A program made the translations under genes and the position numbers. A stretch of 63,053 nt of DNA, the filler included, from Olpidium bornovanus S191 (Eukaryota > Fungi > Olpidiomycota), in the NCBI GenBank assembly GCA_017911155.1. It is 30 parts of 30 records of this genome, joined end to end, with 100 filler letters (N's around TTAATTAATTAA, not from the genome) between each part and the next. Parts side by side here need not be neighbours in the genome. Positions count along the whole stretch, not along the records: positions 57,867 to 59,556 come from JAEFCI010006988.1; 29 more parts are not named here. One strand, 5' to 3'. The notes under the pieces are model-generated. The model had not been told where the DNA came from. It saw nothing but the letters and a program-made list of their open reading frames with translations, and searched no databases. This document shows positions 1-63,053 of this stretch, in pieces. Within the stretch, counting starts at the first letter, position 1; each line of letters opens with the position of its first letter.

Positions 1-1688
1 CATGGACCAGTTGCAGTGTTTGCCAGAGCCGTTAACGCCCTTGAAGGGTTTTTCGTGGAAAAGGGCCTTCAATTTGTGGCGGTGCGCGGCCCGGTGCAGC
101 ACGTCCACAGTGAGCAGGTTGTGATCGACCGCGATCATCGCCTAAGAGGGAGAAAAACGCACGCGGGTGAACGGTAAAAGCAAAAGTGAAAAAAAAAGGA
201 AAACCGGCAACCTGCGGGGTACGTCTGTCGGAAGGAAACGCCGACCTCTTCAAAAATGGGCGCGATTTCAAACTGCGCCGGTGCGACCCCGTTGTGGCGA
301 GTCTTTACCGGAACCCCGAGTTTCCAAAGCTCAAGCTCCGCTTCAGACATTGCTGATAGCACTCGAGTCGGAATTCGCCCAAAATAGTGATCCTCCATCT
401 GCTGATGCTTTGCCGGCGCGGAGCCTAGAAGAGTGCCGCCGCAGACCTTCAAGTCCGGACGAAGCGCATAAAGATTACGGTCAACCAGGAAGTACTCCTG
501 CTCTGTGCCGAGCGTGGTGAAGACGCGGTGGACGCGCGGCGAAACGCCCTGAGGGACAGGATCCAGGAGGTTTAGCAGCCCGCAGGCCGCCTTGGACAGC
601 GTTTCGCACGATCGGAGAAGCACAGTCTTCTCGTCAAGGGCATCGCCATTGTACGAGATAAACACCGACGGGATGTACAGTATGGAGGTGTTTCCCGGTC
701 CCGGCTGGATGAACATCGGCGAAGTGGTGTCCCAGATAGTGTAGCCGCGGGCTTCGAAGGTGGTGCGCATTCCCCCAGAAGGAAAGAAAGACGCATCCCA
801 TTTGGCCTGAAGCAGTTGACTCCCCGAGAAATTGTCGATCGCAGTCACCTGGGAATTTCAGGGAAACACGGGGAAGGGGGGGTTAGCATTTTTTGCTCCT
901 ACGACCCATTACGTTTATGCGAGAAGGCAAATCCAAGGCAACCCGACAAAACATTGACCGTCAAAACAAAATAAACAAAATAATTAAAAGGAAAACCAAA
1001 AAAAAAAACCAAAAAAAATTTAAAGAGAAAAGAAAAAAAAAATTCCAAAACATCCCCAAAAAATCAAACAAAAAACAGCACACGAAAAACAACAAAAAAG
1101 CAACAAGAAAGCAAAAAGCAACAAGAAAACAAAAAACCAAGAACACCAAGAAACAGCAGAAAAGAAACAAAAAAGAAACAAGAAAGGCAAACGAAAAAAA
1201 AACCAAATTCACAGAAATTTCCCAATTTCCGCCACACACACCTTCTCGCCGCTGGAAATGAAGTGGGACCGCAGGTTCAGGAAGGAATTCTGCTTTTCGG
1301 CGGTCGCGTCGGTCTGGGGCTGGAACCAGTGTGCGTAATGGGTGGCGCCGCGGTCCATCGCCCAGGTGCGCACGGCGTGCGCGACGGCGTCGGCGGTGAC
1401 CTTGTCCAGGGCCTGGCGGCCGCGCATCTGGCGCAGGAACGAGGCGAACACGGGCTTCGGGAGCGCGGCGGCCATCGCTTTCAGAGTGAAGACGTTCCGC
1501 CCAAACAGCTCGGCCGGGGTGCAGAGCTTCCCGTCGGCGTTGGTCGGGTAGTGGATCGACCGCGGGGGACGCTGGACGGTGCCCGCTACGGCATCTAGGC
1601 GAGCTTGGTGGGCCGTTTTTTCTTTTGCTTTGCGAAGCCGAGCTGAAAGAAACGGAGAGCGATTGGAAACCAGAGTCCGATGATTCAT
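1..1688 (-). CDS. Glutamine synthetase type III (GlnN-like), 5' part; 3' truncated at the window/contig edge. Exons about 1688-1242, 848-246, 141-1
   Basis: GSIII motifs FGRNVF..., ATHYAHWFQP, FPSGGMRTTFEARGYTIWD, LGTEQEYFLVD, QQMEDHYFG and, in my translation of 141-1, HEKPFKGVNGSGKHCNWSM. GT-AG introns are in compatible phase. The start codon is uncertain. Confidence 0.93.
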
Positions 1689-2481
1689 CGTTCCGGGTGC
1701 GACCACACGCACGCGCGCACACAGCACGTATCTCTCTATCTGGGTTGGGGGTTGTGCGGGAAAACGGGGGCGCGACTCGCAGAAGCGCGGCGTTCACATC
1801 GAAAAGATCGCTGACGGGGAGATAGAGTGTCGATTCTCTCTATTTTTTACCTCTGTCGCGCTTCGCTCTCGCGGGGTGGGGGGAGTGTGGGGGAAGAGGA
1901 GGTGGGTTGGGGGAACTAACTGCCACTCACCGGGGGCGGAGGGCGGTCTCTCTCTCTGTTCTCTCTGTCTCGCTTCTGTTTCTCACACGCGCGTGCCCGC
2001 GGTTCGTGTTGTTGGGATACCTGGCGGAGGAAGGGGGCGGGCGGGGAATCTCCAAAAAAAAAAAAACCCGCTGAGAGGATCAGGTGGGGAACCCCGGAGC
2101 AGCATCAGAAAGCTGCACCGGCAGGAGCAGCCGCCGCCGCCCCGTGCCCTCTTTTACTTATGCTCATACTCTCTCGCTCTCTCTTTCGGCTGCGCGTGCG
2201 CGAGGTGGCACTGTCTCCTTGCTTGCTCGCTTCCTTGCTTGTGCGTGACCGAAGCGAAAGAAAAAACCTAAGCCTCCCAGTCCCCAAATCTCCCAAACAC
2301 AACGCACGGCCCAGGCAGCAGCTTCCTCTCTTTCTCTCTTCCCCCCCCCCCCCTCGCCTGCATGCTAACACCACAGCGCTTTTTAATGCAGCTCCTGTGC
2401 CTTTCGGGCCAGGACCGGTCCCCAGCCCGGATAAATGCAGAGGGAAAAGCCTTCCCCCCCCCTTTTTTTTTTCTATTCGCC

Positions 2482-2581
2482 NNNNNNNNNNNNNNNNNNN
2501 NNNNNNNNNNNNNNNNNNNNNNNNNTTAATTAATTAANNNNNNNNNNNNNNNNNNNNNNNNNNNNNNNNNNNNNNNNNNNN
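2482..2581. other. Artificial contig linker N~45-TTAATTAATTAA-N~44; the same linker recurs about 29 times through the window
   Basis: An identical palindromic all-frame-stop 12-mer embedded in N runs separates unrelated gene fragments throughout the sequence. Confidence 0.99.
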
Positions 2582-2596
2582 AATGCGTCTTCCACG

Positions 2597-2632
<36 letters not shown>

Positions 2633-2679
2633 ACCCCCTCCCTTCCCGGTTTCCCTCCTCGCCCGCCATGTCGCTTTAC

Positions 2680-2974
2680 CAGCTAAAGCCTTCGGAGCAG
2701 TCTCGCCCTTGGCGCCCTGCAAGGAGCCGGCGCCCTCCGCGCCCGCGAGGTTCTCGCCCGCCCTGGATGCGCCAGACTTCCTCTTCCGCAGCCTCTTCTT
2801 GGGGTCCTTGTCCGCCGCGGCGACGTAGTAGTACGTGAGGCCCGCTGCGACCAGCACGACGGGCACTGTGGCGGCCGCATAGAACTTCCAGTCCTTCTTT
2901 GTCAGGCAGCCGGCCACCCTCGACGCGATACCAGCGCTGCCCGCGCCAACGGCGGGGATCGGCACCCCCGGCAT
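2680..2974 (-). CDS. Tom70-like mitochondrial outer-membrane receptor, first exon (signal anchor plus basic stretch); 3' truncated
   Basis: WKFYAAATVPVVLVAAGLTYYYV hydrophobic anchor followed by KDPKKRLRKRK and a low-complexity linker, then a GTAAAG donor at about 2679. The TPR domains are not in this contig, so the identity is inferred. Confidence 0.55.
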
Positions 2975-3920
2975 CACGGTCGTGTTCTTCGGCGGGCTTC
3001 AAAGGCTGCCCCGCCGCGTTTTGTTTGTTGACGCGGAAACCGGCAGCGGCGACCTTCCCCGCGCTCGACAAGCCCCTTTTGTTGTGCTCCACTAGGCGGT
3101 CACGTGATCCCGAGGCTGGCGAAACGTCAACCTCGCAGGGCACGAGCCCCCTCCCGCCGGCCGACGTATCCGCATCACTGCTTGCCTTTCCGCCGCACAT
3201 CGTAACGCTCTGACGGGTGCGGAGCCGATGGGAAAGAGCACAAAGCGAGCGGCAGACGTTGCGTGCGAGTAAACGATTTCCTTGACGCATTCCGTCGTCA
3301 TACACCAAACGGCGAGCGACCCCGCCTCGTCGAAGGCTCCCATTAGGCCTGCGTTCGCCCGGCGCAGCGTGGCTCCAGCCCGTCGCGTGTCCCGATTCCC
3401 CGCTTAGTCCATGTCGAAGCACCGCGTAAGTTTTCCAGCCGTGCGACATGCCAAGCACGCTGCCACATGCGAAGCCGGGCTCCCACGCAGGTTTCGCGTT
3501 TTCACACGGCAGCGCTCCCCCGTGCCCCGCTGCAGCGTCCCTGCCCAGAAGCGCCAGGAAGGTGCAATGCGGCCCACGTCCTGCCGCCCAATTTGAATTA
3601 ACAATCCCTCTTGCAAACAAACGAAAGGAAGGCGGGGGCAGAGGATGTCTGCGTTATGGCACACTGATGGACACAGCCAGACAGGACCGGGTTACAATCA
3701 ACAGACGGCGCAATTACGGTATGGAGAATTGGTCCAGGGTGAAATCATGACTAGTTGAGGAAATGTTCCGGCACAACCCCCCTACTTGCGATCGTAAACT
3801 ATATCCAAAATTCATCACAAGAAAACCAGTGCAAGTTACAAACATCAGTACCGCAGGGCGTCTCACAGCGGAAATGCTATACGACGAGTTTCGACACAAT
3901 GAATAGTAAGGCCATCCCAT

Positions 3921-5056
<1,136 letters not shown>

Positions 5057-5325
5057 TGCTGCTGCGTTCGCGGTAGGAAAAGGGACGGTGGAAAGGCTTG
5101 AGGTAACGCGTGTGGGCGGGAAAAGCCGTTGCAGGGGAGTTCGGACTGGGGGGTTAGGGCGGTACCGGGGACGGGAAGAGGGCGGAGTAAAAGGCTCCAT
5201 GNNNNNNNNNNNNNNNNNNNNNNNNNNNNNNNNNNNNNNNNNNNNTTAATTAATTAANNNNNNNNNNNNNNNNNNNNNNNNNNNNNNNNNNNNNNNNNNN
5301 NCCCGCCCGCCCGCCCGCCGCAGGA

Positions 5326-6424
5326 ATGGTGCGCACCGTCGTCAACACGCCGAGGCAGACCGCGAGGAGGACGCCCGCAAAAACAACGCCGGGCCGCGCC
5401 GCCAAGAAAACACCAAAGTCCGTGCCGGGGAGCGCGAAACGGCGAGGTAACGGACCCCCCGCCTTCCCGAGTCCTGTTCCCGAGATCGAAGAATCGGCCC
5501 CGGCCGCCCGCTTCCCCCCGTCTCCCGCCGCGCGCTGTCGCCGGCCTGGCCCGCCGACGGACTATGACCTGGTCTGCCTGCGTCCACGCTGTCTGGAGTC
5601 TAAGGGGCTTCAGGCACTTGCTGGCCGCGACGACGACTGTGAAAACGCCGCCCGATATTAAGGCGCCGATCAAGCTGAAGGCTTGCGGATCAGCCGGATG
5701 CTTTGGGCCCATTCCTCCGAAACCCGGATTTTTCTGCAACCGCTCGCGGCTGTTTTAGACCAGACGCGCACTTTCTCATTTGCGGGATGACCGTCTGAAC
5801 CTGTTGCTTGCATCATCCCCAATTAATTAATGCCAACGGCTGGATTTTTGCGCCGCGCAATTACTCGCCAGCTAGCGTAACCGGAACGCCCGGCAAACCG
5901 AGGAGGTACCACCCGGGAACCATCGCACTCCGAGAGATTCGGAAATACCAGAAAACGACAGAACTGCTGGTCCGCAAACTGCCGTTTGCCCGTCTGGTAC
6001 GAAACCTGCCGAGGCGAATATGATGAACGGGTTTGCCGCATGTCCCACCCAGAAGTTCCCTCCGCCGACGACGACAACGCATCGTTTCGCAGGTGAAGGA
6101 AGTCGCCGACGAGATCATCCAGAACGAGTTTCCCACAAACACCGAGCTAATGGGTCTCCGCTGGCAGAGCACAGCCATCCAGGCCCTGCAGGAAGCTGCA
6201 GAGAGTTACATGGTGCACTTATTCGAGGTCTGCCGTTATTTTTGGAAACCTGGTTTTTGTCCGCGATATGAAGCTGCAACGTTTCGTCGTCATACTCACA
6301 AGTTGGGGGGGGGCCACTCCAGGACGCCAACCTTTGCGCAATCCACGCGAAGCGTGTCACCATTCAACAGAAAGACATGCAGCTGGCCCGGCGCATTCGG
6401 GGAATCTGGGGCGGCTTGGGCTGA
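5326..6424 (+). CDS. CSE4: Centromeric histone H3 variant (CenH3/CENP-A/Cse4), about 160 aa, exons 5326-5446, 5872-5996, 6093-6227, 6323-6424
   Basis: Histone fold [33 protein letters not shown]...; extended loop 1 ([14 protein letters not shown]); RWQS in place of H3 RFQS; C-terminus [11 protein letters not shown] typical of fungal CenH3; divergent N-tail. Confidence 0.92.
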
Positions 6425-6624
6425 CCAACTGGATGGCCGGATTTGCATTCTTCACCGTTCGTCCTCTCTCTTCTTACGTACGTATTTCTTGTTGAANNNN
6501 NNNNNNNNNNNNNNNNNNNNNNNNNNNNNNNNNNNNNNNNTTAATTAATTAANNNNNNNNNNNNNNNNNNNNNNNNNNNNNNNNNNNNNNNNNNNNCATG
6601 CGTACTGTCAACAACAACGCATAC

Positions 6625-8148
6625 CATAGCTTTTGAAATCTTCCGCTGCACACGGCGACGTGGAACGTGCGCAGAGAGCGGGTTGTCTGTCTCACTGTCG
6701 ATATCCTCGTACTCTTCCAAATAATCGTCACCCCCCTGGCGCCCCTCCGCACTCGCTCGACGTCCAGCTACGACGTCTAAACGCTGGCGGCGGAAAACGA
6801 ACTGATTCATTTCATTGAAGACCTGCTGGTTTGGTGTTGAGCGAGTAGACCTGGCATTTCGGGGCAAAGGCCCAACTCCCGCCATCTGCAAACGTTTAGA
6901 GCGATCTGCAGCGGCCGAATACTGACCGTCTTGAGCATCCTGGTGCGCAACGTCCGTTAAATCTCGCCAAATGATTCCGCTTTCGCTTTTTCCCTGACTG
7001 CTGGGTTTGTTGGAGTGCGTTACGCCGGGCGAAATGTGGTGCGGAGCAGCGAGCTCCTTCCTCGGTTCGCGCACAGATTCACGACCATTTCTACTCATCT
7101 CATCCAAATCACACGGCGCCCGAAAAATGAGATTGCCGCTCCTGACTTTCTCGTTGCTAGTCCCGCCATGGATGTCCCCACCATCACGGGCCACATCTGG
7201 ATACCTCTTTTCACTGCAGATGAACGCAGAGCTGTCGTCATCAAGTTGGCCATGTCCGCAGCTTCGATCTCCTCCGCTCTCGGGACTGTGTTCCACCCCG
7301 CCACGGGCATTAGGCGCTCGCGGGCTGGGTTCCAATCTCTCCGTGTGTACACGCTCTGCTGTGTCGGTGTAGCTTTTTTCATCAGGAGTTCCATCGCCAT
7401 CGGTAATTTCTCCGCGAATGGTCGATGGCATGGTATCGTCATTGAAGTATCCTTCGGCGTCATAATCACCGCTCATCCGTATACGTGGGTCGTCAGGAAA
7501 ACCTGATGTAACATCCTCCTCTTCCACATTCTGGGACGCGTCAGAGGCATGGATTCCAGCGTCGTAACCGACATACGGGTTGGTTGGAAAAGGGTGCCTA
7601 CTGCTTTCGAAGCTTGCCATCGCTTCGCGACGTTCCTCGGTTGGCATTTGGCTTGCGCTCTCCGCCGAGGAAGACGGGCTGCCGTGCCTCCCTAGCTCGT
7701 AAGTGTTATCGACCATAAATCCGGCCCACTGCTCGCTGAGTTTCCCGCGGCCGTCGCGACGACCTTCCACGTCAAGTGTCATAAGCATAGCGAATATCTC
7801 CAGGAGGTCCATCACCTGGACGATGTCACCGCCTTCGCATATGTCCCAGGCAGACAAATGCGAGAGGTCCTGGAAGAGCACGCGCCGCTCCAAGGTGCGC
7901 AGCACGATCGCCACGTTGCGCACCTTATCCTCCTCAGAAGCGCTGGAGTCTCGTTTAACACCAAGCAGGCGCGTCTCGAACAGGCCCTCAAAAAGGCTGA
8001 CCCACAACGCCGGAGTACAGTCTTCGAAGGAATCCAGGCGAATAGCGATGCCCAAATGTTTAAGTATCTCGTTGGTAGTCGAGACCAAAGCTACCGTTTT
8101 ACCGTTGCGCGAGCCCGAGGAGGTGTAAAAGGGCGTCATTAGCGGCAT
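6625..8148 (-). CDS. CEP95-like (DUF5745, calponin-homology-like N-terminal domain) protein; 3' truncated
   Basis: N-terminus NEILKHLGIAIRLDSFEDCTPALWVSLFEGLF...DLSHLSAWDICEGGDIVQVMDLLEIF resembles the CEP95 N-terminal domain (recalled LSHITGENIVKGD...NLLEIF). It is followed by a long disordered acidic region in one 1.5 kb exon ending at a GTATGC donor. Confidence 0.65.
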
Positions 8149-8652
8149 TTACGCAGGCACGTCTTTGCGAAGGAAGTCCACGGGTGGATTTGGTCGAGGG
8201 CGTTCTCTTTATTTGTTACCTCGCTCCCTCTCCGCCAGAAGCTCCTGGAACGCCGTGTGATCCGCGTCCCCATCCGAGTTATCGGCGTCGACGCGGCCAC
8301 CCGCCATATTTCTCTCCTGTCGGGAGCAGGGAGGCCGCAGACAGCGCGGGGGGGGGGTTGTCAGCTGCCGTTCCCTGTTGGTGTTCCGACGGTCGCGGGT
8401 CGGCGGCGTGCGAGCTCAAACTGCGCGGTGGGTTTGCGTGCCGCCGTGCGTTTGGCGCGGGCGACGCCCGGAGCGTTCCGGCCGCGACGGCGCGGCGCTC
8501 ACGTTTGCAGGACGGCTCCTCCCTCGCCCCCGCCCGCCCGCCGCCTCCTCCGCCTCAAGCGCCGCACGAAATCCCGCCACGTGTGCACGCGTCCACGCCC
8601 GCCGCGCGCCCGTCCCCGGGCCCCCGCGCTTCAGCCTTCCCGCTCTCGCCAA

Positions 8653-10453
8653 ATGGTCGCCGCCGTCGGTGCAGCCACTCGACCTGTGCCGTCCAGGGCG
8701 TCGGCTGCTGTTCCGCTCGCTTTCCGCCTGGCCGCCGCTGCAGCCCCACCAGCACGCAACGCGCCACCGCCGCGCCGCGTTTCTGCACCACCCGCAGCTC
8801 TTTCTGTCTGCTCCACGCCCACCGCCGCGCCGCGGCGCCCGAAGAGTGCGACCCCGCCGTGGAAACCGCCAAACCTGCGCCTCGCCGCCGGGCGCCCTTG
8901 GCCACCACTAGGCCGCGAAGGCCTCTTCGCGCACGGACTTGCAAAGGTCCTTCCTCCGTCAGCTCAGGCGACTGTGGTCCTGTTGGCCGGGTGGAGCTGG
9001 AGAACGGTTTCCCGGCCCCGATTTGCACGATCACCGGGATCGCCGGCAGAAGTAATCGGATCGCACCGTTCAGAGTGGCACATCCGGGGGCTTTATGCGG
9101 GACGTTGCGGCGCCGCGAGGCCGCCAATACGACAGTTCCATGGCTCAGTCATCGAGTGGAGCGACCAGCCGCCTTCTAACCTGCGGTCACCGCAATCAGC
9201 CGAAGCGCCAGTTCAAAAGAACGCCCACGAAACAGATGCGTCTACTGCTTCCGCCAAGCCACCGTCGGCGCCCGTCGTGCGAACAGCTGATTTTGGTACT
9301 GGCCGCGGAAAAGCTTCTGACGTGGACATCATTCGGAACCTCGCACGGTACTTGTGGCCGAAAGACGACCCGGGAGCCAAAGCCCGGGTTTGCGTGGCAC
9401 TTGGGTTATTGTTTGCGGGAAAGGTGAGAAGTGTCCGCACAGGGACTTCTCCGCCAAGGCAGGCTAGGCTGACCCATATTTGCCATCCGCGTGGTTGCAC
9501 CGGAAACTATCAGATTTTGAACGTCCAAGTCCCCTTCCTTTTCAAGCACGTTGTCGACTTTCTCAACGACCATCCGGGAGCAGAGATCTCTTTTGTCTCC
9601 TTTGCTGGCGTGTTACTCTTGGGATGTACGTCGCCCCTCCCTTTCACGAAGGATTAACGGTTGATCAACGATACCCCGTGACGATCCGGCTCTTGGCTGA
9701 CTTGGAGTAGATGGGTCGGCAAGGGTTGGAGTGGCGATTTTTCAGGAGCTCCGCAACGCTGTCTTTGCCAGCGTTGGCCAGAAGGCCATTCGCAGAGTGG
9801 CGATGAACGTGTTTAACCACCTTCACCAGCTCGACCTTTCGTTTCACTTGAACAAGGAGACGGGCTCTTTAACGCGGGCCATCGACCGCGGTACAAAGTA
9901 AGTGACTAGCCCCATTGTGCTTCGTGCCGCGTGCTTATATTATCTAGCTTGCTCAGTGATGATTAAAAAAATTTGTGCCGTCGCTTAACTAACCGTGAAT
10001 GTGCCGGTTCTTTTAGGGGCATCTCGTTTCTCCTTTCATCTATTGTTTTCCACGTCCTTCCGACAGCGTTTGAAATTACCATGGTCTGCAGCATTTTGGT
10101 GAGTTGGTCCCGGAACTTACCAGCGACGGACGCCGCCGAAGTTCTGGATAGTTTTTTGTGCTAATGTTGGTATCGAAATACTCCCTCAAAAACTAGGGCT
10201 ATAAATACGGCGGCCCGTTTGCGGGTGTCACGGCAATCACAATGTGCACATACACTGCGTTTACAGTTTCAGTAACATCTTGGAGGTCGTGCCAGCAAAC
10301 GTCTTTATTGTGTGCCCTGATCTATTTGCAGCAACTCTGACAGACATGACGGTCGCTCGCATTAGAACTAAGTTCCGCAAGCAGATGAACGTCGCTGACA
10401 ATAAAGCTGCGTCGATATCTGTAGAGTCCCTTCTCAATTACGAGACCGTAAAG
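8653..10453 (+). CDS. ATM1: Mitochondrial ABC transporter Atm1/ABCB7, 5' half (multi-exon; 3' truncated)
   Basis: Spliced motifs [14 protein letters not shown]...[104 protein letters not shown]. The start ATG is uncertain. Confidence 0.95.
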
Positions 10454-10831
10454 GTGCGGTCGTTANNNNNNNNNNNNNNNNNNNNNNNNNNNNNNNNNNN
10501 NNNNNNNNNTTAATTAATTAANNNNNNNNNNNNNNNNNNNNNNNNNNNNNNNNNNNNNNNNNNNNACATGCCCAAGAAAAAATAAACAAACTTGAACTTC
10601 AAAATGTGGGCTGCTGGTTTATTCTAAACCACCCCGGAGCGTCACACAACTGTTTGACAGGCCAGCGCTTTGAGTACGATGGAAGGGGGGGGTGGGAGGG
10701 GGAAGGGTTGGAGAGAGTTCCCTCCCTCGACGACCTTTTCCCCTCGTATTCTTTTTTTCTGCATTAAAGCGGTCCACTTTAGAAAGTCGACTTTTTAAAG
10801 CGTCCAGCGCCTTCGAAGCCGTCCCCGCCCT

Positions 10832-11068
10832 CTTAGGCTGCGCCGGTAGCGGCGCGTAGTCGCGCCTCCTCCGCCAGCTTTTTCTGGTTCGCCGCGTTTC
10901 TGCGCCTCATTACTTCAAAGGCGTTTTTTTTTCGATCTTCGCGCTCATCTTGTTATGCTGCTTCGTGCTTAATTCCGTTATCTTCTTGCCGGCCGGCGCC
11001 GCTTTTTTTCCGCTCTTCGAGGCGAAGCTGACCAAGCCTTTTATAAACGAGCCGAAGCCGCGTTTCTG
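10832..11068 (-). CDS. Last exon of a small basic hypothetical protein; probable 1-nt frameshift in an A9 run
   Basis: After a CTGCAG acceptor: KRGFGSFIKGLVSFASKSGKKAAPAGKKITELSTKQHNKMSAKIEK. One extra A extends the frame to KNAFEVMRRRNAANQKKLAEEARLRAATGAA*. Family not recognised. Confidence 0.3.
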
Positions 11069-11648
11069 CAGGACACCGAAGTCTCGCCCGTCGGGAGCCA
11101 CCGACGGTTGCGTCGCTCTCTCGCCTCGCCAACGGGCCCGACTCGCTCGCTCGGACCTGGGGGTTTCGCGGTGGGGCACCGAGTCACGTGACCGCAAGCC
11201 AAGGGGGGAGTGTGTCTGGGAACGGAATATCTGCCTGTCCCGCCGGTCTCGGCCGGTCGGTCGGCGCGGCCGTCCCGCCCCGCCAAGCGAAACGCCACGG
11301 GGATTCCCGGAGCCGACACGCGCCCGCGGGGCGGCGTTTTGTCCACGGAGGAAGAGGAAGAGGGAGAGGGAGGCAGCGGCAGCCGGCCGGAAGAGGAAAG
11401 CCCTCGCGCCGCCGTCTTTACGGCCGAATCGTGTGCGTGGACGCGGAACTCTTCCGGCGCACTCCGAATAACTCGTTTTCTCCGTTCTTACTTCCACAGG
11501 AATTCGCGCCTCTGTTGCGGGCGTGAACCGGCCCTTTTTACGTTTACAACGCCACGCGGATTTCCCCCGCCCCTTTCTTGGTCACCCCCCTCGCGCACGC
11601 CCCGCAACTTCCCGGGCTGGCTGTCGGCGACAAGAAAAAAAAAGGGCC

Positions 11649-13124
11649 ATGGGGTTGACCAAATCTAAGCCGAGGATCTCCAGCCAGGACAGGGCCATCC
11701 TGGACCTCAAAGGCCAGAGGGACAGGTTGCACCAGTACCAGAAGAAGGTAGCGTCTTTAGGAGAGGAGGAGGAGGAGGAGGGCGGGAGAGAGCCGAGAAG
11801 ATTTTAGCATTCGCTTTGGGGCTGCCCGCGCGCTTCGAAACTCTTTCCGATCGGGCGCGCCGAATGTTTTTTTTTCTCCTCTCCTTCGGGTAGCTGCAAA
11901 CCGTCCTTGAAAGGGAAACCAAAGTGGCCCGCGAACAACTCGCGCTGGGGAACAAGAAGCGCGCCCTGTTGGCTCTGAAGAAGAAAAGGTACCAGGAACA
12001 GCTGATCGACAAGACGGCGGCGCAGATGTTGAACCTCGAGGAACTGGTGAGGAAAGGAGCGAAAGGGAGGGCTGTGATGGGGGAGGGCTCGGGATGGGGG
12101 AGGGCTCGGGATCAGACCAAAAGTGGCCTCGCCTGCCGCGAACAAAAATCCCACGACATAATTCTGTCTCCACCCCACCCTTTCTCCCCCAAAATAATAA
12201 TAATAATATTAATAATAACCAACCCCGTCCGTTTGGGGTGATCCCCGCAGGTCAACTCCATAGAGTACGCGCTTGTGGAAAAACAGGTATTCGAGGGACT
12301 CAAGGCGGGAAACGAGGTCCTCGCGGCGCTTCACAAGGAAACGTCCCTCGAGGCGGTACAGAAGCTGATGGACGACACCGCTGATGCGATCGAGTACCAG
12401 CGCGTAAGTGCCGTAACCCCCCTTCCCCTCCTCCCTGTGTGTGTGTGTGCGTGTGTGGTTTTTTTCCCTTCCCCCTGAGTATTTTTTTTATTTGGTATAT
12501 CTCTTCGCGGTCTTCTCTCGTGCAGGAAGTTGACGAGATCATCAGCGGAAAGATCAGCGAAGAGGACGAAGCGGCGGTCCTGGCGGAGCTGGATCAGATC
12601 GAGAAAGAGTCGGTGGGTGCATTGCAACCTCAACTAGCCGGAAATTGCTCGGTGCACGGAGGAGAGCTGCGCTTTGCTGCCTCCGGTCGCCCATATTTTG
12701 AGGCCGCCAAAATTGACGTGGCGCGCCCTCGTCTTTTTTCTCGTCACTTCCCCAGGCGGCCGAAGCCCTCGCAAATTTTCCCGAAGTACCCGAGGGGGGT
12801 CTACCAGAGCGGCCCATCGCAGCAGGTATAGCGGGGGTGGGGGGGGGGGGGGGGGGATTGCGAACCGCCTTTCCGGCCCTCGCGCGCGTTTCTTTTTGTT
12901 TGCCTCTTCGCTTTGTTTACGAGCCCGGCGCTACCCCTGCCTCGAAACGCCATCATGTGTTGGTTTTGGCACGGTCATTTTCTCTCGCAGAGACGTCGGC
13001 GGAAGAGGAAGGGCAAGCGGAGCAGGACGAGGTGGCTGTGGAGGCGGCTGGCGGCGCCGGCCGTCGGCCACGAAAGATGCAGAAAGAAAACGACAGGATC
13101 CGGGTGCCGGCCGTCGTCACGTAA
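11649..13124 (+). CDS. VPS20: ESCRT-III subunit Vps20/CHMP6 (Snf7 family), complete, about 6 exons
   Basis: MGLTKSK (myristoylation-type start) ...ISSQDRAILDLKGQRDRLHQYQKK, KKRALLALKKKRYQEQLIDKT..QMLNLEEL, VNSIEYALVEKQVFEGLKAGNEVL, MDDTADAIEYQREVDEII. Confidence 0.95.
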
Positions 13125-13262
13125 TTCCCGTTTAAAGAAATTTCAAACTTGCTGAACTCATGNNNNNNNNNNNNNNNNNNNNNNNNNNNNNNNNNNNNNN
13201 NNNNNNTTAATTAATTAANNNNNNNNNNNNNNNNNNNNNNNNNNNNNNNNNNNNNNNNNNNN

Positions 13263-26143: not shown

Positions 26144-27470
26144 CATGCTTTTGGCACCCTCGCTCCACGGGTTCCACGTCACTGTTGGCAAAAGCGCGCA
26201 ATGCGAACGTTCAGCAACCGACGGAAATGGGTTGCGAATTAGGGAAACAACGACAAAAATTACGTGCAGAAGACTTACCGACGTCCTGGAACCCGTCTTT
26301 ATGTACCAATACGCCGCCGAAGTCTGGGCCGTGGCCTACGTCCAGGACGAAATCGTTCGTGACCACGTTGTCGTGCACTGCGTCAAGCGCGCCAGAAATC
26401 TTGATGACCTCCTCGGTGCGCCGCTTCTGCTTCATTCCATCCGTCTTGTCCGTGTACTTGCAGCCCTTAAGGCCGTGAATGGACAGCTTGCTCACATCCT
26501 AATCGGGATCGGGACAGCCGCAACGATCAAATTCCATCCGCAAATTGAATTCTACGCGACGACGGATCCCCGCTCACATCGCGCTGCAATCCGCCTCATA
26601 ACCACACGCCACTGCATCACAACAACATACCGGCACGAGAAAGTAGGTGTGCAGCAAGGATGCAAACCTTAACGTCGTCGTCCCAGTGTTATTCACCGTG
26701 ATGTACGTGGAAAGGGAGCTCGCCTTGAGCGTGACAGTATATATGAGCTGGAACTTGAAGGGCCAAAGCTGGCGTGCCTGCTCCGAAATGTGGGTTTCGT
26801 CCAGGCTGAACCTGCCCGCTACCTCACTGTCATCATCGGCGGTCTTCACAAGAGTCGGGTATATTCAGTAGCCGTTCCTACGATGATGGAGACTCGGTTG
26901 CGAGAAGCCGACTGCAGCGTGGAGCGATCTCACCGTTCCGAGCCAGTTGAACTTCGAGGTACGCGCAAACCTGCAGGAAAACGGGTTGAGCGGTGGCAGT
27001 AGGGCGACAATGTAAGGGGCAAGGCCACCACCCGAAGCCGAGCACTCGTAACTGTTCGACGCAGGAACACGCAACTCGTGGCTTCCCGGCCTCACCCGTG
27101 CTGAGGTAACGGCTTCCCCCAAGGCACCTGCTCGGGCGCGGCAAACTGCGGGAACACGAGGGGAATACCTCCGCGGATGCCCTTACTGCCGTCGAGCTTA
27201 GATTTCGAACTGGGCAAACCGGGGGGTGGGTGGGGGGGGGGGGAACAACGCAGGACGCAAGGTCAAATCCGGGCGAAACTTTTCGCGGCGAAGCGAGACG
27301 ACGCTTTCGGCAGACGGCAAACACCTTAGGAATATGCGCTCCTTCCCGGCGGCCACCCAGCTCGTGAGCGTCGCGCCGTGCAGGTAAACCTCGCAGGTGT
27401 CACCGGAAGGGGCGTGCGTAAGCACAACGCGTTCCGGCTCGGACGGCGGCGACAGGATCTGGACGGGCAT
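26144..27470 (-). CDS. Glucose-6-phosphate 1-epimerase (aldose 1-epimerase family), multi-exon; 3' truncated
   Basis: VYLHGATLTSW...KERIFL, IRGGIPLVFPQF, GFARTSKF, WPFKFQLIYTVTL, LLHTYF, GLKGCKYTDK, TWNPWSEGAKSM. Confidence 0.92.
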
Positions 27471-27533
27471 CGGGGGCGTGTGCAGTTGCAGCCGAAAGCA
27501 GTTGGCCAAGGGGGTTGTGAAACGGCGTCCTAA

Positions 27534-27570
<37 letters not shown>

Positions 27571-27744
27571 TCCTTCTTATATTCTACTCCGCAAAACGGC
27601 AGATTCCCAGTTTGTTATCACGTGATACCGCGTGACCTGGCGTCAATACTGAACGGCGGATGGAGCTGAACCCGACCATCGACGACCTCCAGCTGTTGAA
27701 TAATTGGGTCATGTAATCTCGGCTGACGGCGTTTCCGTCAAACC

Positions 27745-28830
27745 CACAATACATCATCACACTGTTGGACTGACCCCAGATCAGGGATGTTCACAACCTT
27801 AACTCGTTCTGCGGCTGATAGACTTCTTCAAGCTTGGCCGGCCTACGCGGACATCATGGCTTCATTACCCTGCTCCGCTCCCCGCCAGTCCCATAAACCT
27901 GGTCCCCATGCCAGCAAACTGCCGTCCGCATGTTACAACAAGCTCTGACTTCTGGCGCGGTCCTCGAGTTTTTCGATCCTGACAAGCTCGCAACCGCGTA
28001 TTGCGACGCATCAGCATACGCAGTTGGCGGTGGGATTGCCCAACGCCTGCCCTCGACCCCGCAGTCGGCCGACCGTCCCATCCTCTTTTTCTCTTGCCAG
28101 CTACGCACTGGTGGCGGGGATCTGACGGGGGAGGAGCGTGATAGCGTGTTAAACTATTCTACGCACGAGCGAGAACCTCTCGCATCAATCGAGATGTTGC
28201 GAGTGGGTTGCCCCTTCCCTGACGGCCGTCCGTTCACTGTCAAAACAGGTCACCAGGCCCTCTGCTGGTTACAAACTCAATTGACCCTCCCCGCCTTCAG
28301 TCCAGCATGATTGAAAAACTTTAATTCTTTAATATGTCTATCAAATACCTTCCGGGCAAACAAAACACAATGGCGGACACCCTCTCACAGCGTCCCAAAT
28401 ACATGCCAAACTGCCTTTGCTGTCAGGCAAAGCTTTCCATCACCGCTGCCTGTTGCACTTCGATATGTCTCAAGCAAGTGGGTGTTCCGCCAACTAACCT
28501 TGCCCAATTCATTCCCCCCTCCATGGGCCTCTTTGCCCAAATTATCTGCAAACGTCTACACTTTGGAGGCAAGGCCGGGGTTACAGCATCGATGCTGACG
28601 GTGTTATTCGCTTCCATAGGTGCATATATGTTCCGGAGGACCCCACACATCTGCGCTTCAAACTGGTCCGCGTAGCCCACGACTGCAATCCCCCGGGCCC
28701 ACGCCACACTGTGACTTCCCTGACCCGCTTCTACCACTGGCCCGGCCTTGGCATGGACGTGGCCCGCTGGACGGCCTCCTGCGACACCTGTCAACGCTTA
28801 ACGCCGGTCTTACGTGGTAGAAAACGCCTT
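27745..28830 (+). mobile_element. Heavily degenerate Ty3/gypsy pol remnant: RT end, RNase H, integrase zinc-binding (HHCC) domain
   Basis: ALTSGAVLEFFDP...YCDASAYAVGG, NYSTHERE, GRPFTVKTGHQAL, IKYLPGKQNTMADTLSQRP, AHD...GH, YHWPGLGMDVARWTASCDTCQR; interrupted by stops and frameshifts. Confidence 0.9.
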
Positions 28831-29183
28831 ACATTCATCCCCTATTGATTCCCCGAAGCCGATTCACGGACATTTCACACCTCCGTTCCCCACCCTTCCA
28901 AAAAAAAGAAAAAAAATTTTGGCTATCCGCCCCTCCCACCGCCGCCGGCCGCAGGCCCTGCGCTCGCCGCCCGCCGCCGCCGCCCCCGCCCGCCCGATCA
29001 CCGGTACCGGACACCGCTGCCACATCCCCCTCCCTTAACCCCCTCCCCATTCCCCCTGCAGCAGGTTGGCACACAGTCTCAGCTCCGGTACAGCCGCAGG
29101 GCCGGGCGGCGGGGCGGTAGCGGACCAGCGCGCGACGACCATATCTATATACCCAGGGAGCCGTGGCCGACGGCGGAACTGTG

Positions 29184-30185
29184 ATGAGCGGAGCCGGCGG
29201 AGACCCGCGTGGAATCAGGAGCAGCAACGCCGGCGGACCAGCGTACGATCACTCGGTTTCGAGCCACACCCAGGGTCAGAGTCAGAGCCGCCAAGATTAC
29301 CGCTATAGCCACGCAACGAGCAGCAGCACAAGTGGCAGCGCTAGCGGACTTGGCAGCGCAGCTGGTCCCGCCGGCATTTCTGTCGGCTCAGGGCCTAACG
29401 GACACGATGACGGGTGCGTGTGCCGTGGTCGGCTGCCTAAGCGACTGTGACCCTTTCCCCCTCTTCTCCCCCTCACGGAACATGCGCGAGCTTACGGTTC
29501 GCCGCCCGTTTTATCCCAGGCTCAGAAGGTCATACAGCAACAAGAACAGCAGCAACACCCGCCGCGGATCTTGGAAAGGTATTGCGTCCACAGCGTTAAT
29601 CAAACGTGCCTAGCGTGCGTTTGAGTTTCAGCCTGACGGAACCTTCCCTGCCGGTGCTTGTTACAGGAAACAGCAGGTCGCGCGAATTTAACGATTCCCT
29701 CCCCAAAGCCCGCTGTCCGAAGTCGCCACGCGGACAGTTCTCCCCTTCGCCTAGCCTGTCGAGAGCCGCGGCCGCTGCTGCTGCGGACGCCAAAAATGCT
29801 GGATCGGCGGAGGACGCTGTTGGGACCGGCGGCAGTGCGGCTGTTCGGGAAGCGGGAGTCGACGGAGGCAGCGGCAACTCGAGAAGGGACGCGTCGCCCT
29901 CTGTCAATTCTGTCGCTTCTCTGAACGCCGGGAAAGAAAAGCCTGCAGACAAGTCCAAAAAAAAAAGTTTTGACCCAAATGCGGCAGAGGCATATCTGCA
30001 GCAGGGTGTGTTTGCCGCGTCTTCCGCGGCCGCCCGGCCGAGGGCGTTTTCTCAGGACATGATTACTTGGAAAATGCCATGGCTTATGCCTATTTCGCCT
30101 CCCTCCCACCCCACCATCCCGCACCTTTCAACAGCCTGGAACAAAATTTACCCGCAGCTTGACGATCCCGACGTTCCTGATCACC
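29184..30185 (+). CDS. Hypothetical protein, N-terminal Ser/Gly/Ala-rich exons; rest not resolved
   Basis: ATG at 29184 followed by GT-AG bounded open segments (about 29184-29410, 29521-29577, 29668-30185). No family recognised. Confidence 0.4.
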
Positions 30186-30782
30186 GTGAGTATTTGAGGA
30201 GCTCGTACCTCCTTGCCCGGCGCTAGCAGCTAGGCGTATGAATTCCGATGTCGTATTCAACGGGTGCTCGGCTTTCGGGTGAAACGTCAGCAAACTGACT
30301 TCGACCTTATCTTTTTGCCTTCTGAACCGTCTCTGTCCTTGGCGGGCTGCACAATAGTGAGACCTGTCCTCTACCAAAATCCAAGGGACGCGTGGAAGTC
30401 ACCGGTTCGTCCCATGGGTGAGTAGGGCGGCGGGGCGCATCCGAGCGTACACCATAAGCAACCCTTACGCCCCCCCTCCCTATTCCTCCCCTCTTTTATC
30501 TGGAGTTTCACCGGCTCCCGGAGTGCGATGAACGAACCTTTTGCGGCGACACCGCCGACTCGTCATTAACGGTTAAATTTCCTACACCGCATACCCATCC
30601 TGTTTGTTTTCAGACAGCGCCGACTTCGTGCGTAAAGTGCTTGCTTCCGCGGGTCACGGGAAAGTTCGCAGTTAAGAACATGNNNNNNNNNNNNNNNNNN
30701 NNNNNNNNNNNNNNNNNNNNNNNNNNTTAATTAATTAANNNNNNNNNNNNNNNNNNNNNNNNNNNNNNNNNNNNNNNNNNNN

Positions 30783-31537
30783 CATGCCAGCGGAGGCGAC
30801 GGATGCGTCGGAACGAACGGTGCCGGGAGGCGCCTGCGCCTCTTGAGCCTCGCCAAAGATAGGAAGAGCATCAAACTCACCCCCGGGGGCCTCAGCCAAT
30901 TCGTCAGGCGTTACCGCATCGGCGGGCGCACCGGCGGGCCCATCTGCGGAATCATCGGTCGCAGGGGCGGCCGTTTCCGCGGGTTCGGCCGATTCAACGC
31001 TGTCGGCGGCATCGGCGGGAGCCTCCACGTCAGGGCTTGCCGGGCCAGCCGAGCGTACGAAGATTGCACCCTGCATGTTGTTTGGGTCCCTGCAATGGGC
31101 ACCTTCTTTGATCTTACAGTAGTAGTTGATCGTCGATCCCGGTACAAGCACCGAGGCGGGAAGATCGAAGGTTTCGCCCTTCACCTTTACTTCGGAGTCA
31201 AAGGGCGTTTCTCCGGCGACTGCAGCGCCCTTAACGCACGCACCGAAGGTCGGCTGCTGGGTCACGGTGTGATTTCCATTGAACACAAACCTGAAATTGA
31301 AAAAATTGTGTGCAAAAACGTCGGAAGTTAGCCAGAAGATCAGGCATGCTGTGCCACACGGTGGCGGTTTTTTCGACGTTACCTGACGGTGTCTCCAGGG
31401 TCTACCTGTTGTACGTCCGGGCTGAAGCTGAGCTTCTCCGGATCAGTGGCCGCAGTCGGATTCCCGACCTGGATCTCCAAAACTTTTGCGTAAGCCGCCG
31501 AGGCCAGCAGGCCAAGAGAGATGATTAGGAGCTGCAT
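30783..31537 (-). CDS. Secreted cupredoxin (plastocyanin-like) domain protein with an acidic Ala/Pro-rich tail; exons 31537-31383 and 31290-30783; 3' truncated
   Basis: Signal-peptide-like MQLLIISLGLLASAAYA, then KVLEIQVG...LSFSPDVQQVDPGDTVR|FVFNGNHTVTQ...INYYCKIKEGAHCRDPNNMQGAIFV, with His/Cys/His/Met type-1 copper ligands. Confidence 0.85.
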
Positions 31538-32322
31538 AGTCAGAACGAGTAATAATATACTGCGAGTGGTGCGAGATTTGCGGTATGCGGGCCGGCCGTT
31601 ATTTACAGTGGGGCGAAAGTCGCGGTATGCGAGGCTGCCGTTCTTTACAGTGGGCGCGGCGTCGCCTTAATTTTTTTTTTTTTTTTTTTTCTCGCCGCCG
31701 CGGTTGGGGAGGATTTTTGTGCGGAGCGGTTGGGAAGGATGGGTTGGGGCAGAGTTTTGTGCGTCGGGTGCGCCAAAACCGTCGGGTTTCCTCGGCTGGC
31801 GAAACCCCACCGGCAAATCTGAGGCCGCCCCCCGAAAAGTTCACGCCTGTCGACCGCGTGGCCGCGCACGTGGTCAAGGGCCGGTTTACGACATTTTCCC
31901 ACCTTTGGCCTAACTCTTCGATTTGCACCGGCCCGGTGACGAAACGCAATCATTGGTCAATCGTAGAAATTTTTCTGCCCGCATGTCCAGGGAGGCAGCA
32001 ACCAACCGAATCAAATGCAAATTACATTGAATGCCCGCATTCCCCTTAACCTGAACATGTATCCCTTAGCCAGACTCTGCGTCACGTTCGCAACAGTTCT
32101 CCATGCAATTGCCACGAACTTGAATGCCTACAAAGCGGTGTAATCAAATGAGATTGTATTTGCAGATGTAATTAAAAGTTGATCAAACCTTTAATATTTT
32201 CGTATTTTTTAATTCGATCGTCNNNNNNNNNNNNNNNNNNNNNNNNNNNNNNNNNNNNNNNNNNNNTTAATTAATTAANNNNNNNNNNNNNNNNNNNNNN
32301 NNNNNNNNNNNNNNNNNNNNNN

Positions 32323-32439
32323 ACGGTGAAGTATAAAGACCACGTGGTGCGCGGCCTCGAGAACGTCCCCGAGGCCTTCCTCCAGCTGTTCAGGGGCGAG
32401 AATCACGGAAAGCTCGTCGTCGAAATCTCCAAGCTGTGA
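32323..32439 (+). CDS. C-terminus of an NADP-dependent oxidoreductase (MDR superfamily, prostaglandin reductase-like); 5' truncated
   Basis: TVKYKDHVVRGLENVPEAFLQLFRGENHGKLVVEISKL* matches the family end motif GLE..P.AF..LF.G.N.GK.VV. Confidence 0.85.
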   Translation, partial: TVKYKDHVVRGLENVPEAFLQLFRGENHGKLVVEISKL

Positions 32440-33401
32440 GCGGCCCCCGGGCCGGCTGTCGAGCCGGACTAATACTGCTCTGATTCAAAAGAACATCCAG
32501 CATTGCAAGCAGCAAATACCAAGAAGCTTTACGGCCCGCCCGCGCTCGCATCTCCATGTTAGCAAAAATCTCCACGAACGAAGCGCACGTTTCTTGCACC
32601 AGAGGGGAAGCGGAAGAAGAAAAAAAAAAAGTCTCCAGATGAACGTCTCCGCAGACGAGAAAACCGGCCGAAATGCCGGGATGGCGAAGGCAGCACGAGC
32701 GGCTTAAAACTGGATGCTGAACCGGGGCCGCAGAGACGAACAGAGAGGCAGAATAAAACGCAGGGAATACATTTTTTTACTCCTGATGACTTTTTTTTCC
32801 TTCTCGGTGCGCAAGAAATTACACATACACCAGGGTGGGCCCCCTTCACGCTGGCCGAAAGCTACGCCGGCCCCCCCCCCCTCCCCACCCGCCCACCTGA
32901 CGGGAGGCTGGGGCGGGCTGCGCGGGGGGAGAGAAATGCGGAACCCGGGGAGACGAGTGCCGGCAGCTAACGCGGAGACGCGCAAAGGCTCCGAGCGGAA
33001 GGGGAAGAAATCAGCCAGGAGAAGGCGCGAAGAGATCGATGGCTTTTTTTTTTTTTTTTTTTTTTTTTTTTTCGTCGCGGGTCGGTTGGAAGGGGGTGTG
33101 TCGCCAGTGGGTCGGGGTTGGGGGTGGTTATTTGTCTTTTCGAAGGAGTTTTCGGAGTTTCCGCGCGTTTGGTAAGTTTTAGTTCCACACTCTCGATGAG
33201 AGGAAGAAGAACAGGGAGGAGGAGGAAAGAAGGAGAGAGGACCGGGCCCACGTGACCCGGCGGGCGTCTGCATCATCAGGGCCCCCACCGCCCGCCCGCG
33301 CACGCCCCGCACACACACAAACACAAACACACACACGCACACGACGCAGAACGCGTTCTCGAACCGTCCCCCCCCCCTTCCCCCACATCTTCCCCGCTGA
33401 A

Positions 33402-33409
33402 AGAGAGAA

Positions 33410-33489
<80 letters not shown>
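33402..33489 (+). repeat. (GA)n microsatellite running into the contig end
   Basis: Direct reading of the sequence. Confidence 0.95.
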
Positions 33490-34237
33490 NNNNNNNNNNN
33501 NNNNNNNNNNNNNNNNNNNNNNNNNNNNNNNNNTTAATTAATTAANNNNNNNNNNNNNNNNNNNNNNNNNNNNNNNNNNNNNNNNNNNNGAAATCGGAGT
33601 GGAAGATCGGGTGAAGCGAGGATTTTTATTGGTCCCGCTCTGCTGCGAGCTCATCCTAAAGCTGATCTCCCGAGAATTCTCCATTTTCCCGAAGTAGGTG
33701 ATGCCATGGCCAACATCGAGGAATGTAGTTCGCACAAAGCCTACAACCTCAATTGTAAATGCGCCTTTTCGAAAGGGTCTACACGCACCGCCCACTGCCT
33801 GCCCGCTTTTGTATAAAGTCCGCGAACATTTTCCACATGCTCAGGGTTTAGTCCCTTGTTTGCAATACTGGGTGGTTTCGGTCTGATTTCCCGCCTGCCG
33901 GCATAACCCGGAGGTCCCCCGATTTCACGTGTTTCGCCCAACGCTCGCCCGGTGCAGTAACCGTCTCGCCTTCCGGAGGAAAAGGAAGGAAAGCGGAACG
34001 GCTCCTGTTCCGCCCGCCCGCCCGCGGCGTGCCTGTGGCGGCGAGCCCGAGCGCCGCGCTGCCTCCCGCACGGCGGTCCCGGAGCCCACTTTCTGCCTTC
34101 GGCTCGGGGCCACCGGCAGGGCGACGAGCCCTCCCGCCTCCGGTGAACAGCTGCAGGTCGCTCCGACATTTGTTTACCGTCCGGGGACCCTGGCGCGGGA
34201 ACGAGGGAGAGCCCCTTCGTTCGGGTCTCCAGCGTGA

Positions 34238-36443
34238 ATGTTCGTCATGACCCCCTTCGGCGCGGTCTCGTTCGGGCGGATCGCCGACCATGTGGAGCGG
34301 GCCCTGTCCCACCCGCGAGCAACCTACGTTCTCACCGCCGCGGCGGCATCGGCGGTGACGTTTGCTGCTATAATGGGTACGCAAGCGATGCGCCGGCGCA
34401 GGCGGGCGCGGCGACTGAAGAGGGAGGTGCTCTCGGCTGCCGCGGTCAACTTGCCCCGCACGCTCTCTGCAACATTCACCACAAACAATCTGCAGGGGGC
34501 GGCGGGGCCGACAGGAGAAAGATCGTCAAGCCCGTCTTCGTCTCCAACAGCGGGATCGGCCCCGGTTTTGCCGGCGGAAGAGGAGGACCTAGCGCGGGAG
34601 CAGCTGTCCAGGAACATTTCCTTCCTAGGAGAGGAAGGGGTGCGTAGGATTCGCGACTCGTTCGTAGTGGTCGTCGGCTGCGGCGGCGTCGGCTCCTGGG
34701 CCGCCCTCATGCTGCTGAGGTCAGGTGTGGAGAGGCTCCGGTTCATCGACTTCGACCAGGTCACGCTCTCCTCCCTCAACCGCCACGCTGTGGCCACCAG
34801 GGCTGACGTCGGCATGCCAAAGGTCATCGCTCTCAAGCGGCACTTGAAGGAGATCGTCCCGCACGCGGTTATCGACGCCAGAGTCGACGTCTTCAGGTTA
34901 AATGCAGCCGAAACCCTGCTAGATGGTAAGCTGTTCAATCAATTGGTTTGTCCGCACTGGTGCCCGTTAAAGCAGCCCTTGAAACGTCAGCTGGCGGAGT
35001 CGGGGAAGGCAAAGCGGGATAGTGACGTGGACCTGGACGTTGGTCGACTGCGGAAGCAGGAAACTCGCAAGATATTCGTGTTCCGCGACTATGTCACCCT
35101 TCCGCACACCGGTCGTTGCCAACGGCATCGGTCACGTAGGCTGCCGTGTTTGCCTAAGCCATCATCCTTGAGACGGTATGCTCAACTCCATTGATTTTCC
35201 GCCCGCTGCGTCAGGGAATCCCTCTTATGTGCTGGACTGCATCGACAACATCAAAACCAAACTGGAACTTCTTAAATACTGCCACGACCGAAAGCTACCA
35301 GTCATCAGCAGCATGGGAGCAGGAGCGAAGGCTGACCCGTCTAGAGTCCAAATTAGCGATATTAGTGAAACAATGGGTGAGCCCTGAGCCTTTCGCAGTG
35401 ATGCCTTTAGCTGCCTAGAAATGTCTATTTAATTGGTGTTCCGCCAGAGGATCCGCTTGCGCGAACCACGCGGCGGAGCCTCCGTAAGGTGGGCGTTGAG
35501 AGCGGGATCGCTGTCGTATACTCGACAGAAAAGCCAGGAAAGGTCGGCCTCGTGGATCTAGGTGGGCGCCTGGGGCGACGCAAATTTTTGGATTTTTGCT
35601 TGCATTGGTGGCGAGTCCCTCTACGAGGAGTCCGCGCAGGTGGTGACCGTGACTTGATTCTTATGCCTACATTTTATTATTCTGGAATCCCGTAGACGAC
35701 TCGCAATTAGATCAGCCACAAGACTTTGCTGCGTTGCCCTCGTTCCGTGTCAGGATATTGCCCGTGTTAGGTGCGAGGCGAGAGCACGTTTTCTGGCCGT
35801 CTAATAGTGCGCTAAATATCTCGTGTTCCGAGCTGGTCACCGGTATTGACAGTGGATTGTCTATATCGCTATACTAAACGCACACTATGGCAGGAACTCT
35901 TCCGGCCATATTTGGGATGTCCATGGCCTCATACGTGATCCTCAAGCTGGCTCAGTTCCCCGTAGAACCTCTTCCAATCAAGCTACGAGACGCTCTTTAT
36001 GCGCGCCTGCTGCGCGACGCGCGGGTCCGCGAGGAGTTGACTTTTAAGGAGAAGTTAGTCGCTGGAAACTGTGTATTTGTCGCGTTTGATCGTGGGCTTG
36101 TTGCACCTGCGTTTGCTTACGCGGAGCTTCTCTCCTCACGCCGAAGGTCCATGAAGTTGGACCAGAGAGATGTTGGTTACATCTTTGACGGTGAGCTAAA
36201 CGCCTTGCTAAGAGACAGCTGCTCACAATTGCCTAGCAATCCTGAGTCCAAAATTGTTTTCCCTCTGAACTTCTGACGTCTCTCACATTATCCACATTCA
36301 AATCACAGAGATATTCCGTGGGCGGAGCGTCCTATCGGGTTCGACAGAAAAGATGGCCATCACCCGATGGGACCCTCGGGAGACGTTAAGCGTCAGGAAC
36401 TGTGTAGTCCTGACGAAGACCGAGGCAAACCAGCACGACATGA
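34238..36443 (+). CDS. TCD1: tRNA threonylcarbamoyladenosine dehydratase Tcd1/Tcd2 (ThiF/E1-like), multi-exon; 3' truncated
   Basis: N-terminal TM anchor, REQLSRNISFLGEEG, VVVVGCGGVGSW, IDFDQVTLSSLNRHA, YVLDCIDNI, SSMGAGAKADP, DPLARTTR, VVYSTEKP, RVRILPVLGTLPAIFG, and C-terminal RWDP...N..VLTK.EA. Confidence 0.93.
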
Positions 36444-36875
36444 NNNNNNNNNNNNNNNNNNNNNNNNNNNNNNNNNNNNNNNNNNNNTTAATTAATTAAN
36501 NNNNNNNNNNNNNNNNNNNNNNNNNNNNNNNNNNNNNNNNNNNACGCGCCCCCCCCCCCCCCCCCCCGTCCTCCCGGTTTCACGTGCGTTGGCGGGCCGT
36601 CAAAATCCTCGTCGCGAGAAGTCGCTCGCACACCACGCGCAAACTCTCACGTTCGCCCGCACCGCGCGTACCCACACAAAAACCCGCCCCTCTCCCGCTT
36701 AACGCGTTTTGCGGACGGCCAACGGCCCCCCTCCCGGCCCCCCTCCCTCCTTTTGCGCCCCGCCACCACCAACCGTTACTACCCCCACGCCCGCTTGTAA
36801 CGAAAAAGTTCCGGCCGCTCCACCCGGCGAGGCTCATTCACTTCACCCCGCCCCCTTCCCCTCCAAGCGTATCAC

Positions 36876-38285
36876 ATGGGAGGACGCCGCGCGGGCGAAG
36901 CGGCACTTCGCCACTCGTCTGCATCGGCTTCGCCGCCGATCTCGCCGGCGCTGTCGCGACCGCTTTCGCCGGCGCCGCCGACTGACGGGGAGGCGGGGAC
37001 GTCAATTCTCAGCGCCGCCGCCGCACGGGTTCTTCCCGCGGCTTCCGGCGAACCAAGCGCATCGGCGTCCGCCTCCGCATCGGAGGCCCCTCCTTGGTCT
37101 GGGCGCGCCTCGCGGCTCACCGAGCAGTCGCCAACGACGTCCGCACGGTTTCCAGGATCACCGCCGCCGTTGTCGCCGGCATTATCGCCGGCTCCCGGCG
37201 CCCCCGCGGGGGCTTGTTTACGCCGCTCAATCGCACCCGCGCAGCCGGCTGTGAGGCTCGCGCAACCGTCCCCGCCGTCTGCGCCTGCAGATTCGTTCCT
37301 GAGGACGACGCCGTCGACAGCGACATGGGATGAGGCTTGTCGCGGACGTCCTCTTGCGGCGTCGCCGGCGCCGGAAAGCAATCCAGACGTGAGGATCGAA
37401 GGGAGCCGCCCGATCCTGTCGCCTGTGAGGATCGAAAGGAGCCGCCCGTTCCGATCGCCAATGGACTTTTCGGCAGGCGACCCGGGCCGCACCGGCAGCG
37501 AGAGCGGCAGCGGCGGCACTTCAGCAGACGGAGGAAGGGGCCGATCCAGGACGCGGAAGCACGGCGGAGCCAATTCCGCAGAATCCAGCGCTTCCGAAGG
37601 CGGGAAACGGCGCTTTCGGCATCCGACGGGGCGGGAGTTTGACGGGCGAGGAGCACCCCGCAACGGGAGGCGGAAGCCGCGGCGCGTTTCCTCGCGCGGG
37701 ACGGGGGACCGCGAGCCGTCGCCGTTTCCGCGGCCGCCGACGACGCCGAGCGGCGCGCGCGCGCACGGACCCCAGAGCGGGCCGCGTTTTTTTGACGCGC
37801 GTCGCCCTCCGGGCGGGGGAGCGGAGCGCGCCTTGGCGGCGCGCCTCCGCGCCGCGTCCCGCAGGGCGTCGAGCCAGGCCGCGGAGCTGGTGCGGGCGGG
37901 AGCGGAGAAGGCCGCGCTGCGCGCGGCGGTCCGGGCCCTGCGCTCGCGGCTGCTGGCGGCGCGAAGGTGCGCGGCGGCCGCCGAGTCGCGCCGGCTGTCC
38001 GAGCGCCGGCGGCAGGCGCAGGATTTCGAGCTCCGGGTGCTTGCCGAGCGCCTCCGGCGGGAGCGCGAGACCGGCGACCTCAGGCGGCGCGTCCGCGACC
38101 TGGAGTACGAGCGGGACCGCGAACGGCAGAAGGCCGGCTTGGCCGAGCGGCTGCTCGAAGAACGCCGCGAGGCAGAAAGGGGCGAGCTCGCCAGATGCCT
38201 TGTGGCCGTAATCGACGTCAACCGCCGGTCCACCAACTTCAGCTTGGAAACGATGGCCAGGAAGTTGAGCGCCGTGGTTTTGTAG
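36876..38285 (+). CDS. Hypothetical 469-aa protein: disordered Ser/Pro/Arg-rich N-terminus and C-terminal coiled coil
   Basis: Long ATG-initiated ORF. The last ~130 aa are Glu/Arg/Leu/Ala-rich with heptad-like periodicity (AALRAAVRALRSRLL...LRRRVRDLEYERDRERQK). GC-rich shadow ORFs lower certainty about the N-terminus. Confidence 0.55.
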   Translation: MGGRRAGEAALRHSSASASPPISPALSRPLSPAPPTDGEAGTSILSAAAARVLPAASGEPSASASASASEAPPWSGRASRLTEQSPTTSARFPGSPPPLSPALSPAPGAPAGACLRRSIAPAQPAVRLAQPSPPSAPADSFLRTTPSTATWDEACRGRPLAASPAPESNPDVRIEGSRPILSPVRIERSRPFRSPMDFSAGDPGRTGSESGSGGTSADGGRGRSRTRKHGGANSAESSASEGGKRRFRHPTGREFDGRGAPRNGRRKPRRVSSRGTGDREPSPFPRPPTTPSGARAHGPQSGPRFFDARRPPGGGAERALAARLRAASRRASSQAAELVRAGAEKAALRAAVRALRSRLLAARRCAAAAESRRLSERRRQAQDFELRVLAERLRRERETGDLRRRVRDLEYERDRERQKAGLAERLLEERREAERGELARCLVAVIDVNRRSTNFSLETMARKLSAVVL

Positions 38286-39131
38286 GCACCGCCCCCATCC
38301 CTTCGAGGATTACGACCGCGTAACTGCTCGATTCTAGACGCCCGTGACCTGCGGCATCAAAGTGACCGCACGCGCCTCTCTTTTATGCGGATGGGCCCGT
38401 AGGCGACGTTCTGGTCTGCTCAGGGAGCCCCGCAGAAAACGATGACGCCCGGAAAGATTTTTATACTTGCTCGCTCGGATTCTACTCCAGTTTAAACGGC
38501 TGTTGCGGAGAGGAGTTGTGCCTCGGAACATCGTCTGGATTGATTGCGTGCGTGACGAGAGCAGCCCGCAATCCCTCGTCATAATCGGTGCCAAGGCCTT
38601 TTGACGGCATGACGGCCGTAGGCCTTTCGTTCTCTTTTTTTTTGTTTTGTTTGTTTTGTTTGTCTTGCAACAGTAAAACGTCGCGATCTCTGGTCAGCGC
38701 CTGCCTTTGTCAGCAAAGCGGTCCCGTCCGGCGCGTCTCGCGACAAGGCCGCGTGCTCGCCCGGCCGCTCTGTTTGACGGTGATCTGCGAGGCTGCGAGG
38801 GGGGAGGAGGGGGGCCGGGCGGGGCGTTGCGGTGCGGGGCTGGGGGCGTATTGCCGTCCGCGCGCCTCCCGCCGCCTTTTGCAATTCCCTTCCGCGTTCC
38901 GCGCCCTATCCTCCCCCTGGCAGCAACCCACCCCGCGCTTCCCCGTCCCGCCGCCACCGCCGCCGCCGCTGCCCCGAACCGGCGGCGAGCTCACAGCCGG
39001 CGGCGAGAAGAGAGAGCGCGAGCGAGACCTCCCCCCCTTTTCGCCGCCGAACACCAAAGCTCCCGAAGGAGCGAGCGACGCACCCCGGCACGACGAGCAG
39101 TTTGGGCGGGCGGAACGGAGCGGTCGGCGGG

Positions 39132-40273
39132 ATGCCGCTGGCTCGGAGAGCGGCGGCGGCGGCCTCTTCCCGCGACCTCCTCGTGTCCCTGGCGCTGTGC
39201 GCCGGGCGGACGGGTGCGGCCGCGACACCGGCGACGACGATCGCCGGGGACCGGCCGGACGAAGTGTGGTCTCCCCTGCGGCAGTCCAGCAGAAAAAGGC
39301 AGTGCCAGGCACTTCGGCGAGACCACCCCCGTAGCCGCAGCCTGTCCACCGTCTCGCCTCCCGCACCCGCTTCGCTCGGGACGCGGCCCGCCACCTGCGC
39401 GCCCTCCGGCCTCAAGTTGGCAGGTGCCCCATCAAAGGTGAGAACCGCCCTTTTGAGCCGACGCCGTGTGATTTCTTTTTTTCGGTGAGGGGAAGCGCCC
39501 CAATATTCTGCCCTGGGAACAGCTGGTTAGATTTGCCGCACTGCAGCAGCAGCTTCCTTTGTGGCGGTTCATAGCTGATGGGGAACGGCGGCGTCTCGGT
39601 CAACCCGGGTGCAATTTGCTTGGGGAAGGCGCCTCGCTGAATCGTCCGCGAATCTCCGCAGGGCTCCGCTGCTCTGCAGGAAAGACAGCATTTGCGAAAA
39701 ATCCTCGAGCATGCGAAAAACAAAGCGCTGAACAGCGCGGTTCCGGCCCCGGCGCCCGGGGCGTTGGGGGCGGGTGCGGCGGACGCTGGCAAGGCGACGG
39801 CGGCGGTTGCAGAACGCGCCGACGTGGTGAAGGTGTATCGAACGTACGTCAATCCTGGGTTGAGCCCAACATGTGGCGCGGTGACTGGCTCAACCAAGTG
39901 CGAGCACCCGTCGAACCCAGAGGCCTACACCGTGACTATCAAGGTGCGGCGGCGTAACACCTTTATCAGTCTCAACAACCCCACGGGGAAGGAGGTCACG
40001 CACGCGTCCCTGGGCCACCTTGGCTACCGCAACTCCGGGAAACGCGGTTACGAGCCCTCGTACCAGCTCGGCGTCCACTTAGCCGAGAAGGTGGCCAGCA
40101 GCCGTATTCCCGTCCACTCTGTCGAAATCGTCTTCAAAGGCTTTGGCCCCGGCCGCGAGGCCGCGCTCCGCGGCTTCATATCGGCTTGCAGGCATCAAGT
40201 CATCCGCCTCACCGACAGGACATGGGTTAAGTGGAGCGATTGGCCGCGCTCGCGGCGCCGCCCAAGGAAGTAG
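39132..40273 (+). CDS. Mitochondrial ribosomal protein uS11m (nuclear-encoded), exons 39132-39437 and 39662-40273
   Basis: Arg/Ala/Ser-rich presequence-like exon 1, then the S11 core: TIKVRRRNTFISL...ASLGHLGYRNSGKRGYE...VEIVFKGFGPGREAALR...VIRLTDRT. Confidence 0.85.
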
Positions 40274-41534
40274 TCGGACGCGAACACCACTCGAACGCCG
40301 TCGCATCCGATGACCCGCAGGTGTTAAGGACTTTTGTTCACNNNNNNNNNNNNNNNNNNNNNNNNNNNNNNNNNNNNNNNNNNNNTTAATTAATTAANNN
40401 NNNNNNNNNNNNNNNNNNNNNNNNNNNNNNNNNNNNNNNNNCATGGAATTAATTTGTGGCCCAGATACGGCCGTTTCCGTGGTCCAGAATTGGTGCGGCG
40501 GATACCGTAGTGGGACCTACGGGTCCCCCCGCAGGTGGACAGTAGCCACACAAAAGATCATGTGGTTGTCCACCCGACATGCGCACGATGTATTATGCGG
40601 ATCGCGCAAACCTGACATGCGACCGGTAGACAGGTACAAAGACGTAATTCGAAGCCATTCCGTCGCATGACCTCATCCCGACGGCAGAAGTATCACCCGG
40701 GGGTAGTAGTTGAACTCCATCCTCCGAGGGCCTGCAGGACCACGGCGTATAAACAACTGCAAACCACTGACGCTCAATGGCGAAACGAAAAGTTTCCTGT
40801 AGGCCATCGTTCAGCAAGTTTTGTCGTTTGATCTTAGTCATTGTTGATAGTAAGCAGAAGGCAAACTGGCATTTCGCAGCGACTCAAGTTGCGCCGCGTG
40901 ACAGCGCTTTAGCGTGGGACCGGGAGGTGTCGGGGCATTGGGCATTCAGGGCACAATTTGGGGCTTTTTGTTTTTAGGGCGGTAATTTTTTTTTTTTTTT
41001 TTCCGTCCTCCTCCGGGGACAAACACCCTGATTTTTCTTGCTCGCACCTCCCGCCCCGCCCGCAACGCCCGACCGAGACACCGTTGGAACCGGGAGCCAT
41101 GTTCGGAACGGTACGCGGCCGCTCCTCCCGTCTCTCCTGCTGGCTCTTTTTCCTCCTTAAAATTGCCGCTGTCGTGTGCCCGTGTTCGCCGCCGGGCCCC
41201 TCTTCCCCCCCGCCCGCCTGCTCCACGCCCCCGTTCCTCGCCTGCCGTGTACCGGCGTTCGTGCGGGACCATAATGCCCTGTTTGTTTGCCGCTGGCCGA
41301 CCGGGTGAACGTGGGCCAGCTGGTGTTTCACGACGGAAGAAGGAGGATACCCCGCCGCACGGCGGCGGGTAATCGTCGGTGCCGGACCCGCTTGCAAACT
41401 GACATGCGGAGCCTCCGGAAGCAGATTGCGCGGCAAACGCGTGCCGAACCACTTTAGTGTTCGTCCTCGCTGTCTATCCCTTCATCGCCTACCTCACCAT
41501 CGTTCAACAACGGTGACGGCGAACGTGTCGAAGG

Positions 41535-41790
41535 ATGGCAGCGAGGCAGTCCTTCGTCACGTTTTTGCCATTCTTGCCCGTAGAGCGTCTACTAGGTTCT
41601 ACTCTTACCGTGTTCCGCTCTCCACCTACAAACCAACAGCTCAGCGAATACTGCGTCGTTGGACGCTCTCTCCCGACGGAGAAGGAGCCTGTTCCGAAGC
41701 TTTTCAGGATGCGGCTCTTTGCCCCGAACGAGGTCGTTGCGAAAAGCCGCTTCTGGTACTTTCTGAAGAAGGTCAGAAAGGTCAAGAAGA
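41535..41790 (+). CDS. RPL20: 60S ribosomal protein eL20 (L18a/L20), N-terminal part; 3' truncated; probably contains an in-frame intron
   Basis: [50 protein letters not shown] matches the eL20 N-terminus. Confidence 0.95.
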
Positions 41791-41890
41791 NNNNNNNNNN
41801 NNNNNNNNNNNNNNNNNNNNNNNNNNNNNNNNNNTTAATTAATTAANNNNNNNNNNNNNNNNNNNNNNNNNNNNNNNNNNNNNNNNNNNN

Positions 41891-42883
41891 CGCCGCTTTG
41901 AGGCGCTCAAGGAGAGACTCGAAGAGGAAGGCGAGGCTGATCTTGAGGTTGACTATGGCGATCCCGAACAGCAGAATCCAGATCACCGCCGCCTGGGCGA
42001 GGAAAGACATGTGCACGCAGCAGTGGAGAAAGACGTGCCATGCGACCAGCGCGAACCACCGTGCGCGGGCCCACGTGGGGTGTCCCGGCGTCCCGTCGGC
42101 GGCGTTCCACCAGAAGCCGTCGTCCAGGAGTTCGGGCGGGACGGAGAGTTTAAGGAGCGTGCGGTCCACGAGCGACACCTTGGTTTTCCGGCGGTTGACG
42201 AGATCACCCGAGAGTTTCGGCTACATATTCCGGGACGGGGTGGAAGGGGGTTGCGGGTGGGAGAGTTTGAAAAATAGAAAAGGAAACGGCGAATTTGAAG
42301 GTTTTGAATCGGAAGCAGGGCGGGGGGGGAGGAGGGGGGAGGGGGTGCGGAAAGCAAAACGGCCCGCCTTACCAGGCCCAACAAGCGCTCGATCCGCCTC
42401 TCCTCCCGCTGGTACGTCATCGCCGTCTCCGCGTTCTCGGCGATTCTCCGCTCGCGCTGGGCGCACAAATTCCGGAGCGCTTCCAGCTCTGATTCCAGTT
42501 CTTTGTACTAAAAAAAAAAAAAAAAAAAAAAGCCGCGGACCATTTGTGGGTGGTCCGCAGAACGTTTAGGAGCGCTGACCGGGCAGAAGTCGAGGCGGGG
42601 TCGTCGGGTCGAAAAAGAACGGAATTGTATATATATGTGTATATATATACATATATATATACAGACTGGTTCGTTTGGAACGCACAAATGTCTCGGCTTT
42701 CGCCAGATCTGCCCAAGCGCACCGTTGCGCTTCAAGCCATTCTCTTTCCGTCTCCTTGACCTCAGCTTTGAGATTCTCGAGCTGAGCCCTGGATGTGTGA
42801 ACGACAACGGACGCGTAGGGCTCATCACCCCCCGGAAAAGAAGGCAGCGTGAGCAAACGCGCTCGTCCCCGCCGGAGAGCCAT
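41891..42883 (-). CDS. Hypothetical coiled-coil protein with C-terminal hydrophobic (TM-like) segments; fragment
   Basis: Exon-like segments QLENLKAEVKETEREWLEAQ, YKELESELEALRNLCAQRERRIAEN...ERRIERLLGL, then RWFALVAWHVFLH... and AAVIWILLFGIAIVNLKISLAFLF. Confidence 0.5.
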
Positions 42884-43264
42884 CCCCCCCCCCCCAACCC
42901 TCCGTTCCAGCCTCCACGGCTTCGATCTGGTGACGACCTGAAGAATTCTGCCCTCAGGAGCCGCGACCCGAGTTCGCCGAGGTTGACGTGTATCTGTATT
43001 TCGGCGCGGCGCGGAGGCGGGCGCGATGTGGGGTGGGGTGGGAGGAACGGTTACACGAGATGGAAGCGCGGTAATTCGCTTGCGCGGCGCCGCGAAGAAT
43101 CAGATCAGAGAGCGTTTGAGGGTCGCTTTCCGCAACGCCAAAGCTTGCGAAAGGCCACGGTTGGGAAAGGACCCTCCACGGCCAGCCGCGGGCCACAGAA
43201 CTGCGCCCGCCCGCCGTTTGCCCACGTTGCGAGGGTGGGGTTGTTCCCGAAAGAGGATTCCGTT

Positions 43265-43379
<115 letters not shown>

Positions 43380-43579
43380 ACAAGAGGANNNNNNNNNNNN
43401 NNNNNNNNNNNNNNNNNNNNNNNNNNNNNNNNTTAATTAATTAANNNNNNNNNNNNNNNNNNNNNNNNNNNNNNNNNNNNNNNNNNNNCCCCACCCCGCT
43501 CGTGATTCGCTGCGGCGGCGCCTTGCAGGCAAGCGACCCCTGAAAAGCCGCCGCGGTTTACCTGCGGCTCACACCGGTC

Positions 43580-45530
43580 GCGCGCGAATCGAACGTCACG
43601 TCCGCCCAAGCTACGAAGACGATCCTTTTTGTTGAGAGCCGAGCCCAGGATTCCGCAAACATCTGGCGTGGGTTGGGGGGTTAAGGGGGGGAGGGGGGGG
43701 ATGGTGAAAAAGTTTAGGATGCGCAGTCGATCAAAGAGCAAAAAAAAAAAAAAAACGTCCGGGACGTGTGTGTGTGGGAAAGGGGAACTCCCTTTCCTTT
43801 TTCTTTTTTTTTTTTTTTTTTTTTTTTTGGTTTGTCCGTGCCGCCAAACTTTACCTCCTTTCTGAACCGGTCGAACGCCTCCGCCGCGCACTTGCCGTGC
43901 CACGTTCGCCATGCCCACCGCGAGAGCCTCTGTCGAGAAAACGATCCAACGCGGTCGGCGCGGCGGCGAGCTTCCGCGGGGTCGCCGCCGTGGGTAGGAC
44001 GTGGTTTCGGCAGGGCGTCAGAAATCTCCGCGGCCCCAGCGGTTGGACTGTCCTGGGTCCGCGGCGCGGACGGCGCCGCCTCGTGCTGTGGCGGTATAAG
44101 TATTTCCGTTCCTCGTGCACCGTCGCCTGGAACCGGTTTTGTCAAGTGAGACGCCCCCAGCGGAAAAAAAAAAAAAACCCCATCTCGGAGCGCAAAACGG
44201 GAAAACGTCTCCGGAGGGAACGGTCGGGTTTACCTTCTCCCGCATGCTTGTGGACTTCGCGATCGCCGGATAACGGGTGCGCGCCGGCGTCGTTCACCGG
44301 ATCGGAGTTCAACGTCGAGCTGCGGTCCACCGCGGACGCCGCTGCGTCCGCGGGCCCGTCCTGGCCGACCGGGATTGGAAGCGGGCCGGCCCCGCCGAGC
44401 AGGCGGGAATCCCCGTCATCCGCGCGTGCCGGCGGGGACTCATCCGTCTTGCCCGCGGAATCAGACGCCGGAACGGTCCGCGGCTCCGGGCCTCCGGCCG
44501 CCCGCGCGACTTCGCCCGCGGCGATTCCCGGCTGCGAGCTCCCGCACGTCGCGGCCGAGCGCACGCCGGCTGAGGAGGTCGGTTCGCGGCGCGTGCCGCC
44601 GTGGGCAAGGTTGCTCGCGGATTTCCTGCAGACTCCAGGCCCCGCGTCGGGCGCACGCCCCGGCAAAAGCCGCCTTCGCCACAAAGCGAACGACCTCTGG
44701 ACAGTCCGGAGGCGCCACGCGCGTGACGCGTGAGCTGTCCTTTCTGCGGCCAAACAAAAAAAAAGGAAAAAAAAAAAAAACGCGCGTTCCAGGCATTTTT
44801 TTATTTTATGAAAAACGTGCGACGTCCGCCGTAAGAAAACGGGCACGCGGTCGCCGGCCATACCGGCAATTAACCCGGCGAGTCCTCTCCACCGGTCGAA
44901 AACCCGTCTGAGATGAGCCGCCCGCAACGTGTGAAGCGCCTTGGTGTGCTGGCGCCAGCGGACGAACGCCTTTTGGCAACATGGCAAGCTTTGTGAAGGA
45001 GGGGTTCGGAACACGCGCCCCGCACCGTGAAAAGCGTCGAGAAAACAAAAAAAGGCCTCACCGTCCTCTTGAGAATTTTCAAGCGCCGACGTTCCCGTAC
45101 TTCCGCCAGCGCGTTCTGCCAGCGCTTGAAGGCTTGCCATTGCAGTCTCCAGGACCTCGCCTTCGCGTAGGCAGCGGCAAAAGCCTCTCTTTCGTTCTGC
45201 TTTAAGCGAGCCTGCCGGGAGCGATTCGCGCATGATTGAGAACGGAGTTTTCAGGTCGCGGCAAACGGGGCCAAAGAAGGTCCCGCTTACGCGCTGATAT
45301 TGCCCAGTCCACATCCTAAACGTTCTCCGTACAAGCCACGGACAGTATGGCTGCTCGGAGCGGCCTTTCCCGTCTGGCAATGGCCGACTCCGGCCCAGTT
45401 GAGGAAACTGCGGCCCGGACAGAGCAGGCTCAGAAGCCGACATAGCACATCCGAAAAAGGAATCAACCGGCGGGCGCCTACCTCGCGCAGACCGGCTGCT
45501 GCGCGCCTCACGGCGCGCCGCCTTCTCACA
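43580..45530 (-). CDS. Sfi1-repeat (centrin-binding) protein, internal fragment, multi-exon
   Basis: At least seven Sfi1-type [L]xxx[F/W]xxW repeats in GT-AG bounded segments: LVRRTFRMW, LQWQAFKRW, CQKAFVRW, LRRVFDRW, VQRSFALW, LSRWAWRTW, IVFVAW. Confidence 0.62.
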
Positions 45531-46057
45531 AGGTCACGATACGCTGAATAGATTGGTTTTGTTAAAGACGGCAGTCGAGGTTTGCGCGCAGCCGCCCGTT
45601 GACCGAAATCTCAGCCCAAAAGACGGAGCGTGTACCGTTGAACGCGGTCTCCGCCCTCTTCCTGCGCAGCCGCATGCNNNNNNNNNNNNNNNNNNNNNNN
45701 NNNNNNNNNNNNNNNNNNNNNTTAATTAATTAANNNNNNNNNNNNNNNNNNNNNNNNNNNNNNNNNNNNNNNNNNNNCATGGAGCGGTACAGCCGACGCA
45801 GGGCCGCGATTATCGACGTCGTTACCGGCAACGGCACGGGGCAGGCAGAAGAGTTTGCGGGGCCCAGCCCGAGATTTGTGTTCAATACATTGATTGTGGG
45901 AAGCGGTAGGTTGGTTAATATATGGGTTTAGGCGCGACGTGTTCCGAATCCCTACCATTGCTTTCGTGGCCAATGTTGGTAACTGCGGCTAGGACGTAAT
46001 TTGCAGCAGCTGACTCGTGGCCTCGTGCGTGGTCAAACCTTTCCGCTTACAGGCGGA

Positions 46058-47087
46058 AAGCTGTTCGACATGTCCGTTAGCGTTTCCGATGTTGACGACG
46101 CAACGCGGACGTCGTACGTCACGGAAAATTCTAGTGGTATTGTGCCGGAAGACTCTCTCGTGTCTTTTCATTCTGACGCTGGTCCCGTTGGTCCACATTC
46201 CGGTGTTTTTGTTTCAGCATCCCAGAAGGCTTATCGGCCACCGGCGCGCGGCTGGAGAAATCGATCGCCAGCGCCAAAGAGTTCCTCGATTCCATCAACG
46301 TAAGAAGGGATCGTCAGTTTCTCCGTTTCCCACCAGAGTGGCCACGATGGATTCCTGATTTGGTACCCTCCGCAATACATTTGGCGTATTCCAAGGGGGT
46401 GGCGCCCCGGACGCTCGAGAACGCCGACGACCTGTTCCGCGCTGCTTCGCCGCTCTCTTCCCGGACTGGGCAGAACCGGAAGCCGGAAGCCGCCGGGAGC
46501 CTCCGGGCTAGCCCGGATCTCGAGGTGTTCTGGGACGCGGTCGTGCAGCAGGAGGGCAAGCTCGCGCGGCTGCGCAAGGCGAACAAGAACGTCACGGGGA
46601 AGATGGAGGAGGCGCTGGCGCGGCTGAGCGAGATCGGACTAGAAGTCGAGGAGGATTATCTGCAGCGGGTACGAGAATTCTGCTTATTCTTTGTTCCCAC
46701 GGGCAAGTGCGAGGGAAAGAGGTCGCAGGAGGGGGGAGGGGGAAGGGCGATTTTCTGCGCGGGCCAGGTGGACTTGTTCCGTCCGGCCGTTTCAACGGCG
46801 CTTTTTTCCTCGTTTTTTGTTCTTTCTCTCGTTTCGCACAGGCGAAGCTCGTCGAGGACCACCTGGCGCACCTGCGCGTGGAACGCTCGCGCTCGATATC
46901 GAGAGACTTGTTCTACACGGTCATGGCGTACGTCCTCGCCTCGGTCGCTTTCGCGTTCTGGTTCGCCGTGTCGGTGTTCAACCTCGGCCGGCGTGCCTGC
47001 GCGGGCCTCGCCGAGGTGCCCAGGCGGCTGAAGGCGTACGTCGTCCGCTCGGCGCCCGCGGGACCCAGTTTCCTGTGGACAGGGTGA
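46058..47087 (+). CDS. Hypothetical coiled-coil protein with a C-terminal transmembrane segment; 3' exons
   Basis: Exons encode ARLEKSIASAKEFLDSIN, VFWDAVVQQEGKLARLRKANKNVTGKMEEALARLSEI and DLFYTVMAYVLASVAFAFWFAVSVFNL, ending FLWTG*. Confidence 0.5.
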
Positions 47088-47335
47088 AACTGCCACCCCC
47101 CCCTTCTTCTCCCAACCAACCCTTCCACCTCCCTTTCGGGGTGGGCGGAATAGTTTTGGCGTGCTTTTTAAAAAAATTCAAAATTCTCCCGCCTGCCTGG
47201 CCCGCGGGGCTGCCGGGTCGTGAATCCGCCCTCCCNNNNNNNNNNNNNNNNNNNNNNNNNNNNNNNNNNNNNNNNNNNNTTAATTAATTAANNNNNNNNN
47301 NNNNNNNNNNNNNNNNNNNNNNNNNNNNNNNNNNN

Positions 47336-48184
47336 CCGGTACGAGACCTATGGAGTGGTGATCATACGTGTCAAACTTCGAGATAAAAACTTCGAGGGTT
47401 AGTGCCCCCCGTGTCCGTCATATTTCAGGACGTCGGACAGCAGCGGTTTGACCATGGGATAAAACTTGGCATAGTTTCTGTCGGGCCTGACGGTGTTTTG
47501 GTTGGTTTGTGCACATAAGCCGTCGTTTTCGCGCGTTCGTGAGCGTGTGCGTGGTTGCACATTCGAAACGGTCGACCTGTTGTTGGTGCCGTCGTCGCCG
47601 GCGTCTGCGTCGTCGGCGTCTAGGTCTTCCTCTCTGTAAACAGCTCTTTCTTCGCGCGGTACGGTTACGAGGCGCTCGAGAAGAAGTTCAATGCGGCTCA
47701 AACGTTGTTCGTTAGCAGCTCTCTCCTCTGCGGCGCGTTTTTCCTTTTCAGCAAGTTCACCCCGCACTTCTTCTAGAACCATGGCGCACATGAGCTCTCT
47801 CTGCTCGTCGTCGCCGTCCTTTCTTCCGTGGCATCCGGGCCTCCTGGTGGTGACGTGCACCGGGTCCCCCACTGGCAGCTCTTGCGGCAAGTGTTTTTCT
47901 GAGCGCTCTTCTTCCGCGCCCAAAACGTCGCTGCGGCTGCTGACGGGGCCAGGGCTACGTTCCAGCACCATTTTTCCGTACCTGGACACGTTCCTTTTGC
48001 GGTGGACAGTAGTTCTCCGCAGTTCTGCGGGTTTTTCTGACGGCGGTTCGAACTGATCATGGTGCTCAGGACAAGCTTGGGCTCATAACCTGTTTTTCCG
48101 GTTCGGTGTTTTCTCTTCATGGTTTGGTTTTTAATTACAGGCGTTCTGTTTTCTCTACGCACTCGCACGGGTTTCTCCGCAACA
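47336..48184 (-). mobile_element. 5' end of an LTR retrotransposon: candidate ~94-bp LTR (48184-48091), primer-binding site (48090-48079) and gag-like ORF
   Basis: On the minus strand, TGTTG...AACA containing AATTAAA is immediately followed by GGTTATGAGCCC (complement of the initiator tRNA-Met anticodon arm). Downstream is a coiled-coil gag-like ORF with LKYDGHGGH*PSKFL. Confidence 0.65.
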
Positions 48185-49473
48185 TCTTCGACCCCGAAGA
48201 TTGACAGGACGCAACAGAAGAAAACGCGCAGCGGGCAGCGCCGGCTCCCTGCATGCAAACACTGCCCGGGGTCAAAACCACTATTACAGGGACTGTCCAA
48301 TGCTCGCGCGGCAGCGCCAACAGCAACAGCCGAGCCAAGGAAGCCGTACCTCAAGTCAACCACACGCAGCTGCCGGGCAAGAGCCCGTGCACCGTGCTAT
48401 GATGGCTCGCAGGGGGGAAGTTGCCGCCAATTGAGGCTCGGTAGCAGCCATGCAGACAGTGACTGCCGGCCCCCGCGCCTCACACGCGACCTCGACTCAA
48501 GAGCGCATGCTCTTGGACTCAGGCACCTCGCACCACATCGTTGGGAACTAAGCCGTCGTCGCTGAGCCCCATCGACCCAACAGGCAGAACGATACGCTTC
48601 GCATCGCCGACGATTCTCAACTGGAAGTCATTGCCCAAGGCACTGTCGTCCTCTCCCATTCACTTGGCACGATGAGTCTCAAGGACACCCTCTGCGTCCC
48701 AGGGATTTTCGAGCCCCTCTTCTCTATCGCAAGCGCAACGCTCAATGGAGTTGGCGTCTGGTTTGATCCTGACGGTGGAGTCACCTTCCTTGACCTAGCC
48801 GACCTTGTGCGCCCGAGCGGCACGGTCTTCGCCAAGGGTTACCGAGAAGGAAGATCATTTTTCCTTGACGTTAAATCATCAGCTGGACCGCTCACTGACA
48901 CTAAACATCCTTCTGCCTGTTCCGCCATCATGCCCGCTCGTGCTTTCGCCGCCCGGGCTGCAGAGGCGGACCTCTGGCATCGACGACTCGACCATCTCAG
49001 ATGGTCGACAATGAAAAAAATCGCCAAGGAGCTGACAGGCGCCGACATAGGACCGCCGACCGACGCAGATGTTGCCTGCGAGCCCTGTACTCTCGGGCGC
49101 GCGCGCCGGCTCCCATTCGCGACTGTTGATCGCCCGGATCCGCCAGTTGGGACGGTCATCAGCGCAGACAGCCCCAGCCCCTTTGCTCTTGCCCTCAATG
49201 GAGAGAAGTATACGCTGACGCTTGTGGAACGCACTGCGCGCTTGGCGGTCACCTACTTTCTCACCAATCACGATGATACGACTTCTCGCTCGTGCCTTGA
49301 TGACTTTTTTATCTGGCTTGAATGACGCACAGGTTAAAAAGTTCTTCGACACCATACCAATAAAGGCGAGCACCTTTCAAAATACTATACCGATCGCCTC
49401 AAAGAGCTGGGGATGGACCAGACGACGACAGCCCAAGACGCACCCTCTAGCAATGGTATCTCCGAGCGGCTGC
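48185..49473 (+). mobile_element. Degenerate Ty1/copia gag-pol: zinc knuckle, aspartic protease, GAG-pre-integrase, integrase core; truncated
   Basis: CKHC...(frameshift)HYYRDC, LLDSGTSHH, LWHRRLDHL, CEPCTLGR, then GEHLSKYYTDRLKELGMDQTTT...SNGISERL. Integrase follows protease directly (copia order). Stops and frameshifts are present. Confidence 0.9.
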
Positions 49474-49810
49474 NNNNNNNNNNNNNNNNNNNNNNNNNNN
49501 NNNNNNNNNNNNNNNNNTTAATTAATTAANNNNNNNNNNNNNNNNNNNNNNNNNNNNNNNNNNNNNNNNNNNNGAAACTTTGAATTTGGAGGCGCGGGGC
49601 AATGGAACCCCGCGAGATTGGGCCTTGGAAACAAAGGAGGAAAAGACCAACTTGTGCGAAATCACAAGTTCGGCGGCGGGTGCAGCTTGAGAAGTTTTCC
49701 TGGCAGCAATGGAAAAGTGGCATTTGCCGCTCCGAAGTCAGCCACGCGAGCACGCGGAAAGGATTGGGGGGGGAGGGGGGGCGTTGGGTCGTGGGGGCGG
49801 CGCCTTGTTC

Positions 49811-50605
49811 TCATGACAGCAAGGCCTCCTCTAGGAAAACGGCGGACTCCCGCTGTCGGCACAATCCGAGTCCATCGCGGAAAAACCGACGGAAAAAACA
49901 GACCTCTGTTTCTTGCGGCATACAGGAACTGTGTGATGGATTCGGTCTCCCTGACGGTGCGAGCGGAAAAGTGCCTCGCCACCGCGGCGGCGAGGTCCTC
50001 GCGCGAAGGCTTTTTGGTCCGCAGCCGGTACACGTCTCGATACTTCCGGAGAACGGGCGGCTCGAGGGTGGCCACGTCCAGCTGTCACAGGGCCAACCGG
50101 CCGGGTTTATGACGGAGCCGGTCGACGAGCGAAGTCAGGAGGAAGGGGGAGGGGGAGGGCGGTGAAATTTTCCAGCAAGAAGGAGGAATCGCCAAAGAAA
50201 TAAGTGGGGAACCGGCCGCAAGCAAATTCGAACCCTCGCGGGCGGGAAAAGCCGGCACGGTTAGCAGCAGGCCGTTTTTCCCTTCTCAAAAGGCCGACGC
50301 GTCAACCTCACCGTGATCACCTTCGCCTTCGAAGAAGCGGACGGAACGGGCGGCTGGTGCCTCTTGGCGATGCCGTAGTGCTTGTTCGCTCCGGCGGCAG
50401 GCGGTGCGTACACCGGGTCCTTCGGGTTCGCCGAGTGCGCCAGAGTCGGCGGCTGGTGGAAACCCGCGGCGACGGCGCCGGCGGAGTGCACGCTCGGCTT
50501 CTGGCCCGACGGAGCCCTCGACGACGACGACGACGACGACGGCGCAGGGCCTGCGGCAGCGGAGGTGGAGGCGTGGTTCCGAGACGACCTGGACTTGGCT
50601 CCCAT
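49811..50605 (-). CDS. SAP30: SAP30-like Sin3/HDAC complex subunit, about 3 exons
   Basis: LDVATLEPPVLRKYRDVYRL...SREDLAAAVARHF...VRETESITQFLYA resembles the SAP30 Sin3-binding domain. It is preceded by a low-complexity first exon from ATG 50605. Confidence 0.75.
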
Positions 50606-50916
50606 CGCGGCGGTTGAAGGAGGGCGAACGAGGCGCACGGAGAGGCCGAAGGTGGTCTACGGGCTCGCCCCTCCTCCGCCGTAGGCGATAACCCGCTATG
50701 CGTGGGCACGACCTGGAGGGGACGATCGCGGGGAGGGGGCCGGCGGCGCACACGGCGAGACCTGCTGCTCCGGCTGCTCCACTGCAGGACTGGCGTGCCG
50801 AGGGTGGCGAACGGGGGGGGATCCGGCCAAGGGCTGAGGCGAGGCGTGGGGGGCGGCGACCGGGGCGCTCGGCCCGGTCGCTGCTCTTTCCACAGTGTGC
50901 CTGGGGCGCGGCGGAG

Positions 50917-50947
<31 letters not shown>

Positions 50948-51048
50948 ANNNNNNNNNNNNNNNNNNNNNNNNNNNNNNNNNNNNNNNNNNNNTTAATTAA
51001 TTAANNNNNNNNNNNNNNNNNNNNNNNNNNNNNNNNNNNNNNNNNNNN

Positions 51049-52082
51049 CATGGCGACTTGGGCCAAAGTCACAAGCCAAACAAAGTAGGGCCGGTATGTC
51101 ACGGCAGCTCGACGAGCATACTGTTTCGCAACTTTGGGCTTCCGTAGGACCTTTGGAATATTATCAGCCAAGCCGCCAACCGACTTCCCCTGCGGTAATA
51201 GCCTTTCGGATCAGCGAAGCGACTTCCAAAAAGCACTCGCGACGACCCGGGGCGTCTGGGACAAAATCAAAAAAAATTAGGTGTTTCGGGGCGTACTTTC
51301 GTTGACGACTGTTCCTTGCCTGGGGGTTCTTGCGGGAGCTCCCTGTTCTCCTCGATTTGGTTTGATCCGGCGGCAGACAAGGACCTCCCCACGCCCTCTC
51401 CACCGTAACGGTAGTCCTGGGAGCGAAGTGTTGTGTCATCGTCCGCAAATTCTCGAGGGAGAGCGGCGTCGCTGGACGCCCGGCCCAGCTCTGGCTGGTT
51501 GCGCTGCCTAGACGACGCCCCTGCGGCAGGACCCGGAGAGAACGACGAAATACCGTCGTGGTCAAGGTGATCGTTGCTGCTGTATATGTTCTCGTCGTCC
51601 GCCGAAGCATACCAGCCGGCGATGGTGTCGGGGACGTACGGTGCCGCCGGGTATTCCGCGGCCGTTTCTGCGGTGGCGGCGACCCCGCCGGCGTCGGCCG
51701 TCCGGTACCGCCGCGGGGAGAGCGGCACCGCTTCGTCCCTCGGTTCCTTGTGCTTCAGGGGAAAGTAGCTGCTGACGCGCAAGTTCCCGCCGTCGTCGCT
51801 GTCGTCGCCGTCGTCCAGCTCGGCTTGCGGGTCGTACCGCACGTTGTGGCCGTCGTCGCAGTAAGAGTCGGTCGGCGAGGCGGCGGCGCCCGGCCCGCGC
51901 CAGGTCGGCTCCTGCTCCCATGCGCGGCGGTCGGAGTGGGCATGATCCGCGAAGACGTCTCCTCCTCGTCCGGCCGGTCCCGCTGGCGGCGGTCCGTCCC
52001 CCGGCCGCCCACCGCCGCCTCCTCCTCGGGACCCGCCAAAGAAGGTATAGCGCCCGTTCGGGTCGTTGTCGCGGGCGGACAT
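51049..52082 (-). CDS. Probable rhomboid-family membrane protein with a long cytoplasmic N-terminus; 3' truncated
   Basis: About 260 aa of disordered acidic N-terminus, then an exon from 51189 reading GKSVGG...TYRPYFVWLVTLAQVAM, like the RPxFTYW first-helix entry of rhomboids. The catalytic region is absent from this contig. Confidence 0.45.
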
Positions 52083-53186
52083 TTGCTCGGGCGGCGAGGT
52101 TTTTTTTTAGCTTTTTCGGGCGACCGGTTTTCGATCCCCGCGCGCGCGCCGCCGAAATGTGGGGCGGCGGACGGCGTGTGGATTTCGGCGGTTTCGGCGC
52201 TGGGGATGAGAGGCGGCGGCGACGCCTGGCGCCCACCCTCCCTCCCGTTCCCGCGCGCGGGGACGCCGCCCGATTCCCCGCCCCGCCCCCGCGCCACACT
52301 TCGCGGGCGCCCCACAAGGGTCAGCTGGAAGACCCCGGTCGCTTGGTAAGGCGGACGCAGCAGCAAGGGGAACCCACTCGGCACTTTCCCCCCCGAACGT
52401 GGAGCAACCTCCGGGTGGACGTGAACGCCGTTGCCGCTTGCTTGGGAGGGCAAGGTGAGGGGGTCCACCATAGAATGAGGAACCCCGCCGTCAGATGAGC
52501 AGAGCGCGGCAAGTTCAAGCAACTAAGGACTAGGAAATACTGCTAAGAGATTCTGGATTTTTTTGTGGCGGGAGCATCTTGTCCTGCCGCCCTGGGTATA
52601 CTAGGCCCAAAGTGCGGGCCAATGTCCATTGGCATTGGGTCAATTCCGTACCGCCGGTCCGCGCGTTCGGCCCGCGGCATTTGACCTGCCGACAAACCAA
52701 ACCGCCGCACCCAATCGTTCGCTGTCACTGTCCTTGTTGACGGCTTGCGGCATGTCAGCTATTCGTCAGAGAACCTCCATTTTGTCTTGGTTGGGCTGCA
52801 CTGACCGCAGTTTCGTCAGCGATGCCTCTTTTCTCGTAGTTTACACGGCAAACCTTGCTGATAAACGACGACCCAAAGTTTGAGAATCCTGCATGATGGG
52901 GGTGCTGGAAATAATGCACTGCGCGCACCAGCCCCCCTTGCCCCTCCCGTAAATCCCTAATAACTTTTCCCGCCATACAAGAGACTTGCCGCAGAGATGG
53001 CTTCCGAACAAAACAAAGAAAGATTTTGGTTTACCTTCTCGCGGAACTCGCCGCGCTGCCGGCTTCCGTCCGGATTCAACACGGGNNNNNNNNNNNNNNN
53101 NNNNNNNNNNNNNNNNNNNNNNNNNNNNNTTAATTAATTAANNNNNNNNNNNNNNNNNNNNNNNNNNNNNNNNNNNNNNNNNNNNC

Positions 53187-54098
53187 ATGTGGGAGTCGCT
53201 CCGCGACATCGACCAGGGCAGGTCCCAGTTTGTGGACGCTTTCTTTCGCCCCGTCGGACACTATCCGCAAGCCCCTGCTGCTTCTCCATCCGGAGAGAAT
53301 TCCGGGTGGACGGGAGAGGCGCACGTGGACGAGGAGTGCGTTGTGTGCCGCCGGCCATACTTTCGGCCATACTTTCGGTGCCCTCGTGCGCCTTCTCTCG
53401 TTTTGGTTTTCGGATTTCTGAGGTACGCCCCGGAAATGCCTATCTTCCAGTTACGCTCTGGCGCTCAGCCTGCAGGAGGACGAGAACGAGCGAGAGCGAC
53501 AGCACCGCCAGCGCGAGCTCCGGGAGCGGGCGCCGGAACAGGTGACAACGGAGCCTCGGGCGCAAGGAAGGCAACCGGCCGATCGCCCTACGGGAATTAC
53601 CGCCGCAGAGCAGCCAAGCCAGGTGACGGCACGGCCGGCAGCCAAAGCCACGTCGGCACCACGCAAGAAGTTCAGCGAGTGCTTGGTCATGTAGAAATCA
53701 GGATTCGTCGTAAAGGAGTCAATTCTGCTCTGCGGCACCCGACGGCAACTCGCCACGTCGTGTTTGGAATGCGGGGAGGGGGGGGGGGGTTCGTTTTCTA
53801 CTTGTCTGAAACTTGCGTGGATCATCCAAGTTTTTTTTTTCACGTGCGCTCTATTGTTGCACCGCGCAGGCATTGGCCTTTTTCTTTATTGCCACGGAGC
53901 CAGCTTCGCGGGAAACGCAGACTTCCATGTCCGTGCTGCCGCATCACGTACGTTTGCGGAGAGCGTTGTTGGACCGCCGGGTGTATTAGCGGTCCTGCTG
54001 CTGGAGTCCACCAGAGCCGCCGTCGCCACAACCGCGGAATATCCCTCTTAACTACACGCGAGCGATGCTGCAAGAAAGGCGACCGAAGAGCGTGGTGA
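53187..54098 (+). CDS. Cys-rich (MYND-like zinc finger) protein C-terminus; 5' truncated
   Basis: CVVC...; splicing about 53367 to 53871 would join it to RLPCPCCRITYVCGERCW...VH. The spacing resembles MYND but is imperfect. Confidence 0.33.
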   Translation: MWESLRDIDQGRSQFVDAFFRPVGHYPQAPAASPSGENSGWTGEAHVDEECVVCRRPYFRPYFRCPRAPSLVLVFGFLRYAPEMPIFQLRSGAQPAGGRERARATAPPARAPGAGAGTGDNGASGARKATGRSPYGNYRRRAAKPGDGTAGSQSHVGTTQEVQRVLGHVEIRIRRKGVNSALRHPTATRHVVFGMRGGGGGFVFYLSETCVDHPSFFFHVRSIVAPRRHWPFSLLPRSQLRGKRRLPCPCCRITYVCGERCWTAGCISGPAAGVHQSRRRHNRGISLLTTRERCCKKGDRRAW

Positions 54099-56328
54099 CG
54101 GTGAGAGTGCTGCAAAGGGTTCTTAAAACAGGCAGATAGTCCGGCTCACGGAGAATCCACAAATTGGGCGGTCCGTTCCTCCGGGTAGTCAGAAAGAACG
54201 AGAGCGAGCGATTGAGCGGGAGAGCGTTTGTAACACCTGACCACACGTGGAAATATCGTTGTTCACGCGCGTCTACCTTCAGAGAACGCCGCGCGTGTTG
54301 CCACCAACCCTCTTTGTGAAGTGCAATGATTTTTGCCACCGCGCCAGTGCCCTCCACCATTGGGCGTCATCGAATGTTGCAGCTGTCGTGTTCTTTCACT
54401 CTGAAATGTCAATCAAGAGTTTCAGCATGCGGGATGTCACGCATATCCACTGTCATTGGACCCACGCCATATCCACGCTCCGAGTGTGATGACATTTCTT
54501 CCCGCTGCTGGATACGTACGCCACAGTGGAGCACACTGGTCAACATCAGCACAGGTACGGTGCAGGCGAGCTTAGACTCAAACCATTTTTTGACCCGTGC
54601 GCCAACCGCCACTCGTTTCCAGAAAACGACAGATTTCTGGAATATTTACGTCATTGGTGGTCTGAGGAACAAAATTTGGACATAACACACCTTTCGATGA
54701 AGTTGCGTTCGCAATGATATGTGGGATACAACATGAACCCCTGACCTGCCTCCTCAGCTGCCATGGCAACTGCGGTGGTTTGTTCTTGAAAGTCGGGTTA
54801 GATAACACGGCTTGATGCGCAGCTAACACCTTTGAGCTCTTCGGTTTTGCAACATAAAAAGAGCTTGGGGAACCCAGAGGCTCTGGGCCAAATTGGGGTT
54901 GCTGGTGCTGTGTGCGCCCAGTAGTCCGTGGGGACGGTGTTGGAATATGGGCAGAAGAAACCTTTTTGGGTAGTTCGGGACGGGGGGGTTGTCCCACCCT
55001 TTATGCCCATGGNNNNNNNNNNNNNNNNNNNNNNNNNNNNNNNNNNNNNNNNNNNNTTAATTAATTAANNNNNNNNNNNNNNNNNNNNNNNNNNNNNNNN
55101 NNNNNNNNNNNNAAATCAGCAAATTGGTAATTGCATACATCGTTACATATGAAGGAGTAAACGGCATTGAAAGGCTGTCTTCATCCTCAGGTTCTGAAGA
55201 ATGGCAGCCAGGCAGTCCCAAACAAGATGCATGCTTCTAAAAAAGTAAGGGGGATTCCCTTCACGGCATAGGAGGAAAAAGCAGCACGGGGATGCAGTGG
55301 AGGATGGGCATGGAGATTCAAAAGTGTTCCGAGGTACTTTGGCGGTTTCACTGGGGCCAGTTCCACGCATGGAACTGAGGAAGGTCCACGAGGAGGGAGG
55401 GCCGGGGGGGGGGGGGGGGGGGGGGGGGGGATAGCGGAAGGCGAGGGAGGGGTGAGCAGAAAGGAAAAGGAATTCGTTCTCCCACCGCCTTCAGAGCGCT
55501 TTTCACGCCGTAGACGCCAACTGAAAGAGGAAGGGGAAAAGGCGTCTCCTCATCGTCGTCAACGCCCCGTCGCCTCACCGCTCGGCAAGATATTTGCCTT
55601 CGATGTCGCCCCGTCGCACTGGCCGCCAATACGCTCCGCGTCGCTTTCAACACCGCGCTAGCGCGTTCGTTTGCGGGGCGGGGAGAAGGCTGAAGGCAGG
55701 TCTGAGCGAGTTTCTAAAAAAAAAGGCTTGGGTGACATCGAGAGCGGGGTGGGGAAGAGAGTCGTTTGGGCCAATTCCGCGAAAATTCAAAACTTAAGCT
55801 TACGGTACGGGAAATACATTTCAGGTGTAATAAAGTAGGTTCATATCTGATTATAAGTTGTTTGACCATTTCTATGTGCAAGTCCGCTCGACGTCTTCAA
55901 GCCCGTTGCCGCCTCACCGGGGAGTGCACGATTGTGTGCCTTCCCCCGGCGTAGTGCAAGCACTCGAGCGCGTTCATTCTCACCCTCCGGGTGCAAAGAG
56001 GCTTGTCTCTTTCACAATGGGCTGCCAAATCCTGGGGGGTTGCTTGCGGTTCGGACCCAGCGATGGATGACAGATTCTTCGCAAACTCAACCGTCGTGAC
56101 CAGTCCTTCCCAGTAATCCCTCTCGAAGCTGCGTTGTTGAGGACACCGGGCTGACCATTGGTCGCCAATGCATTTGAATGTCCCGGGAAAGGTCCACGCC
56201 GATGTCAATCGCCCGTTACCAGACATGNNNNNNNNNNNNNNNNNNNNNNNNNNNNNNNNNNNNNNNNNNNNTTAATTAATTAANNNNNNNNNNNNNNNNN
56301 NNNNNNNNNNNNNNNNNNNNNNNNNNNC

Positions 56329-56758
56329 CTTGAGAGTAATATCTCTCCGACTTGAATATCAACGCTCCTTTACCGCGACCTCCTTACCCAAGGACCTTAC
56401 CGCGAGTCTTGAGCCTGACCCGACTCTCCACAGTACAATATCCTCCTTCCAGGTGCTCCAGTTGCCTTCTTCAAGCGGAGGAACGACGAGCCTCACGGCG
56501 CGTCCTCCTTCGCTCATGGTGTGTAAGAGTCGCGGCGAGTTCTCGGCCGTCGCGTGTCACGCGCGCGCAGGTTCCCTTCTTTCTGCTGCTGGGAGTTCCC
56601 CGGAGCCCAATTCGTAACGCAGCGACCATGATCCGTGTTCTCACTGTTCCCTCGCAAACCTCTCTTCGCGCGCATTCCGGCGCCTGCGGGTCAGGAGGCT
56701 GCTCGCGTTCTACAAGGTGCTGGTGGGGTGGGGGACGGCAGCCATTGGGCTCATAACC
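56329..56758 (-). mobile_element. Ty1/copia element 5' internal region: primer-binding site (56758-56747) and gag N-terminus
   Basis: GGTTATGAGCCC on the minus strand, followed about 250 bp downstream by MSEGGRAVRLVVPPLEEGNWSTWKEDI (copia gag P.L.G.N(Y/W)..WK motif), then a premature stop. Confidence 0.65.
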
Positions 56759-57868
56759 TCAGGTCAAGAACGCGTTCGTTGTATTTTACCCGCGGGGGTG
56801 AGGGCTACGGGAAAAGAGGGAGGGAGGGGTACAGATGCCTGAAAAATTGCAAATACTAGTAACTGGTGCTAATAACCACCACATTTCCTTCTTTAACAAT
56901 GCGTTCAACAGAATTGCCAACCAGCTGTTTGAGACACTGCGCAGCATGGTTATTTGACGTAAACCTTCAGAACCTCACCTTTTGCAACAGTGCGCACAAA
57001 CAACAAATCACAAATCTCCTCTCCGCTCATCCTGCTCACAGGACTCCTTGGCCATCGCGCAAGAGGTTGTCCTTGACAAGGACCTCAAGCCAAAAGAAAA
57101 GAAAGATCCCGCGTCATTCGTGGCAACGCCAGCCGCTGTCGGCGACGAAGCTGACGCCACAAGCAGATCGAGTCCGAGCGGCAGAGAAGGCAGTGTCGGT
57201 TTCGGGCACGCAGGGGGCTCTGGGGGATCCGGTTGGTAAGCGGGCTTGCGTGTCGCACTCAGACCAACGTCGATAGCGCTACGACGCAGCCTCGAACTCC
57301 TCTGCAGCCGGCGCTGCGTGCGAAAGGACGAGGAAAGGAGGAAAACAGAGATCAGCCGACGCTGCTCGACCCGTAGCGGTGGCCGACCCCTCCGCTTGAA
57401 CGGGACCGAAGGTGATCACGACGCTCGAACAAGCCCGACGGCTTTGTTTATTTCAAACAAGCGGATCGGCTATGGTAGGGTTTTGGGTGTTTTGCGTTGC
57501 GTTCGACGTCGAGGTAATTTCGTTGGGAAGAAACTGTGAGAGTTATGTGTTTTTGCCGAGCGGTGCGGCCCCTTTTATTCAAAGAGGAAGTTTACGCGTT
57601 ATAGTACAGTACAAACATTGTGGGGTTCTGACCAAGAACACACGTAGGAGAAAAGAGAATAAAGAAGAAAGAAATAAACTCACCACTCCTCCTTGTTACG
57701 AATGGGAGGGGAGTTTACGAGCCCAAGTGAAGTAACACAATCAGTAAATCGCGGTCTTGCCAGTCCNNNNNNNNNNNNNNNNNNNNNNNNNNNNNNNNNN
57801 NNNNNNNNNNTTAATTAATTAANNNNNNNNNNNNNNNNNNNNNNNNNNNNNNNNNNNNNNNNNNNNCC

Positions 57869-58849
57869 CTCCGAAGCTTCTTCCGCTGCCCTTACTGCTA
57901 TTATCGCCTCGATGCCTCGTCACTCGCAGTACTCCGTTGCGGCTGCGGGATCCACGAGGAATGCTTTAAGCAGCGGCTTGGAGAACTGAGAACGGTTTGC
58001 CCAAAGTGCGGGGCGTTCGGCCCGCACACGCGGCGCAGCCGGCACACCTTGCTCCGCTCGGTCCTGGAGCTTTTCGAGTTCAAGCTGTGGGCCCTGCCAC
58101 TGGATCCGGCGCCGAATGTTCTTTTTCCGGGCAGCCTGGTCGCTGTCAATTATAATGATCCGATTCTGCTCTCTTTCGTCAGTACTCATCTGCCTCTCGG
58201 CTTGGAAGCCGTTCTCGCCGCGCAAGAAGGCAACACCGCCGCGCTCGCCGGTGCCCTGGAATGCTCCGTGTGCTACCGACAATTGGTTCCCGACAATTTC
58301 GACTTGCTCGGTTGCGGCCACATCGTCCACAAGACGTGCGTCCGCCAAGACTCCAAGTGCCCTTACTGCCTGGTGACAAATGATCTCACGGACCCGTCGG
58401 CGACGCACGCCCTCGGAGAGCTCCTGGATTTGTTCTGCGACAGAGGGTGGATGCCGAAGACGCCCGTTACCAACAGAAAAACGTCGCAGCAGCTCCACCT
58501 GGCGCCGCTGGTCCACATCCTGGAGCTTTTCCGCCGGAGAGACTGGCTGACGCGCTCGGCCCAGCAGCCGCAGTTCCCGAATGAACCACCCGTGGAGGTG
58601 TTTCTGGACGTTTTCGAGAATCGGGGGTGGGTTCCGGTCTTTTCCGGCCTCTCGCTCCGCGAAACTCCGATCTGCGGGGTGTGCGGATGGGTTGTGTCCG
58701 ACGAAAATCATGCGAGATTCCCCTGCGGTCACCGCCTCCACCAGCTGTGCGTCTCCTGCGTTTTTGCGGGGATGCAATGCTGCCCTATGTGCACGGGGCA
58801 CGAAACGCCAGACGACACTGACCGATCTAGATCCGCACTCGGAGAGTAA
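57869..58849 (+). CDS. Intronless triple-RING finger protein (putative E3 ubiquitin ligase); 5' truncated
   Basis: The frame is open from the contig edge. RING1 CPYC-x13-CGCGIHEEC-x11-CPKC (57887-58009); RING2 CSVC-x13-CGHIVHKTC-x6-CPYC (58262-58369); RING3 CGVC-x13-CGHRLHQLC-x10-CPMC (58673-58792). Confidence 0.88.
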   Translation, partial: LRSFFRCPYCYYRLDASSLAVLRCGCGIHEECFKQRLGELRTVCPKCGAFGPHTRRSRHTLLRSVLELFEFKLWALPLDPAPNVLFPGSLVAVNYNDPILLSFVSTHLPLGLEAVLAAQEGNTAALAGALECSVCYRQLVPDNFDLLGCGHIVHKTCVRQDSKCPYCLVTNDLTDPSATHALGELLDLFCDRGWMPKTPVTNRKTSQQLHLAPLVHILELFRRRDWLTRSAQQPQFPNEPPVEVFLDVFENRGWVPVFSGLSLRETPICGVCGWVVSDENHARFPCGHRLHQLCVSCVFAGMQCCPMCTGHETPDDTDRSRSALGE

Positions 58850-59665
58850 AGAACGTTTGTCTCCGTAAAATCAACTCCCCCACTTCCCCCACCACCTCCC
58901 CCCTTCTTGTCAAACCGGGGATCCATAGAGCACGTGACCTTCCCCGTATCTTCTTCGCAGCCTTTCTCCCTTCCTCACCGCCTTTTCTTTTACAATACAA
59001 AGGAAGAATTCAACCATAGGAGGCGCCGGTGCAGCGGACTCTTCATCGTTGTAGCATTTCTTCTCCCAAATTCCCGCCCGCCCTCCCGCCCTGCATCCTT
59101 TTTCCCCACAATGCCCCGGCTTTGGTGATTTTGAGGAAAAGAAAAGGCCAGATGCCGATTTAGGTTGGAGTATGAGCTCACTTTTAAGAGCTATCATTCC
59201 GCCTGGGCGCTCGCTCCATCCCTGACCCCCCGCCCCCCCCGTCCCCACCGCGGCACCCTAATGAGCTCGTCATTCCCCGTTTTTGCTCGGGAACCCTGAG
59301 GAGTCCGCAATAAGATTCGGAAACGTCGCCCTGCTTTGAATTAAACACATCGAGGAATTCCTTCCCCGGTCAAAACTGACGAACGTGGGGGAGGCGCGCG
59401 CGCGGTCCCTGCTGTATGTATGCGGATTTTTTTCTCTTTTTTTTTGGTCCGTTTTTGCTCCGCTTGCTGGGCGGGTTCACTCTCTCTCTGTCGCTTGCTC
59501 TATCCGTTGTCATAGGAAAACGTCGGTGAACGTGTGACGTTCTTTCCGGCCTCCTCNNNNNNNNNNNNNNNNNNNNNNNNNNNNNNNNNNNNNNNNNNNN
59601 TTAATTAATTAANNNNNNNNNNNNNNNNNNNNNNNNNNNNNNNNNNNNNNNNNNNNCCTCTCCCT

Positions 59666-59709
<44 letters not shown>

Positions 59710-59772
59710 ACCACTCCGTCTGCCGCGGCCAAGGGAGCCCGAGTTGGGGGCGCCGGGAACCAGCTGCTGTAG

Positions 59773-60337
59773 GCTTGTCAAGAGGACGAAAGGAGTTCGC
59801 GACGGGAATCTCCCGGGCATAGGGGGCCGTCCGTACCTCTTATTGGAACACCCGACCACGCGACAGCTCGCCGAAAAGAAGCTGGCGGAGTGGGACAAGC
59901 GCCTGCGCGGTAGGAACTCGCTGCTGCGGAGGCACTGGGAGGGAATCGAGTGGGCCCGGCCCATAAAGGCCCCGCCGCTCGGCTGGGAACTCGAGGACAA
60001 GGCGGAGGCCGAGGCGTCCGTGCAGTCTGGCGAGATGATCGACCCGAGGGGGCTGAGGGCGCGGTGGCCGGCTTGGCGGGACTTCGACGGCCGCGCGGTC
60101 ACGGACAAGGCCCCCGAGGGCCCGTCGCCCGCGCCGCCGCCGCCGCAGCCACCGCAGCCGCAACAACCGCAACAGCAGCAGCAGCAGCAGGGCCCTGCGC
60201 ACCGCACGCCGGGCGGCGCCTGGCGAGGGGGGGGCTCGGGTCCGCAAGCCGGGCGGGGGAAGGGCCGGGGACGGATCCCGCCCCTTTTGCCGAGAGGGGC
60301 GAACGACGTCGTCTGGGGCGCTCCGGCCCCACGGTAG
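59773..60337 (+). CDS. Hypothetical protein, last exon (Trp-rich globular segment, then a P/Q-rich and RG-rich tail)
   Basis: After a CTGTAG acceptor: ...PYLLLEHPTTRQLAEKKLAEWDKRL...WPAWRDFDG, then PPPPQPPQPQQPQQQQQQQ and GRGKGRGR. Family not recognised. Confidence 0.5.
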
Positions 60338-61326
60338 CGAATCTTGCGTCGGTGTGCTTGTGGGACACTTGCCGCCTGCATTGGCAGCGCCCAATGGCAA
60401 TTTGGGAGCTGTGAAAATGTTATTGCCTGGCCGTTGACTGCGTCAACGTGACTGCGTCCCCTCTCGTTGGCGGGCGCAAAATTTTTTAATTAAACTCATT
60501 GTCAATCTTTGCATGAATGGTCCACGTACACGAGGATGCGAATCACGGGATGAACAACGTACGGAGACATTCCACCACCGCAACTTTTAGTCTGCCAGTT
60601 CGGGAAAAATTGTAGCAGCGCGACCGCGCAAAACCTATGTGGCGTCCCTGCGCTGAAAATGATAAGCCGCACATTCCCGACCCTGTTGAATTTGCCTATC
60701 TGAAAGCTGGCCACATTTCGCATTTCGGAATGCCTATTTCGCAATGTCTGCGTAGCATGATTTATATATGATCAGCCGTATGAGGCATTGCTGAACAGCG
60801 CGCCTGCAACGTTGCCTTTCTAATTTAATCTAGTGTACAAAGATTGAGGGGTTCCGACTAAGAAATTTCAACAAATCCGGATGAGACGCACTGGGCATCG
60901 TTGAGTATCCTACGTTGCCACTTCGGCTTTTCCGGTTGATTCTCATTATAAGAATAGTATCTCACATCGCGTTCAGACAGCAACAACAAGGCCACGTTTT
61001 GTGACCCGAACGAGTCGCGGAGATAACGCCCGCGCAAACCGTCCGCAGCTCCTGCGAACAAACGCGCTGAAAGGGCCGTTCTAAGTGCCCTGGGGGCGGG
61101 CCCCGACGTAAGGTGCCCACCCCGTGCTTATCGACTTCTCTGGCACGGAATTATGACGACCGGTGTTACCGAGACGGGGACGGTTTCTTAATATACAGAG
61201 ATGGAGTGAAAGACAAACATCCATAACCCTAACCCTAAATGGGAGTGAAAACAGAGGCGGCGACAGTCGTGTCTTTGCCCGCTCCGCGGGTATTTTTGGC
61301 TTGGGTTCAACCGCCTGCCAGACACT

Positions 61327-61369
<43 letters not shown>

Positions 61370-63053
61370 CGGGGGGGGGGGGGCGCGGGGGGGGGGGGGG
61401 GGGGGGGGGGATCCACCCGGGGGGGGCCTGGAGGCGCTTCTTCAGAAAGCGAAACGCCATCGGTGAGGCCCGCTGAAGCACCCAGGTGGGCGGTGCGCTC
61501 TGCACAACGGAGCGGGACCCTCGCCCCGACGGACCGCACGCCGGATTTTGCGTCCTTTGCCGGGCTAGCGCTTCGCACCCCTCCGCCTGAGACCGCTTTC
61601 CGTCGCTCGTTTTCTTTTCTCCCTGCCGCCCCTTCGCGCAGGTGGGCAATCACTTACCTCGCGCAGTTGAACCCGCTCATCGCCCCGCGGAGGTCTGACC
61701 TCCGGATCCCTGGCGTATCCGAGTAACGACCCCGCTGGCCGGCGCCGCGACAACGCGACTTGACCCCCCNNNNNNNNNNNNNNNNNNNNNNNNNNNNNNN
61801 NNNNNNNNNNNNNTTAATTAATTAANNNNNNNNNNNNNNNNNNNNNNNNNNNNNNNNNNNNNNNNNNNNCATGCTAAGGGGAGCTAGTCGCCAGCCCCTC
61901 CCCGGTCCATACGCGCAACCCCGAACGCGCCGAACGTAAAAAGCCCTCCCCGAGCGATACGTAATGAGTCAGGCGGTCCAATAACGAAAAAGAGAGTGCG
62001 TGAAACAATTCCGTGTAAAGTAAAACAGTTGAGAATTGGAAGTATTCGCGTTCGCCTTCAAGCAGGGCCGGTGGGCCATTTCCCAAATCTGCCCAATTTC
62101 TAAAAGCTCCGCTTACAACACGCCTCTCACATCTTTGCTAGACGAGTCTTTCCTGCTCGTTACCGGCGGCGCTCAAAAAAAAAAAATAAAAATGGCACGC
62201 TGCAACCACCAGAAAGAAAAAGAACACATGCCGCGCCATCTAAAAAAAAGAGTATACAGATTTTAGTTCGTACCAATTAACACGAACTCAAAGGCTACGA
62301 ACTCAAGGGTTAGGGTTAGAGTTAGAGATCCTGTTCCTGTGCTCTGGCGCCGTTATGCACTTGCGTTGTCACCTCTCATAGCAGTAATTGTGTACAAATA
62401 TTTCAGCGGAGAAATTCTTACTGATACTCTCCATACATTTACATTGCCTATTGATAAAAAATATGCTTGTACACTTACAATTGGAATCTTTTCCATCATT
62501 GCACGCTCAGTGCATGCCTCAGCCAAATTGTGGTTTGAGAGGAGCGACTGGCCGGGCCTTCTAATAATGATTTCTTGGAGTGGTACTTGCCCGTGAGAAA
62601 TGTTCTTCTGGCAGTATTTCCCAGCATTCACATCAAAGCACTCTTCAAAGGTCGACAACCTTGTGCTTGCGTCCTGCCCAGAACCACGAACGGTGACTCC
62701 GCGGTTCGATCCTCCGATGCTCGTTCGTCAGGTCGCCTCCTCTCTCCTCATGCGCTCCAGGGGCAGCTGAGCGAAGATCCGCTCATCATCTGCGCACTTC
62801 CCCCTTTCCCGTCCATCTTTTTAAAAAGTCCACCTTTTCTCTAGCTCGGGACTTATCGGCCCAATTTTGCATTGGAAGGATTTTTTGTTCCGCCGCGGCC
62901 CGAGCCCGTCCCCCTCCCCCTTCCCCGCCCCGCATGAACCGCACGCCCGAGGAAGGAACTCCACCCTCTCCTTTGCCCGCTCGCCCGCCGAAACACGGTG
63001 CCCCAAGCCGGGCACACGCGTGGCGAAACCTTACCTTTGCTGCTTTTCAGCGC

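Follow-up and report, generated by a model that had tools for sequence, protein, structure and literature searches.

A chain of three RING fingers and four copies of a recurring helix in an Olpidium bornovanus assembly: a candidate lineage-restricted ubiquitin ligase

Introduction

Successive canonical RING fingers within one polypeptide are found in Mind bomb (MIB1/MIB2) and in other multi-RING E3 ligases that are not of the RBR type. MIB also carries MZM/REP, ankyrin and coiled-coil regions, from which the fragment described here is free. RBR ligases likewise place several zinc fingers in a row. In TRIM proteins, the segments flanking the RING fold as a four-helix bundle and dimerise it, and the proximity of RINGs controls activity (PMC9675739). 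Secreted RING ligases acting as effectors have precedents in PbE3-2 of Plasmodiophora brassicae (bioRxiv 10.1101/2022.10.26.513834) and in the SPRINGs of phylloxera (PMC6892190), and both PbE3-2/PbRING1 and the SPRINGs are rapidly evolving, lineage-specific families.

Here, we describe an open reading frame in a stretch of 63,053 nucleotides (the window), which consists of 30 parts of 30 records of the Olpidium bornovanus S191 assembly GCA_017911155.1 joined end to end with filler. The frame lies in the part at positions 57867-59556 (JAEFCI010006988.1; hereafter, the piece), which has a G+C content of about 60%. A first-pass annotation, made from the sequence alone, had read it as a triple-RING protein with a novel repeated helix and had proposed a lineage-specific, module-duplicated ubiquitin ligase.

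Results and Discussion

The frame encodes the C-terminal 326 residues of a multi-RING eukaryotic protein (the window protein), the N-terminus of which is missing, with the cut falling six residues before the first RING (Table 1). Its G+C content at the three codon positions (0.63/0.47/0.73) fits a coding sequence, and it runs uninterrupted across 981 nt, in agreement with the intronless stretch of at least 980 bp noted earlier. A minus-strand ORF of 293 aa at 57920-58801 was rejected as a gene, having no Pfam match and being rich in Arg, Ala and Gly; we take it to be the usual antisense shadow of a GC-rich gene. Rfam gave no match to the piece, and exact look-ups of the 326-aa and 266-aa products found neither on record.

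Pfam model zf-RING_2 matched three stretches of the window protein (E 7.3e-12, 45.8 bits against a cutoff of 27.3), and the RING pattern C-x2-C-x9-39-C-x1-3-H-x2-3-[CH]-x2-C-x4-48-C-x2-C likewise occurs three times. As had been reported, each finger has 13 residues in its first loop, between C2 and C3, and RING1 carries a Cys at ligand 4 (C-x-C-x2-H) while RING2 and RING3 are of the RING-H2 type (C-x-H-x2-H). All 24 zinc ligands are intact, with their spacing kept exactly. The second loop of RING2 is short, at six residues. The RING-v (RING-CH, C4HC3) class, after Stone et al. in 2005, is said to have the spacing C-x-C-x7-H across ligands 3, 4 and 5; RING1 has the C4HC3 ligand identities, but its C-x-C-x2-H spacing is that of a RING-H2 frame with His replaced by Cys at ligand 4, and the assignment to RING-v was rejected. 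Pfam, which detects no IBR and assigns canonical RING models to each of the fingers, also bears out that the protein is not an RBR ligase. No B-box or other non-RING domain was detected in the window protein with Pfam.

Table 1. Positions, in window coordinates, of the features of the piece that carries the window protein
Feature	Position	Strand	Description
ORF	57869..58849	+	326 codons and TAA (58847-58849); open from the left edge of the piece, 5' end cut
RING1	57887..58009	+	residues 7-47; C-x2-C-x13-C-x-C-x2-H-x2-C-x11-C-x2-C; Gly after last Cys; Pfam, pattern
Segment of 105 nt skipped in one X2 unitig	57943..58047	-	depth 66 skipped, 33 unskipped
Variant G>T	57995	+	V43F; runs X1 and X2
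Helix copy 1	58043..58099	+	residues 59-77; preceded by GPH linker; 11 aa past RING1; pattern, HMM
Pre-RING2 region	58130..58261	+	residues 88-131; by eye like the ~45-aa pre-RING region of the homologues; hhalign E 0.1
Variant T>C	58164	+	I99T; run X2
RING2	58262..58369	+	residues 132-167; C-x2-C-x13-C-x-H-x2-H-x2-C-x6-C-x2-C; Leu after last Cys; Pfam, pattern, AF2
Helix copy 2	58406..58459	+	residues 180-197; 12 aa past RING2; pattern, module alignment, HMM
Helix copy 3	58493..58552	+	residues 209-228; no RING beside it; weakest copy, 0.1-2.4 bits, about the 99th percentile of shuffles
Helix copy 4	58583..58639	+	residues 239-257; 11 aa before RING3; 6.5-9.9 bits, above all shuffles
RING3	58673..58792	+	residues 269-308; C-x2-C-x13-C-x-H-x2-H-x2-C-x10-C-x2-C; Thr after last Cys; Pfam, pattern
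C-terminal tail and stop	58793..58849	+	TGHETPDDTDRSRSALGE; aligns with the RING-to-helix linker of module 1
Variant C>T	58801	+	H311, synonymous; run X2
3' flank, ~700 nt	58850..59556	.	non-coding, C/T-rich; no Pfam-bearing ORF

The second element of the chain is a helix motif, h-L-[ED]-[LV]-F-x3-[RK]-x-W, whose four copies lie at residues 65, 185, 217 and 245 (nt 58061, 58421, 58517 and 58601), giving the order RING1-helix, RING2-helix, helix, helix-RING3. The distance of about 12 aa between a RING and its helix, proposed for the first two modules, was measured as 11 aa (C47 to H59) and 12 aa (C167 to H180), and the two further copies placed ahead of RING3 were also recovered as copies 3 and 4, neither of which has a RING of its own. 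Of 20000 shuffles, a fraction of 5e-5 contained the strict pattern L[ED][LV]F-x3-[RK]-x-W one or more times and none contained it twice, against the four occurrences observed. Training an HMM exclusively on the helices of the three foreign homologues described below gave scores of 9.1, 6.0, 0.1 and 6.5 bits for copies 1 to 4, while 2000 shuffled controls reached a maximum of 4.1 bits with a 99th percentile of 0.3. This gives independent support to copies 1, 2 and 4, with copy 3 at the margin. All four copies are found by this foreign-trained model, three of them above every shuffle, and the helix can be taken as real. The first-pass description thus proved accurate in each detail that the piece allows to be checked.

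Duplication of the whole module was borne out by BLASTP, which aligned module 1 with module 2 at E 4e-7 across both the RING and the helix; RING1 and RING3 align at E 0.012. A Leu-containing stretch is also conserved just before each first Cys. At the nucleotide level, the only word held in common is one of 14 nt, TCCTGGAGCTTTTC, between helix copies 1 and 3, which indicates that the duplications are old. The tail that follows RING3, ending RSRSALGE-stop, aligns with the linker and first helix residues of modules 1 and 2. Judged from this alignment, it appears to stop where a fifth helix would start, as though the stop codon had truncated that helix; no helix-like remnant was found after the stop in any frame. 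A kinship between the region preceding RING2 and the pre-RING stretch of the homologues can be seen in alignment A3, but with an hhalign E of 0.1 it was not counted.

Relatives of the window protein are very few. An exhaustive HMMER scan of 1.84 billion representatives, standing for a collection of about 15 billion predicted proteins, returned six weak matches below E 1e-3 and none below 1e-10, so the window protein and any close relatives are absent from that collection, and the proposed lineage restriction was upheld. Three of the six (P0001, P0004 and P0006) match query residues 2-82, that is, RING1 and helix 1 together, with E values from 3e-9 to 5e-4. What they have in common is a RING, a GPH linker and the helix L-x-L-F-E-x-K-G-W-I-P-P, and the similarity among them also takes in about 45 aa on the N-terminal side of the RING. 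Each carries a single RING-plus-helix unit in a protein of 379-614 aa. In alignment A1, which comprises five sequences, the 13-residue first loop is present in all members; L66, L68 and P77 are invariant, as are those zinc ligands which align across the five. After the last Cys pair come x3-G-P-H, 7-9 further residues and h-L-x-L-F-E-x-K-G-W-I-P-P.

These homologues come only from environmental transcript assemblies (ENA and Logan), on contigs of 1.3-2.1 kb with Illumina adapters at their ends, and the contigs, being bounded by adapters, represent transcripts. Judged by eye, P0001 and P0004 begin with hydrophobic, signal-peptide-like segments; the gene call of P0006 starts at an internal ATG, and an in-frame upstream start (L001 116-193) adds the signal-peptide-like MMMTRTTMSVAFGFWLFAAAAIAGSS. 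No membrane span before the RING was seen by eye in any of the three. Word-index protein searches with the fragment, P0006 and profile A5 gave no further relatives, searches of JGI metagenome contigs, IMG/VR and GTDB genomes found none, and a literature search for the helix peptides returned nothing.

How, then, does this architecture compare with the described families? Pfam, the PDB sequences and Foldseek all match the RING cores and none covers the helix, in line with the first-pass annotation, which did not recognise the architecture. In the window protein and its homologues alike, the Pfam models reach no further than the last Cys, and ESM Atlas features returned generic RING clusters only (scores of at most 0.92, and of at most 0.80 for the helix region). 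Against PDB sequences, the A1 module profile matched RNF4, TRIM32, EL5, Pirh2, gp78 and others. Only the alignments to TRIM32 (5fey, profile positions 2-64 of 80) and TRIM25 (5eya/5fer, positions 2-68) pass the RING, and they reach the first 8-12 positions of the helix region, short of the conserved L-x-L-F-E..G-W core. TRIM32 and TRIM25 resemble the window module in having a pre-RING L-x-x-x-L-E-C-P-I-C, a RING core and a C-terminal flanking helix. The differences are nevertheless substantial: the TRIM RINGs (TRIM32 5fey, TRIM25 5eya/5fer, TRIM5alpha 4tkp) are of the HC type whereas those of the window protein are H2-type, the window protein has no B-box, coiled coil or PRY/SPRY domain, its helix signature L-x-L-F-E-x-K-G-W-I-P-P is not matched by TRIM sequences, and its module is repeated within one chain and accompanied by two stand-alone helices.

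The other comparisons concern the RING itself. By sequence, the nearest solved RINGs are those of RNF165/Arkadia for RING3 (E 3e-4) and of gp78/AMFR for RING2, but compared with Arkadia/RNF165, RING3 has Val for the E2-binding Trp and Thr for the linchpin Arg, and lacks the SIM and NRG-TIER context. RBR ligases share the succession of zinc fingers with the window protein, which differs in having no IBR and no RING2/Rcat pattern and in the helices that separate its fingers. PbE3-2/PbRING1 and the SPRINGs are similar to P0001, P0004 and P0006 in combining a signal peptide, or a start resembling one, with a soluble RING-H2 finger; in comparison with the window protein, they have a single RING, the helix is not reported for them, and the sequence likeness seen is limited to the RING. 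The arrangement described here is a RING with a conserved and as yet undescribed helix extension, multiplied in one chain.

Structure prediction was informative for part of the chain. With the whole fragment as a single sequence, AF2 gave a mean pLDDT of 32, and in this low-confidence model residues 55-68 are helical. With a 15-row alignment, RING2 was modelled at pLDDT above 90 and helix 2 as helical at about 66-75, while helices 3 and 4, also helical, reached 40-50 and RING3 about 55-60. In these models, a predicted RING fold is obtained for RING2 only, those of RING1 and RING3 being of low confidence, and no packing of helices against RINGs is visible, pLDDT being low everywhere except in RING2. 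Foldseek against the PDB returned RING domains exclusively, none at an E of 0.1 or lower; for the RING2 model the top matches were RNF165, gp78 and RNF12, with an rmsd of 2.0-2.6 A over 43-48 columns. An ESMFold2 homodimer of two copies of residues 116-205 with Zn gave an ipSAE of 0.09, a value that carries no weight either way.

We somewhat favour the reading that the window protein is a duplicated-module, lineage-restricted candidate ubiquitin ligase whose helix serves, in a TRIM-like manner, to bring RINGs together in pairs. It is probably an E3 ligase, with an activity that is predicted from the sequence, and analogy with the TRIM flanking helices suggests that pairing is probably the role of the helix. 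The chain was built up by successive duplications of a single module comprising a RING-H2-type finger with a fixed 13-residue first loop, a short linker, G-P-H in its ancestral form, and an amphipathic helix ending in G-W-[IVM]-P. Each helix, together with the Leu-containing stretch that precedes the first Cys, would act like the flanking helices of a TRIM RING, and the pairing could take place within a single chain. From the starts of the homologues, the RING-plus-helix family as a whole may consist of ligases that a parasitic or host-associated eukaryote exports in the manner of effectors, and those starts lend indirect support to the first-pass idea of a parasite effector.

Part of the piece is present in 13 public runs from five studies, filed under two organism labels and as one soil metagenome. 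In run X1, a contig of 2245 nt covers 57867-59017 from its own position 1095, and about 1.1 kb more sequence therefore lies upstream of 57867. Two further X1 contigs (431 nt and 2427 nt) have exact matches of 30-46 nt to 58954-59059 and, as read from their loose ends, continue at about 80% likeness; these diverged copies point to a locus with paralogues or with a repeated flank. In run X2, depth is about 48 across 57915-58883 and 0-4 beyond, a profile that looks like a transcript. A 58-nt unitig of the same run joins 57942 to 58048, an in-frame skip of a segment whose ends read CT..AC on the plus strand; it is only on the minus strand that they read GT..AG (AAG/GTGTGC … CCCGCAG/C), and there the donor and acceptor look plausible. 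The skip may reflect splicing of an antisense transcript, with the segment as its intron, or else an in-frame deletion allele in which ligands 4-8 of RING1 are lost. As this sole splice-like junction lies on the opposite strand, expression of the sense strand is only putative. Two of the three coding differences from the public runs are non-synonymous (Table 1). Separately, a 321-nt contig of X2 (window 59431-59500) matches the piece up to 59500 and continues with 251 nt unlike it, with no canonical splice site at the break, which could reflect a structural difference, a chimera or a junction to another locus.

Such a distribution raises the possibility that the contig is foreign to the organism whose label it bears, deriving instead from a parasite, symbiont or contaminant of some samples, with the gene encoding an exported RING effector of that organism. 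The mixture of two organism labels and a soil metagenome speaks for this, and the homologues, confined to environmental transcript assemblies and secreted in appearance, together with the absence of the protein and its close relatives from the 15-billion-protein collection, are in keeping with it. No read of the piece was found in two large organism-B RNA runs of about 10 million reads each, but this zero covers just 6 in 100 of each run, and the stretch is present in at least four organism-B studies dated 2022-2025. We regard a foreign contig as possible, though less likely than not.

The residues that contact E2 are the point at which the favoured reading, a ligase with TRIM-like pairing of its RINGs, meets a second alternative. 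Immediately after their last Cys, RING1, RING2 and RING3 have G, L and T, respectively, where the three homologues have R, K and R; a linchpin Arg or Lys is therefore absent from all three fingers of the window protein and kept in its single-RING relatives. The other E2-contact positions show a Val at C1+2 of both RING2 and RING3, a Pro at C7+1 of every finger and no Trp; at the place of the Trp with which Arkadia-type RINGs contact E2, RING3 has a Val. Given the missing linchpin, the six-residue loop of RING2 and the Val for Trp in RING3, catalysis may be weak or absent. It could go further than that, and the protein might be a non-catalytic RING scaffold, or pseudo-ligase, whose RINGs fold and bind zinc without activating E2~Ub and which would act as an adaptor or decoy through its helices; the end of the third module at a stop codon, where its helix should begin, would suit such a loss. 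The intact set of ligands in exact spacing argues against it, as do the C-x-V-C and C-P-x-C positions for E2 contact retained by RING2 and RING3, and many active RINGs are without a basic linchpin. We consider a pseudo-ligase unlikely.

Returning to the favoured reading of a duplicated-module ligase, a stronger version can be formulated in which the family is a new and very rare one of ligases exported by a parasite or host-associated eukaryote and the window protein a self-contained 'trivalent RING', with two RINGs paired in the chain by their flanking helices as a catalytic dimer and the third engaging the substrate or acting as a recruiter. TRIM5alpha attains a trivalent-like arrangement of RINGs only by assembling on capsid, whereas here it would be built into one chain. 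This version is speculative, and we think it quite improbable as a whole. Acquisition of the gene from a giant DNA virus, which the first-pass annotation had named among several possibilities, or its carriage by a mobile element is extremely improbable: the frame is intronless over its 981 nt, the 3' flank has its roughly 80% alike copies elsewhere in X1 and the ESM Atlas features include Nucleocytoviricota RING clusters (scores of at most 0.90), but these scores fall within the range reached by shuffled proteins and reflect generic RING content only, no viral, prokaryotic or metagenomic relative of the window protein was found in IMG/VR, GTDB genomes or JGI metagenome contigs, and within the piece there are no inverted or long direct repeats, integrase or transposase.

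Although few protein families are as well catalogued as the RING ligases, this extension of the RING has neither a Pfam model nor a solved relative, and the combination of RING and helix was encountered in just four of about 15 billion predicted proteins. Were RINGs paired in the chain by the helix, the window protein would be a natural single-chain multimeric RING and informative on RING proximity and the activation of E2~Ub. Export of the family, to which the N-termini of the homologues point, would enlarge by a new class the few cases of eukaryotic pathogens or symbionts injecting ubiquitin ligases of their own into a host. Should neither hold, it would be one more lineage-specific RING protein.

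The remaining three HMMER matches, P0002, P0003 and P0005, are other multi-RING proteins, matched through their RINGs alone. P0002 (325 aa) and P0003 (524 aa), both from Logan contigs, have four RING-H2 fingers each without the helix motif; they are like the window protein in their serial RINGs, and the likeness is one of generic RING similarity. These two proteins show that multi-RING chains have arisen repeatedly in unsampled eukaryotes. P0012 (393 aa) and P0006 are distinguished by an internal tandem duplication of nine residues (LTSRMQELD) close to the C-terminus.
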